Of a stretch of DNA of 64,000 nt, positions 1-64,000 are shown piece by piece. How positions within the stretch are numbered: position 1 is the first letter of the stretch; every line of letters starts with the position of its first letter. Origin of the DNA: a virus; IMG/VR virus record IMGVR_UViG_3300020159_001814, positions 1-64,000 of that record. The stretch is one strand, 5' to 3'. The translations under genes were made by a program, and so were the position numbers. The notes under the pieces are model-generated. The model worked only from the letters and a program-made list of their open reading frames with translations. It was not told the DNA's origin and did no database searches.

Positions 1-44
1 CTTGAACCACAATCAAGCACTCTGCCAACTGAGCTACATACACC
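1..44 (-). tRNA. tRNA-His(GUG), 3' part outside window
   Basis: Revcomp GGTGTATGTAGCTCAGTTGGCAGAGTG-CTTGA-TTGTGGT-TCAAG; encoded G-1. Confidence 0.9.
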
Positions 45-50
45 ATGTAG

Positions 51-120
51 TACCGATAAAGGGTATCGAACCCAATGACATCCAGGATATGAGCCCGGAC
101 CGAAAACCTTTTCTATCGGC
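51..120 (-). tRNA. atypical tRNA-like gene, anticodon CAU (Met/Ile2), reduced D arm
   Basis: Acceptor GCCGATA/TATCGGT, anticodon arm CCGGG-CTCATAT-CCTGG, T arm GGG-TTCGATA-CCC, D region only GAAA-AGGT-TTTC. Confidence 0.65.
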
Positions 121-126
121 ATGTTG

Positions 127-215
127 AGGAAAGCAGTGGTAACGATCCACAATCGGTTTCTCACCGATCACATTGTTTAGCAAACAAGTCCCGTCGCCTT
201 CAGGGATTACTTTCC
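127..215 (-). tRNA. tRNA-Ser(GCU), long variable arm, probable 8/4 fold
   Basis: Anticodon arm TTGT-TTGCTAA-ACAA; variable arm ATCGGT-GAGAA-ACCGAT; acceptor GGAAAGTA/TGCTTTCC. Confidence 0.8.
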
Positions 216-220
216 ATTTG

Positions 221-293
221 TGTTCACGACGGGTTACGATCCCATTACCTCCGACGTATCAGATCGGCGCTCTACCAATTGAGCTACGTGAAC
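221..293 (-). tRNA. tRNA-Ile(GAU)
   Basis: GTTCACG acceptor; CCGAT-CTGATAC-GTCGG anticodon arm. Confidence 0.92.
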
Positions 294-299
294 TTATTG

Positions 300-372
300 C
301 GGACAAGGAAGGGTACGATCCTACAACCTATCGGTTAACAGCCGATTGCTCTACCAATTGAGCTACTTGTCC
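300..372 (-). tRNA. tRNA-Asn(GUU)
   Basis: GGACAAG acceptor; ATCGG-CTGTTAA-CCGAT anticodon arm. Confidence 0.92.
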
Positions 373-381
373 ATTTTGTTG

Positions 382-464
382 TGGGAGAGGAGGGACTCGA
401 ACCCCCAAGGTCTTACGACGACAGATTTACAGTCTGCTGAGCCAACCAATTGCTCAACTCTCCC
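382..464 (-). tRNA. tRNA-Tyr(GUA)
   Basis: GCAGA-CTGTAAA-TCTGT anticodon arm, long variable arm, GGGGG-TTCGAGT-CCCTC T arm. Confidence 0.93.
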
Positions 465-467
465 AAT

Positions 468-590
468 TCAGGAAAGGGGAAGATGGTTCAGTGGACATCC
501 CCTTTTATGATTGGCGTTACTATGACAGTTACAACTCCGATATAACCACGACTACTGACACGTTAACGTTATATCATTCCCCAATCAACC
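468..590 (-). ncRNA. unassigned structured RNA inside the tRNA array
   Basis: Stems TGATTGG/CCAATCA, GATATAAC/GTTATATC, AAAGGGGA/TCCCCTTT; not a cloverleaf. Confidence 0.5.
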
Positions 591-594
591 TTTG

Positions 595-668
595 TACACT
601 CTACAGGGATCGAACCTGTGACCTGTTGTATGTAAAACAACCGCTACTACCATCTGAGCTAAGAGTGT
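595..668 (-). tRNA. tRNA-Val(UAC)
   Basis: GTTGT-TTTACAT-ACAAC anticodon arm; ACAGG-TTCGATC-CCTGT T arm. Confidence 0.92.
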
Positions 669-739
669 GTGTTTTAGTTTCTTGGAACAAAGATAACCAT
701 TTTTTGGTATCTATCGTTCTTTTTTACTAAATTTTTTTG

Positions 740-814
740 TGATCCCGGTGAGTCTCGAACTCACGACCCCTCCATTAAAAGTGGAGTGCTCTAAACCAAC
801 TGAGCTACGAGATC
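740..814 (-). tRNA. tRNA-Lys(UUU)
   Basis: CTCCA-CTTTTAA-TGGAG anticodon arm. Confidence 0.93.
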
Positions 815-873
815 TTCTGTTTGTCATACTTGTCACTTTCCATAACACTTGTTTTTATTTGTTTATTTATTAG

Positions 874-946
874 TCTAAGTGACAGGGCTCGAACCTGCGG
901 CCTGAGAGTCCCAAACTCCCCGCTCTACCAACTGAGCTACACCTAG
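874..946 (-). tRNA. tRNA-Pro(UGG)
   Basis: GGGAG-TTTGGGA-CTCTC anticodon arm. Confidence 0.92.
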
Positions 947-954
947 TTATTTTT

Positions 955-1043
955 TGGAGGAAGAAGTAGGTGTCGATCCCAATACCCGCAAAGGTACCGC
1001 CCGTTTTCAAGACGGGGTCACAAGCCGTTGTGATTCATCTTCC
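955..1043 (-). tRNA. tRNA-Ser(UGA), tRNA-Sec-like architecture, encoded CCA
   Basis: CCCGT-CTTGAAA-ACGGG anticodon arm; 6-bp D stem TCACAA-CGGC-TTGTGA; long variable arm. Confidence 0.8.
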
Positions 1044-1049
1044 TTATTG

Positions 1050-1122
1050 TTTTCCCCCAAGGGTTCGAACCTCGATTCCGTGGACCAAAACCACGTGTCC
1101 TGCCAAGTTAGACGAGGGGAAA
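1050..1122 (-). tRNA. tRNA-Gln(UUG)
   Basis: CGTGG-TTTTGGT-CCACG anticodon arm. Confidence 0.92.
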
Positions 1123-1131
1123 TTATGAAGC

Positions 1132-1149
1132 CAATATGTCAAAGAACTT
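1132..1149 (-). promoter_or_regulatory. boxA-like antitermination element
   Basis: AAGTTCTTTGACATATTG resembles rrn boxA (TGCTCTTTAACA; recalled as GTTCTTTGA in Bacteroidota). Confidence 0.55.
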
Positions 1150-1163
1150 TTTCTTTTTGTTTG

Positions 1164-1236
1164 AGGTTCCTATCAGGTTCGAACTGATGACTCCGGGTTA
1201 CAAAGCCGGGGTATTACCAAACTATACTAAGGAACC
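1164..1236 (-). tRNA. tRNA-Thr(UGU)
   Basis: GGTTCCT acceptor; TTTGTAA anticodon loop; ATCAG-TTCGAAC-CTGAT T arm. Confidence 0.9.
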
Positions 1237-1250
1237 GAATTTTTGGGTAT

Positions 1251-1280
1251 AAAAAAAACCCGAACTTTTTTGGTTCGGGT
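1251..1280 (-). terminator. intrinsic terminator (attenuator) upstream of tRNA array
   Basis: ACCCGAAC-caaaaaa-GTTCGGGT followed by T run. Confidence 0.8.
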
Positions 1281-1314
1281 CTTATATTTCTTTTATATTT
1301 TTAGTTAATCTTTA

Positions 1315-1425
1315 TCAACTCATAAATGAAAATGCCCTAACCTGCGACTTAAGCGTACGATACACATTGAACGACCACTGAATGCTCGGGTTACAAATGT
1401 TCATATGTCTGTTAGTTGTTTTCAT
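1315..1425 (-). CDS. 36-aa putative leader peptide MKTTNRHMNICNPSIQWSFNVYRTLKSQVRAFSFMS
   Basis: Manual translation; lies between promoter boxes (1432-1438, 1471-1478) and the terminator. Confidence 0.55.
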   Translation of the reverse strand: MKTTNRHMNICNPSIQWSFNVYRTLKSQVRAFSFMS

Positions 1426-1470
1426 CTTGTTATAAATATATCGTTATTGTTAAAAGTTTTAATTATTGTA

Positions 1471-1500
1471 CAAATTTAGTTATTTTTTTCTATTTGACAA
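1471..1500 (-). promoter_or_regulatory. Bacteroidota-type promoter (TTG ... TAAATTTG)
   Basis: -7 box TAnnTTTG at 1471-1478, TTG about 19 nt upstream. Confidence 0.6.
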
Positions 1501-1533
1501 GTGTTTTTGTTATTTATTTTTAAATATTCTTCT

Positions 1534-1693
1534 TGTTCTTCCTCCAATCTACGTAAAAACACAACATAATGTGATTTTAACTAAAAAAATATAATTAATG
1601 TTTGAGTATTATTTAAAAACCACACTATAGTATGGTTTTCTCGTCATTTTTTTCAATATTTTCCTGTTCTTCCTCCAATCTACGTAAAAACAC
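1534..1693. repeat. 29-bp exact direct repeat (1534-1562, 1665-1693)
   Basis: TGTTCTTCCTCCAATCTACGTAAAAACAC twice. Confidence 0.9.
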
Positions 1694-1750
1694 GTAATAG
1701 TCTTCAGAATTTATAAATTCTTCATGTATTGTTTGGTGTATATCTTCCAT
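1625..1750 (-). CDS. 41-aa hypothetical protein (MEDIHQTIHEEF...)
   Basis: Manual translation, below ORF-track cutoff. Confidence 0.45.
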   Translation of the reverse strand: MEDIHQTIHEEFINSEDYYVFLRRLEEEQENIEKNDEKTIL

Positions 1751-1760
1751 AATTTTAAAG

Positions 1761-1838
1761 TGGTGATCCCGGAAGGATTCGAACCTTCAACCCTCGCCTT
1801 AGAAGGGCGATGCTCTAATCCAATTGAGCTACGGGACC
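1761..1838 (-). tRNA. tRNA-Arg(UCU), encoded CCA
   Basis: TCGCC-CTTCTAA-GGCGA anticodon arm. Confidence 0.95.
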
Positions 1839-1844
1839 ATATTA

Positions 1845-2069
1845 TTAAATCTTTTTTACCTCATAAACGTGACCTGAGTCTGAGTTGGTTTGAAATATAT
1901 CTTTCATTAACTCTGCTTCTGAAAGTGTTTCAAACTCCCATATTTCGCCTTGGGTATTTAATAAAACGACAGGTACTCTTTTTTTATTGTCCTGCATTTT
2001 AACTTGTTTAATTATTAAAAACATATTCTTTTTTTTTACAAATATAATAAATAAAAAACCCCCAGTCAA
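1845..2069 (-). CDS. hypothetical protein (true start probably MFLIIKQ)
   Basis: ORF track; TATATTTG promoter box at 2039-2046. Confidence 0.65.
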   Translation of the reverse strand: MTGGFLFIIFVKKKNMFLIIKQVKMQDNKKRVPVVLLNTQGEIWEFETLSEAELMKDIFQTNSDSGHVYEVKKI

Positions 2070-2084
2070 TAAAGAAAGGGGGTT
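2053..2084 (-). terminator. intrinsic terminator
   Basis: AACCCCC...GGGGGTT followed by T run. Confidence 0.6.
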
Positions 2085-2102
2085 AATTTTAGTTAGTTGT
2101 AT

Positions 2103-2420
2103 TTATCTACCAATAATTAAATCATCAAAATCTATATTGCTTGAACCCTTTATTTGTCCTTCAATGTCATCGTACATATATGACTTAACAACCGCAGTTA
2201 TTGACTGTTCTGATTGAGCGATTTTTGTTTCCATCCAATCTTCAAGTTCTTCACCTTCTTCCATCATTTCCCACATCTTATATGCTAACGTTGCAATGGT
2301 AAACAATTGTTGTTTTGCCATATAAGAACCATCATGATCGTTTTCTTTTAGAATCCTGACCATTTTTTCTAATTGTTTTTCTGTTATAATAATTTTACCC
2401 ATAATTTTAAATTTTACCAA
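2103..2420 (-). CDS. hypothetical phage protein with IIITEKQ leader
   Basis: ORF track; acidic; probable start MGKIIITE. Confidence 0.75.
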   Translation of the reverse strand: MVKFKIMGKIIITEKQLEKMVRILKENDHDGSYMAKQQLFTIATLAYKMWEMMEEGEELEDWMETKIAQSEQSITAVVKSYMYDDIEGQIKGSSNIDFDDLIIGR

Positions 2421-2827
2421 GTTCTACAAGCCCAATATCTTGGTTTCCATCTTGGGCCAGGGTTGTCACAGTTATGTCTTGCCCTAAACGATTTTCTTCT
2501 TTCAGGGTTATTTTTTTTGATGGTCATTCGTTTACCTTTTGCAGATTTACCACCAAAACCAAAGTTTACTTTAACAACCTTTCCTTTGTCGTTTTTAACA
2601 TAAACTTTAAATTTTTTAATGTCACCTTGCATTATTTTACCAAGTTGTACTTTTCTTCCTTGGTACTCGGCTTCAGTTAAAAAATTAACTTCTTCTACTG
2701 AACCATATATGTCTTCATATAATTTTTTATTACCGAAGAATTCTTCTTTTAAAACTTTTTTTATGATTTCATTAATATTCATATTAATAAATATCACGTA
2801 CATAAAAAAAGGTGGAATTTCTTCCAC
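2414..2827 (-). CDS. conserved phage hypothetical (EAEYQGRKV...ARHNCD...YWACRTW), probable start 2782
   Basis: Motif recalled from large-phage proteins; TATTTAT at 2787-2793. Confidence 0.75.
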   Translation of the reverse strand: MEEIPPFFMYVIFINMNINEIIKKVLKEEFFGNKKLYEDIYGSVEEVNFLTEAEYQGRKVQLGKIMQGDIKKFKVYVKNDKGKVVKVNFGFGGKSAKGKRMTIKKNNPERRKSFRARHNCDNPGPRWKPRYWACRTW

Positions 2828-2830
2828 CTT
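2804..2830 (-). terminator. intrinsic terminator
   Basis: AAGGTGGAA-gaaa-TTCCACCTT followed by T run. Confidence 0.7.
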
Positions 2831-2894
2831 CTAGGGTCGATCACGGATTGTGATTCGAACTACCACCACTTTGTTTTATAGAGAAACAAAGAAA

Positions 2895-3161
2895 CTACCC
2901 CTCTAACTTGGATTTTGCAACTACAACTTCAGCCATTGATACCTCCTTTGCTAGACCAATTACCATACACTCTTTTAGCATTTCTGCCGGTACGTGAATC
3001 AAAAAATCCTTTCCGTTGAACGTTGATAGGTTTTGGTTCAACTCGATAGAAGCGTGAACCATTTTCAAGAATAACTTGAACTGAACCTCATCCATAAAAG
3101 TTTCGTTTAGGACTTCCCCGTATTTAGGGTGAACTATCGTTACGTGTTTTAGTGTTGCCAT
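2895..3161 (-). CDS. hypothetical protein
   Basis: ORF track. Confidence 0.7.
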   Translation of the reverse strand: MATLKHVTIVHPKYGEVLNETFMDEVQFKLFLKMVHASIELNQNLSTFNGKDFLIHVPAEMLKECMVIGLAKEVSMAEVVVAKSKLEG

Positions 3162-3198
3162 ATCTTTGATTTATGTAAAAGTAATATTTTTTTTTTAA

Positions 3199-3612
3199 TT
3201 ATCCAATAGTCTTGTATTCAATTTTTGAAATTGTAATGTTCATGTCACGATTATCGATTCCAAAATATTTTATTTCTTGTGTTATCGCCCCTAAAATCGC
3301 ACTTCTATAGTATCTGTTATATCTTTTAGCATTTCTCTGACAGTAGTCATTACCAATATACCAACCAGTATTACGCATATCAACAATAACGTCCACCTCA
3401 TAAACATATTGCTCTTGGTTATTGGAGTATCTAGTACGTCTGTGTAGATACTTTCTAACTGATTTAATTTTAATAGCTGAGTTATTTAGATCACTGTCCA
3501 AGTAGTAACCATCGTTTTGCAATGGTGTAATTAACATATTTTTAGTCAGTTTTTTAATACCTTTAATGTGTTTGTCTAAAATTGCCTTTCCTATTTTGTC
3601 GTTGTTTTCCAT
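3199..3612 (-). CDS. hypothetical protein
   Basis: ORF track; TATCTTTG box at 3617-3624. Confidence 0.7.
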   Translation of the reverse strand: MENNDKIGKAILDKHIKGIKKLTKNMLITPLQNDGYYLDSDLNNSAIKIKSVRKYLHRRTRYSNNQEQYVYEVDVIVDMRNTGWYIGNDYCQRNAKRYNRYYRSAILGAITQEIKYFGIDNRDMNITISKIEYKTIG

Positions 3613-3644
3613 ACATCAAAGATAGAAAAAAAAATTTAATGCAC

Positions 3645-3681
3645 AAAAAAAATGGATGTAAAATTTTATCTACATCCATCA
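3645..3681 (-). terminator. intrinsic terminator closing the large ncRNA
   Basis: ATGGATGTA...TACATCCAT followed by T run. Confidence 0.7.
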
Positions 3682-3715
3682 ATTTTTTTCCTTATAAGAT
3701 TTTAAACCTAAAAAT

Positions 3716-4545
3716 AAAAACCTGAGATTACAGTTTTTTGTGAGAACCTTTAGAGTCATTATTGTTTCTACTCTTATCCACTTCCTTTTGAGAAGTATTC
3801 CTCAGTGACGATTATTTAGGTGAATCACTCCTTAAGGTATCAATTACTCTCTCATTACTCAACTCTCTTCGAGGATGCCTCCCCAACTATTCCTTGCGGG
3901 ATTAGAGGTTTTTGGTAAGAATGTAGTTCAACTTGCGGTATCACTACGCAACGAACAGCTCGTTACTATGTAGTCACCTTTCATTGACACCTGACGGACA
4001 CTTTTGCTTTCTAGTTATAAATGTTACCTTATTAACATAAAAGTTTTTGTGTCGTGGATTGTCGAAGTAGTGGTCCGTCTTTCAGCTTCGTTATCTTTTG
4101 AACAACGAAATACCAAACTACTCCGTGAAATGTCCCCATTTCCATATTTCAAGACTACTTCGAGATCTAACCCTTGGTGGGGTTCAATCAAGGTTAGTAA
4201 CAGCACCACCTGTACACCAACATACCTTTCGGTTTTAAGTATCCTATCTTATTGGAACACGCAATAATAAAATTGGATAATCTTATTTTTTGCAATATTC
4301 CTACGGGTTATTCCTATTAGTGTTCCCACTTCAAACTGACAACCCACATTGCCAGTTCGTCTAACCACTTTCCCTACAGCGTTGCCCTCGGTACTAAAGG
4401 TTAAACGGTATCCCGCTTGTGTACTCGATCTCGACAAATCCGAAGATTCACCAAGACGCAAATCAGTTACACTTCTGACTCACTTTATCCCACTTTCGTG
4501 GTTTATTTTAATGGACCATACACGGCCCAATGACTTAATTTAGTT
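3716..4545 (-). ncRNA. large structured ncRNA, GOLLD-like (~830 nt; ends approximate)
   Basis: No credible ORF, GC-richer, tetraloop hairpins (CCAC-GAAA-GTGG, ATC-TTCG-GAT, ACC-GAAA-GGT, CC-GCAA-GG), own promoter and terminator, near tRNAs; family assignment from size and context only. Confidence 0.65.
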
Positions 4546-4616
4546 TCACACATAAAGAAAGGGAGGTGTTAATTCGCTTCTTTTTAATTGTGACGACCGT
4601 TTCAGTCGGATTTAGA

Positions 4617-4687
4617 TTTTCAAAGAACGTTTCAGGACTTTTCCTGATTTGTTTTACAAAGTTAAGTCTTTTTTTTCAATTAGACAA
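4617..4687 (-). promoter_or_regulatory. promoter + boxB-like hairpin + boxA-like element for the large ncRNA
   Basis: TTG (4685-87), TAACTTTG (4657-64), TCAGG-aaaagt-CCTGA (4632-47), CGTTCTTTGAAA (4618-29). Confidence 0.6.
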
Positions 4688-4705
4688 GTACCTTGTGAAC
4701 TTTTT

Positions 4706-4852
4706 TTAAACTTTTTCTACGTAGACTTCGTAAGTCCCGTATTTGTTAGCTTGAGCAGTAGCAAACTCACCGTTAGGTGTGTAAAACTTCTCCCCTTTTG
4801 CTCCGTAGTAGTAGTACATTACGTTCTCAACTACTTCAGTGTTTTCACCCAT
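4706..4852 (-). CDS. 48-aa hypothetical protein (MGENTEVVENVMYYYYGAKG...)
   Basis: Manual translation; TAGATTTG box at 4914-4921. Confidence 0.6.
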   Translation of the reverse strand: MGENTEVVENVMYYYYGAKGEKFYTPNGEFATAQANKYGTYEVYVEKV

Positions 4853-5011
4853 TTTTTTTGAGTTTAAAGGTTAATATTTCAATTTATTATTAGGTCGTTT
4901 CCTAATTGTTTTACAAATCTAATATAATTAAATTGTTTTGTCAAACGTTAAAATAAAAAAATTTGAATTTTTTACGGAAGTAAATATAAATATATCTTAA
5001 TATTTCAAAAA

Positions 5012-5419
5012 TCATATTTTTTTATAAAAAATTTGAAGTTTTTTGTTCTTTTTATAATATGTAACGTCAAACTTATCCCAAAAAAATTTAGAATCATTAT
5101 TTTCTAAAAACCTATAAGCTAAAAAATAATCTATTTTCATTTTTTTATAAATTTTGAATGTTTCATCAATTAGTAGTTTACCATACCCCATTCTTCTGTA
5201 TTTTTCTTTAGTAACGACATTTGTGGTGATTAAACAATTTTTATAATTAAATAAAATATCTTCGTTTAATAATTCAGCAAAATCTGATTGTATAATATCA
5301 ATAAATTCATAATTAGTTAAATTTAAAGAACAAATTTTTTCTTCATTATAAACATATACTTCTAACCCCTGTGGTGTGTTAATATCACCAGAAACACCTA
5401 AATTATATTTTAATGACAT
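5012..5419 (-). CDS. GNAT-family acetyltransferase
   Basis: Motif A YRRMGYGKLL; N..S..FW motif B. Confidence 0.7.
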   Translation of the reverse strand: MSLKYNLGVSGDINTPQGLEVYVYNEEKICSLNLTNYEFIDIIQSDFAELLNEDILFNYKNCLITTNVVTKEKYRRMGYGKLLIDETFKIYKKMKIDYFLAYRFLENNDSKFFWDKFDVTYYKKNKKLQIFYKKI

Positions 5420-5787
5420 ATTTATATTATATGAATATCAGTATAAAAGAAAACACATTTAAATGTAGGGTTTGTGCTACACCATTATCAATTCAAGATG
5501 GGATGAAAAATAAAACATTTAACATGAGTTTTAATGGTATGTTTTTTATTTTACCAAATAAAGGTAAACAAAAGTTTTGGATGTACGAATGTATCACCCC
5601 ACTTGATATTTTATTCATAGATGGTGACACAATAACAGAAGTACATAATGATTGTTTACCGTGTGATGTTATAGAAGCTTGTGAAAACTACGGTGGGTAT
5701 GGTGATCACGCATTAGAATTACCAGGCGGTACATGTCAATCATTGGGTATAATATCAGGGGACAAGATAAAAATCGGATTACCTTAA
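5413..5787 (+). CDS. DUF192-family protein (probable start 5431)
   Basis: GM, GMFF, FWM, PLDILFID, ALELPGG motifs. Confidence 0.85.
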   Translation: MTYLYYMNISIKENTFKCRVCATPLSIQDGMKNKTFNMSFNGMFFILPNKGKQKFWMYECITPLDILFIDGDTITEVHNDCLPCDVIEACENYGGYGDHALELPGGTCQSLGIISGDKIKIGLP

Positions 5788-7295
5788 CCTTTTTGTATTT
5801 TACTATTTAATATTTCAACAAACTTTTCTTTTATATCTCTTGTTAGTTCTGTTGTTCCTCTTCCTTGTTTTGGGTCGGCAAGTGCTTCAACATCGATACC
5901 TTCTCTTTTCATTCCACTAATAGCCGCTTGAATTTGTTTTTCTGAAAGTTTTCTAAATCTTAAAAGTTTTTGTTTAATATCTTGTATGAATGAATTTGAC
6001 CCTTCGTAAAATGCAATAGGTATTGCATCTGCAGGTAAATCTTTTGTATATGGTTTGTCATAACCACTATAAACAAACCCGATTCCGGTTATATTCGTAA
6101 TACACTTGTGACCTCCTGAATTTGAAACCAAAAAATCATAAGCACTTATTGTATTTGTTTTTGGGTTATACGAAGGCATTTCCCCATATAAAGCATCCAT
6201 ATCTTTTTGTGTAAAACCAACAGAATCTTTTGTTGCCTTTTTTTCTGCAACTCTTTTAATTATTTTAAATGGAAGTATTACTTGTTCAAGTTCAGGTTTA
6301 AAACTTAGAAGAACTTGGTCTTTAATTTTTCCTAAATCAACCCCTTTAAGTGCCCTATCTTCTTTGTATGGGTTACAAGATGCTTGAACTAATCCAACAG
6401 GTGCCCCGATTCCTGTTACTAAAAAGTCCGCATCAGGATTTAACTCAAATGGTGTATATCTATCATATGAACCTTTTTTCATATGACCAAGACCAAACTG
6501 ATGAAGTACACCGCCTTCTTTTTGGATTACCCCTTCTTGTGATCTATCATCAAGATACCTTTCTTGATTTTTTTGCATTGTTTCTACTGAAGCATAACCT
6601 TGATCTTTTGCAATTTTTGTTATTGTATTATATAGATTTTCTAATGATGGTTCACAGTTCATTACAAGGTATTCAAGTAAATCCCTACCATCGACATTAT
6701 TATTTTTATAAGCTAAAAGAAGTTTATTAACAACAAGACCCATCATCATTTTATTTCTTCTAACACTTTTATCTTTGTCATACTTGAAAACAAAATTCAT
6801 TACCATTTTTGGTGTGATATCGTTTGCGGTAAAGTTTGCAGAATCGACTGTCGATACGACATATAAATCTTCGTCTTTGAATAAATCTTTTGGTGAAATT
6901 GTTTGTGAAATTGTTTCAACATTAGATCTTGAATGTTTGAAGCTGGTTTTTGTGTCTTTTTCAACCCCAACTTGTGAATCGTGGTGGTCTGTATGAATTT
7001 CAAACATTGGTTTTCCGTGTGCAAAATCAACAAGAACCGGCATAATCTCACCACTTCCATCCGGTTTTTTAACTGCCCATTCTTTTTCACCATATTGGAT
7101 TATTTCACAATCAACAACTTTAAACCCTTGGTTTTCAAGGTATTTTTTCATTGCAATTGCGGTTGTAACCCCATCCAAATCTTGGTGAAAGTATATTTTT
7201 GCCTTCTTATATCTTTTAAGAAGTTGATTTATATCCCTAATTCCAGATTCTTTAATTAGTTGTTTGTATTGACTTTCAGTTATAATAATTTTCAT
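5784..7295 (-). CDS. DHH-superfamily phosphoesterase-like protein
   Basis: HQDLDG, LVDF, TDHH, VDS and C-terminal SGGH motifs. Confidence 0.7.
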   Translation of the reverse strand: MKIIITESQYKQLIKESGIRDINQLLKRYKKAKIYFHQDLDGVTTAIAMKKYLENQGFKVVDCEIIQYGEKEWAVKKPDGSGEIMPVLVDFAHGKPMFEIHTDHHDSQVGVEKDTKTSFKHSRSNVETISQTISPKDLFKDEDLYVVSTVDSANFTANDITPKMVMNFVFKYDKDKSVRRNKMMMGLVVNKLLLAYKNNNVDGRDLLEYLVMNCEPSLENLYNTITKIAKDQGYASVETMQKNQERYLDDRSQEGVIQKEGGVLHQFGLGHMKKGSYDRYTPFELNPDADFLVTGIGAPVGLVQASCNPYKEDRALKGVDLGKIKDQVLLSFKPELEQVILPFKIIKRVAEKKATKDSVGFTQKDMDALYGEMPSYNPKTNTISAYDFLVSNSGGHKCITNITGIGFVYSGYDKPYTKDLPADAIPIAFYEGSNSFIQDIKQKLLRFRKLSEKQIQAAISGMKREGIDVEALADPKQGRGTTELTRDIKEKFVEILNSKIQKG

Positions 7296-7332
7296 AATAT
7301 ATAAATACCTAAAAAAATAAAAAATCCAAGAG

Positions 7333-8223
7333 TTAATCTTGGATTTCTTCTGATACTGTTTTTAAATTTTTAAAGTATTCAATTCTTGTGTTTGCAACTT
7401 CTGTATAATTTGGTGATAATTCTATCCCTAACCACCTTCTTTCAAGTATTTCGGCAGCTACCAAACTTGTACCTGATCCAGCAAATGGGTCTAAAACTAC
7501 ATCGTTCTTGTAGGATAAAATCTTAATCGCCTTGGTTGGTATGTCCATGGAGAAAGTTGCCTTGGTGAGTGATTTAGTGTCTGCGAAATAATTCCACTGA
7601 CCAAACACAAGTTCCATAAATTCTTTTTTATCTTCTTCATTATAAACAACTTTCTTTTTGAATGTTCCATCTTCTTGTTCTATATCTGTTGGCGTTCCTT
7701 TCCATTGTGGTTCACCTTTAATCTTTTTTATGTGGACTTTTTTATATGCTAATATAACACATTCCTTTGGGTTATAAATATAAGGACTAGATGGTGACAT
7801 CCATGATCCCCATGCGGTAGTCTTACTACGATGAGGTGATTGTTCTTCTAAATCCACAATACCAAAGAACCCAAAACCAATTTCTTTCATTATCTGATAC
7901 ATTTCAGATACAAAAAAGATTCTACCACCTTTTTTTTGTCTATTAATTTCATAAGGGATATTAAGAGCAATTCTTCCATCATCTTTTAATACTCTGTACG
8001 CTTCAGTAAGCCAGTTTTTTGCAAAAACAACATATTCATCAAATGGTACATCATCTTCATGTACGTCATAAGCAATCCCAACCCCATAGGGTGGTGATGT
8101 CACAATTAAATCAACTTCACCTTCAGGAAGTGTTTTCATCACTTCTACACAATCCCCATTTATTATTTTTCCTGTTTCTATCATCTTTTTTCTATTGTTT
8201 GAATGTGGTGTTGCAAATACCAT
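7333..8223 (-). CDS. DNA methyltransferase, N4C/N6A beta class (probable start MIETGK)
   Basis: TSPPY followed by LDPFAGSGT. Confidence 0.92.
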   Translation of the reverse strand: MVFATPHSNNRKKMIETGKIINGDCVEVMKTLPEGEVDLIVTSPPYGVGIAYDVHEDDVPFDEYVVFAKNWLTEAYRVLKDDGRIALNIPYEINRQKKGGRIFFVSEMYQIMKEIGFGFFGIVDLEEQSPHRSKTTAWGSWMSPSSPYIYNPKECVILAYKKVHIKKIKGEPQWKGTPTDIEQEDGTFKKKVVYNEEDKKEFMELVFGQWNYFADTKSLTKATFSMDIPTKAIKILSYKNDVVLDPFAGSGTSLVAAEILERRWLGIELSPNYTEVANTRIEYFKNLKTVSEEIQD

Positions 8224-8399
8224 AACGCCTTTTTAAGGTCTTGTAGTTCTTTATCCGTATCTTTTTTACCGGCCCTTGATATATACTTCACAGTGTTACC
8301 TAACGAAAATCCTAAATTCCAAGCATCAATTACTTTGATTGCTTCATATGGATTGTCTTCACCCCCATAATGTTCAGGGTGGTTTACTTGTTCGCTCAT
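8181..8399 (-). CDS. DUF3310 family protein
   Basis: VNHPEHY, GNTVKYISRAGKK, DLKKALWYL. Confidence 0.9.
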   Translation of the reverse strand: MSEQVNHPEHYGGEDNPYEAIKVIDAWNLGFSLGNTVKYISRAGKKDTDKELQDLKKALWYLQHHIQTIEKR

Positions 8400-8602
8400 T
8401 CAATATTTTCTTTTATGTAGTTAATTATTTCTTCTTCAGTTTTACCTTGATTGAACATTCTATATACTTCCCTTGAAAAATCATCTGTGGTATACACCGC
8501 ATCAGCATCCAAATACTTCATTATCCAATCAATATTTTGAATAATGTGATTTTTACTTAGAAACCTCTTGTTGAACCCCATTTTTTTGGTTTTTAATTTC
8601 AA
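8396..8602 (-). CDS. hypothetical protein (probable start MGFNKR)
   Basis: ORF track. Confidence 0.65.
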   Translation of the reverse strand: MKLKTKKMGFNKRFLSKNHIIQNIDWIMKYLDADAVYTTDDFSREVYRMFNQGKTEEEIINYIKENIE

Positions 8603-8693
8603 TAACCAATTTTCTAATTGCTTTACCTAAATCATAATCGTTAGGGTTTTGTTTTACCATTTGTTCTAAAAGTGACAAGTTAATATTTTCCAT
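8553..8693 (-). CDS. 46-aa hypothetical (PNDYDLGKAIR motif)
   Basis: Manual translation; fills gap between genes. Confidence 0.55.
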   Translation of the reverse strand: MENINLSLLEQMVKQNPNDYDLGKAIRKLVIEIKNQKNGVQQEVSK

Positions 8694-8719
8694 AGTTTTT
8701 TTATTGTAAAAATATTAAT

Positions 8720-9472
8720 TTATATCTTACTTGTCAAATTTTTGTGTCTAATAATTTTAGATTGTATCATGTAATTCATGATTTTTCTTTTAGCAATAGG
8801 TAGTAGTGTTTCTTTAAGTGGGTAATTGTTATTGTGATTAATTGTAAAAACAATCAAATTTTTATGTAAATCTACGTCTTGTAGGTTTTTAATTAATGGT
8901 TTTTTTACTTCAAGTAGTTTTTCATCAAAATCACCTTTTGGACATTCACATATTCTTTTTATGTGGCATTTTGTTTCTAAATTACCTTTCTTTATTGGTT
9001 TTATAATAAATTCATATAGGTAAGTTTTATTTTTATAATCTAAAAAGAAAAGCCCTTGTTTTGGTTCTATGTTTTTTGGGTTTTGTACTACTTCAATTGC
9101 GACGGTGTCATTTACAATGTCCCATATTGCCTTTGCGTGGTTAAAGTAGTCTTTTAATTTTTCGGTTGAATACTTACAAACGTGATAGACTTCAAGGATT
9201 TCTTCTTTTGTTAGTAATGGACAATCAATTGTTACTAAATCTGATATAAGGATTTCATCGTCAGGATCTTTTAATGTTCTATTAATAGTAAGATATTGAC
9301 CCTTTTCAATTAAAAGATTTATACTGGCAAGATGTAATGATATTTCTTGAAACTGTGGGTACAATTTCAAATTATTTAAATTTTTATCTAATTTTTGTAG
9401 ATAATCTAAAAGTACGTATTGCTTATGTTCTAAATCAATAGGTTCTTGGAATAACCAATCTGTTTTCATCAC
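8720..9472 (-). CDS. hypothetical protein
   Basis: ORF track, 250 aa. Confidence 0.8.
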   Translation of the reverse strand: MMKTDWLFQEPIDLEHKQYVLLDYLQKLDKNLNNLKLYPQFQEISLHLASINLLIEKGQYLTINRTLKDPDDEILISDLVTIDCPLLTKEEILEVYHVCKYSTEKLKDYFNHAKAIWDIVNDTVAIEVVQNPKNIEPKQGLFFLDYKNKTYLYEFIIKPIKKGNLETKCHIKRICECPKGDFDEKLLEVKKPLIKNLQDVDLHKNLIVFTINHNNNYPLKETLLPIAKRKIMNYMIQSKIIRHKNLTSKI

Positions 9473-9514
9473 TAAATAATAATAAATTATAACATAGTGT
9501 AAATTATATTTCTT

Positions 9515-9606
9515 TTTAAATTGTATACGTCACCCAACCATTTGAACTAATTGAGTTCGTTGTCATAGACTTTGATTCCCTTTAAATTGTATACGTCACC
9601 CAACCA
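9515..9606. repeat. 26-bp exact direct repeat (9515-9540, 9581-9606)
   Basis: TTTAAATTGTATACGTCACCCAACCA twice. Confidence 0.9.
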
Positions 9607-9954
9607 CGTTTCTATAAGTGACTGAGTTTCATCATAGCTAAGCCCAAAACCTTCTTCTAAAACTGACCATATTTGATCATAATCAATGTAAACATCTTTA
9701 TGTTTTTTATAGTAAATTATCAGTTCTTTATTATCTCTACGTTTAAATGAAATAAATCCTTCACTATCAAAAACGTCAAGATCGTTATAAAAATTAAGAA
9801 AATCCGTTGGGTTATTTATGTGCATCAATTCCAATAAGTTTTCGGATCCATTAACCAATTCCGCGGTAGCTTTCCAACCAAATTCTTTAGCTTGGTCCTT
9901 TAAAGTTTGTTTTAAACTTTCCTCTTTTAATATTTTTTTGATTATTAGTTTCAT
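9547..9954 (-). CDS. hypothetical protein with IKKILKEE leader
   Basis: ORF track. Confidence 0.75.
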   Translation of the reverse strand: MKLIIKKILKEESLKQTLKDQAKEFGWKATAELVNGSENLLELMHINNPTDFLNFYNDLDVFDSEGFISFKRRDNKELIIYYKKHKDVYIDYDQIWSVLEEGFGLSYDETQSLIETWLGDVYNLKGIKVYDNELN

Positions 9955-9955
9955 A

Positions 9956-11155
9956 TTAATTATGTCTCATAACGTGATACCACGTTCCGTTTACTTTATA
10001 TTCGTCATCACTACCATCATAACCGTTTAATACCTGACCATACCCGTCAGAACTAATTATATCTTCACAAACACCGTCAATATCTATAAAATCTAATATA
10101 TAATCTTTAGGGAATCCCCTATCTTTTAAGTAAGCAGGAAAACTATCAGAGTAATCATCCACGTAACTTTCAATTGCCGATTCGATTTCTTCTTCATCAA
10201 ATTCACCTTCTGGGTTTTCTTTTATATCTTCAACTATACCTTCAATGTTTGAAATTTCATCTTCAATTTCTTCCGTTTGTTCTTCGGTTAAATCTTCATT
10301 CTCTAGTCTACTATTTAACCTATCTATTTTTTGATCGTATATTTCAATATATTTTTCTTGTTGACTGGAAAGGAGTTTTACAATACCGTAATCTTCGGGA
10401 CTTTCTCTGACAACATCTTCATATTCATTATATAAAAAATTTCTTACCTCGTCTTCATTTATATTATTTTCCCAAACCCATTCTCTAAATGCATCATATC
10501 CGACCTCTTCTATTAAACCTTGAAGACTTTCCATAGCGGCACTATGTATCTTATCATCTCTGTAAACCACGTATTCGCTTTCAAATTTATTACCACCTAA
10601 CCAAGTGTACATATTAGAATTTCCGTAGTGTCTCCAATTTTCTTTATAAAGAAAATATTTGTCTTCTATTGTTTCTTCATCTTCACCTTTTTGAGGTATA
10701 CCTTTTTCCATTAAATATTCATATATCGCTTCGGTTTCTTCTGAATCGTCATTTTCATTTCCAACATCCCAAGCACCTTCTTGTCTTAATTCTTCTTGAT
10801 GTTCTAATTTTTGTTTTAATATTTTTTGTCTTTCAATTTCGTACATTTTAGATTGGAAGTATCTAAAATGTCCTCTTACTTTTGACTTGTCAACGTTACT
10901 AATGTTTGATGATTCGATGTTTAAATCTCCTTCAACATAATCTATACTATCAATATTTGACACCCAATCGGCACGATGTAAATAAAGATCTCCAACAATT
11001 CTTATTTTTTTATTTCTATAATCCGGTAAACGTTTAATTAATGAACCATCTCCATTAACATATTTTAATAAATCAATATAATCTTCAGGTGATATATCCA
11101 CCCACTCTTCGGACTGTTCTTTTAAAACTTTTTTAATAATATTTTTTAACGACAT
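9956..11155 (-). CDS. acidic hypothetical protein with IIKKVLKEQ leader
   Basis: ORF track, 399 aa; TATTTAT at 11161-11167. Confidence 0.8.
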   Translation of the reverse strand: MSLKNIIKKVLKEQSEEWVDISPEDYIDLLKYVNGDGSLIKRLPDYRNKKIRIVGDLYLHRADWVSNIDSIDYVEGDLNIESSNISNVDKSKVRGHFRYFQSKMYEIERQKILKQKLEHQEELRQEGAWDVGNENDDSEETEAIYEYLMEKGIPQKGEDEETIEDKYFLYKENWRHYGNSNMYTWLGGNKFESEYVVYRDDKIHSAAMESLQGLIEEVGYDAFREWVWENNINEDEVRNFLYNEYEDVVRESPEDYGIVKLLSSQQEKYIEIYDQKIDRLNSRLENEDLTEEQTEEIEDEISNIEGIVEDIKENPEGEFDEEEIESAIESYVDDYSDSFPAYLKDRGFPKDYILDFIDIDGVCEDIISSDGYGQVLNGYDGSDDEYKVNGTWYHVMRHN

Positions 11156-11242
11156 ATAATATAAATACTTTCTATTTACAAATGATTATTTTATAATTAT
11201 CAAATATTTATATAGAACATAAACCTATTAAAAATTTAAGTC

Positions 11243-11377
11243 ATGGGATGCGGATGTAAAAACAAAACAAATGAACAACCACAAGTTCAAACGCAACAGA
11301 CTCAACAACAACAAAATAATCAAACTGTGAAACAGGCGATTACTAAAATTGTTGAGAAATATTACAACAAAAAGTAA
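11243..11377 (+). CDS. 44-aa MGCGCK... Gln-rich small protein
   Basis: Manual translation; TATTTAT at 11205-11211. Confidence 0.6.
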   Translation: MGCGCKNKTNEQPQVQTQQTQQQQNNQTVKQAITKIVEKYYNKK

Positions 11378-11443
11378 TAACTATTTAAGGTATAATTTTT
11401 TTTATTTAAGATTGTTCATAAATAAATTTTTAAATAAAAAAAA

Positions 11444-12334
11444 ATGAAAACATTAGATGTTTACAATTTATTAGATGGTGAAACCCTATGTAATATTTTT
11501 GCGTCACTTATTGTTAACAAAATAAAAGAACAAACTCCTGATAGTAAAACAGAAATATCTGTAATAAATGTCAGGAGTTTTTTTATTGTTAAAGGTAGGA
11601 CCACTTCAGATATTGTGGTTACGAATCCTTCAGAAATTTTACAAGAATTTTTGAGTCAATACAGTGAAGTTAAATCAAATTCTGTACGAGTTATTGATAT
11701 AATCGAATATTCAAAACAATTCGACTTAAATAACCTAAATATTAATTATGGGTTTGATAAGGTTTTAGATAAAAGTCTTAAAGAAGAACAAAATTTTATT
11801 AATTCATTCATAAGTGATCAAGTTTATTTTAATTATAAAATAAATTATGTTCTTAATACAATATTTTTTGATTGTGAGAGTGGTTATGAAAGTTTAGTTA
11901 AAGAAAGATTGTCCGAAAGATTTATGGATTATGAAATTATAAAATCTGATTTTTCACAGGAAATTTATAAATCAGAAAGAATATACGGTATTAGTAACAT
12001 ACCTGAAAAATCCTATCATCTTTTATTAAAGAATATTTCGTATACGTTATTTAATTTAGGTATTTCTAAAAAATTAAACCTATTAGTTCAGTCAAATTTA
12101 AACTATGAAGACGTTGATTGTCTAAATGTGTTTTTTAAAATATCAAATGATGATCACATAGTAAAAACAGATTGGCTTGAATCTTTAATTTTAGATGTAT
12201 TTCCTTTTAATTTAAAGGAATTAAACAACTACTTTGATGTAAAGAACCACAACCCATTAGATGAATTACTTAACGATGATGTTAAGTGTACTTGGAAAAA
12301 TTTATCTTCTGTTAAAGATATTATATTAGTCTAA
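11444..12334 (+). CDS. hypothetical protein, N-terminus weakly like SAM synthetase N-domain
   Basis: GETLCNIFASLIV...PDSKTEISV...FIVKGRTTS aligns by eye with MetK GHPDKxCDxISDAILD...P.SRVACE...GEIT. Confidence 0.6.
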   Translation: MKTLDVYNLLDGETLCNIFASLIVNKIKEQTPDSKTEISVINVRSFFIVKGRTTSDIVVTNPSEILQEFLSQYSEVKSNSVRVIDIIEYSKQFDLNNLNINYGFDKVLDKSLKEEQNFINSFISDQVYFNYKINYVLNTIFFDCESGYESLVKERLSERFMDYEIIKSDFSQEIYKSERIYGISNIPEKSYHLLLKNISYTLFNLGISKKLNLLVQSNLNYEDVDCLNVFFKISNDDHIVKTDWLESLILDVFPFNLKELNNYFDVKNHNPLDELLNDDVKCTWKNLSSVKDIILV

Positions 12335-12622
12335 TAAATAATTTTTCACCATTTCTACGCCCTCGAAGATGTCTTTATAATCTCTTTCGGGGGCTAAAAA
12401 TTTAACATTTTCGGCCGTTTCTGATTGCTCAACATCACTAATTGTCATTAACATTAATGAAGGAACATAATCATTATTTGTTATTTTTACAAACTCATTG
12501 TATTCATCTTCATATTCATATATGTCCCTTTCTATGAAGAATATATCATTTTTTTGTAACTCTTCTTTAATTTGTACACAATAAGGACAACCTTTCATTG
12601 TATAAACCACTGTAACTTTCAT
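12326..12622 (-). CDS. glutaredoxin-like protein
   Basis: YTMKGCPYC and VP motif. Confidence 0.88.
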   Translation of the reverse strand: MKVTVVYTMKGCPYCVQIKEELQKNDIFFIERDIYEYEDEYNEFVKITNNDYVPSLMLMTISDVEQSETAENVKFLAPERDYKDIFEGVEMVKNYLLD

Positions 12623-12984
12623 ATTTTATCTATTGTAAAAAATTTATTTAATCCTATTAGTAACATATCAACTTTAGAATTATCGTCAGTTAATATATAT
12701 ATTTTATAAGTATTATCTGAGTCAACCTTCTTGAAATAAACAAATACTTCAGATGACAATGACCCCCAAATCACTAACCCATCAATATAAGTGTAGATTG
12801 TGTCATAAATTGAATTGGACCAAACTAATGTATTTTTTTCTATTAACGTTTTTAACCCAACCGCATTTATATTTTTTGTTCTTACAGTATTGGGTATAAA
12901 CTTCTTATCGAAGGTCTTCATAAACCTTTCAAAAATGTGTTTTGGTATTTCTTCAATTTCTTCCATATTAAGGTAACTCATCAA
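12619..12984 (-). CDS. hypothetical protein
   Basis: ORF track. Confidence 0.65.
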   Translation of the reverse strand: MMSYLNMEEIEEIPKHIFERFMKTFDKKFIPNTVRTKNINAVGLKTLIEKNTLVWSNSIYDTIYTYIDGLVIWGSLSSEVFVYFKKVDSDNTYKIYILTDDNSKVDMLLIGLNKFFTIDKI

Positions 12985-14686
12985 TAAAATTTAAATCCTC
13001 AAAAAGATTGTAATCATCCATATAATATTGTAAAGGATTATCATTTGTTTCTGAATCCCACGTTGGTACTAAATTAAATGTTTTTTCATTTTTATCGTCA
13101 AAATGTGCAATACTACTAACCGTTTTACCGTTACGGTATTTTTTAACCATGGTCGGTAATTTAATAATTTCTTTACTGTAAAGATAGTTTGCAAATTCAT
13201 TTAATTCGTTAATAGGTGTTATCCATTCATTTGTAAGTCCTTTATTAAACTTACCTAATTTTTGTATAATTACTAACTGATTTCTTCTGAACTGGAATTC
13301 TACCGTTGCTCTTTCATTACCATTAACACTACCCTTCCTTAAAGAAATTATAAGTGATTGAGCCTTTTCGCTATACGTTCTAACACAGTTGTGCTGATGT
13401 GATGATTCCATTTCATATTCACCGGTGGTTGTTAGTAAAACAGGGTAATATGTAATACCTTCTGAATAAATTTCTTTTTGAATTAAGTAAGCATCTTCCC
13501 CATAATTTCTTGTCACGTCACCAGTTTTATATGACTGTAGTAATGATGACCACTCACTATGTTCCATTACATATTCATCATATGTAGTTGCAGTTACTTT
13601 AACATATTCTCCATATTTTTTTAACTGTTCTTTAAACATAATATGATCACTAAATGAATTTAAAAATTCATAAACCGTACTTGTATTTATAATACTAATA
13701 AAATTTTCTTTTTCATTTCTACTTAAATCCCCAACCATATCATCATTAAGATAATATCCATTTACGTAAATGGATTGTTTTTTATCAGTAAGTAAAGAAT
13801 TGTCATTTATTTTGTTAAATAAATCTATACCAAAAACCTTATAGCATTGTAATATAGGATCTATTTCTATGTTTTCATACTTATTAAGTAAGTTTCTAAT
13901 TTTCGTCCCTTTTAGTTCGTGTTTTTTCATAAACCAAGTAACTATATTATTACCAAAATTTTTTATTTCTTTTTTTGGTGTATAATATGACGCAAACTTT
14001 TCAAAGGCATTAGGGTACTTCACACCTGAAATTTCAAGAAATAGTTGGTAATATTTTTTTCTGATGTTATCGGAATCGGAATCAATGTTAAGGTTTAGTC
14101 TTTCAATAATTCTATCTAAAAAAATATTTAAACATTTTTTAGTTAATTTTTTTTCAGAAACTATCGGATATTCATTTTGATTTTCATTTTTTTCAAAGTT
14201 CTCTATTTTTCTAATTACTTCAATAGCATTGATGTCAGTTTTATTAATACTCATAACCCCACCAATCTTTCTTTTCTTTTTAAGGTTAAGTGTCCCTGAA
14301 TAAAATAACTTTCTTTTGAAATTAAATGTAAGGTAATCGATTACCCTTCTAACCTTAAAATACTTTTTACCGGCATCTCTTGATGATACGTAGGTATAAA
14401 CTTTTAATGCAATCTTACTCTCGTTTTCTTCAATAACAAGAGTTCTTTTTACCATAAATGTAGATGCTAAGGGATTTCCATAGTTTTTAACAAAACTTTC
14501 TTCCCCTTCTTCTTTTTTTAAGAATTTAAATTTACCTTGTTTAGGTATATGTTCGGTAGGATAGATACCAAATAAATCATCATCTTCTTCGTAGTCTTTT
14601 TTAGTTACTATTTCATTAAAATCTTGGTGGATGTCGGTATCGTACTTTTTAATTTCGTCCTTAAATAGGACAGTCATATCTGACAT
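12968..14686 (-). CDS. PcfJ-like domain protein
   Basis: C-terminal ESSHQHNCVRTY...RATVE...Q.LGKFN. Confidence 0.75.
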   Translation of the reverse strand: MSDMTVLFKDEIKKYDTDIHQDFNEIVTKKDYEEDDDLFGIYPTEHIPKQGKFKFLKKEEGEESFVKNYGNPLASTFMVKRTLVIEENESKIALKVYTYVSSRDAGKKYFKVRRVIDYLTFNFKRKLFYSGTLNLKKKRKIGGVMSINKTDINAIEVIRKIENFEKNENQNEYPIVSEKKLTKKCLNIFLDRIIERLNLNIDSDSDNIRKKYYQLFLEISGVKYPNAFEKFASYYTPKKEIKNFGNNIVTWFMKKHELKGTKIRNLLNKYENIEIDPILQCYKVFGIDLFNKINDNSLLTDKKQSIYVNGYYLNDDMVGDLSRNEKENFISIINTSTVYEFLNSFSDHIMFKEQLKKYGEYVKVTATTYDEYVMEHSEWSSLLQSYKTGDVTRNYGEDAYLIQKEIYSEGITYYPVLLTTTGEYEMESSHQHNCVRTYSEKAQSLIISLRKGSVNGNERATVEFQFRRNQLVIIQKLGKFNKGLTNEWITPINELNEFANYLYSKEIIKLPTMVKKYRNGKTVSSIAHFDDKNEKTFNLVPTWDSETNDNPLQYYMDDYNLFEDLNFIDELP

Positions 14687-14707
14687 AAAATAACTTATTA
14701 ATGATTA

Positions 14708-14998
14708 CTAATTCAAACAAATTAAACCCATACTATGCTCCATAAATGGCAGTTTTTTCAACTTTTTTTCGCTAATAGCTTTTCCACCATTCATTTCGAC
14801 AAGAACGTCTAACACTTGATTTCTTGTTGGTTCTATAGGTTTTTCTTCTGCGTTATTTTTTTCCGCAATTTCCCTAATTTTATCGTAAAACATTTCAGGA
14901 TTAATATTACCTATTAGTGTTTTCAATTGATCAGGGTTTTTTTCAAAGAACCCCTTGAACTGATTCATATAAATTTCAACTTCTAAACTCATTCCCAA
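14708..14998 (-). CDS. hypothetical protein
   Basis: ORF track. Confidence 0.7.
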   Translation of the reverse strand: MGMSLEVEIYMNQFKGFFEKNPDQLKTLIGNINPEMFYDKIREIAEKNNAEEKPIEPTRNQVLDVLVEMNGGKAISEKKLKKLPFMEHSMGLICLN

Positions 14999-15051
14999 AA
15001 CTTTTAAATTTTATACAAAAATACTAAATATTTTGGTTATAACAAATAACC

Positions 15052-16419
15052 TTAAGCAAATAAATGGAAGTTGTCGTCTGATTCCATTTTTTGTTTTAAT
15101 TCATCAGGAATCACTGAGTTTGGATTACTTCCTTTTAAATTAAGAACCGTTAATTTAGGTAGATTTGCCAAACAACCTGGTAAAGTTTTCAAACCTGGAT
15201 TATCAGGTAATGAAAGGAATTGTAATTTTTCAAGATTACATATTGATTTTGGTAAATCTCCAACACAACCAACTAAGTGTAGTGCTGTTAAGTTTTTAAA
15301 TTTACCGATAGAATCAGGGATGTTTAATGAAAGTTCAGCACCACCTTTTTTAGTGAACTCAAGTCTTTCAATGTTTTCAGGTAATGTATCGAAGAACTCA
15401 TCAAACCCATAAAGTGCAATAAATTTAGATGCCGAATCGCCAGGGTAGTTAACAGATACTTTTGTCCCACCTTTAGATGCTAATCCACCCATAAACTCAG
15501 GTTTAAAGTATTCTTTAAGTCCAGGTTCTTGTTGATTTAAGAATTCAACTAAGTCGATATTTCTATCGTCAGGTGTCATAAACTGATTAGACGGGAAATG
15601 GAATTGTATCCTGTAAGCCGGAAGTCCTGATTTTTGACCTATTTCATCACTACCTGTAAATTTACGAGGTGAGTTAGGAATAACAACATATAAAGGACCA
15701 TCTTTAATGTATCTGTCAAACCAAGTTAAACCAGGTGATGATGTACACCATCTTGTTTCGCCTTTTTGTGGCTCCAAATAGTATCCACCATAGAAACAAG
15801 CGGCGTCCTTACCTAATTGACCTTGATCTGAAATACGAGCCACAGTCCAATCAGAACCTCTATAAACTATGTCAGCCCCTGGGTGTTGGTATGTTTTTGA
15901 TGCTTCTTTCTTTTCATCTGCAGTTGCCTTAGTTTTTTCTAAACTGAAATCTTTTACTTGATCATAAAGTGTTTCAGGTGTTAACTTATTAATATCTCTA
16001 TATTCTTGAGGTAATCTATTTTTAAATCTTTCAAACTTCATTAAGTCACCTGTTACTTTGTACAAGTCTTCTAAAAATAATGCTTGATATTCTTTAATTG
16101 CTTGTTTAACCGCCGGACTATTAGGATCCGTAATACCACTACCTGAATAAATATTTGGTGTTGTAAAGTTTTTAAGTATCCATTGGGTGTATTTTCCAAT
16201 TTTAACTTTTTCCATATCTTCGGGTTTAGCATTTCCTGCATCCATTCCTTCAGGAACTCTTGATGTTGGGTCAGCTGCGATGATATCAAATAATATTTGA
16301 AAAGGCATCATACCCTTTCTGGTTTCTTTATTTGGTTTCACATATTTGTCAAAAAGGACTTGAAATCTTGAACTTTCAATAATCAAATCTCTTAGGATGT
16401 TTGTAAATCTAATAGCCAT
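15052..16419 (-). CDS. protein with central TRWCTS domain and C-terminal leucine-rich repeats
   Basis: IPDSIGKFKNLTALHL, LPKSICNLEKLQFLSL, LPGCLANLPKLTVLNL. Confidence 0.8.
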   Translation of the reverse strand: MAIRFTNILRDLIIESSRFQVLFDKYVKPNKETRKGMMPFQILFDIIAADPTSRVPEGMDAGNAKPEDMEKVKIGKYTQWILKNFTTPNIYSGSGITDPNSPAVKQAIKEYQALFLEDLYKVTGDLMKFERFKNRLPQEYRDINKLTPETLYDQVKDFSLEKTKATADEKKEASKTYQHPGADIVYRGSDWTVARISDQGQLGKDAACFYGGYYLEPQKGETRWCTSSPGLTWFDRYIKDGPLYVVIPNSPRKFTGSDEIGQKSGLPAYRIQFHFPSNQFMTPDDRNIDLVEFLNQQEPGLKEYFKPEFMGGLASKGGTKVSVNYPGDSASKFIALYGFDEFFDTLPENIERLEFTKKGGAELSLNIPDSIGKFKNLTALHLVGCVGDLPKSICNLEKLQFLSLPDNPGLKTLPGCLANLPKLTVLNLKGSNPNSVIPDELKQKMESDDNFHLFA

Positions 16420-16466
16420 TTTAAAATTGTTTTATTAATAAATATCACAAATATAAGAAAAATGTT

Positions 16467-17306
16467 TTAATAATTCATAATCAACAATTCTTCACCCATA
16501 TTTTGTTTTGTTCCCTTCTTTGCTGCGGCAGCTTTTGCAAATTCTTTTTTAACCCACGTATACTGTTCTTCAGGAAACCATTCATGAAGTAATTCAAAAT
16601 CATAATAAGATAAACTAAACTTACCTTTAACTTCTTTTAATGTATTTGCAAGTCTTTCGTGGTCTTGTCTATCAAAATCGTGATTGGAGTAATAGTTTTC
16701 TGTTTTCCAATATGGTGGATCTAAATAGATATATGTTGTTGGTGAGTCGTACTTTTTAATAACATCGGCAAAATCCATATTTTCAACTTCAGTTATTTTT
16801 AAAAAGTGTTCAATCCAATCCGGTTTAGATAACTTATCTCTAAATGTAAGATATTTTGATTTATATTTACCCTTCAAGTCAATAAACGAACTTGTTTCAG
16901 GTTTAGACCCACTAAATACTTGTGTTAGTACGTAAACGTATTTAGCCGCCACTTCATAATCGCCAGGTTCTACGCTGAAACCCTCATTAAAAATTTCAGC
17001 CTGAAACCTTACAAACTGTTCTTTGTATATTGGTGGTGTCGGTTCCTCACCAAACTTCTGACAATCAATCGCGTTAATTGCCTTCAATAATTCACTTGGG
17101 TTTTGTACACACTTAAATAGATTATAATTTAGTGGATTAAAGTCGTTGTAAACAACTTTCTTTAGGTTAGGGAACTCTTTTAAGTCCATATTAAAGAAAC
17201 ACCAAAACATCCCACCAAATGTTTCAACATATGTTTCCATATCTTTATCGTAGAAAGGGACTATCCACTTTCCGATTTTACTTTTACCACCAATATAACT
17301 TAACAT
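16467..17306 (-). CDS. Dam-like (D12 class) DNA adenine methyltransferase
   Basis: YIGGKS, YVETFGG, YLDPPY, ELLIMNY. Confidence 0.9.
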   Translation of the reverse strand: MLSYIGGKSKIGKWIVPFYDKDMETYVETFGGMFWCFFNMDLKEFPNLKKVVYNDFNPLNYNLFKCVQNPSELLKAINAIDCQKFGEEPTPPIYKEQFVRFQAEIFNEGFSVEPGDYEVAAKYVYVLTQVFSGSKPETSSFIDLKGKYKSKYLTFRDKLSKPDWIEHFLKITEVENMDFADVIKKYDSPTTYIYLDPPYWKTENYYSNHDFDRQDHERLANTLKEVKGKFSLSYYDFELLHEWFPEEQYTWVKKEFAKAAAAKKGTKQNMGEELLIMNY

Positions 17307-17364
17307 AACAAAATATAGTATTTTAAATATTTATTTTCAAATAGAAGTTTATTAAAATATAACC

Positions 17365-17520
17365 ATGGAAGAAAAAAAAGCAACACAAGTAACAGGATGT
17401 AACACATGTAAAGGTGTTAGTAAAAAACAATATAGTATGATTGTTTTAGGATTTTATATTTTAGGTACTTCAGTTTATGGAACTGTAGAATTAATAAAAT
17501 ATATCGCTACTTTGTTTTAA
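17365..17520 (+). CDS. 51-aa CxxC membrane peptide ([17 protein letters not shown]...)
   Basis: Manual translation; one TM helix. Confidence 0.55.
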
Positions 17521-18540
17521 AACATCTTTTATTTTATTTTTCAACACGGGATCTAAGTTACTAGTCTTATCTACAATTATTTTAACGTAGAAGTTACCAA
17601 CCCCCCTATCTGTCTTATAGCCTTTATTTAGTATTCTTAAAGGTTTGTTTGTATCTAATTTTTCAGGTACCGTTAAAACTAAATCACCATCAGGGTGTTT
17701 AACTTCAAACTTATCCTCCAATAAAAGTTCCAAAGGTGAAACTTTTTTACTGTAAATTAAATCAAAACCAATTTTTTCATAATTATCAGCAGGGTTACAC
17801 ACAACTTTTAATATCAAATCACCGTGTCCTATTTTATGGTAATAATCACCTTTATTTTTTAGTTTTAAAAAGTCACCATTATCAACATTGGCAGGTATTT
17901 TAACATTAATTTTTATATCTTCTAATTTTGTACCAGACCCATCACATACTTTACAAGGATTAACAATAACACTTCCATTACCTTTACAATTACCACAGGT
18001 TGTTTGAAAATGTTGTTTGAACATACCAGTACCAACCACTTGTGTTATTACACCACGGCCATTACAAGTATTACAAGTACCTCTTTTACCACCATCACCA
18101 TTACATCCACCACACATATTATGGTTTGTAACATATAATTCTTTATCTACACCAAAATACGATTCGATAGGGGTTATATGAAGGTCATATGTTTTATCAG
18201 GAGCCTTTGGTCTTCTTATTCCATTCATCATTTCTTCAAACACACTATGAACATCAAATCCACCATTAAAAGATCCAAAAGGGTTTTTTCTTTGGTTGTC
18301 GTAATTATTCTTTTTCCCGTCATCACCTAAAATATCGTAAGCTTCTGAAATGTCTTTAAATTTTTCTTCACCATCAGGGTTTACATCTGGGTGATATTGT
18401 TTACTTAATTTTCTATATGCTTTTTTTATGTCTTCTTGGGATGCATTTTCATTAACGCCTAATATATCGTAATAATTCTTCATGGATAATAAATTTTTAA
18501 TAATCTTATTTAAGAATAAGAAAAAACGTAAAATAATCAA
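17491..18540 (-). CDS. dnaJ: molecular chaperone DnaJ (true start ~18483, MKNYYDILG)
   Basis: J domain with HPD, four CxxCxGxG repeats, C-terminal domain. Confidence 0.95.
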
Positions 18541-19126
18541 ACGTTATTCAACAGAATCTATCGCTAAAAGTAAATTTAAAGAATTACTATCTACCAATGA
18601 AAAAATATTATTTGATAAGGAAGTTGAAAATGCAACTCCGTGTAATTACGAATTAGCTCTATTAACTAACACAACTAACATACAAAAAAGTCTTTTTATA
18701 ACCGATGAATTAGGTAGAAATAACCCGGTAAATTTAGAAAACCCTGATTACGTTTTTTTAGATATTAAAAGATATAAAATAGAAGAAACTATATTTGACT
18801 GGCAACAACAAAAAAAAATAACAATAGACCAACTACTTAAAAAATATTGTAAGATTAACCAATTAAAAAGTGTATTCACCCTACATAACAAATTATGTAT
18901 TCAAGTTGATTTGGACGTTTCTATTTTTTCACTAAAAGATAGTCTTGAATCTGAAAGGTTAATAGAAGTTTTACAAAAATATTTTATGGAAAATAATAGA
19001 ATGGATGCCATTTTTGTGAAGGACGTGTCGTCAGCACAAAGAAAATGGATATATAACTTATTAGAAGAAAAAGGTTTTGATAAAAAAAGATTATATAGGT
19101 TAAAAACTACTTTTTCAAAAAGGTAA
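18482..19126 (+). CDS. hypothetical protein
   Basis: ORF track, 214 aa, divergent from dnaJ. Confidence 0.7.
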
Positions 19127-19328
19127 AATTAATGGATCCAATAGATATGACACAGTTAGTACTATTAGGTTGATTATTTAAATTTAACATTAGATTGTTA
19201 AATGTTTGTTCGTTAAGTTTAACTTTAATTTCAACTTCCCCTTCACTAATAAAAGTATTTTCAAGTAATTCTACAGATTCAGCTAATTTTGCTAATTGAT
19301 CCCTAAAGTTTTCAATATTCTTTGCCAT
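19107..19328 (-). CDS. hypothetical protein
   Basis: ORF track. Confidence 0.6.
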   Translation of the reverse strand: MAKNIENFRDQLAKLAESVELLENTFISEGEVEIKVKLNEQTFNNLMLNLNNQPNSTNCVISIGSINFTFLKK

Positions 19329-19504
19329 ATCGTATATTTTACCTCAACCACAGGTGTATTTTTTATGTCTTTTTGGGTAAATTTTTTTATATCTTTAGAA
19401 ATTTGTTTTTTGTAAATTTCATTAGATACTTCGCTTATTTTAAGCTCATCTTCCAACATATTAAGCTGTTTTTGAAGATCCGCTATCGATTTCTGTTGTT
19501 TCAT
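19292..19504 (-). CDS. hypothetical protein
   Basis: ORF track. Confidence 0.6.
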   Translation of the reverse strand: MKQQKSIADLQKQLNMLEDELKISEVSNEIYKKQISKDIKKFTQKDIKNTPVVEVKYTIWQRILKTLGIN

Positions 19505-19886
19505 TTTCTAAAAGTTTTGTAAGTTCTTCCATGTCAAATTTTAAACCTTTAAGGTTTTCCAATTTTTCTTTTTCAAAAATGTTTTTTAATTCTTGTACTT
19601 TAGATTTGAATAATCTTTCTTTTTCCTCCCTTTCGATGTTTGTCTTAATAACAGAATCCATCGTATTTTCTAATATATCTATAAATTCTTTTTTATTTTC
19701 ACATACAAATGAAGTTACCATTTGACCGTCTTGAGACTCGTTTTGTAATATCTCCAACCCGTTAGGTGATTTTTTAAGTGTAACCCAACTTGACGGGAAA
19801 ACCATATCAAAACTAATATAGTTTTTAAGTATCCTAACCGATTTAAGGTACTTTGTAGTTTTGTCTATAAATTGACTAAAGATCAT
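19461..19886 (-). CDS. hypothetical protein
   Basis: ORF track. Confidence 0.7.
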   Translation of the reverse strand: MIFSQFIDKTTKYLKSVRILKNYISFDMVFPSSWVTLKKSPNGLEILQNESQDGQMVTSFVCENKKEFIDILENTMDSVIKTNIEREEKERLFKSKVQELKNIFEKEKLENLKGLKFDMEELTKLLENETTEIDSGSSKTA

Positions 19887-19887
19887 A

Positions 19888-20076
19888 TTAAAAATGTATT
19901 AAATATGTTATTATATATGATAAAAAAATACCGTATATCGCCACTTCGTGAACCATTAATTCAAACGGTTTTGGTGGTGTTGACAATAATGCCCTTAAAA
20001 AATTAAATACTAATCTTATAAGGGCCATTATTGAAAATAAAAAAAGAAATGTTAAAACTGGTATAATAAATGACAT
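19888..20076 (-). CDS. small two-TM membrane protein
   Basis: Two hydrophobic segments. Confidence 0.65.
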   Translation of the reverse strand: MSFIIPVLTFLFLFSIMALIRLVFNFLRALLSTPPKPFELMVHEVAIYGIFLSYIITYLIHF

Positions 20077-20077
20077 T

Positions 20078-20254
20078 TTATTTTTCTTCTTTTGTGTGAT
20101 TTAAAATCTCAGTTCTTAATGTTTGCATAAGTGCTTTAACTTCTTGAGCTGTTTTTCTTGCTCTAGTACCTGCAGACTTATTCCCACTGTAAAATTTAGT
20201 AGTATCCAAAGATAACGTTTCTACTAATGTTTTAATTTGTTCTAATGTTTCCAT
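20078..20254 (-). CDS. histone H1-like (Hc1-family) small DNA-binding protein, 58 aa
   Basis: Manual translation METLEQIKTLVETLSLDTTKFYSGNKSAGTRARKTAQEVK...; GNKxAGTRARK signature. Confidence 0.8.
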   Translation of the reverse strand: METLEQIKTLVETLSLDTTKFYSGNKSAGTRARKTAQEVKALMQTLRTEILNHTKEEK

Positions 20255-20315
20255 TTTTTAAAAAATTAAGTTTATTTTTATTAATATTATTATTTAATAT
20301 TTTATTGTAAATAAT

Positions 20316-20804
20316 TTAAATAACATTTAAAGACCTTTCTAAAACTTTATATATGTCTGTAAAAATTTCAATATCTGATTTTGTTTTTTTATATTTTCGA
20401 TCAAAAAGTGTTTCAAAAAATATATCAATACCATCTTTTAAATTTTTATCCGAATGGTTATAAAATATATCAAAAAAGAATTCCTTAAAAAAAACACTGT
20501 CAGATTCATTAAAAATAAAATCAATATTTTCCTTATTAAAGTTATCTATTGTTTTTTTCCAACACCATTCAAAATGATTGTTTTTTTGCTCTACAGTCAT
20601 TCCTACTTTTGTTTCATTATTTTCAGAAAAATCATCACCAAGATAAGTTTCTTTTAAAAGACTTAAAAAAGAAAGACAAAAATCCCTAAAAAGTTCAGTA
20701 AGTTCCGGTATTATATTATTGGCCAAATACCAAGCATTGATATCTTCTTGATTCATTGGTTTTGCTAACCAATCAAAAAAACGACCCATGTTATTATCAT
20801 TCAT
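20316..20804 (-). CDS. hypothetical protein
   Basis: ORF track. Confidence 0.7.
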   Translation of the reverse strand: MNDNNMGRFFDWLAKPMNQEDINAWYLANNIIPELTELFRDFCLSFLSLLKETYLGDDFSENNETKVGMTVEQKNNHFEWCWKKTIDNFNKENIDFIFNESDSVFFKEFFFDIFYNHSDKNLKDGIDIFFETLFDRKYKKTKSDIEIFTDIYKVLERSLNVI

Positions 20805-20828
20805 AATAGTATAATAATAACATGGGTC
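20775..20828 (-). terminator. 15-bp hairpin with T7 tail overlapping the next gene's start
   Basis: GACCCATGTTATTAT / ATAATAACATGGGTC then GTTTTTTT. Confidence 0.55.
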
Positions 20829-20849
20829 ATCCCAAAACGAAAGTGTTTT

Positions 20850-22238
20850 TTATTGTGTTTTTTGAGTATAACCTATTAAATTTTTCATTTTTTCTATTTC
20901 GGTTATAACTTTTTTATCTTCTACAGATTCTAATTTCATTAAAATCTTCGATGCTTTATCGGCATTTTCACCGGCTTCATCATTTACTGGTTGTGGTGCT
21001 TTGTTGTAAGCCTTTTTCTTGATTTGACCTAATAAGTTGTCTTTTCTTATTTTATTTCTTCTTTCACCAACTTCAGTTTCTACTGCGTTTGCCCACTCAG
21101 GGTTATTTCCTGTTCTAGATGAACCAACTAAATTATCTTCAACCCATTTTTCATTAGGTTTTATATCATCATAATCAATATTTTCTAAAGCCGCTGCTGT
21201 GAAATTTTCAACATATTCTTCAACCGCAGAAGACGGTATATACGCCTTCTTACCCATTTTACCAAGCTCACCATTACCTTTAGGAAAATGTTTAGGGTTC
21301 ATTTCATATTCACCTTTAGAAGCGTCCTTAAGATAATTTTTCATTTTTTTAACAACACTATCAACATATTTATCATTTTCTGATTTTGATTTTGATTGTG
21401 CCGATTTAGTTGTTGATTTAGCGGATTCTGATTTTTTTGTTTTTTTACTTTTTTCTTCTAAAACAATATTTTGTATAATATCTACCATATCGTTTTCTGT
21501 AAAAATGAATTTTTCGCCAGTAGACTCATCAAGATGTAATTCATACATTTCATCTTCTTTAGTTTCTTTCTTTTTACCATTAAGTTTAACACCTCTACCC
21601 ATTAAAACATCTTTTCTTGTTACTTTTCCATCACCACTTAAATCAGGAAACTTCTTACCTTCTTTTGTTTCTGTTTTTTTACCTTTTCTAAGTAGTTTAA
21701 AATCTTCAGAGTCTATTTTATTATTTTTGTTTCTATCAATTCTTTTTTGGTTACCTTTTAACCCTTCACCAATTTCAGCATCCCCGCGGTTTCTACCAAA
21801 ATTACGTTTCATTAGGTTCATTCTCTTTTCCGCAAATCCTGGTTTTGTTGGGAAATCTTCATCTTTATCTTCGTCACCTCTAAGAAGTTTCTCAATTTCG
21901 TCATTAGACATTTTTTTAGGGAATCTTTTTTTACCGAATTTTGGGTGTCCGTCATCCATACCACCTAATTCTTGGATTTCAGTTTCGTACATATTTCCAC
22001 ATTCCATACATTCGCCTTCCATCATTTTTCCACCACATTCAGAACACATTTGTCCTTCCATCATTGGTGATGAACCGCATTCCATACATTCGCCTTCGTA
22101 CATCTTACCACCACATTCAGAACATTCTTGTTTTTTCATGTTTTTGTTTTCAAAAATTTTATTTTTTAAATTATTAACTTTACCTGAAATTTCTTCAGAT
22201 AAAACTTTGTTCACTATTCTAAATATTTCTTTGTTCAT
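20850..22238 (-). CDS. protein with repeated CxxCG knuckles and EF-hand/dockerin-like loops
   Basis: CSECGGKMxEGECMECG twice; DRNKNNKIDSED, DLSGDGKVTRKD. Confidence 0.8.
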   Translation of the reverse strand: MNKEIFRIVNKVLSEEISGKVNNLKNKIFENKNMKKQECSECGGKMYEGECMECGSSPMMEGQMCSECGGKMMEGECMECGNMYETEIQELGGMDDGHPKFGKKRFPKKMSNDEIEKLLRGDEDKDEDFPTKPGFAEKRMNLMKRNFGRNRGDAEIGEGLKGNQKRIDRNKNNKIDSEDFKLLRKGKKTETKEGKKFPDLSGDGKVTRKDVLMGRGVKLNGKKKETKEDEMYELHLDESTGEKFIFTENDMVDIIQNIVLEEKSKKTKKSESAKSTTKSAQSKSKSENDKYVDSVVKKMKNYLKDASKGEYEMNPKHFPKGNGELGKMGKKAYIPSSAVEEYVENFTAAALENIDYDDIKPNEKWVEDNLVGSSRTGNNPEWANAVETEVGERRNKIRKDNLLGQIKKKAYNKAPQPVNDEAGENADKASKILMKLESVEDKKVITEIEKMKNLIGYTQKTQ

Positions 22239-22259
22239 ACTGTATAAATATCAAGTTAT

Positions 22260-22760
22260 TTATAAATTATCATCTATCTTGGATAATATGATATTTTTTA
22301 TTTCATTAACACTAAGTCCTGTCTTTAAGGAAACGTTTAATATTGCTTCATTCAGTGGTGATAGATTTCTATTTTCTTTCTGTAATGACTTTTTGTATTT
22401 GACCGCCCCTGTATTTCCTTGGTTACAATAAGGAAAGGTTTTACATTTTTCTTTTACTTCAACAAAAGAACCACCAGGTATTTGTGATTTTTTCCAAGAT
22501 CTTCCCTTACCTTTAGTTGTGCTTCCCTTCATACTTATATCTTCAAAACTATTAGCGTCGTATGCACCCATAGATGAAGAATCAGTTGCTTCAGTGAATT
22601 CACCTTCCATTCTTTTGTATTCTGACTTAGCTTCTTCATCCTCAGACCACATTGAAAATGCGGGTGCCGAAATGCCGTTTCCAGCGGAAGCCGCTCCTGT
22701 TGCTTCGGTAGCTTCTTTAAACGCTTCACTAATGTACTTATGTAATAATTCCTTATCCAT
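22260..22760 (-). CDS. hypothetical protein (CKTFPYCNQG motif)
   Basis: ORF track. Confidence 0.75.
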   Translation of the reverse strand: MDKELLHKYISEAFKEATEATGAASAGNGISAPAFSMWSEDEEAKSEYKRMEGEFTEATDSSSMGAYDANSFEDISMKGSTTKGKGRSWKKSQIPGGSFVEVKEKCKTFPYCNQGNTGAVKYKKSLQKENRNLSPLNEAILNVSLKTGLSVNEIKNIILSKIDDNL

Positions 22761-22763
22761 TTA

Positions 22764-23015
22764 CTAATTTTTTAAACTTTTTAGTCTACCTTCCCAATGG
22801 GTCCTTCCTGTCCAAAGCATGTAATAAAATTCATGAAATAATTTAACTATAACATCGTTAATATCACCCCTAAGATTACCTTTCTTAATTTCGTTTCTTA
22901 GTTTATCAATTATGATTTTTTCAAATTTTTCGGTAGTTGTAGCCCCTAAGAAATCTTTTATTTCTTTTCTAACTATCCCTTCAATTTCTTTCTTATCTGC
23001 AGAAGTTAACGACAT
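22764..23015 (-). CDS. hypothetical protein
   Basis: ORF track. Confidence 0.7.
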   Translation of the reverse strand: MSLTSADKKEIEGIVRKEIKDFLGATTTEKFEKIIIDKLRNEIKKGNLRGDINDVIVKLFHEFYYMLWTGRTHWEGRLKSLKN

Positions 23016-23431
23016 TATTTAAATACTAAAATATAGGTTAATGCTCCAACAATGGTGCCGGATACTATTTCAATAATAGTATTTTTAGTTTTAGTTTTTT
23101 TAATATCTTCTCTTAGGTTTGTATTGTCTTCTTCAACTAACTTAATCTTTTCTTCTGAGTCTCTAATAATAATTTGGTTGCTGCTATCTTTTTGTTCCAA
23201 AAATTTAATAACCCCCTCTTCTTTGGTTACTTTATTTTCAAGTTCTTGTATCTGTTTACTGTCCAATAACGATTGTTTTTTTAACTTATCTAATTCGTTC
23301 AAATCTAATAATATCTGTTTTCCTACGTTAACGGGAAAACAAATTGTTGTTGTGTCTTCTTTTTGTGGTTTTGTTTGTCCAAACCCAACAAATGAAAACA
23401 ATAAGAATGTTATTAAAATAATTTTTTTCAT
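23015..23431 (-). CDS. signal-peptide coiled-coil protein with C-terminal hydrophobic anchor (spanin-like?)
   Basis: MKKIILITFLLFSFVGFGQ signal peptide; coiled coil. Confidence 0.6.
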   Translation of the reverse strand: MKKIILITFLLFSFVGFGQTKPQKEDTTTICFPVNVGKQILLDLNELDKLKKQSLLDSKQIQELENKVTKEEGVIKFLEQKDSSNQIIIRDSEEKIKLVEEDNTNLREDIKKTKTKNTIIEIVSGTIVGALTYILVFK

Positions 23432-23433
23432 AA

Positions 23434-23784
23434 TTAATACTTATATCTTTGTTTAAACGAACTATCAATTTCTTTTTTTGACATACCTTCTATTTTTTCT
23501 TTCTTTTGTTCGTAAAAATTATTAATGGTTGTCTTTTCTGATTTTATTTTTGATATGTTCTCGTCAATTTTATCTATATCTTTTTTATATGAGGATATGG
23601 AGTCATTTAATTGTAGTTGTAATTGTTTCATTTTATTAATGTTCTGATCCAACTGTTCTAACTTATACTTTAATAATTCTGATTTATCAGGTGCTGGTGT
23701 TAATATTTTTACCAAAATAAATATAACAACACCAATTGTTAACACTAGTAATATCTCTTTATAATATTTTTTAATTAAATTCAT
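23434..23784 (-). CDS. N-terminal TM plus coiled-coil protein (i-spanin-like?)
   Basis: One TM then heptad repeats. Confidence 0.6.
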   Translation of the reverse strand: MNLIKKYYKEILLVLTIGVVIFILVKILTPAPDKSELLKYKLEQLDQNINKMKQLQLQLNDSISSYKKDIDKIDENISKIKSEKTTINNFYEQKKEKIEGMSKKEIDSSFKQRYKY

Positions 23785-23793
23785 TTTATATCA

Positions 23794-24354
23794 TTATATT
23801 TTTTTAGTCTTTCTTCTTGCCGATAGGACTTTAGCCCATTTTGCTTTAAATTTTTGGTAATATGATGTTAATTTTGTTACCAATTCCGTTAGTTTTTCAT
23901 CCAACTTTATCATATCCCCATTAATATATACACCATTGTTTTCCCCTATTGAAAAGAAAAATTCTAAATCAAAATCAATAACTTTACCGCTCCATTGTAC
24001 TTCATTAGGGTACATATTTAACACACCAAAATCAGATAAATCGGATACTTCTTCAACAAATTCATCCATTGTTTCTTGAAACGCCGTTTTTTCTTCTGTT
24101 GTTAATTCTAATTCTTTTTTTTCTTTAGAATGGATGGTTAAAAGTCCACCAGAAATTCTATATGATTTACTTTTATCTTGTTTTACCATTTCAGAGTCTG
24201 TTTGACCATCACCACTTGTTTCGTATTCTTTATCGTCTTTTGATATTTCGTTTTCAATACTTTTTGCGATGTTTACTCCTTCAGGCTGTTCCATTAACAT
24301 TCTAGACCTTTTTAAAAGTCTTTTTATTTCATCATATTCATTAATCATTTCCAA
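23794..24354 (-). CDS. hypothetical protein
   Basis: ORF track. Confidence 0.75.
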   Translation of the reverse strand: MEMINEYDEIKRLLKRSRMLMEQPEGVNIAKSIENEISKDDKEYETSGDGQTDSEMVKQDKSKSYRISGGLLTIHSKEKKELELTTEEKTAFQETMDEFVEEVSDLSDFGVLNMYPNEVQWSGKVIDFDLEFFFSIGENNGVYINGDMIKLDEKLTELVTKLTSYYQKFKAKWAKVLSARRKTKKI

Positions 24355-24937
24355 TTAGTTTTTTTAATAGTTTAAAATCAAAAGCCGGATTTACGTCTTT
24401 ATGTGTTATATCAAAATTACTTTTAGATACCACACCGTTAAAGTTTTTAACATTATCCCACTTAACATTTGTCCCCAAACATTCTTTATTAATGTTGAAA
24501 TTATCACAAAGGGTTAATATTAACTTAGACAAGCTTTCTATTTGTTTATCTGTGTAAATGTCCCAATATGATTGATCCCTCCATTTTTTTTCAAATACTT
24601 CTCTTTTATAAATATCCCCTAACCATGTTACATACGTATCTTCTATAGGATTTTTTTTAAACCATCCTAAATTCTCTAAAGATATTGTTATTGCGTTTTT
24701 ATCTATATCGATATCTTCCATATATAAAGAGTAACGACTTGGGTCCATTATGGTGTAAATGTCACCACTTTTTGTAATCACATAATTTGGTAAGTATGGG
24801 TTTTTTTTATTATAACGGTACCTTAAAGAATTAATATAATCTTTATAAGACCTTTTAGTGTCTGTCAGGATTATTTGTTTTTTATCTTTGTTTTCACCGA
24901 AATACTTAAAATCTGTCAATTCGTAGTGATCCACCAT
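24341..24937 (-). CDS. Amidase_2-fold protein, zinc ligands apparently degenerate
   Basis: QIILTDT, NYVITKSGDI, AITISLEN, YTDKQIESL, HKDVNP pattern. Confidence 0.6.
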   Translation of the reverse strand: MVDHYELTDFKYFGENKDKKQIILTDTKRSYKDYINSLRYRYNKKNPYLPNYVITKSGDIYTIMDPSRYSLYMEDIDIDKNAITISLENLGWFKKNPIEDTYVTWLGDIYKREVFEKKWRDQSYWDIYTDKQIESLSKLILTLCDNFNINKECLGTNVKWDNVKNFNGVVSKSNFDITHKDVNPAFDFKLLKKLIGND

Positions 24938-26030
24938 TTCTATTTGTGTATGTCAGACGTTTAGGTTGTTCTTCAGTAGATTCCACTATGTTATCTTCTT
25001 TTTTTTCTAAAATATCATAGTCTTTGTTTTCAAAATAATCTTCAACAGGTAAAAATTCTTTTTTTACGGGTACTTCCACTATTTTTTCAACTATTTTTTC
25101 TACAGGTACTTCCACTATTTTTTCAATAATAATGGGGTCTACTTGGTCGGTACTTGGTCGGTTGTTAGTCGGTACTTGATCGGTAACTTGGGGGGTAACT
25201 TGGGGGGTAACTTGGGGGGTATCGTCTTCTTTTCGTCTTGATTTAAAAGCTTGGTTTGTGGCAATAACTAACGTGATGGCTAATGGGTCAAACACAAAGA
25301 TTAAAATTAGAATGAACAGGTTCGCAGTTCTTTTAATATCCCAATCAAGTAATTCACTAACATATTTTAAAGCTCCTAACTCACTTCCTGATATTTCTTC
25401 TGACTCCATATTTAAAATATCAACATCTAGTTTAGTTATACTATCATTCATATTATCTATTCTTTTAGCTATAGTATCTCTTCTTACTTGTGCTTGTGAT
25501 AGTTGTGTTTCAAATGTTTTTCTATTTGCGTTATTAGCCCTTGTTACAACTTGACCCGTTCGTTTATCTACGGACTGAGTTGTTGTATTATTAGATAATC
25601 CATCCCTTAGTTTGGTAATGTCTCCATCTAATGTGTTTTTTTCCTTAGTTAATTCATCTTTGACTTCTTCAAACCTTTTCTTTTTAACTTCAATGTTTTT
25701 AACTTGTTTTTCGTTTATTTCAAGTTTCGCTATATTCCCTTGGAATCCTGTACTTAGTAATCCGTATATCCCTAACGATGTGATCAGTGATAAAATCACA
25801 AGTGCGGTTGTTAAATATATCTTTAAAACCCCGTAAGTTTGTTTCCATTTGTCGTGTAGGTATGTTGCAATTGCAATTTTAGAAATTTCAAGGAAAGACC
25901 CCATTATAATAACTGGGATTGCAACACCAACAAAGACAATAGAAAGTCCAACAACGGAATAATATGCTGCAGTTCCTGATAGTCCCAACGCACAAATTAA
26001 CATAAACCACGGTAAAAATTTTTCTTTCAT
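24906..26030 (-). CDS. multi-TM coiled-coil membrane protein with PQVT and VEKIVEVP repeats
   Basis: 3 N-terminal TMs, long coiled coil, FVFDPLA TM. Confidence 0.8.
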   Translation of the reverse strand: MKEKFLPWFMLICALGLSGTAAYYSVVGLSIVFVGVAIPVIIMGSFLEISKIAIATYLHDKWKQTYGVLKIYLTTALVILSLITSLGIYGLLSTGFQGNIAKLEINEKQVKNIEVKKKRFEEVKDELTKEKNTLDGDITKLRDGLSNNTTTQSVDKRTGQVVTRANNANRKTFETQLSQAQVRRDTIAKRIDNMNDSITKLDVDILNMESEEISGSELGALKYVSELLDWDIKRTANLFILILIFVFDPLAITLVIATNQAFKSRRKEDDTPQVTPQVTPQVTDQVPTNNRPSTDQVDPIIIEKIVEVPVEKIVEKIVEVPVKKEFLPVEDYFENKDYDILEKKEDNIVESTEEQPKRLTYTNRNGGSLRIDRF

Positions 26031-26076
26031 ATTATTAAACTATAATTAATAAATACTTATAATAAAGATTAACATT

Positions 26077-26526
26077 ATGTCATTACTTAGAGAGTCAATA
26101 AGAAAGCACTTATTAGTTGAAAAAACTATCGCTCAAATTATTTCAAATATAGAAGTTTCATTCAATCTTGAAATTGATCGCAGTTTTCATGCTTTCGATA
26201 GAAAAAAAAGAAGCGACTTAGAAGGTAAGGGATTTGAATTAAGTGGTAAACACAGTTATGAATATAACCAAAGAGAAATAAGTAATCCTGAAATAAAAGA
26301 AGTCATTAATTTATCAAAAAAAGAAATTGCGGAAAAAATTGTATCAAGAGAAATCAACGATGAAGTTCCGTTTATTATAAAGTCTTTGAAGTGGGAAGTG
26401 GCAATTACTATAATACCAATGTTTCAGGGTGGAACGTATTGGATATTAAAAGTTAAGACAGTATTTAGGGAATCATTAGATAACCCTTTTAGGGTTGGTA
26501 AAGAACAATTAGTTATTTGGGTATAA
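26077..26526 (+). CDS. hypothetical protein with LRESIRKHLLVE leader
   Basis: ORF track. Confidence 0.7.
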   Translation: MSLLRESIRKHLLVEKTIAQIISNIEVSFNLEIDRSFHAFDRKKRSDLEGKGFELSGKHSYEYNQREISNPEIKEVINLSKKEIAEKIVSREINDEVPFIIKSLKWEVAITIIPMFQGGTYWILKVKTVFRESLDNPFRVGKEQLVIWV

Positions 26527-26557
26527 ATAAAAAATCCCACCGGTACCAGTGGGATTT
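26526..26557. terminator. intrinsic terminator, likely serving the minus-strand sRNA (possibly bidirectional)
   Basis: AAATCCCAC-8nt-GTGGGATTT, T run on minus strand. Confidence 0.7.
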
Positions 26558-26665
26558 CGTAGTTTCATCTTACCATATAGATAAGATTGAGGAATTTCAC
26601 CCTGAGAACCTCGTGTCTCATTCCGCCGAGTTGTAAGGGTAATCTCGGTTCAACCCTTTTTGTTT
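26530..26665 (-). ncRNA. candidate small RNA with two tandem pseudoknots
   Basis: Promoter TATCTTTG at 26672-79; AAGGGT/ACCCTT with CCGAG/CTCGG; TGAGA/TCTCA with GAGG/CCTC; terminator. Confidence 0.55.
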
Positions 26666-26691
26666 GTCTTACAAAGATATATCTTTTTTTA

Positions 26692-26979
26692 TTACAAACC
26701 TAACATTTCACCGACTTTTTTGAAATGTTTTTCAATTTTGTTCAAAGCTGCTGTTGCTTTTTGTTTGGTATTGAAATATGCGTAGAATTGACAGGATTCA
26801 GAATCAAATTCGGCAGTTATCTTTAATGTTTTTTCAACAAAACTTTCAAATTCATATGCGTCTTCCCATTTACGAATTGTGTTTTTATTGGGGAAACCTG
26901 TTAATGTCCATTGAGCCCCTTCCCAATTACCTTTAGTGATTGTTAATCCTACATTATAGATTGTTTCTGTGTTTGTCAT
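26692..26979 (-). CDS. hypothetical protein
   Basis: ORF track; TATATTTG box at 27000-27007. Confidence 0.7.
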   Translation of the reverse strand: MTNTETIYNVGLTITKGNWEGAQWTLTGFPNKNTIRKWEDAYEFESFVEKTLKITAEFDSESCQFYAYFNTKQKATAALNKIEKHFKKVGEMLGL

Positions 26980-27035
26980 AGTTTTTTAGTTTTGTTTTAC
27001 AAATATATGACGTTTATATCAATCTACCAAATTTA

Positions 27036-27854
27036 TTACCCTAAATATTCAAATAAATCTGAACATTCGTTTCTTAACTTACGTAAAGCTTTTTCTTTAA
27101 TTTGTCTTACACGTTCTTTGGTTAATGAAAAATCAGTTCCAATATCTTCTAGTGTTCTTGGTGTGCCTGTAATCCCGTAATAGTCTTCAACAATTACCCT
27201 TTCTCTTTCGTCAAGTACACACATTATTTTCATCATTTTTTCTTTTAGTGCGTCTTTTGTTGAAAATATTTCGTCGGGAGCAACTACGTTATCATTTTTA
27301 ATAATATCAACTAGTGTGTCACCGTCTTCGTTTATATGCATATCCAAATCAATCATTCTTGGTAGGTTTGCAAACTTATCAGATAATTCTTTATTTGTTT
27401 TTTCGTTTTCACGTTTTTCTTTTTGCATGTCTTGTACGACATTTACCGGAAGTCTGATGGTACGTGAATTTTCGTTAAGTGATTGTAAAATTGATTGTTT
27501 AATCCACCAAACAGCGTAAGATATAAATCTATTATTTTTAGTCCAATCAAAATTATTAATCGCTTTCATTAAACCAAAGTTACCTTCAGCAATTAAGTCA
27601 GACAAATCAATCCCTTGATTTTGGTATTGTTTTGCTACTGTAATAACAAAACGTAGATTACCTTCTAACATTTCTTTTTGGATCTGTTTCTTTTCTCTTT
27701 CGGTACAATCTTTAGAACAAATACGTTCAGATAGTATTTTTTCTCTTTCAGGTGTCATCACCTTTAATTTTCTAATATCTTTCAAATAAATTTGAATTTC
27801 ATCCTGATTTAAAGGGTTTGTTGATTTTACTTCTTCCATTTTACTTCTTTCCAT
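27036..27854 (-). CDS. RNA polymerase sigma-70 (RpoD-type) factor lacking region 1.1
   Basis: NLRFVITVAKQY, DLIAEGNFGL, RFISYAVWWIKQSI, RTIRLP, TKERVRQIKEKAL. Confidence 0.95.
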   Translation of the reverse strand: MERSKMEEVKSTNPLNQDEIQIYLKDIRKLKVMTPEREKILSERICSKDCTEREKKQIQKEMLEGNLRFVITVAKQYQNQGIDLSDLIAEGNFGLMKAINNFDWTKNNRFISYAVWWIKQSILQSLNENSRTIRLPVNVVQDMQKEKRENEKTNKELSDKFANLPRMIDLDMHINEDGDTLVDIIKNDNVVAPDEIFSTKDALKEKMMKIMCVLDERERVIVEDYYGITGTPRTLEDIGTDFSLTKERVRQIKEKALRKLRNECSDLFEYLG

Positions 27855-28467
27855 AATTTTCTAAAATTTGTTTTTCTCTTTCTGTTAATGATTCTATTCC
27901 TGTTTCTGTTATCTTATCTAATATATCGTCTATACTTGGGTCTTTTACTATTTCGTCTTCGTTCGTTTTAAAGAAATTTGGGTCCATGATTGGGAACATC
28001 ATGTGGTAAATATCCATTTCTTTTTTTGTTGGTTTGAATTTAATTTCTGTCGGTTCACCTATTTCAATACTTCCATTTTTATTTTGTGGTTTTTCATCAT
28101 CAATATTAAGGAAATCTTTCTTTAGTGGTCTATCCATTTTTACATCAAAATTCGTACCTACTTCAACAAGATAATATTGTTCAGTAATTTCATTTAATGA
28201 CATGTCAATATATTCTTTTAAATCATTAAATGTTTCTTTTGTTCTAAAATGACAAACCATACCAAATTCACCGTAGTTAAATTTAATGAATTTTGAGCTA
28301 ACTATGGCAATTAATTGGTAATTAATTTCATTTACAAGATTTTCGTCGTCTGAAAAATCACCGAATAAAAATAACATATATCGTTTATCTTTAATCGCCA
28401 TATTCTTAGTCTTCTTTTTCATAAATAGTTTAGATATTAATTTACAAATATAATATTTTTTAAACAT
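27841..28467 (-). CDS. hypothetical protein with C-terminal DUF6576-like helix
   Basis: IDDILDKITETGIESLTEREKQIL. Confidence 0.65.
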   Translation of the reverse strand: MFKKYYICKLISKLFMKKKTKNMAIKDKRYMLFLFGDFSDDENLVNEINYQLIAIVSSKFIKFNYGEFGMVCHFRTKETFNDLKEYIDMSLNEITEQYYLVEVGTNFDVKMDRPLKKDFLNIDDEKPQNKNGSIEIGEPTEIKFKPTKKEMDIYHMMFPIMDPNFFKTNEDEIVKDPSIDDILDKITETGIESLTEREKQILENYGKK

Positions 28468-28472
28468 AAAAA

Positions 28473-29324
28473 TTAAATTCCAAATTCTTTTAATACTAAA
28501 TTTTTAAAATTTTCGTCACCAAGTTGTACTTTTTGTGATTTTTTGAATAACTTTTCTATTTTTTCAGTATCCATAAATTCAGCAGAAAGACTTTCATATG
28601 TCCCGTTAGTATAGTCTTGAAATTTTTTTAGGTAATTTGGTTTTGTTGATGTTACTATCGATTTTATTTTATTAAAAACTTTTTTAGTGTTGTTCATTCT
28701 TTCTAAACCTTTCAATACTTCGGTTGATTCTTCAACTTCAACTTGTACTATTGGGTTACCGTTTTGATACGCAACAAAATCAACCCAATAAAAAGTGTCT
28801 TTACTTGTTAAATTTAATAGATTTGTTTCGTGTGATTCTATGATAGTTTTGTTATCATATTTAGTTTTATTACGGTCTCCGCTTGAGTCATTTTTTGGTA
28901 CCCATACATCACAACCGATTTTTGTAAATATACTACATAACTGATACTGTATGTTTACATGTTTTCTTGTTTCATTTTTGTTAGTTTTTTCTATCAATTC
29001 TTCTGAATTGTTTTTCAAAGCCAACTCATATATTTGATTATTATCAGTATAAAAATAATCAACACCTTCATACTCAAAAGAATGTAATTCTTTTATGCTT
29101 CGGCCTTCTTCATTTTTACAAACTTGTGAAATTTTACTTCTTGTTGTTCCAAAAGCACTTCTCCAATCGTTACCATTAAAAAGGTGTGGTTCATTTTCAA
29201 ACTTAGTTTTAATCATTTTATAGATCATACCTTTTGTTGGAAAAACACCTTTATTTTTAATTGTCCACAACACAAATAACGGTATAGATTCTTTTATTGT
29301 TTGTGATGCGCTTGGTAATTTCAT
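28473..29324 (-). CDS. putative PD-(D/E)xK endonuclease (restriction-like)
   Basis: HVNIQ...G.DVW...VDFVAY...VEVEES; adjacent to MTase. Confidence 0.55.
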   Translation of the reverse strand: MKLPSASQTIKESIPLFVLWTIKNKGVFPTKGMIYKMIKTKFENEPHLFNGNDWRSAFGTTRSKISQVCKNEEGRSIKELHSFEYEGVDYFYTDNNQIYELALKNNSEELIEKTNKNETRKHVNIQYQLCSIFTKIGCDVWVPKNDSSGDRNKTKYDNKTIIESHETNLLNLTSKDTFYWVDFVAYQNGNPIVQVEVEESTEVLKGLERMNNTKKVFNKIKSIVTSTKPNYLKKFQDYTNGTYESLSAEFMDTEKIEKLFKKSQKVQLGDENFKNLVLKEFGI

Positions 29325-29370
29325 TTTATTTTTAGTTTTAAATATGTTTTACAAATATAAAGACTTTTTT

Positions 29371-30048
29371 TTAAACGGTTACTATGTTTTGATAAAAAAT
29401 CACTTCTTTTGTTTTGTGTTTCTGTCCTTGTATTTCAACTAATGGTTTAAAGTCCATCCATGTCGCTTCTGAATTTTCACAAACAATTGTTTCACCATTA
29501 CGTTCTAAACACCAATCTTTTAAGTTTTCATAATCAAAACCCTTATTACCGTGTTTATAGTACTTGCCCCCATTTCCTTGGTATGGCGGGTCTATAAACC
29601 AAGTCGCATCTATATTTTCTATTTGTTGATAATCTCCGTTAATTATTGTCCAATGTTTAACTTTATTAACATCGTTAGATAATTTTAATCTATTCTTTTC
29701 ATTCCACCCACAAAATTTACCAGGTGACTTTTTTGGTTGTGAAGAACCAGGATTTAAAAAAAACCCAATCAAGGATTTTTGATTGTCGGTTAGGTAATTA
29801 AATTGTTCGTCATTTAAAGATTGTCCCTTTACCAATAAAGGTAGTGAAAGTATTTCATCAGAACTAACTTCAATTAGGTATGACCAAAGATCTGCAATTC
29901 TTTTATCTTTTTCAATTAATATAACATCCCTATCATAATAATTCATTGAATATGCTGCCGACCCGGCAAATGGTTCAATTATTGTCCCATACTTAGGTTT
30001 AGGATAATAACTAAAAATCTTTTCTTTTCTTCCGTAATAATAAAACAT
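29371..30048 (-). CDS. DNA amino-methyltransferase (D12-like)
   Basis: YYGRK, EPFAGSA, FIDPPY. Confidence 0.85.
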   Translation of the reverse strand: MFYYYGRKEKIFSYYPKPKYGTIIEPFAGSAAYSMNYYDRDVILIEKDKRIADLWSYLIEVSSDEILSLPLLVKGQSLNDEQFNYLTDNQKSLIGFFLNPGSSQPKKSPGKFCGWNEKNRLKLSNDVNKVKHWTIINGDYQQIENIDATWFIDPPYQGNGGKYYKHGNKGFDYENLKDWCLERNGETIVCENSEATWMDFKPLVEIQGQKHKTKEVIFYQNIVTV

Positions 30049-30082
30049 ACCTAATTATAAATTATTTTTATACTAATATCAA

Positions 30083-32491
30083 TTATTGGTAAACTTTTGA
30101 TATGTTATCTTCTTTTTTAATTTTAACAACACTGTCAGCCCATTGATTCACCATTGGGTTATGGGTTATAAGGAAAATCTTTTCAAAATATTCTTTTATT
30201 TTTACAAAAAATTCTGAAACCATTTCCAAGTTTTCATTTGAAATCTTACCGAAAACCTCATCGAAAACAATTACGTTTGGTTTAGGTAATGAACATATTT
30301 TACTTAGTACCGACCTTAAAGCTAAAGAAGCTATTGTTCTTTCGTAACCAGATCCTGATGACATTAGTTTTTCAATACCTGTTCCATTATCTATCATTAA
30401 GAATTCGACTTCATTCTTATCAGATATTCTAATTTCTAACTTGAAGTAAGAACTATCTTCCATTAATCTTTGAAGTTCTGAATTAATCAATGGCATCATT
30501 GTCTTCATTATAATTTTAGATATACCATTTTTACCGTAAGCCTCCAAATACATTTTATGTATTTTTTCTTTTTCTTGTTCTTCGGCAATTTTTATAATGT
30601 TATTTAAGTTTGTTTTAATTTTTTCTTCTAAAGATTTAACTGAATAATCATCACTATTAATTTGTGTTTGTTTTTGTGTCTTTTGTCTTTCTAAATCTTC
30701 AATTCTTAAATTAGCCTTAATTAACATACTATCTATATGTTCATTTTCTTTTATCTTATCAAGCATCTTATCGTATTCAGTAAGTTTTGTCTGAAGTCCT
30801 TGTATTTTTAACTGATAGTTTTCAATTGTCGCATCGTACTTTTCTTTAATAAGTTTGTTTTTTTCATATTCATCAAAATCCTTTTTCAACCTGACAAACG
30901 TTTGTTCTATGCCTGATAAAACCTGCATTGTGGTCCAAACATTGTCTTTTTGCATGATATAACCATCAAGTTCAGATATTTTTTGTTGTGTAATACTAGC
31001 ATTCATTAAATTGATCCCACAATGTTCACATTTGATTCCACCCTCAACAGAACTCTTTAGTTTCTCAACTTCTTCTATTTTTGTTTCAATCTGAATTAAC
31101 TCTTTATTAAGTCTTGAATATTCTTCTTTAGTTTTATCGTGTTCATCCTCTTTGTAGTATTCTTTTGGTTCAACTACTTTAAGTTCATTAAGTTTTAATT
31201 TTGTTTGTTCAATCTGATACTCGTGTCCTTCAATATCTTGTTTAACCTGGCTTGGGTTTAATCTACTTAACTCAACGTCAATATCTGTGTGTTTTTTAGA
31301 AATCATGTCGTCGCGATAATCCCTACCTTTTGTTAGATTTGTATCAATATTTACCAATTCAAGTCCATATGATTCAATATTAGACTTTAACTCGGTAATT
31401 TTTGTTTCGTTGTTTTCGTTATCTGTTTTTAATTGTTCGGTATTGTAAATGTTAGATAACATTGATTTTGAAAAGTCGGAATATATTAATTTTGCGGCTT
31501 CTTCTTTTCTTTTTAAAAACTCTAACCCCATAAAACGAGTTAGTACCTGTCCTCTAGCAGTTGGTTTTGCGTCAATCAATTCTTCAAGATTTGTTGCCGT
31601 TGTAAGTATGGTCATTAGGAAATCATCTTTAGTTCCAATAGATTCTTTAATGAATTTTTCAGTTTCCCTTCTTTGTTCACCAGTAAAGTTTTGTAAAGTC
31701 CCATCAGCCAATTTTTTAAAAAAGTCTAATTCCGTTTTAACATTCCATTCACCTTTTTTAGACATTTTTCTTTCTATATTCCTAACGATAATATATTCTT
31801 CACCGTCGATAACAATTTCACCTTTTACAGTAACTTTATCTTTATCTGTAAACCGGTTAAAAATTTCTTCAGCTTTAGTTGTTTTTGTTGTTTCATTAAA
31901 GAATAAAAACAATAGTAAATCAACAGATAATACTGTCTTACCACCAAAATTTGGCGGGTTAGATTCAATAACAGTCAAACCATTACATTTTTCAAAATCT
32001 ATTTTTTGGTTTTCTCCGTAAGATAAAAAGTTAGAAAATTCAATGTTTTTTATATACCATTTTTTAAAAACAGTCGTTTCTGTTTCATTTTCTTGCATTT
32101 TATTTTCAACCATTTTATTATGTGATAAAATAGTATCTAAATAGTTTTCATATCCTTTACTTACCAAGTATTGTTTTAATAAATCGACTTGGTAGTTGGT
32201 ATCCATAATGTTTACCGATACGTCAACAGTTTGTTCCGTTTCTTCCTGTGTTGTTTTTACTTTGGTAATAACATTAACATTGGTTGTGTTATATTTTTTT
32301 TGGAAGTAGTGTTTTACACTTTTAATTCTGTCTTGTGTAAAATTCTCATTAATATCTTCCCAAACAACTTGGATGTACGGGTTTTCAAACTTAGTAAAGT
32401 TTATTTCTTTTGTCATGTTTGTATAATTAAATGGTTTACTCTCCTCGAACAGATTCAGTTGATTCTTGTCCTTCCTGTGATTTTTCTTCAT
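30083..32491 (-). CDS. SbcC/Rad50/gp46-like recombination ATPase
   Basis: NFLSYG, NFGGKT Walker A, coiled coil with CEHC hook, SGYE signature, VFDEVFG, LITH. Confidence 0.92.
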   Translation of the reverse strand: MKKNHRKDKNQLNLFEESKPFNYTNMTKEINFTKFENPYIQVVWEDINENFTQDRIKSVKHYFQKKYNTTNVNVITKVKTTQEETEQTVDVSVNIMDTNYQVDLLKQYLVSKGYENYLDTILSHNKMVENKMQENETETTVFKKWYIKNIEFSNFLSYGENQKIDFEKCNGLTVIESNPPNFGGKTVLSVDLLLFLFFNETTKTTKAEEIFNRFTDKDKVTVKGEIVIDGEEYIIVRNIERKMSKKGEWNVKTELDFFKKLADGTLQNFTGEQRRETEKFIKESIGTKDDFLMTILTTATNLEELIDAKPTARGQVLTRFMGLEFLKRKEEAAKLIYSDFSKSMLSNIYNTEQLKTDNENNETKITELKSNIESYGLELVNIDTNLTKGRDYRDDMISKKHTDIDVELSRLNPSQVKQDIEGHEYQIEQTKLKLNELKVVEPKEYYKEDEHDKTKEEYSRLNKELIQIETKIEEVEKLKSSVEGGIKCEHCGINLMNASITQQKISELDGYIMQKDNVWTTMQVLSGIEQTFVRLKKDFDEYEKNKLIKEKYDATIENYQLKIQGLQTKLTEYDKMLDKIKENEHIDSMLIKANLRIEDLERQKTQKQTQINSDDYSVKSLEEKIKTNLNNIIKIAEEQEKEKIHKMYLEAYGKNGISKIIMKTMMPLINSELQRLMEDSSYFKLEIRISDKNEVEFLMIDNGTGIEKLMSSGSGYERTIASLALRSVLSKICSLPKPNVIVFDEVFGKISNENLEMVSEFFVKIKEYFEKIFLITHNPMVNQWADSVVKIKKEDNISKVYQ

Positions 32492-32795
32492 CTAAGTTTA
32501 TGTCTAATATATTTGCAATATTATTAATGTTTGACTGAATACCATCAACATCTATATTGTCTTCGTTACTTAATTTTCCTTCTAAAATATTAAGTTCATC
32601 AATAACGTTATCAAGTTTATCTTCACCATCTAAAAGTCCTGTTTCACCAGACATTGCTTCGAATTTTTGTTTCATAGCATCCATTTGTTCTTGGAATGCT
32701 TCTTGCCAAACTTTTTGCATTCTTTTTTCTTGTACTTTCAAGTTAGCGTTTCTTTTCGCCACTTTTGCTCTATGAGCCTTTGCCGCTTTTCCCAT
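32436..32795 (-). CDS. hypothetical protein
   Basis: ORF track. Confidence 0.65.
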   Translation of the reverse strand: MGKAAKAHRAKVAKRNANLKVQEKRMQKVWQEAFQEQMDAMKQKFEAMSGETGLLDGEDKLDNVIDELNILEGKLSNEDNIDVDGIQSNINNIANILDINLDEEKSQEGQESTESVRGE

Positions 32796-32852
32796 TATTA
32801 GTTATTATTAGTTATTATTAGTTATTATTAGTTATTATTAGTTATTATTAGT
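32795..32852. repeat. 10-bp tandem repeat (GTTATTATTA)x5 plus partials
   Basis: Directly visible at 32801-32850. Confidence 0.95.
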
Positions 32853-33206
32853 CGGTCTATTTTCTTCAAACCATTCTATGATCGCATTTATTCCCCACAC
32901 AAATCCTGCGGACAACATACCATCAAAAAATACAGATAAAAATTTATTAAGTCCAATAATATCTGTATTAGGTGAAAAATACACCAAAGAAAGGAAGAAT
33001 CCTACCCATGTTGATGTGCACAATACACAAGATATTAACCCTGACAAAAAGTTACCTATCCCATTGAATATGGCAAGTTCGTTGTTCCCCCAATTATGGA
33101 TTCTATTTCTTAATCCGTTGAAAATTGATCCGTAGACCAAAATGTTTGTCATTCCGTAGGCAACTATGGCCCAAATTAGTAAATTCATATTATCTATATA
33201 AGTCAT
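32838..33206 (-). CDS. membrane protein, DUF1360-like
   Basis: LISCVLCTSTWVG motif, TM helices. Confidence 0.65.
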   Translation of the reverse strand: MTYIDNMNLLIWAIVAYGMTNILVYGSIFNGLRNRIHNWGNNELAIFNGIGNFLSGLISCVLCTSTWVGFFLSLVYFSPNTDIIGLNKFLSVFFDGMLSAGFVWGINAIIEWFEENRPTNNN

Positions 33207-33894
33207 CGTTTAGGTTAGAACTTCCGTGAAACTTGGCGGGAATATTGCCAAGTTGTTTTGGTTGTTCTAACAATTTTTTATTTAATTCTTCATTTTTATT
33301 TTTCAATTCTCTTATTTCCGTGTTGAGGTTTTGTATGGTGTCTTGTAATAGTTTCATTTTATTTTCATCTAACTTTATATCTAAATTACGTCTAACTTCG
33401 TCTAACTCTTTATCCTTATTAGATATTTCATAATGGAAATTATTTTCCATTTCTTCTGTTTTAGTGGAAAAAATTTTCCTTTCTGATTCTATTTGTTCAT
33501 TTAAGTGGAAAATATTTTGCTCCAACTGTTCGATTTTTCCGATTAGTTCGTTTTCACCACTTTTGTCACTAATATATTCTACTTTTGTGACAACTTTTTC
33601 TACTGGAACTTCCTTAATTACTTCTACCTCCTTGATAATCTCGACAGGTACTTCCACCCGTATTTCACGGATTACCTCAATTTCTACCTGTTTTTCACCA
33701 ACAATACCCGTTTTTAAGTGTTTTTCACCTTCATTAAGTGTTTTTCCTAAAAGTCCGTATTTCTCTATATTAAATCCAGTATCAAAACATTTTTTAATAA
33801 ACCCATCAATATCTTCAATACCGTTTAGTTTACAATATTCAGATACTGATTTCAATATGGTTTTATTAAATATTTCTGAGTACTTCAGTTCCAT
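33190..33894 (-). CDS. coiled-coil protein with EVIKEVPVE repeats
   Basis: ORF track. Confidence 0.75.
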   Translation of the reverse strand: MELKYSEIFNKTILKSVSEYCKLNGIEDIDGFIKKCFDTGFNIEKYGLLGKTLNEGEKHLKTGIVGEKQVEIEVIREIRVEVPVEIIKEVEVIKEVPVEKVVTKVEYISDKSGENELIGKIEQLEQNIFHLNEQIESERKIFSTKTEEMENNFHYEISNKDKELDEVRRNLDIKLDENKMKLLQDTIQNLNTEIRELKNKNEELNKKLLEQPKQLGNIPAKFHGSSNLNDDLYR

Positions 33895-34648
33895 TTTCTA
33901 TATCTTCAAAAGACTTAATCGAAAACTTTAAAAACGGTTTTGGGTTTTCAAGATCCGTATATGTATATTCTTTAGTTCCGAAATCATAAGTTCCGAAACC
34001 GTGGTTTCTGATGCTTTCACCGATGTTCTGTTGGATTGGTGATCCGATCATATACCCTTTCCCTGTTTTAAACTTAAATTCTTGTCTTTTGTGAATATCG
34101 CCACATAACACAATATCTAATCCATCAAACTTTTCTGTATCATAAGCATGGTCACCAAAATCATAACCTAAGTCTGTCGTCATTCCTTGTATTGGTCCAT
34201 GAAACAACCCTACTTTTATACCCTTTGCTTCTGAAATGTCAGGTGGAATATTTCCTTGATACTGCGAATACACACACCAACTAACATTATCGTCTTCATA
34301 AACACCTCTGTCTTTGTAATAGACAATGTTTTTGTTATTTAATGAGTCGATAATCGGAGATAAAGCGTCTAACCTATCAATATTATTCACTAAAAAGTCA
34401 TGATTACCAGGTATAATGATTGTTTTTGTAATATTTGCACATTCAGTTAATATCCAAGCAACAAACTCAATAAGTTCTGGTGTCATCTGATTTTTAGAGT
34501 GAACTAAATCACCGGTAAAGACAATACGGTCGGGTTTTATTTCTTCCCATTTGTTAATTGCGTCCTCCAAAATCTTTCGGTATTGGTCGTGATCTTTAAA
34601 TAATTTTACATGAAGATCAGAAAAGTGTACTAGTTTTTTTATCACCAT
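33866..34648 (-). CDS. SbcD/Mre11/gp47-like metallophosphoesterase nuclease
   Basis: SDLH, GDLVH, PGNHD, FHG, GDIH, GSPIQQ. Confidence 0.9.
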   Translation of the reverse strand: MVIKKLVHFSDLHVKLFKDHDQYRKILEDAINKWEEIKPDRIVFTGDLVHSKNQMTPELIEFVAWILTECANITKTIIIPGNHDFLVNNIDRLDALSPIIDSLNNKNIVYYKDRGVYEDDNVSWCVYSQYQGNIPPDISEAKGIKVGLFHGPIQGMTTDLGYDFGDHAYDTEKFDGLDIVLCGDIHKRQEFKFKTGKGYMIGSPIQQNIGESIRNHGFGTYDFGTKEYTYTDLENPKPFLKFSIKSFEDIENGTEVLRNI

Positions 34649-35385
34649 TACTTTCTTTTTTTAAGTTTCGTAAGTTTATTTACTTCAACCATATATTTTT
34701 CTTCCGCAAAAATTCTGTCTTCAAGTTCCTTATTTTTTTTTAAAATATTGACAAGTCTTTCATTTGTTTCTTTAGCGTCTGATTCATTCTTTTTTAAATC
34801 AATATAATAATGGTTTACCTCGGTATCCCCACCATCTTCAATAACTTCAAACAAACCCCTAACTAATAAACCCCTAAAACCTTTAGTTTGGTATTCTTCT
34901 GGGTTGTCCAATACGTCATCTAATAACTTGTGAATATCATTTCTCAATGTTTCTTCATTATTAGTACCTTCAAATAAATCTTGAGCCATTTCGGGTGTCC
35001 AAGTTAGTAAAATATGTTTTCTTGGTTCAAATGTCATTGGATCATAAATTACTGGTCCCATGGCGGCACCATTCTTAACAGGTTTAATTAATTGATTTGG
35101 ATCGTACATTACAGGTGTTAATGCCAATGATAATAAATAACATTTACCCTTAAACTTCATAACATCTGACAACTTAACCGTAGATGTTGTTAATATTTCA
35201 CCATTATTATCTTTAACTAAAGGGTGTTCGAGAATTTCTAAAGAATCGCATTCTTTAAATTCGTCAGTATTCATTATAATCTTTTTGTATTTTTCTAAAT
35301 TTTTACCATACAAAAGATTATCCATATATAAACCATTATCATTTCTAGATAATTCTACAATTTCAATTAATTCTTTTAATTTCAT
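34648..35385 (-). CDS. hypothetical protein
   Basis: ORF track. Confidence 0.75.
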   Translation of the reverse strand: MKLKELIEIVELSRNDNGLYMDNLLYGKNLEKYKKIIMNTDEFKECDSLEILEHPLVKDNNGEILTTSTVKLSDVMKFKGKCYLLSLALTPVMYDPNQLIKPVKNGAAMGPVIYDPMTFEPRKHILLTWTPEMAQDLFEGTNNEETLRNDIHKLLDDVLDNPEEYQTKGFRGLLVRGLFEVIEDGGDTEVNHYYIDLKKNESDAKETNERLVNILKKNKELEDRIFAEEKYMVEVNKLTKLKKRK

Positions 35386-35645
35386 ATTACTGTTTTTGTT
35401 GGGTGACTTGATTCGTCGTCTTGTTTATTTGTTCCACAATATATTTCATATGGTGGGTTAAATGGGTTTGGTGGTAATGGCACTGGTTCAAATCTTGGTA
35501 CTGTAGTTCTTGGATTTGGAAAAAATGGGTCCACGTCTTTTACTTCTTGCATTTTTTCAACAATCGGACTAATATTGATGTGTTTATCTTCAAGTTTACC
35601 GTATAAATAACCTTCTAACCAAATATAAAATTCTTTATGTGTCAT
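35382..35645 (-). CDS. hypothetical protein (FYIWLEGY motif, Pro-rich tail)
   Basis: ORF track. Confidence 0.7.
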   Translation of the reverse strand: MTHKEFYIWLEGYLYGKLEDKHINISPIVEKMQEVKDVDPFFPNPRTTVPRFEPVPLPPNPFNPPYEIYCGTNKQDDESSHPTKTVI

Positions 35646-35646
35646 A

Positions 35647-35847
35647 CTAATCTTCTTCTATTTCAAAATCGTATTCATCTTCGTCTTGGATTTTGTCCCA
35701 TTCCAATTCTTGGTTACCTCTAAAATCAACTTCTTCGTAGAATTTATCTTCATCTTCTTCAAAAAGTTTTGCTTCTTCGTCTGTTAACTCGGCAGAATAC
35801 TTACAAATTGTTGTATAAGATTCAAACCATACTAATTTTTTTCCCAT
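35647..35847 (-). CDS. small acidic hypothetical protein
   Basis: ORF track. Confidence 0.65.
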   Translation of the reverse strand: MGKKLVWFESYTTICKYSAELTDEEAKLFEEDEDKFYEEVDFRGNQELEWDKIQDEDEYDFEIEED

Positions 35848-35852
35848 GTTTT

Positions 35853-35999
35853 TTAATTTAATTCTCGATTATATAAATTAACTAAAATAATTCTAGCAAA
35901 CTTAAATTCTTTTGCTCTGTTTAAATTTAGACCGTACGCATATGCTATCACTTTCAAATGTGGATACGCTTCGCTTATGGTCATTTTACCAATTTCCAT
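35853..35999 (-). CDS. 48-aa hypothetical protein (MEIGKMTISEAYPHLK...)
   Basis: Manual translation; fills gap exactly. Confidence 0.55.
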   Translation of the reverse strand: MEIGKMTISEAYPHLKVIAYAYGLNLNRAKEFKFARIILVNLYNRELN

Positions 36000-36001
36000 G
36001 A

Positions 36002-36217
36002 TTAATCAAATAATTTAAAATCGGCATTAACGTGACCACATTCATTACACATATATGTCGGGAAAGGTACTAACGTATCTTCAGGTCCACCTGTTAAAAT
36101 TTTAGAAACTTTTTTTAACATTACAATTTCTTTAAAGTAAGTGGATTTACATTCACCGCACTGTACTGTTGGTTGTTCTTTAAGGTTAATTTTTGGTTTT
36201 AGGATGTCGTCCATCAT
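36002..36217 (-). CDS. zinc-ribbon protein
   Basis: CGEC ... CNECGH. Confidence 0.75.
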   Translation of the reverse strand: MMDDILKPKINLKEQPTVQCGECKSTYFKEIVMLKKVSKILTGGPEDTLVPFPTYMCNECGHVNADFKLFD

Positions 36218-36326
36218 TTTATGATATATTTTACGTTTATTTTTTCTGTTTGATTATCCCATGTGGTATTATACCACCACCTAATTGTTATATCTGGTTC
36301 CATTTTAAAAATATAATTTATTTTAT

Positions 36327-37184
36327 TTATTTTGTCAAACGTTCTTTAATGTCCATATTTAATATGGTATCAATAACTTTTCGTTCTACCCTATATTCAG
36401 TAAAATCTTGGTCTTCGGTTAAATGAACAATAACACAACCATAAAATGGAATGTTTTCGTATTTAGAACCTTCCAACATTTTAATTAATAATTTACCATA
36501 TAAAGGTAATTGTGTGTTGTAGTGTCCAAGAGCGTTATTCGGTAAAAACTTAAATGGCTCCCTCATCGGTTTTGTATAGTCGTTGGATTCCATATTTTTC
36601 TTTTTGTTTGTTTTCCAATCGGTGATTACTATACCAAACCCTGTCTGTTGTTTATTTAACATAATCCAAACTTTATCGGGTTGACCTGTATATCCTAATT
36701 CCGGGTCACCTAAAACAATCTCCGTATCCAATAAAACCGCACCTCTTTCTTCCATTAGTTTTAAGAACCTATTACCGGCCTTTATCATACGATCACCCTT
36801 CATTATCATTTCCATATCACAGGCATAAATTGGTTGTCTAACTTCTTTTATGATTCCGTGTCGTTTGATAGTTTCAATTTCCAATTCGTAATGAACCCTA
36901 CTTCCCATGTTGGTTGATACTCTACCCGCTTCGGCCCATTCTTCCAATAAAGTTTGCATTACGTATGGGTCACCTTTGGCGACGTTTCTTGCCGCTTCTT
37001 CGGTTGGAAACTCATCATAAAACAATTTCATTACTTTAGATACTGAAGGGAAATTATCTTTTATTTCCCCATCAACGTCTTTCATTGTATATCTATGTTT
37101 TTCTTCCTCAAAAGTTAAACATAGTTCTTTTTGTCTTTCAGATAAGATATCTCTTATTTCTTCTGCTATTTTTTTTAAATTCAT
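36327..37184 (-). CDS. PD-(D/E)xK exonuclease (RecB/Cas4-like)
   Basis: FPSVS, GSRVH, GQPDKV, DWKT, QLPLY. Confidence 0.85.
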   Translation of the reverse strand: MNLKKIAEEIRDILSERQKELCLTFEEEKHRYTMKDVDGEIKDNFPSVSKVMKLFYDEFPTEEAARNVAKGDPYVMQTLLEEWAEAGRVSTNMGSRVHYELEIETIKRHGIIKEVRQPIYACDMEMIMKGDRMIKAGNRFLKLMEERGAVLLDTEIVLGDPELGYTGQPDKVWIMLNKQQTGFGIVITDWKTNKKKNMESNDYTKPMREPFKFLPNNALGHYNTQLPLYGKLLIKMLEGSKYENIPFYGCVIVHLTEDQDFTEYRVERKVIDTILNMDIKERLTK

Positions 37185-38152
37185 TCTTTTTCTTGTATAT
37201 AATATGGTGTTATGTCACCCTTTAAATCACACACATCTTTGTCTTTTGGTAATTTAACAAGTTTTACTCGGTTATAAAGGACACCACCGTTTAGTTTATC
37301 GTATAGTTTTTTTGCATCATCATAAGCATCCCCATCAAGACAAATAATTATATCTTTTTTTGCCTTCGTATAAAGTTTTTCCCACATATTGTCATTTATA
37401 AACTTTCCAAGCAATGCGATTGAATTATCTAAAAAGAAAGAGTCGAACACACCTTCTACTATGTATATGTCTTTATTAAAATCAATTAAACTTTCATTAA
37501 AAATTAAAAAGTCTTTTGCCGCTTCGGGGTTCTTATATTTAAGTTTTGATTTTGGGTTCCAAGATCTTGATACAAAAAAATTTAAATCACCCTTTTTATT
37601 AAAGGATGGTACAATTATTCTACCTGAATATTCACCTTCAATACAAAGACCAATCTGATATTTATCAATTATTTCTTGTGTTATCCCTCGTTTTTTTAGA
37701 TAATTGAATGCTTCCTTTCTTGGGATATGTAATGGATGTATTTCATCAAATTTTTTATATTCTTTAGGTAATTGTAATTGTTTATATACCTTTTCTTTTT
37801 TTTCAAACTTATCAGGTCTAATTAACTTATAAGTTTTCTTATCTTTTTTTGACCCATATTTATCAATTAGTTTACCTAAATGTCCGTGAGTTTCGTGTGT
37901 TTCAGCACATGCCCAACATTTATAAACATGGTTTTGGTAATTTATTTCAAGATTTCCTTTACCGTCCGTTTTTGATAGTCCTTTAATATCGTAGGAACAC
38001 ACCGGACAATCTACAGAAATTTGTCCTGAATATTCGTTAACGTTTTTAGGTTCCCCAAAAATCGTTTGTATTAAGTCTATCAATAATGATTCGTCATCCA
38101 TACTTAAAAGATAGGTGTATGGTATGGTTTTGTCAAATAATAAAAAACCCAC
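37181..38152 (-). CDS. DNA primase, zinc finger + TOPRIM (probable start MDDES ~38102)
   Basis: CPVC...CWAC, YLKKRGI, YKNP, IVEGVFD, LDGDA, KDVCD. Confidence 0.9.
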   Translation of the reverse strand: MGFLLFDKTIPYTYLLSMDDESLLIDLIQTIFGEPKNVNEYSGQISVDCPVCSYDIKGLSKTDGKGNLEINYQNHVYKCWACAETHETHGHLGKLIDKYGSKKDKKTYKLIRPDKFEKKEKVYKQLQLPKEYKKFDEIHPLHIPRKEAFNYLKKRGITQEIIDKYQIGLCIEGEYSGRIIVPSFNKKGDLNFFVSRSWNPKSKLKYKNPEAAKDFLIFNESLIDFNKDIYIVEGVFDSFFLDNSIALLGKFINDNMWEKLYTKAKKDIIICLDGDAYDDAKKLYDKLNGGVLYNRVKLVKLPKDKDVCDLKGDITPYYIQEKE

Positions 38153-38168
38153 CTTTTTGGGGTGGGTT
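38142..38168 (-). terminator. intrinsic terminator
   Basis: AACCCACC...GGTGGGTT followed by T run. Confidence 0.7.
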
Positions 38169-38175
38169 ATTATTT

Positions 38176-38898
38176 TTAAGCTACGTTTTGGTCTGTTTTG
38201 TTATTTGTGGATGCAAAGGCGGCTTTTTGTACTGCCCTTCCTTCTTTATTATAACTACACATGTAATTTTGAATATAAGATATCATGTCTTTACCATCAC
38301 CATCGGTACCTCCTTCAACTCTTGGTTGTGGGAATTTGTTTAGTAATATATCAGCGTCTACTGAAATAGCAGTCGCCAATTCTTGGTCAGTTTTTTGAGT
38401 ATTTCTATTTTTAATTTTAGCATGATAAGTTACAAGTCTTTTCCAGCTGTCGTTGTATTTATTTTTTACAAAATCAACGAAGAACCTACCAAGTTGTTGT
38501 AATATAGTACCATCTTCTTTAGTAACTTCTAAAGTAAAATTGTTAGAACCATCACACATATATGTTAATTTTACATCACCTATTCTTAGATCGTTATCAG
38601 CCATTGTTTTATAACCAACACCAGTAACAAAAATATGATTACCTCTTTCACTAAACATAATATTATTACATTCTAACTGAAATAATGGAAGATCAAATTC
38701 ACCTGGTAAATAAAAATTAATTTTTTTACCTTTAAAAATTCTAACAAATTCACCAATTCTTTGTGCCTCATCGGCAGTTTTTGGGTCAATGTTAGGTGTT
38801 ATGTCTTCCGACAAATAAAATCTTTTGGTTGATTTTTTATGCATTTCAAGAATTCTATTCTTTTCTTGTTGTGTGATTTCAGATAAAATATTTTTCAT
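38176..38898 (-). CDS. hypothetical protein with ITQQEKNRILEMH leader
   Basis: ORF track; TATTTAT at 38917-38923. Confidence 0.75.
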   Translation of the reverse strand: MKNILSEITQQEKNRILEMHKKSTKRFYLSEDITPNIDPKTADEAQRIGEFVRIFKGKKINFYLPGEFDLPLFQLECNNIMFSERGNHIFVTGVGYKTMADNDLRIGDVKLTYMCDGSNNFTLEVTKEDGTILQQLGRFFVDFVKNKYNDSWKRLVTYHAKIKNRNTQKTDQELATAISVDADILLNKFPQPRVEGGTDGDGKDMISYIQNYMCSYNKEGRAVQKAAFASTNNKTDQNVA

Positions 38899-38948
38899 AA
38901 TTTTTTTAATTTATATATAAATATAATAAAAAATCAAAAAAAAAATGA

Positions 38949-39554
38949 TTACCAAATTTTTTCTTGTTTCATATACCCCAAAACACAAGTATATGAATCG
39001 GCCATATCAAAACATTCTTTTTTAAGTGTATTGTTTTTTGTGTAAAGCCATTTAATTTGTGGTTCTTTTTCTGATACTTTTTTCCAAATAGTATCTTTTT
39101 TGTCGATGTCCTTTGGTAGTCCACCAAAAAGAACATATTTACCTTTATCATTCAGTTGTACAAGATCAGGCCAAGCAAATTTTCTTGAGTTATATGTAGA
39201 TATGTAGGATGGAACAATTCCTAAAATATCATATATTGATTTAGTAATCATTGAATTATATCTTAATAAGACACCTACTGTCCAAATATTATTAGAATTT
39301 AGTAAGGGTTCTTCAATAACAACTTTAGTAATTCCTAAGTTTTTATATCCTTCAAGTTTTTCTTCAAACGCAACAACCTTCAATAAAAGTTCTTCTATTT
39401 TATCTTCAGGTTTTGGTTTAATAACCGGGGAAAAATGTGTTAATTCTAAAAGTTCTTCTGTTTTAATATCGAATAAACTCCAACCTATTGTCTTTGTTGA
39501 AATGTCTAATCCAAGAACTTTTGGTGTGTTCTTTAAATCTGTTTTTTTGTTCAT
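38949..39554 (-). CDS. RuvC-like Holliday junction resolvase
   Basis: VLGLDISTKTIGW, VVIEEP, DMADS. Confidence 0.85.
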   Translation of the reverse strand: MNKKTDLKNTPKVLGLDISTKTIGWSLFDIKTEELLELTHFSPVIKPKPEDKIEELLLKVVAFEEKLEGYKNLGITKVVIEEPLLNSNNIWTVGVLLRYNSMITKSIYDILGIVPSYISTYNSRKFAWPDLVQLNDKGKYVLFGGLPKDIDKKDTIWKKVSEKEPQIKWLYTKNNTLKKECFDMADSYTCVLGYMKQEKIW

Positions 39555-39559
39555 AAAAT

Positions 39560-41764
39560 TTAAAAATCCAATTTAATAGGATACTGTTGAATACCTTGTC
39601 TTTTTTCAGGTGACTGTATCTTAGATATAACCATAAGTTCTTTGTCTGTATTGTAAAGAGCAACTTCGGTCACGTAAATAGACTTGGTTTTATCCCATGT
39701 TGGATTTGATGAATCAAAAAACTGTGTTTGACCTAAATTCACTAAGAAATTCATAACGTAAATTGTTGCTTGAATATCTGTTGTTATTGTACCAAAAAAC
39801 AAGTACTCCCCACCAAAATTTAAAGTTACACCATTTTGGTTTAAGGTCGGTAAAGAAATATAACTATTTAAATTATACAATGATGCCGTATCGTACATAT
39901 TTTTTGTTAACTGTATCGTTGTACCTGTAAGTCCTGAATATGTTATATATCCATTTGAAGTTGTGGCCGATAATTGGTCGGTTACATCAATTTCTTTCCA
40001 TAGTGTTGGGTCAGGTCTTGTTGTTCCACTACTAACTTTTTGTGCTAAGATTTTTACACTATTAGCATTAAACCCTAAAGGTGTTGCTAACAAATCATTA
40101 TTTAAAAAAGAAAATTCAGCCCCAAATCTTATTATAATATCAGACGCGCCAGCCAATAAAGTTTGGTCATTCCCTGTGACTGTAGTATAATAATTACAAT
40201 GTAATGAATCGGTAAATGCCGTACTGTTAAATCTATAAGTTAAAAATAGTGTTTCACTATTACCAGATAATAAACCTGTCGTACCACCTAAAACACCACC
40301 AAAAGTGTTTGGTGTAACCAAACCTAATTTAGGTGCCGGTAGTGTCCAAGTTCTATTTGATTTATAATTTAAAGTTGCGACAATTTCGTCATCATCAAAT
40401 ACCACCATTTTTAAGTCAGGAAAAACTTTACCAACCCTATTAGGAATTCCTGTTGTGTTAGCGTGTGTGTCCCAAAGATGGTAATATCTTAAACCAGGGT
40501 TATTAAAATTAATATCTTTTTTTGACTCTATATAATAAACTTGAAACAAGTTTAAACCGGCAAATCCGGGTGGGTCAACATAAAAATCTTCACCTATAGT
40601 TCCGTTTGGATTTTTATGCCACATTAACCATGGTAAAGATATTTTAAAGTTTCTTGCTTGTCCTGTATTATTAGGGTTAGCCGGATCGAAGTCTTGAAAT
40701 GCGAACTTTTCACCATAAAAATTATCAATCGATTGGTTAGTGTAATGTAGTATTGCTATCGCTTTTTGGTCAACACTCGGTACAGATATTTTTTCAGCAA
40801 ATGAATTGTAATAGAACGTTTCGCTAGTATCTTCTTGTCCGGTTTTACTATTATACCCTAAATATTCTTTTGTATTTGTGTAATTTTTAGAATTATAGTA
40901 ATTAAAATCTTGGTATGTTGAATTAAAGACTCCTGCAGGTGATTCGGTCCATGGAATGTTCATATTCCAAACATTAACATTTCTTTGTGATACATCACAA
41001 TTTGTTTCAAAATTAAATACGTCAGTTGCCCAATATGGTTGTGGTGTAAATGTATCATATAAATCAGTCATGTTTTCAGGTAAAAACATAATACTTGAAA
41101 ACCCTCCGTATCCCATTAAAGCGTAATTAGGTAGACTTCTATCAACTTCTATTGTTATTGTTGCGTCAGTTGAGCTATTACCTGTTATTGATACCACTTT
41201 ATAGACAAACATTGGTGTATTTGTTGTTATAGGTTCTAAACTATTATTAACAAACATAACCATATACATTCCTTGTGTAACCGATCCACTAACAGTCGGA
41301 TAAAGGGTTGTTGCTGATAATGTTACAACATTACCGGATAAAGTGGTGTTGTCTGCAACAAAATTAGGGTTAATAGTATATGCTGATGATGTGAATGCAC
41401 TAAATCCGTTTGTTGTGTCACCAGTAAAAAACCCTCTTGGTGCTGCAGAATTATAAACATTATCAATATATGAATTATCAAATGGGACCCCAAAAGTACT
41501 TCCTGATGTTGAGTCCAAAAATAATGGATACTTTATATGCATTCTATTCTTTTCTGGAATCGGTGCAGTATTTTGTGCATTGTATTGTGGCATTAATACG
41601 TTAAAATCAACAGGATTAAAATTATCGACACAATTATAACAAACTTCACTATCACCAATTTGGAAATATGCAATATCAAATCTACCTTGCGATATTCTTT
41701 TTCTAGCAGCATCGGTTAATAACGTGTTAATTAGTGCTGATGTATTTTTTATTATGTATGACAT
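39560..41764 (-). CDS. virion structural protein (tail/baseplate-associated)
   Basis: LTDAARKRI...FQIGDSE N-terminus; YVTEVALYNTDKELMVISK tail-collar-like C-terminus. Confidence 0.65.
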   Translation of the reverse strand: MSYIIKNTSALINTLLTDAARKRISQGRFDIAYFQIGDSEVCYNCVDNFNPVDFNVLMPQYNAQNTAPIPEKNRMHIKYPLFLDSTSGSTFGVPFDNSYIDNVYNSAAPRGFFTGDTTNGFSAFTSSAYTINPNFVADNTTLSGNVVTLSATTLYPTVSGSVTQGMYMVMFVNNSLEPITTNTPMFVYKVVSITGNSSTDATITIEVDRSLPNYALMGYGGFSSIMFLPENMTDLYDTFTPQPYWATDVFNFETNCDVSQRNVNVWNMNIPWTESPAGVFNSTYQDFNYYNSKNYTNTKEYLGYNSKTGQEDTSETFYYNSFAEKISVPSVDQKAIAILHYTNQSIDNFYGEKFAFQDFDPANPNNTGQARNFKISLPWLMWHKNPNGTIGEDFYVDPPGFAGLNLFQVYYIESKKDINFNNPGLRYYHLWDTHANTTGIPNRVGKVFPDLKMVVFDDDEIVATLNYKSNRTWTLPAPKLGLVTPNTFGGVLGGTTGLLSGNSETLFLTYRFNSTAFTDSLHCNYYTTVTGNDQTLLAGASDIIIRFGAEFSFLNNDLLATPLGFNANSVKILAQKVSSGTTRPDPTLWKEIDVTDQLSATTSNGYITYSGLTGTTIQLTKNMYDTASLYNLNSYISLPTLNQNGVTLNFGGEYLFFGTITTDIQATIYVMNFLVNLGQTQFFDSSNPTWDKTKSIYVTEVALYNTDKELMVISKIQSPEKRQGIQQYPIKLDF

Positions 41765-41790
41765 ATTTTATAAATTTTATTCTTTATTTT

Positions 41791-43386
41791 TTATGCTAAT
41801 ATTACTACCCCATTTTTTGTAACTGACATATATTGTGGGTTAACCAAATTACTTATAGTTGAGCAATCATTAGGTAACAATGATAAAACATTAATTGTCA
41901 TTGTGTCACTAATAGTTGCTGTTAAAACACATCTGTTATTAAATGATGTGGGTACAAATATTGCTTGATCAATTATTCCTGTTATATATCCATTACCGGT
42001 TATTGATGCTGAATATGTTGCGGTGTATGCACTTGTTGATATTGTTGTTCTTTCACACTCTTTGTCAGTTATTATTGTTGACGTTTGAGTTACGGGACCA
42101 ACGGTAGGTGCACCAAGTGTTGACGTATTAATAGGGGTACCACTAATAGTATTAGAAGTGATTGTTCTTCTTGACCCATTTGTTGTTCCCGTCATATTAA
42201 CTGAAAAATTAACATCAAATGAAATTGTTTTTGTTGGTGGTAGTGTTGGTGATACGTCGATTCTCCAATACCATGTTTTTACGGTTGTTGTGTTAGTAAT
42301 AGATTGTGTTGCAATAGGTGTTAATGTCAGATTTAAGACATAATTCACTACAGAAGATACCGGTGTTAAAGTTACCGTTTGTGTTATTATATTGTTTGAT
42401 GAATCTTTTACATAAACAGTATAATTACCTGACGATAACCCGACAAATGTAGATGATGGTTGGTATGTAACGCCGTTTAACGAATACGTATACCCAGGGT
42501 CCCCACCCAAAACATTAACACTAATAACACCATTATTAACACCAACACAAGATGGATTAGTTTTACTAATCTTAAGTGTCATCGGAGTACTTACACATTC
42601 GCCACTACTAACAGTTATGTTTGTTAATGGTGCTCCATTAACCGACCAAGTACCGACCGGTGGAGCAACAGGGTAATTATAACTTGGTACCCCACTACCG
42701 GACCAATTTAAAATTTCCCATCTTGTCATACCCGTATTATAATATATGGTATATGTTGGTGTGGAACTTGTCCAAGATGGGTAACCATTTATAGTACTTC
42801 CAGAACTAAAATCAATTTGTTCATTAATTTTTAATACTTTAATATTCATACAAAGTTTACTTGGGTAAACTATAGGGGGTAAAGGTACAGGTAAACACCT
42901 AAAACAAGAATTATATGGTGAGTGACTTGTGTTTGCAAAATTATTTATATAGGTTTGTCCTGTATATAGTGTAGTTCCACTACTAGTCCAACATCCTGTT
43001 TGTGTTGTTAATTTGTAGACTTTACCATTTATAAATGTCGATGGTAAATTTGCCAAGTAATAAATAAAATTACTTGGGTTACTACAATTTTGAAATTTTT
43101 CCAAATAAAAACTGTCATACCCAACAGTACATGTAGTTGTTGCGGTAAAATCACCATAATAATCAGTTACGGTGGCAGTATAATTACCAGGTAATAAATT
43201 AGAAATTGGTGATCCTTGTAATCCATTATTCCAAGTAATATTATAAGGTGGTGTTCCTCCAGTAACATACAAAGCGATCACACCGTTAGTTGCGTCAGGT
43301 GTCGATGCGTTAACCGTATTACATTTAACCCCTAAAGGTAAAATTGTTATAATATTACAGCTATTTCCACTTAATTGGCTCATCAA
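41791..43386 (-). CDS. SprB-repeat-containing Thr-rich structural protein
   Basis: TGGTPPYNITW...YTATVTD; GGDPGYTYSL...YTVYVKDS. Confidence 0.75.
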   Translation of the reverse strand: MMSQLSGNSCNIITILPLGVKCNTVNASTPDATNGVIALYVTGGTPPYNITWNNGLQGSPISNLLPGNYTATVTDYYGDFTATTTCTVGYDSFYLEKFQNCSNPSNFIYYLANLPSTFINGKVYKLTTQTGCWTSSGTTLYTGQTYINNFANTSHSPYNSCFRCLPVPLPPIVYPSKLCMNIKVLKINEQIDFSSGSTINGYPSWTSSTPTYTIYYNTGMTRWEILNWSGSGVPSYNYPVAPPVGTWSVNGAPLTNITVSSGECVSTPMTLKISKTNPSCVGVNNGVISVNVLGGDPGYTYSLNGVTYQPSSTFVGLSSGNYTVYVKDSSNNIITQTVTLTPVSSVVNYVLNLTLTPIATQSITNTTTVKTWYWRIDVSPTLPPTKTISFDVNFSVNMTGTTNGSRRTITSNTISGTPINTSTLGAPTVGPVTQTSTIITDKECERTTISTSAYTATYSASITGNGYITGIIDQAIFVPTSFNNRCVLTATISDTMTINVLSLLPNDCSTISNLVNPQYMSVTKNGVVILA

Positions 43387-43625
43387 ATATCTTCTTTATT
43401 TATTATTGTTCTTGTACCACCACTGAATAATAATATTTCATTTTCATTCAAAGGGTAGTAATATGTTATTTTTAATTCATCAATTTTATCAAAACAAAGT
43501 TCTTGTGTATTTGATTCAAAAATTTGATAGGGTGTTGCGGTTATACCATTTGTTTCTAACAAATCAATAACTTCCGTATTTGTGTATATTAATCTCCAAA
43601 TCATAATTAATAAGTTATTGTCCAA
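43383..43625 (-). CDS. hypothetical protein
   Basis: ORF track. Confidence 0.6.
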   Translation of the reverse strand: MDNNLLIMIWRLIYTNTEVIDLLETNGITATPYQIFESNTQELCFDKIDELKITYYYPLNENEILLFSGGTRTIINKEDI

Positions 43626-45043
43626 TTATAGGGTGACCCTGTTAAAAAGGATATTGCGGCTAAACCATTATATCCACCGCTCGATGAGTCAGGATCTGCG
43701 TTTGTTCCGCTTATATTTAAAGTAATGTTTGACCAACCTGTTGGGTTGTAAGTCGCATTTCCACTAAAATCCACTAATATGTGATTAACATCGGTAGTTG
43801 TCATATTGTTATTTTGTAAATCGATTCCCGCACGTCCTTGTGTAGTTCCAGAAACTAAAGTAGCGCCTGATAAACTAGTTAAGTCTATATAGTCTAAATT
43901 ACAACCATATAAACTAAATGCCCTACTACCTAAACCATTACTTTCGTTTTTAAAATATTGTGTAGATGTAGGTAACAATATATTTGTTAAACTACTGTTT
44001 CCATCAAGTCTTAAAATTGATGTTGATCCGGTTGTTGAAGCACCTAATTTTGTTAGGTTTCTTAAATCTAAGGTTCCGGTTAATTTACAATCGTTTGCCC
44101 TATATCGTGTAATATTATTTGGCGATGTTGCGTGTGTTATTCCAGTTAAATTAAAGTTAAACCAAACATCAAATTGCCCTCCTAACCCAGATAATGGCGT
44201 TAAATCTAAATTTCCTATTAGATTACAAGAATTTGCGAAATATGATGTAAAAATTTGTGATGATGGTCCGTGAGTAATTCCTGTTAAATTTGTACTATAT
44301 TGAACCCAAAATTGCCCACCTAAACCAGATAATGGCGTTAAATCTAACTTTCCTGTTAAATTACAAGAATTCGCTAAATATGATGTAAAAATTTGTGATG
44401 ATGGTCCGTGAGTTATCCCTGTTAAATTACTATTAGCACTAACCCAAAATTGACCTCCGAGTCCAGATAATGGCGTTAAATCTAAATTTCCTATTAGATT
44501 ACAAGAATTTGCTAAATATGATGAAATATTTTGTGATGATGGTCCGTGAGTTATCCCTGTTAAATTTGGATTATTATTAACTTGGAACTGTCCACCTAAA
44601 CCAGATAATGGTGTTAAATCTAAATTTCCTGTTAAATTACAAGAATAGGCAATATATGATGAAAAAATTTGTGATGATGGTCCGTTAGTAATTCCTGTTA
44701 AATTTGGGTTTGTATTGACTCTGAAGGTGCCTCTAAAACCAGATAATTGTGTTAAATCTAAATTACCATATATATTATCATTATCAAAAATAAAACTATT
44801 TGTATTCCTAAAACTATTAACCCTAATTTGGATTGTCCTAATATCGGTGTCTAATGTAAAACCGGTATATGTTAATCCATTTCCGGCGGTTTGTGTAATA
44901 TTTGTTCCATTATCTAATCTCCATGATACTCTCCCTCCCCCATCAAACCCTATTGTCGGTTCGAAAAAACTTGTTGACCCACTCTTTTGAAAAGTAAGGA
45001 TTTTACCTATATTATTTCTTGACGTGAATTGTTGCCTACTCAT
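43607..45043 (-). CDS. leucine-rich-repeat protein with 46-aa tandem units
   Basis: CNLxGNLDLTPLSGLGGQFxVxxNxNLTGITHGPSSQ repeated. Confidence 0.85.
   Translation of the reverse strand: MSRQQFTSRNNIGKILTFQKSGSTSFFEPTIGFDGGGRVSWRLDNGTNITQTAGNGLTYTGFTLDTDIRTIQIRVNSFRNTNSFIFDNDNIYGNLDLTQLSGFRGTFRVNTNPNLTGITNGPSSQIFSSYIAYSCNLTGNLDLTPLSGLGGQFQVNNNPNLTGITHGPSSQNISSYLANSCNLIGNLDLTPLSGLGGQFWVSANSNLTGITHGPSSQIFTSYLANSCNLTGKLDLTPLSGLGGQFWVQYSTNLTGITHGPSSQIFTSYFANSCNLIGNLDLTPLSGLGGQFDVWFNFNLTGITHATSPNNITRYRANDCKLTGTLDLRNLTKLGASTTGSTSILRLDGNSSLTNILLPTSTQYFKNESNGLGSRAFSLYGCNLDYIDLTSLSGATLVSGTTQGRAGIDLQNNNMTTTDVNHILVDFSGNATYNPTGWSNITLNISGTNADPDSSSGGYNGLAAISFLTGSPYNWTITY
44090..44770. repeat. ~5 near-identical 138-bp tandem repeats
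   Basis: CCAGATAAT anchor at 44187, 44325, 44463, 44601, 44739. Confidence 0.85.
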
Positions 45044-45053
45044 ATGTTAATTT

Positions 45054-45887
45054 TTATATATAATCATTACCAACTGTCCAATACATTATTGAGCCGTTAT
45101 ATGTGAACGTTAATATATCAGTTGCCCCGCCATTAGATGTTAGTACTACAGGTCCCCCACCATTTGCTACCTTATGTGTGCCTGACGCACCATTTACTTG
45201 ATTAAAAAATAAACTTCTTCCCCCAACACCGTCTTGTATTACTATCAAAGTCCCGTATTCACCATTTCTTACATTAATTAATGATAATGTTGTGTTTGCC
45301 GTTAGTGTTGCTTCATAATTTGTACTTAATCCGGAAACGTCCCAAACTACCGTTGATCCTGTTGACCCTATGTCGTTAAATGGGTTTATACTGACACCAC
45401 CACCAGACGTACCACTACTTCCACTTGTACCATTAATTCCTGATGTTCCATTAATTCCACTAGTTCCATTTATTCCTGATGTACCACTAGTTCCATTAAT
45501 TCCTGATGTACCACTAGTTCCATTTATTCCTGATGTACCACTAGTTCCATTAATTCCCGAAGTACCACTAGTTCCATTAATTCCGCTAGTTCCTGAAGTT
45601 CCATTAATTCCCGAAGTACCACTAGTTCCATTAATTCCCGAAGTACCACTAGTTCCATTAATTCCCGAAGTACCACTAGTTCCATTAATTCCCGAAGTAC
45701 CATTAATACCACTGGTGCCCGATCCGCCGGATGTACCACCAAAAATAGTTATAAGTTGTTGTAATTCTGCTTTATAAGATGACCCATCAGGGTTTTGTGA
45801 CGGGTCCCCAGTATAAACAATATGTATTAGGGTTGTTGGGGTAATTGCCGTTGATGCCGCTAATGTCCTGTCCGTTAATCTTGCCAT
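45054..45887 (-). CDS. collagen-like (Gly-X-Y) fibre protein with GTS/GIN repeats
   Basis: Long (GTS GTS GIN)n tract; C-terminal LIVIQDGVGGR...DILTF domain typical of phage fibre tips. Confidence 0.8.
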   Translation of the reverse strand: MARLTDRTLAASTAITPTTLIHIVYTGDPSQNPDGSSYKAELQQLITIFGGTSGGSGTSGINGTSGINGTSGTSGINGTSGTSGINGTSGTSGINGTSGTSGINGTSGTSGINGTSGTSGINGTSGTSGINGTSGTSGINGTSGINGTSGINGTSGSSGTSGGGVSINPFNDIGSTGSTVVWDVSGLSTNYEATLTANTTLSLINVRNGEYGTLIVIQDGVGGRSLFFNQVNGASGTHKVANGGGPVVLTSNGGATDILTFTYNGSIMYWTVGNDYI

Positions 45888-45907
45888 TTTTTTATTTTAT
45901 ATAATTT

Positions 45908-46189
45908 TTATTGAAATTTATATTCTTCACCATCTTGGAACTCAAATATTAATCCGTCTTGGAAAAGTTTATCTGAAACACTTAATGTTTCACAATACGT
46001 ACAATTATTATCATCTATTAATTTTATAGTATAAGTTTCATAAGTTTCATAAGTTTCAGGTAATATAAAACTATATGGTATGGTCGTTATTGTATCAATA
46101 TATTGACAAGTACCGTAACACGTATCACAAACCCATATGTGGTATGGTGAAGTTCCTAAAGTTATCGTATTTATTGTTACGTTTATCAT
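45908..46189 (-). CDS. single SprB-like domain small protein
   Basis: GTSPYHIWVCD...IKLIDDNNC. Confidence 0.65.
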   Translation of the reverse strand: MINVTINTITLGTSPYHIWVCDTCYGTCQYIDTITTIPYSFILPETYETYETYTIKLIDDNNCTYCETLSVSDKLFQDGLIFEFQDGEEYKFQ

Positions 46190-46207
46190 TTATTAAAAAT
46201 TTCCATT

Positions 46208-47803
46208 TTATTTACAAAATCCATTAACTTTACATTTTTGTGTTAAAGAACCTGTTTTATCATTAACCTCATAGATATAATCTTGGTATTTGATATAATC
46301 CACAGTTAATTTTCTTGTTAAACTACTATCCTTATACACATATATACCATCGGTTAATGTTTCTACACCGTATTCCGTATAGATTGTTATTGGTGATCCA
46401 AAGTTAGTCAATTCACAAACAGGACAAGAAATTGTATATTCACCTTTAACTTCCCAAGATTTAAACACAGGTGTTGGTGTTGGCTCAGGTGTAAAACATT
46501 CTATACAATCAACATATGTTGTTGCTGTTGTAGCAGTAAACACATCTTGGTTTGTTGCTATAAATCCTGTTGTTGGGTAATAACCAACAACATTTGTGAC
46601 ATAAACCCAACAATTACCATTATCATCTTTTAATACATTAGTTTCACAAAGATTTAGTGGTGGCGTTGCGGTTTGAACTATCATTGAATTATTAGTACAT
46701 GACGTAAATATAAATTGGGTTCCCATAGGATACGATGTTGGTGTTGGTGTCGGTGTTAGTGTTGCCGTTGGTGTTGGTGTCGGTGTTGCAGTTGGTGTTG
46801 GTGTCGGTGTAACACAAACACTACAATCACTAGTATATGCAGTAATTATTAATTCAAGATTACTATTTGTACTACTAAATAAATCTTTAGTGTATGTTAC
46901 ACATTTTATTTGGTCACTAATTACCGCCAAGAAAGTTGTACCAGTACTTAATGGTATACCGCTAAACACTATAGGTTCAGTAACGTAATATTTATTAAAC
47001 GTACCACATTCACTTAATTCTTTTGTTCTTGTACAAATAAATTTACCAGTATCTATTAAATAAGTAACACTATCCGCAGATGGCACAATAACGTTATAAC
47101 AAGGTGTTGGTGATGGTGTTGGTGATGGTGTTGGTGATGGTGTGATTTCTTCTGTTGATATATCGACAATAAACCCTTCACAAACATCGGGTGTTGGTGT
47201 TGGTGTTGGTGTAGGAGTTGGTGTTGCGGTTGGTGATGCTGTTGGTGATGGTGTAATACCACATTCTATTAATACATCAAAATCAAGTATAGAACAAGGG
47301 TCATATGGTGTTGGTGTAGGTACACATACTCCATTATATAAAATGGTCTCGTCAAGGTCGGGTGATGTTGATTCTGTCGGGTTTTGCCCAAAAAAATCAC
47401 ATTCACCACCTAAAGTTTCACTTAAACACCATTTTATACCATCATAAAAAATGTAACCATTGTTTGTTATTCCACTGTAATATGTATTAGTATTATAACT
47501 TCCCGCAAAAGTATATGACCCGTTATATCCAGTAAATGCACTTAAAGAAATATTAACGCAAAAATCTTCAGACCCACAATAGTCACTACAACCACCAGAA
47601 CCACAACCACCATTTGATATTGATACCCCGTCAAATATTACAGGTATACTACCGACACCACTAGACACTATAGTATAGCACCCATTTATTATGTTAGTAT
47701 CATCTGTAATTTCAAAACCATCACCGACGGTCGTACTATACGACCAACCCGTGGCACTATATACTAGATTATAACAACAACTACTTAAAACAACATTAGC
47801 CAT
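46208..47803 (-). CDS. Cys-rich modular protein with Pro-Thr/Ser mucin-like linkers
   Basis: Several [10 protein letters not shown] tracts. Confidence 0.8.
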
Positions 47804-47857
47804 TCAGATTTAAACTTTATTATATAAATAATCGAAAGTTTATTTTATTGAAGTGTT

Positions 47858-48652
47858 TTATGAGAATATGTTAAAATATTGTCTCCAATCTGATTTGACA
47901 ATATTGTAACTTTCGGGGTTTAGATTATAGCAAAAATCATAATACTTTTCTTCGCTACCAACAACACCTTGTTCTAAATACATGTCTATATACCAAATAA
48001 AGTCGGCAATTAATTTATCAATCGTATTATTGTTTGGCACAAAAAAACAACCACCGTGAATAAACCTATACTGTGAAAACAAATGAAAAACATAATCACC
48101 TAATGATACGGTATCTTGGTGATTAAAGAATGTTATTTTATCTGAATAACCGTTATTTATTTTTTCTAAATTAGGCCAGTTAGGTATTGGCTGATTTATT
48201 TCATGTCTCAGAACCCCAGCATCCGCCCAAATAAAAAAATCAGAATCAAAATGTTTTTTCATTATTGATTCTTTTATGTAAAAAAGTTTATTAAAAATTA
48301 CAATATTATATAATGGTTTAGTCATTTCTGGAACCCTAAAATGTATTTTATTTTTAAATTCTTCAGAATTCATTAAACTATTTACCTTTTCATAATACAT
48401 TTGATGAGCAACCAAGTCCTCAACTTTTCTTATTTCAAAAATAGTTTTTTCTAAATTAGGGTCACAAACCATTCTATTTTTTTTAATTTCATCGTATAAT
48501 TTTTCATCAGTATAAATAACCATTGGCATGTCGTACATTAATAGGGCTTTCATCCAGTGAAGATATGTACCATATGCTAATTCATATCCATCCCAAGTAT
48601 CCCTACCAATATCAAACAATGCCGTTACAATGACCGGTTTTTCTATTTTCAT
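47858..48652 (-). CDS. glycosyltransferase, HtrL/YibB (WlaTC)-like
   Basis: IVTALFDIGR, YNIVIFNK, FIWADAG, IHGGCF, SEE. Confidence 0.7.
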   Translation of the reverse strand: MKIEKPVIVTALFDIGRDTWDGYELAYGTYLHWMKALLMYDMPMVIYTDEKLYDEIKKNRMVCDPNLEKTIFEIRKVEDLVAHQMYYEKVNSLMNSEEFKNKIHFRVPEMTKPLYNIVIFNKLFYIKESIMKKHFDSDFFIWADAGVLRHEINQPIPNWPNLEKINNGYSDKITFFNHQDTVSLGDYVFHLFSQYRFIHGGCFFVPNNNTIDKLIADFIWYIDMYLEQGVVGSEEKYYDFCYNLNPESYNIVKSDWRQYFNIFS

Positions 48653-49896
48653 AATTTTCCTGTTAGTCTTTCACCCCAACCTTTTGATGTTGTGTGTGTC
48701 CATACAACCCATTCTGTTGGTTTTATTGTTGTATTAAATTCCCTCCAAACATTTACAAAATCCCCTTGTTTTGACAAAATGTTGTTTATTTCGTTTTTAT
48801 CGGCGTCTTTTCTAAATATTTCATTACCATTATCATCTAAAAATATTACGGCCCAAAAATCATAATCAGATTCTTTTAAACTACCTTTATATAGGTCAAT
48901 ACAATGTTTAAAAACAGTTGAAAAGCTGTTTACCCATTCGTCTTCAGTTTCATAATTATATGGGTTTGGTGGGTATTGTTTATTAATAGTGTATTGTTGT
49001 ACCGCTCTTTTTGAAAAAAGTAATCCGGCATATTTTTCATAATCTTTTAACGTTCTTTCCTTTCCAAATCCGTATATATCATCATGGCCTTCTTGCATTA
49101 TACCATCCATACCAAACAACATTCTATTAAGTAAATGGGCCTTTTCATTTTTTTTATACCATTCTTTATCGTCGTCCCATTGTTTAGTTCTACCGTTTCT
49201 TGTATATTCATGCCATATAACAACTTTATGTGGGTGAAATAAATCATACCCATGTGTATATGCTCTAACCGCTATTGATATTTCTTCGCCGTGAAAATAA
49301 AAATTAGGGTTATGTTGTACTTCTTTTGAAAATACTCCTAATGTAAAACAAAAATGTGCGGAATAGAATCTTGATGTAATTGGTTCTGTTAACGTTTCCC
49401 AATTTGGGATTGTCTCAGGTAAAAAGAATACCGCACCTTCGGGTATGAATCTATCAAATACCATTCTCCAAGGAACATTAACCCTACCTTCGGGATCATT
49501 TTGTGGATTATAAGACGAAACATATCCAGTTAAAAGTGGTTTTTTATGTCCTTTTTTTTGTAAATCAACAACCATGTTAATTAGTGTTTCATCCCAATTT
49601 TTTTCAAATCTCATGTGTGAATCAATCTGCAAAGTATAATCTTCACCATCATATAACTGTTGGACCATATTTCTTGCCCAACAAACCCCTTTAGCATCTA
49701 AATATGGGACATCAACAATCCTAAATCTTTCATCATTTTCATATTCACTAAGGTCGTCAAATTTATCATCTATGTGATATTGTCGACATATACCAAATAC
49801 TAAACTTTCAGGATTTTTTGCGTTCAATAAACAATTCTTTATTGTTGGTATCAATTCGGGGTCCCTATAAGACGCGATTTGTATAAAAATTTTCAT
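48649..49896 (-). CDS. GT60-like polypeptide/hydroxyproline alpha-GlcNAc transferase (GlcNAc family)
   Basis: IFIQIASYRDPE, GVCWAR, LQIDSHMRF..WD, FHGEE, RAYTHGYD. Confidence 0.85.
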   Translation of the reverse strand: MKIFIQIASYRDPELIPTIKNCLLNAKNPESLVFGICRQYHIDDKFDDLSEYENDERFRIVDVPYLDAKGVCWARNMVQQLYDGEDYTLQIDSHMRFEKNWDETLINMVVDLQKKGHKKPLLTGYVSSYNPQNDPEGRVNVPWRMVFDRFIPEGAVFFLPETIPNWETLTEPITSRFYSAHFCFTLGVFSKEVQHNPNFYFHGEEISIAVRAYTHGYDLFHPHKVVIWHEYTRNGRTKQWDDDKEWYKKNEKAHLLNRMLFGMDGIMQEGHDDIYGFGKERTLKDYEKYAGLLFSKRAVQQYTINKQYPPNPYNYETEDEWVNSFSTVFKHCIDLYKGSLKESDYDFWAVIFLDDNGNEIFRKDADKNEINNILSKQGDFVNVWREFNTTIKPTEWVVWTHTTSKGWGERLTGKL

Positions 49897-49965
49897 ACTA
49901 CCAATATATATAAAAAAAAATTTGTGTAAATAATATTTAATATCTACGTATAACAGTCGGTGTTG

Positions 49966-50367
49966 TTATATATTTAATTCAAAAGTATAACCTGACAAAC
50001 TACATAAAATAGGTTCAATAGTAGGTGTGGGTGTAGGTGTAGGTGTTGCGGTTGGTGTTATTTTATTTAATTCAAAACTATATCCAGACATACTACATAA
50101 AACAGGTGTTGGTGTAGGTGTTGGTGTTGGTGTAGGTGTTGGTGTTGGTTCGCAAGGGGAATCAATCAAATCTACGCACCCATAATTATCAACAATCCTA
50201 ACTTTTAATAACCCTTCTTTAGGAAAATAATTATCAGAGTTAATAAAAACATTTGGTGGTATTGAAGTTACTCCCGATATATAAAAACAACCGGTTAAAT
50301 CCCAATTACAAAGATATATGTCATACGGACCGACCCCATTTGTTACACCTGTTATTTCAATAATCAT
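49966..50367 (-). CDS. SprB-like domain plus Pro-Thr repeats
   Basis: GVGPYDIYLC...VRIVDNYGC; two PTPTPT tracts; duplicated LCSxSGYxFELN. Confidence 0.75.
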   Translation of the reverse strand: MIIEITGVTNGVGPYDIYLCNWDLTGCFYISGVTSIPPNVFINSDNYFPKEGLLKVRIVDNYGCVDLIDSPCEPTPTPTPTPTPTPTPVLCSMSGYSFELNKITPTATPTPTPTPTIEPILCSLSGYTFELNI

Positions 50368-50368
50368 T

Positions 50369-50656
50369 TTATATCCAAACTAATCCATCCCCACTTTCAG
50401 TGGTTATTATGAGTTCGTTCTCAGTTAAAATAAAGAAGGTATCTAATGTACAATAAACATATTTAAAAGTAAAACACCCAGTACTATCAACCAATTTTAT
50501 TATCAATGTTTGTGCAGTAGAAAAAAAGGAATTTAAGGTGTATGTTCCACCTGTAGGTCCAAGCAAAAAACAAGTATTCATATATTCGTCACAAACATAA
50601 AAACTATAGGGTGGTGTGCCACCTGTTTCACCTGATATGATAAGTTGACTTGTCAT
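50369..50656 (-). CDS. single SprB-like domain small protein
   Basis: GGTPPYSFYVCD...IKLVDSTGC. Confidence 0.7.
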   Translation of the reverse strand: MTSQLIISGETGGTPPYSFYVCDEYMNTCFLLGPTGGTYTLNSFFSTAQTLIIKLVDSTGCFTFKYVYCTLDTFFILTENELIITTESGDGLVWI

Positions 50657-52905
50657 AATATAAAGTATGTTGAGTCATGAATTGTGTATGCACTTGTAGT
50701 CCCTGTGTAACTATATATTAAGAATTCACTTGATGTTGTTATACCGGTTAATGATCTAGTGTAAATTTCAAAATCCCTTCTATCTGATGGGTTATTTAAT
50801 TTTACAGTATAATAGTAATTATACCTTCCATAATAACCTAAATTATTTGATGATGCTTGGTAAGTAAAACCAGATGTATCAAAATTAAATGTTTTACCAC
50901 TTAATGAATTTACTAATGTTGGTGATGTTCCGCTATAAACAATTGTTTCATTTATATATTTTGGTATATATATGTATCCTACTGATGTCGTTCCTGTTTG
51001 TGATGTTGTGCCGCTGCACAGAGCATAAACATAAGCAACAGGATTTGTATATCTAGAACTAACAGTTGTTGTTCCAGTATAATTATTTGTTGTCCCTGTA
51101 GATTGTGTATTAATAGTATTAACAACTGATAATACATTTCCTTGTATACTACAATTAGGGTCATATGTTAAACCATCATAAACCGTCGGCATTGTAAATC
51201 TTAAAGTATAATCACTACCAGTTATGCCAGTTGTAACAACTGATCCAGTATGTAAAAGGTATTGTTTAACTGTAGACCCATCTGAACCACATATACTGGT
51301 ACCTGTGGTGGATGGTAGTGACAAATAAAGATATCTGTAATATCTAATATCTGTTGGATCACTTGGAGTCCCGCTCCATGGGCCTGATGAAGTAGCACAA
51401 ATACCTGTGGTGGTTGTTGTACCAGTAATTGCCTTTAAATATGAATTATAATATGCGTTAAAATCCGTAAAATCTGTAAACTGAATGTCTATTATACCTA
51501 ATGTTCCTCCACTAATATATTTTTTAAATGTTATTGTTCCTGTGGAGCTAGCAGCACAGATGTCAGGTGTGGTATAATAAGGGTTAGTTGCAGATGCTTG
51601 GATTGTATTTAAATATAAAAAATTACCCACCCCTATTAAATTATTAACACCGGAACCGTACATGCTAACATCATAGTAAGGCACATTATTACTTAAGATA
51701 AAAGACCCGTCAGTTGCAATATATTTACTAAAATCATCAGCACTTCTACTACAAGCACTAACACTAAATGATACTGTATTGGAATTACATCCACCGGTAA
51801 TTGTTGTGATTGTTGATGCGGAAATTTTATAAGGAAAATTATTTAAAATACAAGTATCTTGTGAAAAACCACTTAAACATGTAAAATAAAAATCCCAATT
51901 AGTTTCATTGTTAAACTGATTTGGTATGACTTCAATTCTTAAAGAGTCTCCTATGTTTCTAGTTAAACCAGTTAAACATGTCACCTTTTTAAGGTATGTT
52001 GCTTGTGAAATAGTATCGGCACTTTTTGGAAATTTATTTAAACTAAAATCGGATCTAATTAAGTTAGACCCAACTGTTATGTCTTCAATTAAAAGTTCTT
52101 CAGAATATGCGGAACCAATATATGTTAATCTTAATCTATCTTCAACAGCAAATCCTTTAAACTTCCAAGCGAAATAATCAGTAATACCCGTAAAAAGAAA
52201 TGTTGCTTCCAAAGCCTGTGGTGTCGATCCAACAGATGCTGATAAAAAATTTACCCTATGTTCATAATATGGGTTATCACTACTATCACCATTACCACAA
52301 GTAAACGCGTCTACAGTTACTGTTGTTAAATCAAAACATTCTAATTCTGCGGGGATATTACCTGTGCCCCCTGTTTGTGAAAAAGTTAGACCACTTAATT
52401 TTATTTTATCAATGATAGGTACATATGTACCTGCTTGTGCAAATATAGAACTAGTGCCCGTTAATGGATGCGTAAAAGAATATGGTGTAAATTCAGAACC
52501 CTTTCCCGAAACATAAACAGGATTTGTAGTATCCCCTGTTTCATACCAAAATATTCTATAATCAGTAATGTTTGATTCGCAAGCACCTGTAAGGTTACCA
52601 GCAACAATTCTACCAACAGTCGATGCACTATAACTACTAAAATCCAATTCACAACTAACACATAAATCATTAGACTGCACAAAAGTATCACAATAACACC
52701 CTGTCGATATATCTAATATTCTTATTTGTGTTGTTCCGTTGGGTACTTCAATATAATACGGACATTCATTGCCGGTTATTGCTGATAAATTTATACTACT
52801 TTGTATTGGGGTAGTAAACCCATCATAATCACTATATATATTCATAACCCCACCAAGTGGTGTTGTTCCTGTGTAAGATAAACATGTTACTGCCGAAAAT
52901 GACAT
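50653..52905 (-). CDS. Thr/Ser/Gly-rich virion structural protein
   Basis: 750 aa beta-rich composition, in structural module. Confidence 0.7.
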   Translation of the reverse strand: MSFSAVTCLSYTGTTPLGGVMNIYSDYDGFTTPIQSSINLSAITGNECPYYIEVPNGTTQIRILDISTGCYCDTFVQSNDLCVSCELDFSSYSASTVGRIVAGNLTGACESNITDYRIFWYETGDTTNPVYVSGKGSEFTPYSFTHPLTGTSSIFAQAGTYVPIIDKIKLSGLTFSQTGGTGNIPAELECFDLTTVTVDAFTCGNGDSSDNPYYEHRVNFLSASVGSTPQALEATFLFTGITDYFAWKFKGFAVEDRLRLTYIGSAYSEELLIEDITVGSNLIRSDFSLNKFPKSADTISQATYLKKVTCLTGLTRNIGDSLRIEVIPNQFNNETNWDFYFTCLSGFSQDTCILNNFPYKISASTITTITGGCNSNTVSFSVSACSRSADDFSKYIATDGSFILSNNVPYYDVSMYGSGVNNLIGVGNFLYLNTIQASATNPYYTTPDICAASSTGTITFKKYISGGTLGIIDIQFTDFTDFNAYYNSYLKAITGTTTTTGICATSSGPWSGTPSDPTDIRYYRYLYLSLPSTTGTSICGSDGSTVKQYLLHTGSVVTTGITGSDYTLRFTMPTVYDGLTYDPNCSIQGNVLSVVNTINTQSTGTTNNYTGTTTVSSRYTNPVAYVYALCSGTTSQTGTTSVGYIYIPKYINETIVYSGTSPTLVNSLSGKTFNFDTSGFTYQASSNNLGYYGRYNYYYTVKLNNPSDRRDFEIYTRSLTGITTSSEFLIYSYTGTTSAYTIHDSTYFIL

Positions 52906-52928
52906 AATTTTATTTTATTAATTTTAGT

Positions 52929-55256
52929 TTATGGGCAAGGTATTTCTTCTATACAACTCACATCATACACTATTGTTAATGATAAATTTACTTCAACATC
53001 CGCCAAAGGATTTGAGTCACCGTCACAAGATGATATGATTTGTAATGTATTGTTAATAGTATCTAATGTGTATGATTCAACATCACTTATACCTGATAAT
53101 ATGTTTTCTATTGTTTGTTTCCATAATAAATCTGATGGTACGTCGGTGTTCGTTGATCCAGTATAAAAACTTTCGGTATATGATATTCCACTTATTTCTA
53201 AATTACATATGTATTCCGCAGAATTCAAACTACACCCAGTGTATCCGTCAGTTATGTCAAGATAACCTTCACCCAACATTTCTAAAAACCCTCTTTTAGC
53301 CCCTGTAGTTGTTGTAAATAAATTTTCACATATGTTATAAACACCATAACTACTAACTATATTTGTTAAACAATTAATACTAAAAGGTAATGTCGCAGTA
53401 CATCCGTTTGAATCTGTAACAATAACAGTGTATGTTCCGGCAGTAAGTCCTGTCACAGTACTACCTGTTTGTGAACAACAGACATTTTCAGACCAATCAT
53501 ATTCAAAGGTTGGTTTACCTTCATATATAACAACCTCCGCAGTTCCGTCATCCCCATTAACACAATCATTTGTTACAATATTTGCAACCAAATTACCAGC
53601 AGTTGTTACATTAATGTCTTTTTTTACTGAACACCCTTGTTCATCCGTAACCGTAACCGTATATAACCCCTCGGTTAAGTTATTAAAGGTATATGATGTC
53701 AAATTAGTATCTAATATTGTTTGACCATCACTTAAAAGGTAGTCTAAAACACCCGTATATCCAGTACCAACATCAATTTTAATAAATCCATTCGAAGAAA
53801 AGCAAGTCGCTCCACTTGTTGTTGCTGTAAAATCAAATTTTTGTACAGAACTAATATTTAAAAATGTACTATATGAACATTCTGTACCTGATCCAGAAAT
53901 ACTTAATAGGTATGTATCGTTTGGTAAATTATTAAAAGTGTAATTTTGATTTTGAGATACATTACCATATAATTGATTAGTATTTTGTCCTGATAGTGCG
54001 TACGCGTAATACCCACTTAACCCTTGTATTTCAACATAAACTGACCCGTTATTAATATCACAATTTGAATTCGTAATGACAGTGTTAACAACATTAAACC
54101 CATTTACAGGACTTAAAAACCCACCGAGAATCGTCTCACAAAAATTAGCATCCCTAACAACCACACTATAACCACCACTAGACAAACCAGTTATCGAAAA
54201 CGTGTCAGATAATGTGTATCCTACTTGTGATGTACTTGCCGAATAATAAAAAGGTACAGTTCCACCTGTTAATGTATAATTTAAAGTCCCATCAGAAGAA
54301 AAACAAGACGGATTATCCGAAGTTAGTAACCCTAAACCTAAAGGTTGTGCCTGCCCTATAGATTCATTTTTTGTTGTCGAGCAACCTAAACTATCAGTTA
54401 CAGTACAAGAATATGTTCCTATTGTTAATCCCGTAATTAATTGTGTTGTTTCACCGTTTGACCATAAGTATGTATACGGACCATTTCCAGTAATACCGGT
54501 TATGGCTAATTTACCTTTATCTATTACACATGTTGATGTGTTTACTTTCCAGAACCCAAAATCGACACTGGTGCTTGCCGAAACTATGACATTTTCTGTG
54601 TCTGCAGTTGTTGATCCATAGTCGTATATAGTCGCATAATAAATACCGTCACTTAGATTACTAACCAAATATGGGAAAGTATTTGTGGTGTATAACCCAT
54701 AAAATGAATTATCCCTATAAACAACAATATTATAAGGGCTGGCTGATGATGTTGCACTTAAACTAAAAGAACCGTTATTACCACCACATGTTGTTCCACT
54801 AACATTATATATATTAGCATTAAAACAATTACTGATGTTAACATTAATATATAATTCATTATTTTGTAACCCTAACGTATCATTTAACCTAAAAACATAA
54901 GTACCACCTGTAAGTCCGGTAAAATTAAATGGGCCGTTAGCCGTTTGTCCACTTAAAGTTCCAGGAATAACATTATCCACAGTATAAGGTAGTGTCCCAC
55001 CAAAACCATTTATTGTTAAATTACCGTACCCGCTATCACAAATCCCCGTAACTGTGAAATTATAACTTAAAGGTCCGTAATTACAACTATCTGTACATGC
55101 ACTTGTTGGTTCTAAGTACACCCCTACGGCCGAACCTGAGTATATTACGTCAACACACACACTTTCAAGGCCAGGTGATAAACCTGTTTGATTTAAACCA
55201 CAACAGTCTATATAATTATAGTACCCACCTAATGTAAAACCTGATACACAAGCCAT
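52929..55256 (-). CDS. multi-SprB-repeat structural/adhesin protein
   Basis: GNGPYTYLWSNG...CTVTDSLGC; YTVTVTDEQGC; YTVIVTDSNGC. Confidence 0.8.
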   Translation of the reverse strand: MACVSGFTLGGYYNYIDCCGLNQTGLSPGLESVCVDVIYSGSAVGVYLEPTSACTDSCNYGPLSYNFTVTGICDSGYGNLTINGFGGTLPYTVDNVIPGTLSGQTANGPFNFTGLTGGTYVFRLNDTLGLQNNELYINVNISNCFNANIYNVSGTTCGGNNGSFSLSATSSASPYNIVVYRDNSFYGLYTTNTFPYLVSNLSDGIYYATIYDYGSTTADTENVIVSASTSVDFGFWKVNTSTCVIDKGKLAITGITGNGPYTYLWSNGETTQLITGLTIGTYSCTVTDSLGCSTTKNESIGQAQPLGLGLLTSDNPSCFSSDGTLNYTLTGGTVPFYYSASTSQVGYTLSDTFSITGLSSGGYSVVVRDANFCETILGGFLSPVNGFNVVNTVITNSNCDINNGSVYVEIQGLSGYYAYALSGQNTNQLYGNVSQNQNYTFNNLPNDTYLLSISGSGTECSYSTFLNISSVQKFDFTATTSGATCFSSNGFIKIDVGTGYTGVLDYLLSDGQTILDTNLTSYTFNNLTEGLYTVTVTDEQGCSVKKDINVTTAGNLVANIVTNDCVNGDDGTAEVVIYEGKPTFEYDWSENVCCSQTGSTVTGLTAGTYTVIVTDSNGCTATLPFSINCLTNIVSSYGVYNICENLFTTTTGAKRGFLEMLGEGYLDITDGYTGCSLNSAEYICNLEISGISYTESFYTGSTNTDVPSDLLWKQTIENILSGISDVESYTLDTINNTLQIISSCDGDSNPLADVEVNLSLTIVYDVSCIEEIPCP

Positions 55257-55265
55257 TCTATATTA

Positions 55266-58214
55266 TTAATTACAATTTATTTGTATGTCTACACCTATAT
55301 TTAGGTATAGTTTTTTATTTGTGAAGTCATCATAACAACTTGAATTACTAATCACTAATTGATTTCCAGAAAAATAATAATTTAATCCGTAGTTATATAA
55401 TCCTTCTAATTTGTCGTCTATTGCATTTAAAATTTGTAAATTTGTTGGTGTGTCGTTATTTCCGTACCCAACATAAAATTGTTCCTGCACTAAAACATCA
55501 CTATCTAATTTACATTCAACAAACCAAGTTGAAACAATACTTGTTGGATCACATTGGTTTTGATTAAACCCATTATCAGTTATAATTTTAGTTAACACGT
55601 AAGACAAAATTGTTGGTCCATTCGTATTCGGGAAACTACATTTAACCGTTTGGTCTATACAATCATATGCAAATAATTTTCCATCGTATTTACATGGTAT
55701 ACAAGAAACAGGGACAAATACACAACCACGTTGTCTTCTCCAAACAAACTTTTGTCTATGAAAGATTGAATTGTCCATTTTTTGGCCTGTTAACCAAAGT
55801 GTGGTTGCTGGAACAACTTGTTCTAATAGTCTTTGCCAATAATCACCGATACCCAAAGTAAAATCAATCATTTTTTGGTATGTAAACTTATTTGTTGGTA
55901 TCCCCACCGTTTCTTCAGATTGAAGGTATCTCCAAAATACAGATTGTAGTGTTGGGTATCCACCTGTTTTACCGTCAAAAATTGTTTGTCTATTTCTTAC
56001 GTTTATAAAATTATTGTAAAATGTTTGAGCAAACTCAAAAAACGTCTTTTCTTTAGGTTTTGGATTAATTGATGTCCAATCGACATTACCAGGTGCTGGA
56101 TAAGGTGCCGTTAATGGTGTATTTGGGATTGGGTAATCATATTTCACGGATGTTTCCCAAACATCGTAAGTTATCCCTTGCCCCATATTTAAATACATTT
56201 CAATGTTTTTAGAATTAATAACTAACCTATCGTTATTAACCTTGTAGTTAACCCCATTAAAATTTTTATCGTTAGACCTATTACCTATCATTTCAGATGG
56301 CCAAGATTTTTGGTTATCCGAAGTTTTAGTTAATGTGTATCCAACATTAATCATCCCATCAAAACTTCTATACTTATTCATGTAATCCTGACCAAAAGTA
56401 TTTGTTTTAATCTTTGATGTAATAAAGGGGTTTGTATTATTAAAAGATGAATTTTTTAAATCTATTTCTTCTTCAGACCTATGTTGTGGTGTTTGTTCAA
56501 ACCATCCAGACCCCTTTTGAAAAAAGTTACCTTCTGTTGCTCTTGGTGATTTAGGGTATCCAAAATTATCAATACCATAATCTTCTAAATTATTTGTTAT
56601 TCTTTTTATTGCCGAAATGTTTGTATATCCCGTATATTGTAAACCTTGTATATTAAACGTATTGTCGGGGTCAAAAGTTGCTATATTTAATTCAACGGTA
56701 CCACCCGAAATACAAGCATATTGTTCTTCAAATTTGTTAATGTTTATCGGGGCATCCGCTATATAAACAATTTCATTAAATTCAACAAGAGCATCAGGAG
56801 CCCCAATCATTCTCATAATGTATTCTAAAGAATGTCTTGTACCCTTACTTTTAAACATGTAAGAAGCGTTCAAAATTAGATTTCTATAGTATTGGAAATC
56901 CAACTCTAAAGGGGTGTCCGATTTTTCTATACCCGGATAGGTTTTCTTACTTGATGTGTTAAAAACAGAACCTAACAAACTTTCATTAGAAATTTTTGAT
57001 ATATTTGTATTAATCCCTAAAGTAAGTGCTAAATTCTTTAATAACTGTGATGGTATATCGTTCCCAACATCATAATTAACGGAATTCATATACGCCAATG
57101 AATCAATAAACTTTTTTGTTTCATCAAAACTTCTACCATATATTTGTAATACTTTTTCCATTCTTTGGTCTACAGTATCGAAATCTTTAAAAGAACCTGT
57201 GGTAAGAAATCTTGATATTAAATTTGTTTTGGTTGCGTCCATATTTTCAGCAACATCATTTAAATCTTTTAAGTATACATCAAAAGAATTACTTGATATA
57301 TCAATATTCCAAGGATCACCTAACGGCCAAGATATTGTTTTTTCATATTCAATTAACCTACCATCATTGTCAAAATATTGGTATTTGAAATTAGCACTGT
57401 ATTTTGGTGTTGTATTTCTATTTAAAAGAAATTTTTCAACCTCATCAAAATCTTCGTTAAATACTTTTTCAATAGTTTCATCGTTTAATCTAATTAACAA
57501 AGTTTCAGACCATGTCGGTTGTGATTGAAATGGATTTCCTTTAACGGTAAAAAATAAAGTCCCGTCATTTAATGTTTTTGTTGGTTCAAAGTCTGTAATT
57601 TCATAAGATTCATTAGGTGATACATATATTGAGTACTTTTCAAAATTACCTGTAAAATTTCTATACTTACTTAGTGGTATCGTACTGGTTTCTATTGATC
57701 TTTTTGCGTTTTTAGTATAATCAATACCTAATGGGTTTTTAATTTGATCCGCATTTATTTCAAAACTTGTTTCATCCCTTATTTGGTCGTATTCAATATT
57801 AAAGGCTGTATTTGCAACATATGAACCAACTTTTACTTTATTAATTAGTAAACCAGCGGGGAAATTATTAATAACATTAACAACAGCCACCGAAATTCTT
57901 TTTTGTAAAGAACCGTAAGTAGTAAAACTAGTGATCTGTGAAAAATCAAAATTAGGATAAACTTTAAAGTTTTGTTGGACTATCGCTTTAAGACTGTCAA
58001 TACTTTGGATGTTTAAACTATCTAAACTTACAGGATCAGAAAATACCCCTAAATCAAAATTTCTATTCGATTTATCACCTATGTTTGGCGTAAACTCAAA
58101 CACACCTGTTGTTAATCCACCACCCTTAACCAACTGTAAACCAACTAAGTCGTCTGAAAATGTTTCAGACCCTACTGGCGGTGCTGGTGGGTAAAAATAT
58201 TTTTTCTTTGCCAT
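55266..58214 (-). CDS. large structural protein, baseplate-wedge-like
   Basis: LALTLG...YMFKSKGTRHSLEYIMRMIG (P2 gpI-like KGT motif). Confidence 0.6.
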   Translation of the reverse strand: MAKKKYFYPPAPPVGSETFSDDLVGLQLVKGGGLTTGVFEFTPNIGDKSNRNFDLGVFSDPVSLDSLNIQSIDSLKAIVQQNFKVYPNFDFSQITSFTTYGSLQKRISVAVVNVINNFPAGLLINKVKVGSYVANTAFNIEYDQIRDETSFEINADQIKNPLGIDYTKNAKRSIETSTIPLSKYRNFTGNFEKYSIYVSPNESYEITDFEPTKTLNDGTLFFTVKGNPFQSQPTWSETLLIRLNDETIEKVFNEDFDEVEKFLLNRNTTPKYSANFKYQYFDNDGRLIEYEKTISWPLGDPWNIDISSNSFDVYLKDLNDVAENMDATKTNLISRFLTTGSFKDFDTVDQRMEKVLQIYGRSFDETKKFIDSLAYMNSVNYDVGNDIPSQLLKNLALTLGINTNISKISNESLLGSVFNTSSKKTYPGIEKSDTPLELDFQYYRNLILNASYMFKSKGTRHSLEYIMRMIGAPDALVEFNEIVYIADAPININKFEEQYACISGGTVELNIATFDPDNTFNIQGLQYTGYTNISAIKRITNNLEDYGIDNFGYPKSPRATEGNFFQKGSGWFEQTPQHRSEEEIDLKNSSFNNTNPFITSKIKTNTFGQDYMNKYRSFDGMINVGYTLTKTSDNQKSWPSEMIGNRSNDKNFNGVNYKVNNDRLVINSKNIEMYLNMGQGITYDVWETSVKYDYPIPNTPLTAPYPAPGNVDWTSINPKPKEKTFFEFAQTFYNNFINVRNRQTIFDGKTGGYPTLQSVFWRYLQSEETVGIPTNKFTYQKMIDFTLGIGDYWQRLLEQVVPATTLWLTGQKMDNSIFHRQKFVWRRQRGCVFVPVSCIPCKYDGKLFAYDCIDQTVKCSFPNTNGPTILSYVLTKIITDNGFNQNQCDPTSIVSTWFVECKLDSDVLVQEQFYVGYGNNDTPTNLQILNAIDDKLEGLYNYGLNYYFSGNQLVISNSSCYDDFTNKKLYLNIGVDIQINCN

Positions 58215-58216
58215 TA

Positions 58217-59125
58217 TTAACTAATAATATTTGTAAAGTTTTTACTAAAATCTATGTTGTTATTTCTATCTTGTCTTACTTCATAAAGTAATTCATTAAA
58301 GCTATCCCTAACTTCAAATAAATTATATTGTCTGTAAATATTACCACCACTATCATAAATTGTGTAAATCCCGTCTTCAATGCTTTTTGTTTGATTACCA
58401 TACAATGCCAACGCAATCGTATCCAAATCATGTTCAGCCATTTGAATGTCTATTGTCATTGGGTTAAAAAAAGTGTTTGTTATAATAATACTTTGATTTG
58501 GTTGACCAATGAATGGAGTTGCGTTTGGTTTATTTGTTGGTGATGCTGATGGTGTAAGTGTACAAAAAATTAAATCACTTCCTGTTTCAACATATCTATA
58601 TCTAATCGCCTTTTGTGTTGTGTTTGATTGTTCAGTTAAAATTGGTTCACAATAAAAAGATGATGTTACAATTCTATAAAAATTAGGTATTTTAGTACCG
58701 TCAGAATTTAAATATTCAACCCTAAATCCAACCAAACCTTGATTAACGAATTTACTTCTATATTCACTTGGTACCGCATTAATATCTATTACAATACCTT
58801 TTACGTTTGGTAACGCCGATAAAACCCCACAATCAGATATTGTTGTTCTAATTTCTGCAGGTCTTATATACAGTGTGTATATTCCTAACTTATTAAATTC
58901 AGATGCTGGAAGTTTAAGATTGTACAAACCACCAAGGATTTCAACATCAGTTTTACCACCAGTATTATCGTTATGAAAATATGGGGTTAAAATACTTCTA
59001 GTATTTAATTTTTTCATTATAAAGTTTTGGGTCACATCCCTAGACTCCGTATAATGTAAAATTATTTCAACATCTTCTGGTGAAACATCTGCGGGTCTTA
59101 CAATTCCATATGTGCCAAGTGCCAT
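58217..59125 (-). CDS. conserved putative structural protein
   Basis: ORF track; TATTTAT at 59139-59145. Confidence 0.7.
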   Translation of the reverse strand: MALGTYGIVRPADVSPEDVEIILHYTESRDVTQNFIMKKLNTRSILTPYFHNDNTGGKTDVEILGGLYNLKLPASEFNKLGIYTLYIRPAEIRTTISDCGVLSALPNVKGIVIDINAVPSEYRSKFVNQGLVGFRVEYLNSDGTKIPNFYRIVTSSFYCEPILTEQSNTTQKAIRYRYVETGSDLIFCTLTPSASPTNKPNATPFIGQPNQSIIITNTFFNPMTIDIQMAEHDLDTIALALYGNQTKSIEDGIYTIYDSGGNIYRQYNLFEVRDSFNELLYEVRQDRNNNIDFSKNFTNIIS

Positions 59126-59160
59126 TTTCTTTTATTTTATAAATAGGTTTATATTAAATT

Positions 59161-60333
59161 TTATAAATCGTTTGGTGTATTTATTTTATAATATCCGTAT
59201 CCATATCTTACTAAATCACCGATATTATCAACCTCACCTAACCTTTGTAAATTTTCAAATGCTGAATATTTTCCTCTTTGGATATATACGTCAGTTATTA
59301 TTTCAGGAGCCATCACCATATCCATTAATAACTCGTCTTTTGTTATTTTTTCGGCACCTATAGTATTTGATGTTAAACCTGAACTTTCTATAATATACAA
59401 AGTATTTCCATTATTTAAATCATAATATGAAACACCGTTTATTGTGTATGCAGTATAATCGGTATTAATGTCCGTTACTTGTCCGTATGGTTGGTTATTT
59501 TTAAATACAGTATTAAGGTTATATTTAGTCGGCCCCCACCTTCTTAGGTCCTGTAATCTTGATTTTGTATATCCACTAATTTGATATGGTACGGGTATAA
59601 AATTACTTGTTACTTGACTTTGTACGTTATTTTCGGAATCACCTGTAAAGATATAATCGTATGTTACAGGAATCCCTGACCAACTACCCCCTTGTGGTAT
59701 AAAAGTCACAGTACCGAATGGGTTTGATATTGTTACCCCTGTCATTGGTAAATAAACGTCTCTTTTTATGATGGTTTGACCAAACATGTTACTACCAGAT
59801 AAGGTTATTGTATATGTACTTGGGGTATTAGGGTATGTGTGTGATATTATTTGACTATTCAATGGTTGTTGTGATGTTCCGTCGCCCCAATCAACAAAAT
59901 AGTTACTTTCGGATAAATATGATACCATTATGTCACCCGAAGTATTATATAAATTTATTTCATAATTATTAAATGGTGCACCACTATAAACAAAATTAGT
60001 TATAATATCTTTTTGTAATAAAAACCCATCAAATTCCGAATAATAACCAATATCGTTTGTTGATTCTAAAAGCAATATAGGTAACGTAAGTCCTGTAAAT
60101 ATTGAGTTTCTAACGTCACATCTACAAATTATACATGTGTTATTATCACAATTACAAGTTCCTCCGCTTAATATATAAGTCATACCAGAATAGTAACTTA
60201 ACGACCAATCAGTCAATACGCTATCAGTATTACCACAATTTATTTGATCAGAATAACCTGAAAACGGTACCGTTATCAAGTCATTTTTTAATACTTCAGG
60301 TGATATTCTATATGATAAATTATATGATTTCAT
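59161..60333 (-). CDS. putative structural protein with PKD-like domain
   Basis: VDWGDGT...HTY...YTITL. Confidence 0.7.
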   Translation of the reverse strand: MKSYNLSYRISPEVLKNDLITVPFSGYSDQINCGNTDSVLTDWSLSYYSGMTYILSGGTCNCDNNTCIICRCDVRNSIFTGLTLPILLLESTNDIGYYSEFDGFLLQKDIITNFVYSGAPFNNYEINLYNTSGDIMVSYLSESNYFVDWGDGTSQQPLNSQIISHTYPNTPSTYTITLSGSNMFGQTIIKRDVYLPMTGVTISNPFGTVTFIPQGGSWSGIPVTYDYIFTGDSENNVQSQVTSNFIPVPYQISGYTKSRLQDLRRWGPTKYNLNTVFKNNQPYGQVTDINTDYTAYTINGVSYYDLNNGNTLYIIESSGLTSNTIGAEKITKDELLMDMVMAPEIITDVYIQRGKYSAFENLQRLGEVDNIGDLVRYGYGYYKINTPNDL

Positions 60334-61175
60334 TATGGGTTTACGTATTCATACCATTTTATGGGATTTAAATTATCCCCAACTCTTGTTAGATTCCCTA
60401 ATTGGTCTTCTAAATAAACCTTATATTCATAATCATTAAAATCAAATTTAACTTTATAATAAAAAAGTAACGATTTATTAAAATTAAACTTGTTTGATGT
60501 AAAAAACGGATCGGATTGTGGTTTATTCATCATTCTTAAAAAACTTCCAGTCTTACCATTAAAAAATTTAGCACTCATATAAAATTCAGTGTTTGTTATT
60601 ACTTTTGGTTCTTTTAACCAATAGATAAAAAACCCTTCTTTATCGGCACCTAAATAATCTAAAATAAATTTTGGTTTTTTAACGTCAACCTGAGTCGGAT
60701 TTAAAGGTGGTCCTATTAATCCAGGTTCTTTTAATCCTTGTTGTACGGGAATTATTACACTAATGAATGCTCGTCCATTTTCATTTGAATTTGTGTCATA
60801 AAAATCTAATTTAAAGAAGCTCCCTTTGAATGAATTAGAAAAAAAGTAAATTTCTTTGTCTGTAAAAGTGGCGTATTGATAGTCGTCTAACCACGATGTT
60901 GGATTATTTATAGATTGCGTTGAATCGAAGAAATTAAATTGGTAATGAATTTCTGTTTTAAATGGGTTATTATCCCATGGTGCATGCATGAATCTTGTTG
61001 TTTCAAAATCATCAATTGGGTTAATGACCTTGTCAATAGTTTCTTTTTCATACCTATCAATAGCGTCTTCCCTTCCTGTTAAATCAAAGCTTAACTCAAC
61101 AGGAATATTCATGTAAGTATCCTTTTGTAAAGGTTTTAAACTAAATCTGTAATAGTTATTATTCACAGTCATCAA
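60333..61175 (-). CDS. putative structural protein
   Basis: ORF track; module context. Confidence 0.7.
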   Translation of the reverse strand: MMTVNNNYYRFSLKPLQKDTYMNIPVELSFDLTGREDAIDRYEKETIDKVINPIDDFETTRFMHAPWDNNPFKTEIHYQFNFFDSTQSINNPTSWLDDYQYATFTDKEIYFFSNSFKGSFFKLDFYDTNSNENGRAFISVIIPVQQGLKEPGLIGPPLNPTQVDVKKPKFILDYLGADKEGFFIYWLKEPKVITNTEFYMSAKFFNGKTGSFLRMMNKPQSDPFFTSNKFNFNKSLLFYYKVKFDFNDYEYKVYLEDQLGNLTRVGDNLNPIKWYEYVNP

Positions 61176-62868
61176 CTTTAGGTCTTTTTATAACAATCGA
61201 GTTAACATTAACTTCTTGTTTAATTGGTTTTTGTAAAAACAATATATTTAAAAATGGGTAATGTGCTCCGTTAATAAATGGATGGTCCACACCAATATTA
61301 TCCGCATCTATAAAACCATAACTATATAAATCCCTCCATAACCATAATTGGTTTGATTCTGAAAACCACGAATATCCAGGGATACCATCAACTTCATTTT
61401 TACCCCCATATTCTATGTAATCACTAAATGTTCTTATTTTAATTGGGTAGTGTGGTATATATACATACCCACTAGGGTATGAATTTGTTGAGTTATCTAA
61501 AAAAACCATTTGGTTATATGAGTACTTATGATATAGATTTGATAATACATATTCTTTTTGTTCTATCTCATTGTATTCACAAAAATCACCTTTAATTACG
61601 TCACCGATATTTAGTTCTTTATTAAAATAGAATGTCTGTCCGTTCGCCACGTAACTACCAACAGGTAGGTTGTCTTTATTATTTAAAGATGTATGATTCC
61701 ACCAAGTATCTACTGAATTTTTTAAGAAATTAAATTCCCAACCAATATCTATTGATGTTTGTTGTGACGGTGGGGGGTAATTAAACCAACCCATATATCC
61801 CTTATTTAATATTGTCACAAAAAGTTCAGTTAATGGTTTTCCATTGTTATCTAATAACCCATTAATATCCACGTCCCTATCAAATGAATAGGAAAAAGAC
61901 TGACTACCTTGTCTTTTAGATACCCTTTGTGTTTGGTTTGGTGTTATCGCTGAATATTCTATTTTTTGTTTTATTGGGAAAGCACTGTTTTCAAAACCAG
62001 CTTTAGCCAAATTACAGTCTTTTTCAATTGTTAATACTTTATGAAGTCTAACATAATATCTTGATCTTGTTTCTGCACTGTTTGTTGTTGTTATTATTCT
62101 TTTAAAACTACCATATTTACCAACAGGAATATCTATTGCCGGAAATTTTAAATCATAGATTGCAAAAACATTTGTTTCACTACCTAATGTTCCGTCACCG
62201 ACAGAATAAACTTGGAATAGGTTTTTACCATTTATAGTAAAACTTAACTCAACCCATTCGTTTTCACTTAAATTGTGTGGTGTCGCACAATAAAAATACA
62301 CAATGGGGTTTCCATTATAAAACCCTGACTTTATACAGAAAGGAATACCATCACCAACAATCGCATTATTATAGACCGAGTTTGTAATGTTTTCATTTAT
62401 ATAACTTATTTTTTGTGTTGTAATACTACTAAACGGGTATGTTAAATATATTCCCCAATTATAAGATGACGCACTTTTTGGTGCAAATGGTATGTGGTTT
62501 GGTATACCATCCGACCTTAAAAATGTGAACTCGTCAAATTGTGGTGTACCTTCCCAAGCGTTTGCATTATTTAGTGCGTTTTGAACTGCATTTGTATAAT
62601 AAAGATAATTTTTAAATGGTGAATAACTAGTTTTTCCCGTTATTTCATTATTAAAAACATTAACAATTTTTCCAGATACCCGGTATATACCACTATTTTG
62701 TCTTTCTTTGTTAAATTGTTCTAATTGATTTACCATTACCGATCTATCGGATTCCGTAATATCCCTTCTTTCACCAATCAACGCAGGTTGTATCCAAACA
62801 TCTTTATTTGTGTTTCCTGCGTATCTTTTAGAACCTAAAACAATTCTTATTTCATTTTCATTACTCAT
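61159..62868 (-). CDS. putative structural protein
   Basis: ORF track; WLWRDLYSYGFID..G.DHPF motif. Confidence 0.7.
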   Translation of the reverse strand: MSNENEIRIVLGSKRYAGNTNKDVWIQPALIGERRDITESDRSVMVNQLEQFNKERQNSGIYRVSGKIVNVFNNEITGKTSYSPFKNYLYYTNAVQNALNNANAWEGTPQFDEFTFLRSDGIPNHIPFAPKSASSYNWGIYLTYPFSSITTQKISYINENITNSVYNNAIVGDGIPFCIKSGFYNGNPIVYFYCATPHNLSENEWVELSFTINGKNLFQVYSVGDGTLGSETNVFAIYDLKFPAIDIPVGKYGSFKRIITTTNSAETRSRYYVRLHKVLTIEKDCNLAKAGFENSAFPIKQKIEYSAITPNQTQRVSKRQGSQSFSYSFDRDVDINGLLDNNGKPLTELFVTILNKGYMGWFNYPPPSQQTSIDIGWEFNFLKNSVDTWWNHTSLNNKDNLPVGSYVANGQTFYFNKELNIGDVIKGDFCEYNEIEQKEYVLSNLYHKYSYNQMVFLDNSTNSYPSGYVYIPHYPIKIRTFSDYIEYGGKNEVDGIPGYSWFSESNQLWLWRDLYSYGFIDADNIGVDHPFINGAHYPFLNILFLQKPIKQEVNVNSIVIKRPKVDDCE

Positions 62869-64000
62869 TTTGATTTAAAATATATTTTGTAATGTATCTA
62901 TTTATTGCACTTTTACCCTTGTTTAATCCAAAATAAAAATGATTGGGTGCTCCCACAACAAATTTATCCGCATTTCCTGAAGGCCAAGAAGCGGAAGGAG
63001 TAACCCCATTCGATTGGTAATTATAAATGTACCCAAGATTTGGTCCGTTATCGGCCCAAAAATAATCTGTCTGTGTAAAGTCCATTCCTTGATATTTTGT
63101 TGAGTACATTTTTAAATTTGCAACATCTAAATCGGTCGCCCAATCGTTATCTTGATTCCCAAATACATTACCGGTATCGTCAGACTTCCACTTATACATA
63201 GGTACTTCTTGTGTATCAGGATACCCAAAGTAATTAGTTAATCCTGGTCCTAATGTTGTTATTCCGGGTGATAAAACTTTTCTATTTGCCGTTTCTGAAC
63301 TAAAGAATATACCCACCAAAGAGTCGCCGTTAGAATCTGTAGAAACATAAAGGTCATTTACCCCATCATATTCATCTTCACTAAATGCTGCAACACCGTA
63401 TTCGGAATTTATACTAAATAATTGTACTATGTCACCATCCAATCTGTTTTCACTTCTACTAAATAATCTATCAACAGATGCGTCGCCAAGGCCGGCAATT
63501 TGTCCCCAAAAACTACTATTAATTAATCTAGATATTATTCCTAATTGTAGTATATCTGATGTATCTTGGTTCGATGTTGACTTTAATGTGTTAACATAAA
63601 AACTTTCAAGTTGTGGATTAAAACATACTTCTTTAGTGAATTGATCTCTTGTTCCTAAATCCATTATTGTTGTTGGGAAAAATAAATTCCTTTCGTTAGA
63701 TTTATAACTTTGTGGGAAATCCCAAGACCCGACATTTAATGTTTTTTTCTTAGGTATTTGACCTAAGAAATTTGTTCCGTCATATGGTGTTGATCTGTAA
63801 AATAATGAATTAGTTGTCCCTTCTGTATATATTATAGGTCCTTGACCATATCTAGCGTTACTGTCTAATGTTCCGCAAAATTTATATTTTTTAGGTTGTC
63901 CAACAATACTATATATTGTTTTTTTCTTAAATGAAAACATGTATAAAGTACCGTTAACCCAATTATTTTGAAACATTTCGGCAAATACCCCTCTACATGC
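62861..64000 (-). CDS. large putative structural protein, 5' end beyond window
   Basis: Frame stays open to the window edge (NNWVNGTLY motif). Confidence 0.7.
   Translation of the reverse strand, partial: ACRGVFAEMFQNNWVNGTLYMFSFKKKTIYSIVGQPKKYKFCGTLDSNARYGQGPIIYTEGTTNSLFYRSTPYDGTNFLGQIPKKKTLNVGSWDFPQSYKSNERNLFFPTTIMDLGTRDQFTKEVCFNPQLESFYVNTLKSTSNQDTSDILQLGIISRLINSSFWGQIAGLGDASVDRLFSRSENRLDGDIVQLFSINSEYGVAAFSEDEYDGVNDLYVSTDSNGDSLVGIFFSSETANRKVLSPGITTLGPGLTNYFGYPDTQEVPMYKWKSDDTGNVFGNQDNDWATDLDVANLKMYSTKYQGMDFTQTDYFWADNGPNLGYIYNYQSNGVTPSASWPSGNADKFVVGAPNHFYFGLNKGKSAINRYITKYILNQNE

Follow-up and report, generated by a model that had tools for sequence, protein, structure and literature searches.

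A short reading frame and a terminator ahead of a phage tRNA array: a candidate leader-peptide attenuator for tRNA supply

When and why phages use the tRNAs that they carry has been debated for decades. The locus described here raises this question in a concrete form, as a promoter, a short open reading frame and an intrinsic terminator stand directly in front of an array of tRNA genes. What could a translated leader and a terminator contribute to the expression of tRNAs? We conclude that this unit is probably a ribosome-mediated leader-peptide attenuator which gates read-through into the first tRNA sub-array and thereby senses tRNA supply. The window, i.e. the whole stretch of DNA that was analyzed, comprises the first 64 kb of a 77.8-kb viral contig from IMG/VR and has a GC content of about 30%. 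CheckV estimates the completeness of the contig at 26%, so the phage is probably a jumbo phage.

Organization of the locus and its relatives

The minus strand carries, in the direction of transcription, a GOLLD RNA with its own promoter, small protein genes and a terminator, then a promoter with a 59-codon ORF, tRNA-Arg(UCU), a 41-codon ORF with a partial duplicate, the leader unit and finally the tRNA array, which runs off the end of the contig. The order and the positions of promoter boxes, ORF, terminator and tRNA genes proposed in the initial annotation were all recovered, the terminator spanning 1283 to 1251 in our analysis (Table 1).

Table 1. Elements of the leader unit, of the tRNA array behind it and of the paralogous unit in relatives. 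Positions refer to the window unless a relative is named.
Feature	Positions	Strand	Description
tRNA-Arg(UCU)	1761..1838	-	upstream of the unit; reads the leader codons AGA and AGG
Upstream promoter, Bacteroidota type	1469..1501	-	TTG (1500-1498), 19 nt, TAAATTTG (1478-1471), then TA; kept in relatives
Second promoter-like element (putative)	1433..1462	-	TTAAAA-N-TATATTTA; upstream box degenerate
Leader ORF	1315..1425	-	36 codons, MKTTNRHM...FSFMS; ATG at 1425, stop TGA 1317-1315; putative sensing part
Segment 1	1407..1415	-	CTAAC.AGAC, codons 4-7; pairs with segment 2 in minimum-energy folds and by duplex energies
Codons 12-14	1384..1392	-	AACCCGAGC; 9-bp pairing with GTTCGGGTT of the terminator 3' arm (1265-1257) present in this copy
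Near-invariant block	1372..1389	-	CCG AGC AUU CAG UGG UCG; in 30 versions, third positions included
Segment 2 (candidate antiterminator strand)	1332..1339	-	GGTTAGGG, codons 29-32; complementary to the terminator 5' arm
Small hairpin over the stop codon	1304..1319	-	GTTGAT AAAG ATTAAC; consensus fold, one compensatory pair
Intrinsic terminator	1251..1283	-	11-bp stem 1283-1255, T-run to 1251
Segment 3 (core of terminator 5' arm)	1272..1279	-	CCCGAACC
Segment 4 (terminator 3' arm)	1258..1265	-	GTTCGGGT
tRNA-Thr(UGU)	1163..1236	-	first gene past the terminator, 14 nt beyond the T-run; same order in relatives
boxA	1131..1147	-	GTTCTTTGACATATTGG; after tRNA-Thr, kept in relatives
Rest of sub-array 1	1..1122	-	Gln, Ser(UGA)-like, Pro, Lys, Val, Tyr, Asn, Ile, Ser(GCU), CAU tRNA-like gene, His (cut by the contig end)
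Unit 2 in relatives, examples	L003:18638-18841
	L096:7572-7713	-
	L124:3855-4003

Several features of the surroundings should be recorded. The GOLLD RNA (Rfam RF02032, 323 bits, E 4e-93) lies at 3719-4125 (minus strand); its promoter is found at 4688-4655 and is followed by a small hairpin and a boxA-like sequence GTTCTTTGAAA (4628-4618), and a terminator is located near 3680-3640. Directly before the leader promoter stands a second copy of the C-terminal half of the 41-codon ORF (1750-1625), which gives a direct repeat of about 55 nt at 1700-1650 and 1565-1510 (approximate positions, minus strand); close relatives have one copy. Further away a DNA methyltransferase of 296 aa is encoded at 7333-8223 (minus strand; phrog_67, E 2e-44), and the neighboring 503-aa ORF (5784-7295) has no match among the PHROGs.

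Relatives of the locus were recruited with a neighboring protein and with a 25-nt motif that is conserved where the leader ORF ends. In this way 47 viral contigs with the leader unit were obtained, representing 31 distinct versions in which promoter, 5' leader, ORF, terminator and tRNA-Thr stand in register. When the GenBank phage collection was compared with the locus, the only matches were from tRNA to tRNA.

The sequence motif of the upstream promoter, CTTGT-N-TANNTTTGTA, occurs twice in the 64 kb where 0.08 occurrences are expected; the second occurrence precedes the GOLLD RNA. The second promoter-like element aligns base for base with the promoter of a paralogous unit in the relatives (CTTGACA-N16-TATATTTATAA; unit 2, see below), and a TATTTAT sequence is found at 1438-1432 (minus strand). 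The leader ORF starts about 40 nt behind the promoter box.

The terminator is strongly supported by comparison, as 99.7% of the cells of the alignment pair, with three covarying pairs and 38 double-change cells, a score reached by none of 500 shuffles. Behind tRNA-Thr, ARAGORN identifies eight more tRNAs, to which a truncated tRNA-His and two non-canonical tRNA-like genes have to be added; the resulting total of 11-12 agrees with the 11 tRNA genes counted in the initial annotation. The two tRNA-like genes (about 955-1043 and about 51-120, minus strand) were missed by ARAGORN in the window. The first is called Ser(UGA) at the same place in the relatives L007 and L120, and the second has a CAU anticodon loop. 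In the relatives sub-array 1 continues with Arg(ACG), Arg(UCU), Trp, Phe, Cys and Leu(UAG).

A separate tRNA promoter downstream of position 1251 would speak against a control at the terminator. None was found between the leader terminator and tRNA-Thr, and the gap of 14 nt leaves no room for one, so any transcript of tRNA-Thr and of the boxA behind it must have passed the terminator. This boxA is identical over 17 nt to the boxA in the 16S-23S spacer of Bacteroidota rrn operons. Without a mismatch the 17-mer is present in more than 120 genomes of bacteria, of which nearly all are from Bacteroidota; this bears out the host phylum suggested in the initial annotation, and in the two rrn operons examined it sits between the spacer tRNA and the 23S rRNA, that is, at the place of the spacer boxA. 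Genomes sharing it include those of Pedobacter, Mucilaginibacter, Chitinophagaceae, Flavobacteriia and Bacteroidales, and further positions of the 17-mer are L149:2545-2561 and L152:2346-2362. Judged by this identity, the giant lake phage has a host among the Bacteroidota. An rrn boxA placed past a terminator and tRNA-Thr, where no promoter intervenes, is understandable only when polymerases continue through the terminator.

The terminator is spanned by RNA-library contigs, which at 1014-1411 link the leader to tRNA-Thr, boxA and tRNA-Gln and which cover 1186-1284 as well. They agree with read-through as weak evidence, being assembled contigs which give neither starts, ends nor levels and which may stem from DNA carry-over; the stretches of about 1518-1760 and 1824-2100 are uncovered and uninformative either way. 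RNA-library contigs of relatives extend past the start site predicted for the leader promoter on its upstream side, to 1498-1520 (minus strand). If these contigs derive from RNA, some transcription enters the unit from upstream.

By tracing GTTCTTTGACATATTGG in the arrays of the relatives we found a second, paralogous leader unit (unit 2), which in the phage of the window would lie past the end of the contig. It consists of a promoter, an ORF of 22-24 codons (MKNLHI...), a terminator and directly behind it a boxA, followed by tRNA-Leu(UAA), Met, Gly, Glu and Asp. Several relatives have an additional promoter after unit 2, so read-through is not always the sole route into the array, and in one relative, L140, the ORF of unit 2 is present and the terminator absent.

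The leader reading frame and its codons

The reading frame of the leader is open in all 31 versions. It has 34-36 codons, apart from one outlier with 28 codons in which the first ATG is missing; all indels are multiples of three and the position of the stop codon is fixed. The encoded peptide, on the other hand, drifts. The median pN/pS between clades is 0.79, and the variable columns are spread almost evenly over the codon positions (16, 20 and 21 of 37 at positions 1, 2 and 3). An open frame that is kept while the peptide drifts suggests that translation of the leader matters and the sequence of its product does not. Searching the PHROGs (E up to 0.01) with the 36-aa product and its small neighbors gave no match.

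The codon content of the leader is unusual for this phage. It uses 28 distinct codons for 17 amino acids, many of them ending in G or C, as already pointed out in the initial annotation, whose counts were right. Compared with windows of 36 codons from the phage's own long ORFs, the GC3 is 0.44 instead of 0.19 (p 0.002), nine NNG codons are found instead of 2.6 (p 0.003), and the 28 distinct codons exceed the 21.8 of the windows (p 0.007).

We compared the codons with the tRNA genes behind the terminator. Eighteen tRNA species are encoded between units 1 and 2: Thr, Ser(UGA), Gln, Pro, Lys, Val, Tyr, Asn, Ile(GAU), Ser(GCU), Met, His, Arg(ACG), Arg(UCU), Trp, Phe, Cys and Leu(UAG). This list was compiled from the window and from the relatives because the contig ends inside the array. 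The codons of the leader match all 18 species of the sub-array, and 35 of its 36 codons are served, GCA being the one left unserved. Such a joint match was never obtained in 30,000-100,000 draws under each of four null models, namely gene windows, draws from the codon usage of the phage, uniform codons and open shuffles of the leader. When the genome's 129 short ORFs served as a further null, the joint match was reached by one, presumably the leader itself. With strict wobble rules (U34 reading A and G only) the match in the window comprises 17 species and 32 codons. The species are sampled early, 17 of the 18 within the first 24 codons (0 of 100,000 draws). A caveat is that, for the leader, doing without Ala, Asp, Glu and Gly amounts to doing without codons that start with G, and that 29% of spurious AT-rich ORFs have at most one such codon as well.

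The match is retained in the relatives. All 25 distinct versions compared keep 17-18 species, and the codons belonging to the other block number 0-2 in them. Had the frame drifted to the observed extent while staying open, a loss of about three species and of three to four served codons would be expected; in six lineages which differ by 19-28 nt the joint p of the observed retention is 0 to 0.018, and for L084, with five nucleotide differences, the value of 0.19 is not significant. Leader 2 behaves similarly: 12-16 of its 22-24 codons are read by tRNAs of the block behind it, and none of the seven species there is left out (joint p 0.008). The codons of both leaders correspond to the tRNAs encoded behind them. 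The initial annotation had drawn attention to the first nine codons, which match tRNAs encoded nearby. This is true and at the same time trivial, since the phage encodes most tRNAs; the signal lies in the match of the complete ORF to the sub-array. A codon for every downstream tRNA in the leader points to a switch in the style of the trp operon, which would probably deliver more tRNA when decoding is slow.

The strongest competitor of this reading is an ordinary small gene: it would encode a micro-protein and have a promoter of its own and a terminator that leaks, with the tRNAs being expressed by constitutive read-through or from upstream promoters and nothing being sensed. Small ORFs with terminators abound in phage genomes, transcription may enter from upstream as far as the RNA-library contigs reaching 1498-1520 indicate, and around unit 2 both the separate promoter of some relatives and the missing terminator of L140 would fit. 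The peptide, however, belongs to no matched family and with a pN/pS of about 0.8 is not under purifying selection, and the content of rare codons is atypical of the phage's genes. A small gene would moreover leave both the codon-to-tRNA match and the covarying antiterminators described below unexplained. We consider it unlikely, though it is the alternative to be taken most seriously.

One part of the leader behaves differently from the rest. The block at 1389-1372 is nearly invariant, is built from codons seldom used by this phage and folds into a small local hairpin; its conservation exceeds what codon sampling alone fully explains. A degenerate tRNA or T-box in the conserved CAGUGGUCG block was considered by eye, and no model matched. 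An Rfam scan of positions 1-3000 (E up to 1) gave no family above threshold on the leader and no T-box; the sub-threshold hits, among them MicC and Thr_leader, are driven by the terminator. A second small hairpin lies over the stop codon. Its compensatory pair is UA in 19 versions and AU in 10, and the hairpin may be a pause site. The body of the leader without the terminator folds no better than its shuffles (z 0.0, -0.5 and -1.5).

The near-invariant block also speaks for a small regulatory RNA, a terminated transcript of about 215 nt which would act in trans like rnTrpL, with the reading frame being secondary or serving a dual function. Such an RNA would be well served by its own promoter, of a type shared with the neighboring GOLLD RNA, and by the strong terminator, and trans functions of attenuator RNAs are known (PMC6614838). 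On the other side, the fold of the leader is not unusually stable, it has one covarying pair outside the terminator and it belongs to no Rfam family, whereas the in-frame indels, the fixed stop codon and the coverage of the codon set speak for translation. We therefore regard a small RNA as rather improbable, still somewhat more so than the small gene.

Alternative pairings around the terminator

A leader-peptide attenuator would need a strand that competes with the terminator and that a translating ribosome can mask. We looked for it by folding transcripts cut just before the 3' arm of the terminator, and by scoring pairings across the alignment of the relatives. The best candidate is segment 2. 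Its duplex with segment 3 has an energy of -9.0 kcal/mol in the window and forms with a probability of about 1 in the cut transcript, and in 20 of 30 versions the segment 2 site is the best upstream partner of the 5' arm. On the register-true alignment 69% of the cells pair compared with 63.5% in shuffles, and the covariation score is 0.168 compared with 0.099; neither value was reached in 500 shuffles. Three double-change pairs are observed, and slid controls score lower.

The helix is not perfect. About 30% of the cells are unpaired and the central A-G pair never pairs. In the L084 clade, which comprises the closest relatives of the window, the pairing shrinks to 3+2 bp with -5 kcal/mol and segment 2 is not the best partner of the 5' arm. 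Shuffle tests on single sequences gave p values of 0.01-0.18, with about 0.11 for the window. As judged from these comparisons the putative antiterminator of segments 2 and 3 has moderate support in this copy and weak support in its closest relatives. For the pairing of segment 1 with segment 2 two registers were tried; covariation is weak and the register differs between the clades, and we regard segment 1 as a possible anti-antiterminator in the folding models.

The switch is much clearer in unit 2. There the 5' arm of the terminator (CCCTCTCC or CCATCTCC) has its complement in the last four sense codons (GGAGAGGG or GGAGATGG). In this 8-bp pairing 95.5% of the cells pair, with two double-change pairs and a score not reached in 500 shuffles; the pairing is as good as that of the unit 2 terminator itself, and there are two compensations outside the terminator stem. 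The antiterminator forms in 23 of 24 truncated transcripts and with -10 to -17 kcal/mol is close in energy to the terminator (-14 to -16 kcal/mol). By its predicted pairing this is a textbook antiterminator, which a ribosome at the stop codon would cover. The clear switch of unit 2 makes the weaker, analogous pairing of unit 1 more credible.

The initial annotation had proposed a different antiterminator for unit 1, in which codons 12-14 (1392-1384) capture the 3' arm of the terminator. The 9 bp indeed exist in this copy, and in the window they are used by the fold when the 5' arm is forced open. Across 30 versions, however, 82.5% of the cells pair compared with 82.9% in the shuffles, of which 442 of 500 score as high, so that the pairing is not above what chance and descent provide; a double change is seen in one cell only, and the flanking pairs are lost in most relatives. 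The alignment of the relatives, suggested in the initial annotation as a check for a conserved ORF and a covarying switch, thus supports the ORF and the terminator and speaks against the pairing of codons 12-14. This fold is also about 12 kcal/mol worse than the terminator fold, and the constrained folds of the relatives with an opened 5' arm do not use it. Codons 12-14 are a copy of the 5' arm and would therefore have to out-compete the adjacent hairpin partner for the 3' arm. In known attenuators the 5' arm of the terminator is captured while the 3' arm has yet to be transcribed. The pairing of segments 2 and 3 is the better candidate, and we consider a role of codons 12-14 as antiterminator very improbable.

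Least of all do we believe in a chance ORF in the spacer between promoter and terminator: about 8% of the shuffles of the leader sequence stay open, which makes one open frame alone not extraordinary, but this frame was kept across 19-28 nucleotide differences and several in-frame indels, and its coverage of the codon set was retained against drift.

A possible mechanism and its known counterparts

We thus return to the leader-peptide attenuator. Several elements of such attenuators are found here in the expected arrangement, with a short ORF behind a promoter and with an intrinsic terminator before the regulated genes and no promoter after it. Assuming that transcription and translation are coupled in the host, the switch could operate as follows. 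When all 36 codons are decoded fast, the ribosome would arrive at the stop codon and cover segment 2; the terminator would form and transcription would end before tRNA-Thr. When one of the sampled tRNAs is scarce, the ribosome would stall within about the first 24 codons and leave segment 2 free. Segment 2 could then pair with the emerging 5' arm, no terminator would form and the polymerase would proceed into tRNA-Thr. For the remaining tRNA genes, the boxA behind tRNA-Thr would load the factors that the host uses for rrn antitermination. The outcome would be a negative feedback on tRNA supply with many inputs, and unit 2 would act likewise for the block of Leu(UAA), Met, Gly, Glu and Asp.

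A sensor of tRNA supply was already postulated in the initial annotation. The codon match, the conservation of the unit and the covarying antiterminator of unit 2 sustain this idea, and the antiterminator originally put forward has to be given up. More tentatively, each tRNA block may stand behind its own many-input gauge, so that the loss of a single species, including cleavage by an anticodon nuclease, would stall the ribosome and switch on replacement tRNAs. The unit would then be a putative detector of tRNA-targeting defence and an answer to it at once; we consider this possible and at present rather doubtful.

If the attenuator reading is correct, the phage measures the supply of tRNA and corrects it, and leader-peptide attenuation, familiar from amino-acid genes, would gain tRNA genes as a target, while the number of its inputs would rise from one or a few to about 18. 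The boxA would tie the tRNA array to the rrn antitermination machinery of the host, and its sequence points to Bacteroidota as the host phylum.

In our literature search we found no paper on leader-peptide control of tRNA genes, phage tRNA genes included. The closest formal parallel is provided by the attenuators of amino-acid operons (trpL, hisL, leuL, pheL and the multivalent leaders of thr and ilvGMEDA). Like the unit described here they have a promoter-proximal short ORF, a terminator before the genes, and leader codons cognate to what the operon supplies; their upstream strand, which pairs with the 5' arm of the terminator and which a ribosome close to the stop codon masks, would have its counterpart in segment 2. 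In contrast to them, tRNAs would be regulated here instead of enzymes, there is no run of a single codon and each of 18 species is represented by one or a few codons; the unit is encoded by a phage, an rrn boxA follows downstream, and support for the switch is no more than moderate in this copy.

The pheM leader of pheST and the T-box riboswitches likewise tie the expression of the translation apparatus to decoding or to the status of tRNA, by a choice between terminator and antiterminator. T-box RNAs, however, bind uncharged tRNA directly and without an ORF, and a T-box match is absent here; pheM responds to a single amino acid and regulates a gene for a protein. With rrn antitermination (boxA with NusB/NusE) the locus shares the exact spacer boxA of Bacteroidota and the order of tRNA followed by boxA. 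As the phage boxA lies downstream of the leader terminator, it does not account for read-through there and represents an additional module further along the transcript.

Phage tRNAs are known to counter tRNA-cleaving defences (PMC10264068; PMC11464382). These papers concern the function of the tRNAs and not their regulation, and they provide a reason for sensing the depletion of tRNA. The nearest published system that we found is the trn operon of Anabaena, a cryptic array of 26 tRNA genes which is induced under translational stress, reportedly via the repressor TrcR (PMC8421152; PMC10272220). Control there is reported to be exerted by a repressor, in a cellular genome, and here it would be exerted by a leader ORF and a terminator in a phage; common to both would be an accessory tRNA array that is switched on when translation is impaired.

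What the first reader, a model, noticed from the sequence alone, without database searches (positions are those of the whole stretch)
26530..26680. Small RNA with two tandem H-type pseudoknots, own promoter and terminator
Seen (minus strand): TATCTTTG promoter box, then AAGGGT-tgaa-CCGAG-att-ACCCTT-acaa-CTCGG (pseudoknot 1), TGAGA-cac-GAGG-t-TCTCA-gggtgaaatt-CCTC (pseudoknot 2), hairpin ATCTTATC/GGTAAGAT, then a terminator; no ORF. Alternative pairings (GGAAT/ATTCC, AGGGTGA/TTACCCT) could allow switching. Inference: a compact functional RNA, for example a pseudoknot decoy antitoxin (type III ToxI units are pseudoknots and phage mimics are known), a nuclease-resistant RNA or a ribozyme.
Basis: partly seen in the sequence, partly recalled or inferred. 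Interest (0 to 1): 0.7.

Follow-up and report, generated by a model that had tools for sequence, protein, structure and literature searches.

The report
Pseudoknotted phage RNA facing RNase gene
This is a real, strongly conserved, knotted small RNA of about 140 bases from large freshwater Bacteroidota phages. It matches no catalogued RNA family and lies tail-to-tail with a gene for a probable RelE/RegB-like RNA-cutting enzyme, so it is most likely that enzyme's RNA partner (antidote or regulator).

Summary
The RNA is real. On the minus strand, about 26665 to 26527, it has a Bacteroidota -7 promoter box (TATCTTTG), a 5' H-type pseudoknot, three hairpins and an intrinsic terminator.

I collected 66 distinct homologues from uncultured phage contigs. 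Compensatory changes support every helix except one. No Rfam family matches.

The RNA changes 3 to 4 times more slowly than four-fold sites of the neighbouring sigma gene.

Neighbours vary. The only one kept across divergent phages is the convergent 149-aa ORF at 26077-26526. It has no Pfam family; its model weakly resembles RelE, colicin E5, CdiA-CT and T4 RegB.

Of 80 loci encoding this protein family:
- 17 face this RNA.
- 48 face a different promoter-driven small RNA.
- The other 15 lack both RNA types; those inspected mostly face an 83-84 aa protein.

However, 65 of 119 RNA loci lack the protein, including two near-complete genomes.

Best reading (about 0.45): a protein-binding RNA partner, inhibitor or regulator, of a RegB/RelE-like RNase, often surviving as an orphan. 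It is not a ToxI-type antitoxin by membership.

Earlier agents of this scan reached the same reading on other genomes.

The parts
26672..26679 (-). Promoter -7 box TATCTTTG (Bacteroidota consensus TAnnTTTG). A weak -33-like TTTG lies at 26695-26698, with only a 15-nt spacer.
   Evidence: Sequence. The same box sits at the same distance from P1 in 24 of 55 distinct upstream contexts. Other loci have a fuller module, TTTGGCAGATT..N..TATCTTTG. The consensus itself is from my knowledge of Bacteroidota promoters.
26527..26665 (-). Predicted small RNA, about 139 nt. The start is inferred about 7 nt after the -7 box; the end is in the U-run.
   Evidence: The conserved block starts at about 26663 in nhmmer matches to 22 related loci. 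The ends are inferred; they were not mapped.
26626..26657 (-). H-type pseudoknot PK1. P1 is AGGGU 26657-26653 with ACCCU 26640-26636. P2 is CCGAG 26648-26644 with CUCGG 26630-26626. The loops UGAA, AUU and UACAA are almost invariant.
   Evidence: P1 covaries A-U/U-A, and P2 is compensated in the divergent subfamily.
26603..26620 (-). Hairpin P3, UGAGA/UCUCA, with loop CACGAGGU. The loop motif is ACGA.
   Evidence: Four covarying pairs. ACGA is present in all 29 distinct RNAs that have the adjacent ORF.
26590..26602 (-). Hairpin P4, GGG/CCU, with a 7-nt loop UGAAAUU (T-loop-like pentad UGAAA).
   Evidence: The outer pair is A-U/G-U/G-C, and U-A or C-G in L150/L151.
26567..26587 (-). Hairpin P5, AUCUUAUC/GGUAAGAU.
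   Evidence: Four pairs with changes on both sides.
26562..26568 (-). Conserved single-stranded AUGAAAC after P5 (a second UGAAA pentad).
   Evidence: Alignments.
26525..26558 (-). Intrinsic terminator: 12-bp stem at 26558-26531 plus a U-run. It abuts the stop codon of the convergent ORF.
   Evidence: Seven covarying pairs.
26077..26526 (+). Convergent 149-aa ORF ('p149'), a probable RelE/RegB-like endoribonuclease. Invariant residues: E15, H38, R45, Q144.
   Evidence: Family alignments. No Pfam or PHROG match. Models have pLDDT 78 and 84. Weak fold matches.
26692..26979 (-). 95-aa ORF of unknown function between the sigma gene and the RNA. It is a variable insert.
   Evidence: It is present in only 9 of 119 RNA loci.
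27036..27854 (-). Phage sigma-70 family factor, the usual upstream neighbour.
   Evidence: Pfam Sigma70_r2 and r4; PHROG 351. It lies upstream in 95 of 119 loci.
24341..26030 (-). Usual downstream genes: a 374-aa membrane/coiled-coil protein (24906-26030) and an Amidase_2 protein (24341-24937).

Best explanation
This is a stand-alone structured small RNA of about 140 nt and a new family. It is transcribed from a host-type Bacteroidota promoter; in phages where it directly follows the sigma gene, it would be released from that gene's 3' end. It folds into a 5' H-type pseudoknot, an ACGA-loop hairpin, a T-loop-like mini-hairpin, a variable hairpin and a terminator.

It most likely works by binding a protein rather than by long base-pairing. 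Its ancestral partner is the small RelE/RegB-like putative endoribonuclease encoded tail-to-tail with it (26077-26526). The RNA would inhibit, buffer or time that enzyme, acting as an RNA antidote or regulator.

In phages that lost the enzyme gene, the RNA persists as an orphan, perhaps guarding against the same enzyme from co-infecting relatives.

Shown: the RNA, its fold, its constraint and the gene-RNA association.
Inferred: transcription, RNase activity, binding and direction of control.
For: The structure is real:
- Covariation in P1, P2, P3, P4, P5 and the terminator.
- No Rfam match.

It is an independent unit:
- In L056, L064, L135 and L150-type loci, both flanking genes are on the other strand and a TAnnTTTG box precedes the RNA.

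It is constrained:
- RNA divergence is 0.12-0.16, against 0.53-0.55 at four-fold sites of the adjacent sigma gene.

It is associated with the ORF:
- The ORF is the only neighbour kept in all divergent contexts.
- In L030/L035 it stays adjacent but head-to-head.
- Of 80 loci of the protein family, 17 face this RNA and 48 face a second type of promoter-driven small RNA. Most of the remaining loci inspected face an 83-84 aa protein.
- ACGA-containing loops are shared by this RNA's P3 and by most type B hairpin loops; some type B middle hairpins lack it.

Protein fold:
- Four-stranded sheet after helices.
- Best PDB rows are CdiA-CT RNase (Z 5.9, 87 aligned, rmsd 3.4), RelE/ParE/HigB toxins, colicin E5 and D, and T4 RegB.
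- BFVD match to a T4-like 'site-specific RNA endonuclease' (E 8e-4).
Against: - 65 of 119 RNA loci lack the protein. Two near-complete genomes (99% and 93%) have the RNA but no family member by profile search. The RNA is nearly as constrained there, so it has a function that does not need the protein.
- The partner type changed at least 6 times on the protein tree. This could mean mere co-location in a variable locus downstream of the sigma gene.
- Fold matches are all below Z 8, and no catalytic test exists.
- No transcription evidence: the single metatranscriptome contig stops at 26672, upstream of the RNA.
- A short third RNA type (L014/L015) lacks ACGA.
Confidence: 0.45

Rival explanations
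1. A trans-acting base-pairing small RNA. Its conserved single strands (GGCGGAA, CAAU, AUGAAACUACACU) would target host or phage mRNAs. The neighbouring ORF would be unrelated cargo of a variable locus.
For: - It has its own promoter and terminator.
- It persists under constraint without the ORF.
- The site after the sigma gene hosts several unrelated small RNAs.
Against: - No convincing complementary site in the window. The only non-self match is an 11-mer with one G-U, and half of it lies in P2.
- Near-invariant loops of a pseudoknot and a T-loop-like hairpin point to shape recognition.
- The ORF-RNA adjacency recurs in unrelated contexts and in two orientations.
Confidence: 0.2
2. A cis-acting leader, either a riboswitch or a protein-dependent attenuator. 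Its terminator would gate read-through into whatever lies downstream: the 374-aa protein and amidase genes, or antisense transcription across the convergent ORF.
For: - Where the ORF is absent, the ~400-aa protein gene starts only 30-60 nt after the terminator, on the same strand.
- The highly conserved loops resemble an aptamer.
Against: - No conserved antiterminator. With the 3' arm removed, the 5' arm is largely unpaired in 35 of 54 sequences, and its partners are inconsistent in the rest.
- Terminator stems vary freely with no matching change upstream.
- L074/L096/L128 lack the terminator.
- Downstream genes differ between contexts.
- No Rfam riboswitch match.
Confidence: 0.15
3. A cis-antisense regulator of the convergent ORF's mRNA through overlapping 3' ends. 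This would resemble Bacillus type I pairs such as txpA/RatA (named from my own knowledge).
For: - The ORF's stop codon lies 5 nt from the shared hairpin.
- On the ORF's strand the hairpin is followed by a poor U-run, so its mRNA probably runs into the RNA gene.
Against: - The head-to-head arrangement in L030/L035.
- The RNA is kept without the ORF.
- The conserved elaborate fold is not needed for antisense pairing.
- The ORF is a 149-aa soluble protein, not a small membrane peptide.
Confidence: 0.1
4. A self-cleaving ribozyme, or an exonuclease-resistant or stabilising element for the sigma mRNA's 3' end.
For: - A compact pseudoknotted fold.
- In about 40% of contexts it starts 2-5 nt after the sigma stop codon.
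Against: - No match to any ribozyme or xrRNA model in Rfam.
- It occurs far from any sigma gene with its own promoter.
Confidence: 0.05

Closest known systems
Type III toxin-antitoxin systems (ToxIN, CptIN, TenpIN; PMC3401426)
   Same: A pseudoknotted RNA encoded next to a small putative endoribonuclease gene, separated by a terminator, on a mobile genome. The plausible logic is RNA inhibition of a protein RNase.
   Different: - No tandem repeats.
- The RNA and the gene are convergent, or head-to-head, and not in one operon.
- The protein has no ToxN-family match, and its model resembles the RelE/RegB/colicin E5 fold instead.
- The RNA is a single unit of about 140 nt with five helices.
- The RNA often occurs alone.
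T4 RegB endoribonuclease and RelE/YoeB toxins (PMC3014915)
   Same: A phage-encoded protein of about 150 aa with helices followed by a four-stranded sheet. A BFVD match to a T4-like 'site-specific RNA endonuclease' and weak PDB matches to RegB and RelE.
   Different: - No sequence similarity.
- Only one invariant His, whereas RegB uses His48 and His68.
- The sources I read (PMC3014915, PMC1702504) describe no dedicated small-RNA partner for RegB. RelE-type toxins have protein antitoxins (my own knowledge).
Protein-sequestering small RNAs such as CsrB/RsmZ (named from my own knowledge)
   Same: Hairpin loops display a short repeated motif. This is clearest in the alternative 'type B' RNAs, which have 1-3 loops carrying ACGAUUNAGAUAC.
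   Different: - A different motif and a different protein fold.
- This RNA has one ACGA loop plus a pseudoknot.
- No binding data.

Membership tests
H-type pseudoknot | Two helices, with the 3' strand of the first lying between the strands of the second, each supported across homologues. | tested here: met
   P1 pair 4-25 is A-U 32 / U-A 19. P2 has five haplotypes with compensatory changes.
Type III toxin-antitoxin (ToxIN/CptIN/TenpIN) | The antitoxin is encoded as short tandem direct repeats (PMC3401426 abstract). | tested here: not met
   Tandem Repeats Finder gives 0 rows at 26300-26900. There is a single copy per contig.
Type III toxin-antitoxin (ToxIN/CptIN/TenpIN) | The repeats lie upstream of the toxin gene on the same strand. 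| tested here: not met
   The ORF is convergent in 50 loci and head-to-head in 4.
Type III toxin-antitoxin (ToxIN/CptIN/TenpIN) | The toxin belongs to the ToxN, CptN or TenpN protein families. | tested here: inconclusive
   No Pfam family for any of 31 members. Fold lists are led by RelE-type and colicin-type RNases, but all are below Z 6.
Type III toxin-antitoxin (ToxIN/CptIN/TenpIN) | The RNA pseudoknot binds and neutralises the toxin and is processed by it. | not testable with these tools
   Needs co-expression, binding and cleavage assays.
Type I toxin-antitoxin with 3' overlap | A small hydrophobic toxin peptide, and an antisense RNA overlapping its mRNA. | tested here: not met
   The ORF is a 149-aa soluble protein. 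The RNA is kept without it, and a head-to-head variant exists.
Any Rfam 15 family (riboswitches, ribozymes, ToxI, known small RNAs) | Covariance-model score at or near the family threshold. | tested here: not met
   Best hit is 19 bits against a threshold of 55, and it covers only the terminator. Nothing in relatives at E up to 0.1.
Transcription-terminating riboswitch | A conserved antiterminator alternative to the terminator, and a fixed regulated gene downstream. | tested here: not met
   No consistent alternative pairing. Downstream genes differ between contexts.
RelE/RegB/colicin E5-type (BECR) RNase fold, for the ORF | Helices packed on a four-stranded antiparallel sheet, with structural matches to family members. 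| tested here: inconclusive
   The topology fits. PDB matches: Z 5.9 to a CdiA-CT, 4.6-3.2 to RelE/ParE/HigB/colicins, 3.3-3.6 to RegB. BFVD E 8e-4 to a RegB-annotated protein. All are below the level that excludes a common arrangement.

The most novel reading that the evidence does not exclude
A new class of RNA-protein pair in which a RelE/RegB-fold endoribonuclease is held in check by a dedicated structured RNA. That partner slot can be filled by unrelated RNAs, or by a small protein, in different phages. Orphan copies of the RNA may serve as immunity against the enzyme of competing phages.
Probability: 0.3. Interest if true: 0.8.

Novelty: new variant of a known kind. Interest (0 to 1): 0.65.

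Why it matters
RNA antidotes are known only for ToxN-type toxins; RelE-fold RNases are thought to be neutralised by proteins.

A phage RNase family whose members face interchangeable small RNAs would widen the known range of RNA-protein control. It would also give a first function to a structured RNA family of abundant freshwater Bacteroidota phages, and suggest how such phages time mRNA destruction or compete with each other.

Independently of the mechanism, this is an uncatalogued, covariation-supported RNA fold of about 75 nt (pseudoknot, ACGA hairpin, T-loop-like hairpin) that is suitable for structural study.

Tried and rejected
- Rfam at gathering and permissive thresholds on the window and on 10 related loci: nothing relevant.
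- DNA search of deposited phage genomes: no match. A protein search found one uncultured 635-kb phage.
- RNAalifold proposed a long-range GGUU/AACY helix competing with P1. It has only one-sided changes and is not kept in the divergent subfamily, so I did not adopt it.
- Antiterminator search by folding truncated transcripts: inconsistent.
- Seed-complement searches in the window: no convincing target.
- Tandem repeats: none.
- Expression: one freshwater metatranscriptome held a small share of words. Its only specific contig covers 26672-26843 and stops before the RNA, which is uninformative either way.
- Bacterial genomes: only three matches, all on Bacteroidetes/Crocinitomicaceae MAG contigs, so the RNA does not mimic a host gene.
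- Pfam, PHROGs, PDB sequence profiles and the ESM Atlas gave no name for the ORF. Foldseek against the PDB also found nothing significant.
- I did not build a covariance model. nhmmer and pattern scans gave enough homologues.

Full report
**Setting**

The window is part of a 77.8-kb IMG/VR viral contig, estimated 26% complete. Its relatives are phages of 270-320 kb. The window also carries a GOLLD RNA and eight tRNA genes.

Promoter boxes of the TAnnTTTG type point to Bacteroidota hosts in fresh water. So do the only three bacterial-assembly matches, all on Bacteroidetes or Crocinitomicaceae MAG contigs. This fits the huge freshwater Bacteroidetes phages described in PMC9723584.

**The observation**

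- TATCTTTG at 26679-26672.
- AGGGU ... CCGAG ... ACCCU ... CUCGG.
- The hairpins UGAGA/UCUCA and AUCUUAUC/GGUAAGAT.
- A 12-bp terminator with a U-run.

The single sequence folds better than its shuffles (z = -2.5).

**Homologues**

- nhmmer found the element in 22 of 54 loci fetched through the neighbouring proteins.
- A scan of viral contigs with the pseudoknot core found 93 stretches with 58 distinct sequences, one copy per contig.
- A second scan used only the 3' half, so it was blind to the pseudoknot. It recovered the same family plus a divergent subfamily: L150, L151, L154-156, L165, L168, L174, L175.

**Structure**

On the 58-sequence alignment my model pairs 93.7% of cells. Shuffles give 86.1%, and sliding the partners gives 37-52%. 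17 pairs change on both sides.

- **P1** covaries at one pair (A-U 32, U-A 19).
- **P2** was invariant in that set by construction. The divergent subfamily replaces CCGAG/CUCGG with 8-bp helices TCGGTTAA/TTAATCGA, TTGGTTAA/TTAACCGA and TTGGTTAG/CTAATCAA. The first pseudoknot is therefore real.
- **P3, P5 and the terminator** covary at four or more pairs each.
Its pair 52-73 is broken in 46 of 58 sequences.
- **P4** is a local hairpin formed by the CCU, N-GG[UGAAAWU]CC-N'. Its outer pair takes all of A-U, G-U, G-C, U-A and C-G. RNAalifold found it independently.
- **UGAAA pentads:** the P4 loop and the conserved AUGAAAC after P5 both fit the T-loop pentad. That reading comes from my own knowledge and was not tested.

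The conserved core is PK1-P3-P4, about 75 nt. P5 and the terminator are replaceable, as L074, L266 and L268 show.

No Rfam family matches.

**Constraint**

Between pairs of phages, four-fold degenerate sites of the adjacent sigma gene differ at 0.53-0.55. The RNA differs at only 0.12-0.16.

**Transcription unit**

In the window and many relatives, a TAnnTTTG box lies 13-20 nt before P1. In L056, L064, L135 and the L150 group, the genes on both sides are on the opposite strand. There the RNA must be its own unit.

In about 40% of contexts, the RNA starts 2-5 nt after the sigma stop codon without a clear box. In those it may be a 3'-end product.

Expression could not be shown.

**Neighbours**

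Counts among 119 RNA loci:

| Neighbour | Loci |
|---|---|
| Sigma-70 gene upstream | 95 |
| ~400-aa membrane protein downstream | 99 |
| Amidase downstream | 86 |
| Convergent ~140-aa ORF between RNA and downstream genes | 50 |
| Same ORF upstream, head-to-head (L030, L035, L082, L123) | 4 |

In every divergent context where sigma and the lysis-type genes are absent, the convergent ORF is still there.

The converse test used 80 loci of this protein family:
- 17 face this RNA.
- 48 face a different small RNA with its own TAnnTTTG box. It has 1-3 hairpins whose ~20-nt loops carry ACGAUUNAGAUAC.
- 15 face neither type. Of the distinct ones inspected, six face an 83-84 aa ORF of unknown function and two (L250, L251) face no ORF.

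ACGA also sits in the P3 loop of all 29 distinct RNAs that have the ORF. It is lost in 16 of 31 that lack the ORF, probably a single clade.

On the protein tree, the partner type changes at least six times.

The site after the sigma gene also holds other small RNAs behind a conserved promoter module. It is a variable locus.

**The protein**

- It has no Pfam or PHROG family, and 197 homologues are all unnamed.
- E15, H38, R45 and Q144 are invariant.
- AlphaFold models (pLDDT 78 and 84) show helices followed by a four-stranded sheet.
- Foldseek against the PDB found nothing significant.
- The exhaustive aligner gave only weak scores, but the lists are dominated by RNase toxins: CdiA-CT (Z 5.9), RelE, ParE, HigB, BrnT, colicin E5 and D, and T4 RegB.
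- In BFVD it matches a T4-like 'site-specific RNA endonuclease' (E 8e-4) and a Tenacibaculum phage protein.
- RegB is itself a RelE/YoeB-like phage RNase (PMC3014915).

I treat the RNase assignment as probable, not shown.

**Limits of the pairing model**

Two near-complete genomes (99% and 93%) carry the RNA but no member of the protein family. The RNA is nearly as constrained in such genomes: ratio 0.29 against 0.23. So the RNA works without the protein, or against one supplied from elsewhere.

**Comparison with known systems**

Type III systems are defined by tandem-repeat pseudoknot antitoxins upstream of ToxN-type toxins (PMC3401426). Here there are no repeats, the strands are opposite and the toxin family differs. 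This is 'works perhaps like', not 'is a member of'.

A riboswitch is unlikely. There is no conserved antiterminator and no fixed downstream gene.

**Earlier findings of this scan**

Earlier agents, working on other genomes, described the same RNA family and reached the same reading. My analysis was made before I read them, and it agrees.

**Verdict**

This is a real, uncatalogued structured phage RNA with one pseudoknot, not two. It is most likely the RNA partner of a RegB/RelE-like enzyme, and the mechanism is unproven.

Noticed in passing
window 3719-4125 (-) and 221-1838 (-): A full-length GOLLD RNA (323 bits) lies next to an array of eight tRNA genes.
   Followed up: no
L204-L245, L261-L265, L192, L017, L023, L025 (for example L226:1912-2050, minus strand): A second uncatalogued small-RNA type ('type B') lies convergent to homologues of the 149-aa ORF. 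It has its own TAnnTTTG promoter, 1-3 hairpins with ~20-nt loops carrying RGRAACGAUUNAGAUACAA, and often a middle hairpin with loop AACGAAACAAU. No Rfam match.
   Followed up: partly
L014:4850-4940, L015:4850-4930, L016:4815-4880, L019:4850-4990: The site just after the phage sigma gene is a variable small-RNA locus behind a conserved promoter module (TTTGGCAGATT ... TATCTTTG). It holds a short 'type C' hairpin RNA or another structured RNA instead of the pseudoknotted one.
   Followed up: partly
L246:1911-2159 (-), L249:1917-2165 (-), L260:1911-2162 (-): In one clade of the 149-aa protein family, the convergent partner is an 83-84 aa protein with no known domain, instead of an RNA. It could be a protein counterpart of the RNA partner.
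   Followed up: partly
L269 (LR745206.1 314544-316351): ORF 1175-1777 (-): In a 635-kb uncultured phage, the homologue of the 149-aa ORF (40% identity) is convergent with a 200-aa protein carrying S1 RNA-binding domains (Pfam S1, E 2e-20). T4 RegB is activated by ribosomal protein S1 (PMC1702504), so this may be more than coincidence.
   Followed up: partly
window 26077-26250 (+), residues 2-57 of the ORF: A profile of the ORF family gives a weak match (E 0.023) to residues 414-471 of an RNA polymerase beta subunit (7l7b_C), including the invariant His and Arg. It is probably chance, but the gene lies near a sigma factor.
   Followed up: no
L153, L158, L159, L166, L167 (for example L158:6745-6900): Unrelated viral contigs share another conserved RNA-like element, GTTCAACGACTATCCC ... 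GGTGAAATTCC ... GGGTGAAAATCCC. The 3'-half pattern picked it up by accident.
   Followed up: no
window 35788-35798 (-): This 11-nt site (ATTCTGCCGAG) could pair with CUCGGCGGAAU of the RNA through one G-U. About 0.1 such matches are expected by chance, and half of the RNA segment lies in P2.
   Followed up: no
window 26031-26076: The 46-nt gap before the 149-aa ORF has no TAnnTTTG box, whereas the RNA has one. The two may therefore be read by different polymerase holoenzymes or at different times. This is an inference only.
   Followed up: no

Follow-up and report, generated by a model that had tools for sequence, protein, structure and literature searches.

A candidate mucin-type O-glycosylation cassette between genes for Pro-Thr-linker proteins in a freshwater jumbo phage

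An uncultured freshwater jumbo phage probably sugar-coats its own tail appendages. The window analysed, a stretch of 64,000 nucleotides (IMG/VR record IMGVR_UViG_3300020159_001814, positions 1 to 64,000 of a 77,792-bp, 26%-complete contig), encodes two glycosyltransferases (GTs) directly between two genes whose products carry proline-threonine (PT) tracts. The reading that we favour, with reasonable confidence, is that these enzymes carry out mucin-type O-glycosylation in the cytoplasm, on the PT-linker fibre proteins of the phage itself.

Results

The four open reading frames on which the first-pass annotation had built its proposal were recovered at exactly the coordinates it gave, all on the minus strand. 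These and the neighbouring features are as follows.

45054..45887, minus strand: collagen-like (GTS/GIN repeat) protein, 277 aa, possible further acceptor (PF01391, 5e-16; tail-fibre PHROGs; 27-bp repeat x9.1)
46208..47803, minus strand: 531-aa Cys-rich multi-module protein, fibre-like, with four PT/PS linkers joining its modules; candidate acceptor
46736..46810, minus strand: PT tract of the 531-aa protein (aa 332-356)
47102..47143, minus strand: [14 protein letters not shown] tract of the 531-aa protein (aa 221-234)
47189..47254, minus strand: aa 184-205 of the 531-aa protein, its longest PT tract, encoded by an imperfect hexanucleotide repeat
47858..48652, minus strand: HtrL_YibB-family GT-A protein, 264 aa, proposed second (extending) transferase
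48649..49896, minus strand: GT60-type (PF11397) soluble glycosyltransferase, 415 aa, proposed initiating polypeptide HexNAc-transferase
49966..50367, minus strand: 133-aa candidate acceptor, a small SprB-like N-terminal module followed by two units of PT tract plus LCSxSGYxFELN
50023..50046, minus strand: second PT tract of the 133-aa protein (aa 108-115)
50104..50151, minus strand: [16 protein letters not shown] tract of the 133-aa protein (aa 73-88)
50369..55256, minus strand: fibre-like proteins (95, 750 and 775 aa) rich in Ser/Thr (24-27%) and bearing SprB-like modules

The two GT genes overlap by 4 bases, the start of the HtrL-type gene lying over the GT60 stop, and the cassette genes are co-directional with the surrounding block, with gaps of 1-70 bp or overlaps. 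Proteins encoded in the block 39560-67762 average 19% Ser plus Thr, versus 11.5% in the remaining contig; the products of genes adjoining the cassette reach 20-31%, and the two enzymes 8-10%. Baseplate-wedge genes (phrog_219, phrog_261) lie just upstream of the block, at contig 67.8-70.2 kb, and weak virion and tail-fibre PHROG matches occur within it. The earlier description of this region as a Thr/Ser-rich structural operon thus holds for composition, while its structural character is suggested by the baseplate-wedge genes and the weak PHROG matches. The 95-, 750- and 775-aa upstream proteins, for which neither PHROGs nor Pfam gave a family, form part of the setting and may themselves be acceptors.

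The 415-aa enzyme matched the Pfam family PF11397 'GlcNAc' at 1e-69 (236.2 bits, cut-off 21; profile positions 2-43 and 95-349), in agreement with the GT60-like assignment first made from the sequence alone, and phrog_24687 at 1e-168; it contains IQIASYRD, QIDSHMRF and HGEE. It consists of a GT27-related GT-A catalytic domain (aa 1-~300) with a DxH metal motif and a distal His, and a conserved beta-rich C-terminal domain (aa ~326-414; about 110 aa) outside the coverage of the Pfam model. D92, H94 and H229 were invariant across 40 homologues. The fold resembles that of the mucin-initiating ppGalNAc-transferases of GT27 (human GalNAc-T2/T4/T10/T12, Toxoplasma GalNAc-T3), but these are Golgi enzymes whereas the phage protein is cytoplasmic, and at about 12% identity, with no sequence-level match, the likeness is at fold level only. 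Neither a ricin-type lectin domain nor any other Pfam domain was detected in the Pfam search at E ≤ 0.01, and no PDB sequence matched, even with a profile. The enzyme resembles protein-directed rather than polysaccharide-directed GT-A enzymes. Characterised PF11397 members are polypeptide alpha-GlcNAc-transferases acting on mucin Thr or Skp1 hydroxyproline (Hyp) (PMC8724618, PMC6939170, PMC3769586), and characterised enzymes of both GT60 and GT27 favour Thr within Pro-rich mucin-like peptides. The family is large (4,601 clusters at 50% identity), and many bacteria encode homologues.

The 264-aa neighbour matched PF09612 HtrL_YibB over its full length (2e-23, 83.7 bits, cut-off 24.1), as the first reading had assigned it, and has a GT-A fold. 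As an equivalog of E. coli YibB it was rejected (NCBIfam TIGR02192, 82.9 bits versus a cut-off of 264.9). Among 80 bacterial loci, at least 16, spread over several phyla, have GT60 next to HtrL, and the two are fused within a single protein family (P0061). Most bacterial GT60-type homologues have no obvious PT neighbour.

PT tracts were present, as first described, in the products flanking both GT genes. At least three consecutive [TSAE]P dipeptides were found in only two ORFs of the 77,792-bp contig, and these are the immediate flanks of the GT pair; by a combinatorial estimate, random placement of two PT genes alongside about 84 others would put them in exactly these positions about 3 times in 10,000. 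In the 531-aa protein, which has neither a TM segment nor a signal peptide, the tracts (aa 184-205, 221-234, 332-356 and 438-445) are conserved in position across 11 homologues, with many P and T invariant, and its orthologue lies directly 3' of the cassette at every cassette size (0-6 genes). Homologues of the 133-aa protein, whose coding region overlaps a 93-bp tandem duplication (49964-50149), directly precede GT60 in many relatives. For the flanking proteins no homologue was found in cultured phages, and neither PHROGs nor Pfam gave them a structural match of their own; their synteny suggests that they are virion fibres.

We then compared 59 distinct related phage loci. A PT gene occupied the position immediately upstream of GT60 (-1) in 31/57 loci, versus 35/184 (19%) at other upstream positions (odds ratio 5.1, Fisher 8e-7, a P-value that overstates independence because related loci share ancestry). 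The cassette from GT60 to HtrL had at least one PT flank in 33/42 loci and two in 11/42, so that the co-occurrence of GT and PT-repeat genes anticipated by the first-pass annotation is borne out across relatives. The upstream PT proteins fall into nine sequence-distinct families. In two (near-)complete relatives PT ORFs make up only about 2% of genes, yet the -1 gene of GT60 is a PT gene in both. Reciprocally, where a PT531-type gene lay away from any GT, GT60 was still present elsewhere in the genome in 5/5 related genomes. The -1 gene is not a PT gene in about 40% of related loci, and PT tracts are also common in viral contigs outside the lineage, so PT linkers do not need a GT60-type enzyme.

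These comparisons bear on where in the virion the sugar would be placed. The enzymes might glycosylate virion proteins at sites other than the PT linkers, such as Ser/Thr-rich surfaces, collagen-like repeats or sites in fibre, baseplate or capsid, with the PT neighbours merely sharing a tail-fibre module. Ser/Thr-richness does extend over the whole block, and PT tracts occur in 17-41% of genes at -2 to -4, which indicates that the module itself is PT-rich. Paralogues of the 277-aa collagen-like protein lie directly upstream of GT60 in some relatives (a collagen-like gene is at -1 in four), the GT of Xanthomonas phage XacN1 is not adjacent to its PT protein, and the known mycobacteriophage sites (cited in PMC12619734) are the C-termini of capsid and tail-tube subunits. 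However, relative to other positions in the module the -1 gene retains a five-fold enrichment, the PT tracts are conserved in position with Thr and Pro invariant, and the preference of characterised GT60 and GT27 enzymes is for Thr in just such peptides. We consider other virion acceptors unlikely and the PT tracts the better candidates among the Ser/Thr-rich parts.

The content of the cassette varies among relatives. Across the 59 loci GT60 is followed by 0-10 soluble glycan-building genes, the last usually encoding an HtrL-domain protein; over all relatives, between 0 and about 21 additional soluble enzymes occupy this slot, and the largest cassette has 23 genes. They include GT10, GT34, GT32, GT61 and GT25-like transferases, DUF3431, HAD-nucleotidyltransferase, NDP-sugar epimerase, a rhamnosyl-O-methyltransferase-like domain and WcbI-like genes. 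A TM-like segment (hydrophobic 19-mer) was found in 0/220 cassette genes of distinct relatives and in 1/23 genes of the largest cassette; the same scan detected multi-TM genes elsewhere in these genomes.

Enzymes of this kind might instead modify a host envelope glycan (LPS/LOS core, capsule or a teichoic-type polymer), for example to block superinfection or change a receptor, and the HtrL/YibB genes of bacterial LOS loci might have a similar role. Such genes do occur in the LPS/LOS core loci of E. coli, Salmonella, Campylobacter and Acinetobacter (PMC4172580), phrog_24687 is filed under 'moron, auxiliary metabolic gene and host takeover', GT25 and WcbI-like genes are typical of polysaccharide loci, and soluble enzymes could still act on cytoplasmic-face intermediates. 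Against this, the 220 cassette genes include no flippase, polymerase, lipid-carrier-priming transferase or TM protein of any kind, the genes run co-directionally inside the baseplate-distal structural block, and the initiating enzyme is more like protein-directed GT-A enzymes. Modification of the host envelope is in our judgement improbable.

The acceptor within the PT tracts could also be Hyp, formed by a phage or host prolyl 4-hydroxylase before GlcNAc addition, as by PhyA and then Gnt1 on Skp1. The GT60 member Gnt1 is specific for Hyp (PMC6939170), three environmental proteins (P0002, P0003, P0005) fuse four PF11397 domains with AhpC and 2OG-Fe(II) P4H-like domains, and one 98%-complete relative has two PF13640 genes. 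These lie about 200 kb from its cassette, however, and PF13640 is missing from the present contig and also from two relatives that are 100% complete and encode both GT60 and PT proteins. Although a hydroxylase of the host could still act, Hyp is a distinctly doubtful acceptor.

We know of no DNA-modifying member of PF11397, and glycosylation of hydroxymethyl-pyrimidine bases in phage DNA against restriction is very improbable: a gene of the thymidylate-synthase/hydroxymethylase family is absent from the 98%-complete relative and from the 26%-complete contig, the single such gene of a 100%-complete relative scores as an ordinary ThyA (322.7 bits versus an equivalog cut-off of 327), and the gene context is structural, even though the enzymes are soluble, DNA polymerase, RNase H and a NUDIX hydrolase are encoded within a few genes of the homologue in XacN1 and Xoo-sp13, and multi-GT arrays of other phages build glycans on DNA (Pyle et al., 2024, cited in PMC12619734). 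For host LPS and DNA alike, the alternative targets already named in the first annotation, the hallmarks looked for were not in evidence (TM proteins in the cassettes, a hydroxymethylase in near-complete relatives).

Discussion

Mucin-type glycosylation of the PT linkers could proceed as follows. The soluble GT60-type enzyme (48649-49896), metal-dependent through its DxH motif and distal His, would attach the first sugar, most probably GlcNAc with UDP-GlcNAc as donor, to hydroxyls of Thr, and more rarely of Ser, within the Pro-Thr linkers of the fibre-like proteins 46208-47803 and 49966-50367; neighbouring Ser/Thr-rich or collagen-like proteins may be modified too. Transfer would take place in the host cytoplasm, before or during tail assembly, and the HtrL_YibB-type GT-A enzyme (47858-48652) would then add a second sugar. 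In relatives the slot would supply further enzymes (other GTs, sugar methyltransferases, sugar-nucleotide enzymes), so that the glycans on a shared scaffold would differ from one phage of the lineage to another. The original proposal of a priming and an extending enzyme acting on mucin-like linkers is upheld for the enzyme families, the fold and the co-occurrence with PT genes; the acceptor protein and residue, the donor sugar, the order of action with HtrL as extender, and the placement on virion fibres are inferred, and the suggested benefits (stiffness, protease resistance, host mimicry) might follow if the linkers are glycosylated.

To our knowledge, chemical proof of phage-encoded virion glycosylation is limited to a few mycobacteriophages, the evidence for XacN1 being stained bands. 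The Xanthomonas jumbo phages XacN1 (ORF334) and Xoo-sp13 (gp304) encode full-length homologues, 46-47% identical, in a similar synteny of baseplate wedge, giant PT-tract protein (3313 aa in XacN1, with C-terminal PT tracts), GT genes and replication genes. There the GT gene is separated from that of the PT protein by about 9 kb, reads from the opposite strand, lies beside replication genes and has a carbamoyltransferase and a GT9-like gene as companions in place of HtrL. XacN1 virions contain at least two glycoproteins, seen as periodate-Schiff-stained bands, whose modification the authors of that study ascribed tentatively to ORF328/ORF334 (PMC5852040).

In mycobacteriophages Che8, Corndog and Myrna, GTs that the phages encode act on virion proteins inside the cytoplasm of the host cell (Freeman et al., 2023, cited in PMC12619734), and a cluster F1 mycobacteriophage has an HtrL_YibB-annotated gene near GTs (PMC10453261). 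The modified sites are at the C-termini of capsid and tail-tube proteins, and neither a GT60-type initiator nor PT linkers are reported for these phages. Chlorovirus PBCV-1 (A64R) also encodes soluble GTs, but it is a eukaryotic virus with atypical N-linked glycans on its major capsid protein. In keeping with virus-encoded virion glycosylation of this sort, the present GTs are soluble, with no TM segments, and lie among structural genes, downstream of baseplate-wedge genes. With the HtrL/YibB proteins of LPS/LOS core loci it shares PF09612 and an association with glycan-building genes, whereas here the partner is a protein-type initiating GT.

The protist GT60 enzymes (T. cruzi TcOGNT-2, Dictyostelium Golgi pp-alphaGlcNAcT and Gnt1) belong to the same HMM family and have the DxH motif and distal His. 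Like the cytoplasmic Gnt1 of the Skp1 pathway the phage enzyme is soluble, and like the mucin-type members it has Thr/Pro-rich candidate acceptors, here encoded next to it. It differs from the protist enzymes in its beta-rich C-terminal domain, its bacteriophage/bacterial origin and the lack of a consistent prolyl hydroxylase partner.

More speculatively, jumbo phages (freshwater and marine) and many bacteria may hold a very large prokaryotic branch of GT60/GT27, new to characterisation, which in the phages would head an exchangeable island with as many as some 23 soluble genes, placing strain-specific glycans on Pro-Thr tail stalks in the host cytoplasm. We put this forward tentatively, as a protein-borne, O-antigen-like viral serotype locus and a possible source of the eukaryotic mucin-initiating enzymes. 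If the glycosylation reading holds, mucin-like glycoprotein appendages built by self-encoded enzymes would be a feature of hundreds of abundant freshwater jumbo phages (327 IMG/VR relatives at the level searched), and a variable cassette between conserved flanks would imply diversifying selection on the glycan itself. Glycan variability would bear on host recognition, on resistance to proteases and grazers, and on phage-phage or phage-defence interactions. The system would represent soluble, lipid-carrier-free O-glycosylation in a prokaryotic cytoplasm, of interest for glyco-engineering, and the nearest relatives of the eukaryotic mucin-initiating enzymes would be found in phages and bacteria.

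Two overlapping enzyme genes within a Ser/Thr-rich block

The window takes in nucleotides 1 to 64,000 of an IMG/VR viral contig, 77,792 bp long, whose completeness CheckV put at ~26%; this implies a phage genome of roughly 300 kb, and related records reach 294,914 and 304,365 bp. GC content is ~30%, and nearly every gene is encoded on the minus strand. T4-like replication/recombination genes occupy the lower window (SbcC-like, primase, exonuclease, RuvC-like), and past the window end are baseplate-wedge genes (phrog_219, phrog_261), ribonucleotide reductase and a DnaB-like helicase. Between the baseplate-wedge and RuvC-like genes runs a co-directional block of large proteins without family assignment (contig 39560–67762), with a mean Ser+Thr content of 19% vs 11.5% in the rest of the contig; SprB-repeat, collagen-like and leucine-rich-repeat-like proteins are among its products. 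A megablast comparison of the region with cultured phages matched nothing. The same was true of tblastn with the conserved 734-aa and 982-aa neighbour proteins, so that annotation gives no confirmation of their putative virion role. Scans for sigma-70 promoters and for terminators gave no signal above shuffled sequence, and a scan for the Bacteroidota -7 motif TANNTTTG likewise stayed at shuffle level.

Features of the block around the enzyme pair (window coordinates)
43607–45043, minus strand: 478-aa protein of near-identical ~46-aa units (NLTGITHGPSSQ..SCNLxGNLDLTPLSGLGGQF) that differ at a few positions
45054–45887, minus strand: collagen-like protein with GTS/GIN triplets (27-bp repeat, 9.1 copies, 91% matches)
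45908–46189, 49966–50367 and 50369–50656, minus strand: three small paralogous proteins with an N-terminal 'G(T/G)xPY..(V/L)C....C' module, like a single SprB repeat; the second is the 133-aa PT protein
46208–47803, minus strand: 531-aa PT protein
47858–48652, minus strand: HtrL_YibB-type enzyme, 264 aa (PF09612 HtrL_YibB, 2e-23)
48649–49896, minus strand: GT60-type enzyme, 415 aa (Pfam PF11397 'GlcNAc', 1e-69; phrog_24687, 1e-168)
48649–48921: conserved beta-rich C-terminal domain of the GT60-type protein (aa ~326–414), outside the Pfam model

All four ORFs described in a first-pass annotation, two glycosyltransferase genes between two genes for PT-repeat proteins, were recovered at its coordinates, and the HMM matches listed agree with its GT60-like and HtrL/YibB-like assignments. 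The two enzyme genes share four bases. Sequence and fold tests both placed the 415-aa product in GT60. Against PDB sequences, phmmer with either enzyme and a 40-sequence GT profile returned 0 matches; the likeness to GT27 and GT6/GT8 is therefore one of predicted folds alone. The beta-rich C-terminal domain is shared by the phage homologues and by many of the bacterial homologues, and may be an acceptor-binding module in the place that the lectin domain takes in GT27 enzymes.

PT tracts in the genes that flank the enzymes

With a PT tract defined as at least three consecutive [TSAE]P dipeptides, only two ORFs in the entire contig contained one, and these are the two direct flanks of the enzyme pair. 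In the DNA, the tracts correspond to imperfect hexanucleotide repeats. In the 133-aa protein, a 93-bp tandem duplication has doubled a '[PT tract]-LCSxSGYxFELN' unit, and in the 531-aa family the tract positions are conserved between Cys-rich modules, with many tract Pro and Thr residues invariant. At two loci where GT60 is the only cassette gene and HtrL is missing (L065 and L070), the 531-aa orthologue has non-PT sequence in place of its third long PT linker (columns 365–392 of A3, the orthologue alignment).

The proposed co-occurrence of these glycosyltransferases with PT-repeat genes was also seen among relatives: the gene directly upstream of GT60 contained a PT tract in 31/57 loci vs 35/184 genes at positions -2 to -8 (odds ratio 5.1, Fisher 8e-7), figures that are descriptive rather than independent tests because the loci share ancestry. 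The upstream PT proteins fell into nine sequence-distinct families. At least one cassette flank was PT in 33 of 42 loci, and both were in 11 of these 42. PT-tract genes numbered 7/377 and 8/348 in two (near-)complete genomes, each time including the gene directly upstream of GT60. Searching for the 531-aa protein with a single sequence returned 0 loci; its family was recovered only after a switch to an alignment query, and comprised close relatives with GT60 adjoining and distant PT-bearing relatives without GT60 within 10 kb. GT60 was present elsewhere in all five whole records searched (5/5), with an HtrL-domain gene just downstream in four.

Other neighbours showed related patterns. The 'G(T/G)xPY..(V/L)C....C' module also occurs at the N-terminus of many relatives' PT proteins upstream of GT60. 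Since collagen-like paralogues lie directly upstream of GT60 in several relatives, the collagen-like protein may be another glycosylation target. The 478-aa repeat protein appears, from its repeat units, to be like a leucine-rich-repeat receptor-binding protein.

Variable cassettes between conserved flanks

IMG/VR held 327 GT60-type relatives at the level searched, and 80 loci were analysed, representing 59 distinct GT sequences. The GT60-type gene was followed by 0 to 10 co-directional genes, the last usually encoding an HtrL-domain protein, which stood alone (~264 aa) in 9 loci and formed the N-terminal half of ~556- or 780-aa proteins in 36. Sampled cassette genes encoded GT10, GT34, GT32, GT61 and GT25-like transferases, DUF3431, a HAD-nucleotidyltransferase fusion, nucleotidyltransferases, NDP-sugar epimerase/dehydratase, WcbI and a rhamnosyl-O-methyltransferase-like domain. 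In the clade that possesses a 531-aa orthologue, this gene directly follows the cassette at 0, 1, 4 or 6 cassette genes. The cassette is a variable island with conserved flanks on both sides.

Largest cassette
G001 (98%-complete 294.9-kb relative), 59,548–79,969, loci L149–L150: GT60 and an HtrL-domain gene around 21 further co-directional genes, 20.4 kb

Ten genes of this cassette were sampled; among them were nucleotidyltransferases, NDP-sugar epimerase/dehydratase, WcbI, a uridine-kinase-family protein and GT61- and GT25-like transferases. For a phage, this is a very large glycan island, with products that appear to be soluble throughout. G001 and two further relatives, G004 and G005, form a freshwater lineage (257–304 kb) with low GC, SprB-type repeats and many GT genes. 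These traits fit the 'moraphages', which are aquatic, up to 307 kb, have predicted Bacteroidota hosts and carry GT orthogroups in their core (PMC12619734).

Cultured phages with homologues were limited to four jumbo phages of Xanthomonas and Stenotrophomonas (42–47% identity). In XacN1, the baseplate wedge is followed by a 3313-aa protein whose PT tracts lie at residues 3090–3160; next come GT9-like, carbamoyltransferase and homologue (ORF334) genes, and after these RNase H and DNA polymerase; gene order in Xoo-sp13 is similar. XacN1 virions contain at least two periodate-Schiff-stained glycoproteins, reported as bands without protein assignment, and its authors proposed ORF328 and ORF334 as the enzymes (PMC5852040).

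Bacterial and environmental homologues

The GT60-type family is widespread in bacterial genomes (at least 559 matches), including cultured Sphingobacterium, Cupriavidus, Niabella, Tunturiibacter and Paraherbaspirillum. Bacterial copies (loci L165–L244) are often in tandem or adjoin an HtrL-domain gene. GT60 and HtrL genes adjoin each other in at least 16 of 80 bacterial loci (Bacteroidota, Gemmatimonadota, Acidobacteriota, Pseudomonadota, Binatia), and one protein family, P0061, has both domains fused; together these argue for a functional link of the two enzymes independent of phage lineage. The nearest bacterial matches (~65% identity, GC 0.34) come from MAG contigs assigned to Saprospiraceae; they may point to the host or represent mis-binned phage sequence. 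PT adjacency is suggestive at a few bacterial loci (L183, L186, L213, L181, L235); we left it out of the support, given that these are raw counts and that high-GC bacteria often have PT/AP linkers.

Three environmental proteins of 1641–2461 aa (P0002, P0003, P0005) each combine four PF11397 domains with AhpC/TSA and 2OG-Fe(II) prolyl-hydroxylase-like domains. This domain content looks like that of a machine for hydroxylation and glycosylation fused into one chain, similar to the Skp1 pathway.

Acceptor of the enzyme pair

Modification of virion proteins at sites other than the PT linkers is a possibility with which the data are also compatible. An acceptor hydroxyproline with an obligatory prolyl-hydroxylase step has low probability: the environmental proteins in which four GT60 domains are joined to P4H-like ones favour it, as do two distant P4H-like genes in one relative, but a P4H-like gene is absent from the contig and from two complete relatives. 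Service in lipid-linked host polysaccharide synthesis is likewise improbable, since a hydrophobic 19-mer was found in none of 220 cassette genes, whereas multi-TM genes were detected elsewhere in the same genomes. Glycosylation of DNA is also unlikely, given that a 98%-complete relative is without a thymidylate-synthase-family gene and that in a 100%-complete relative the only family member has the score of an ordinary thymidylate synthase.

Virion glycosylation by virus-encoded enzymes is in itself already known; our literature search found no publication on GT60-type enzymes in phages or on a tie to PT linkers. The gene arrangement noted in the first-pass annotation is real, and its mucin-type O-glycosylation reading is the best available, with the chemistry predicted: by analogy, the module would work like GT60 and GT27 initiation of mucin glycans. 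We consider it rather probable that the enzyme pair constitutes a phage-encoded, soluble module for mucin-type O-glycosylation, with the minimal complement of two enzymes, and that its targets are most likely the Pro-Thr linkers in baseplate-distal fibre proteins of the phage itself.
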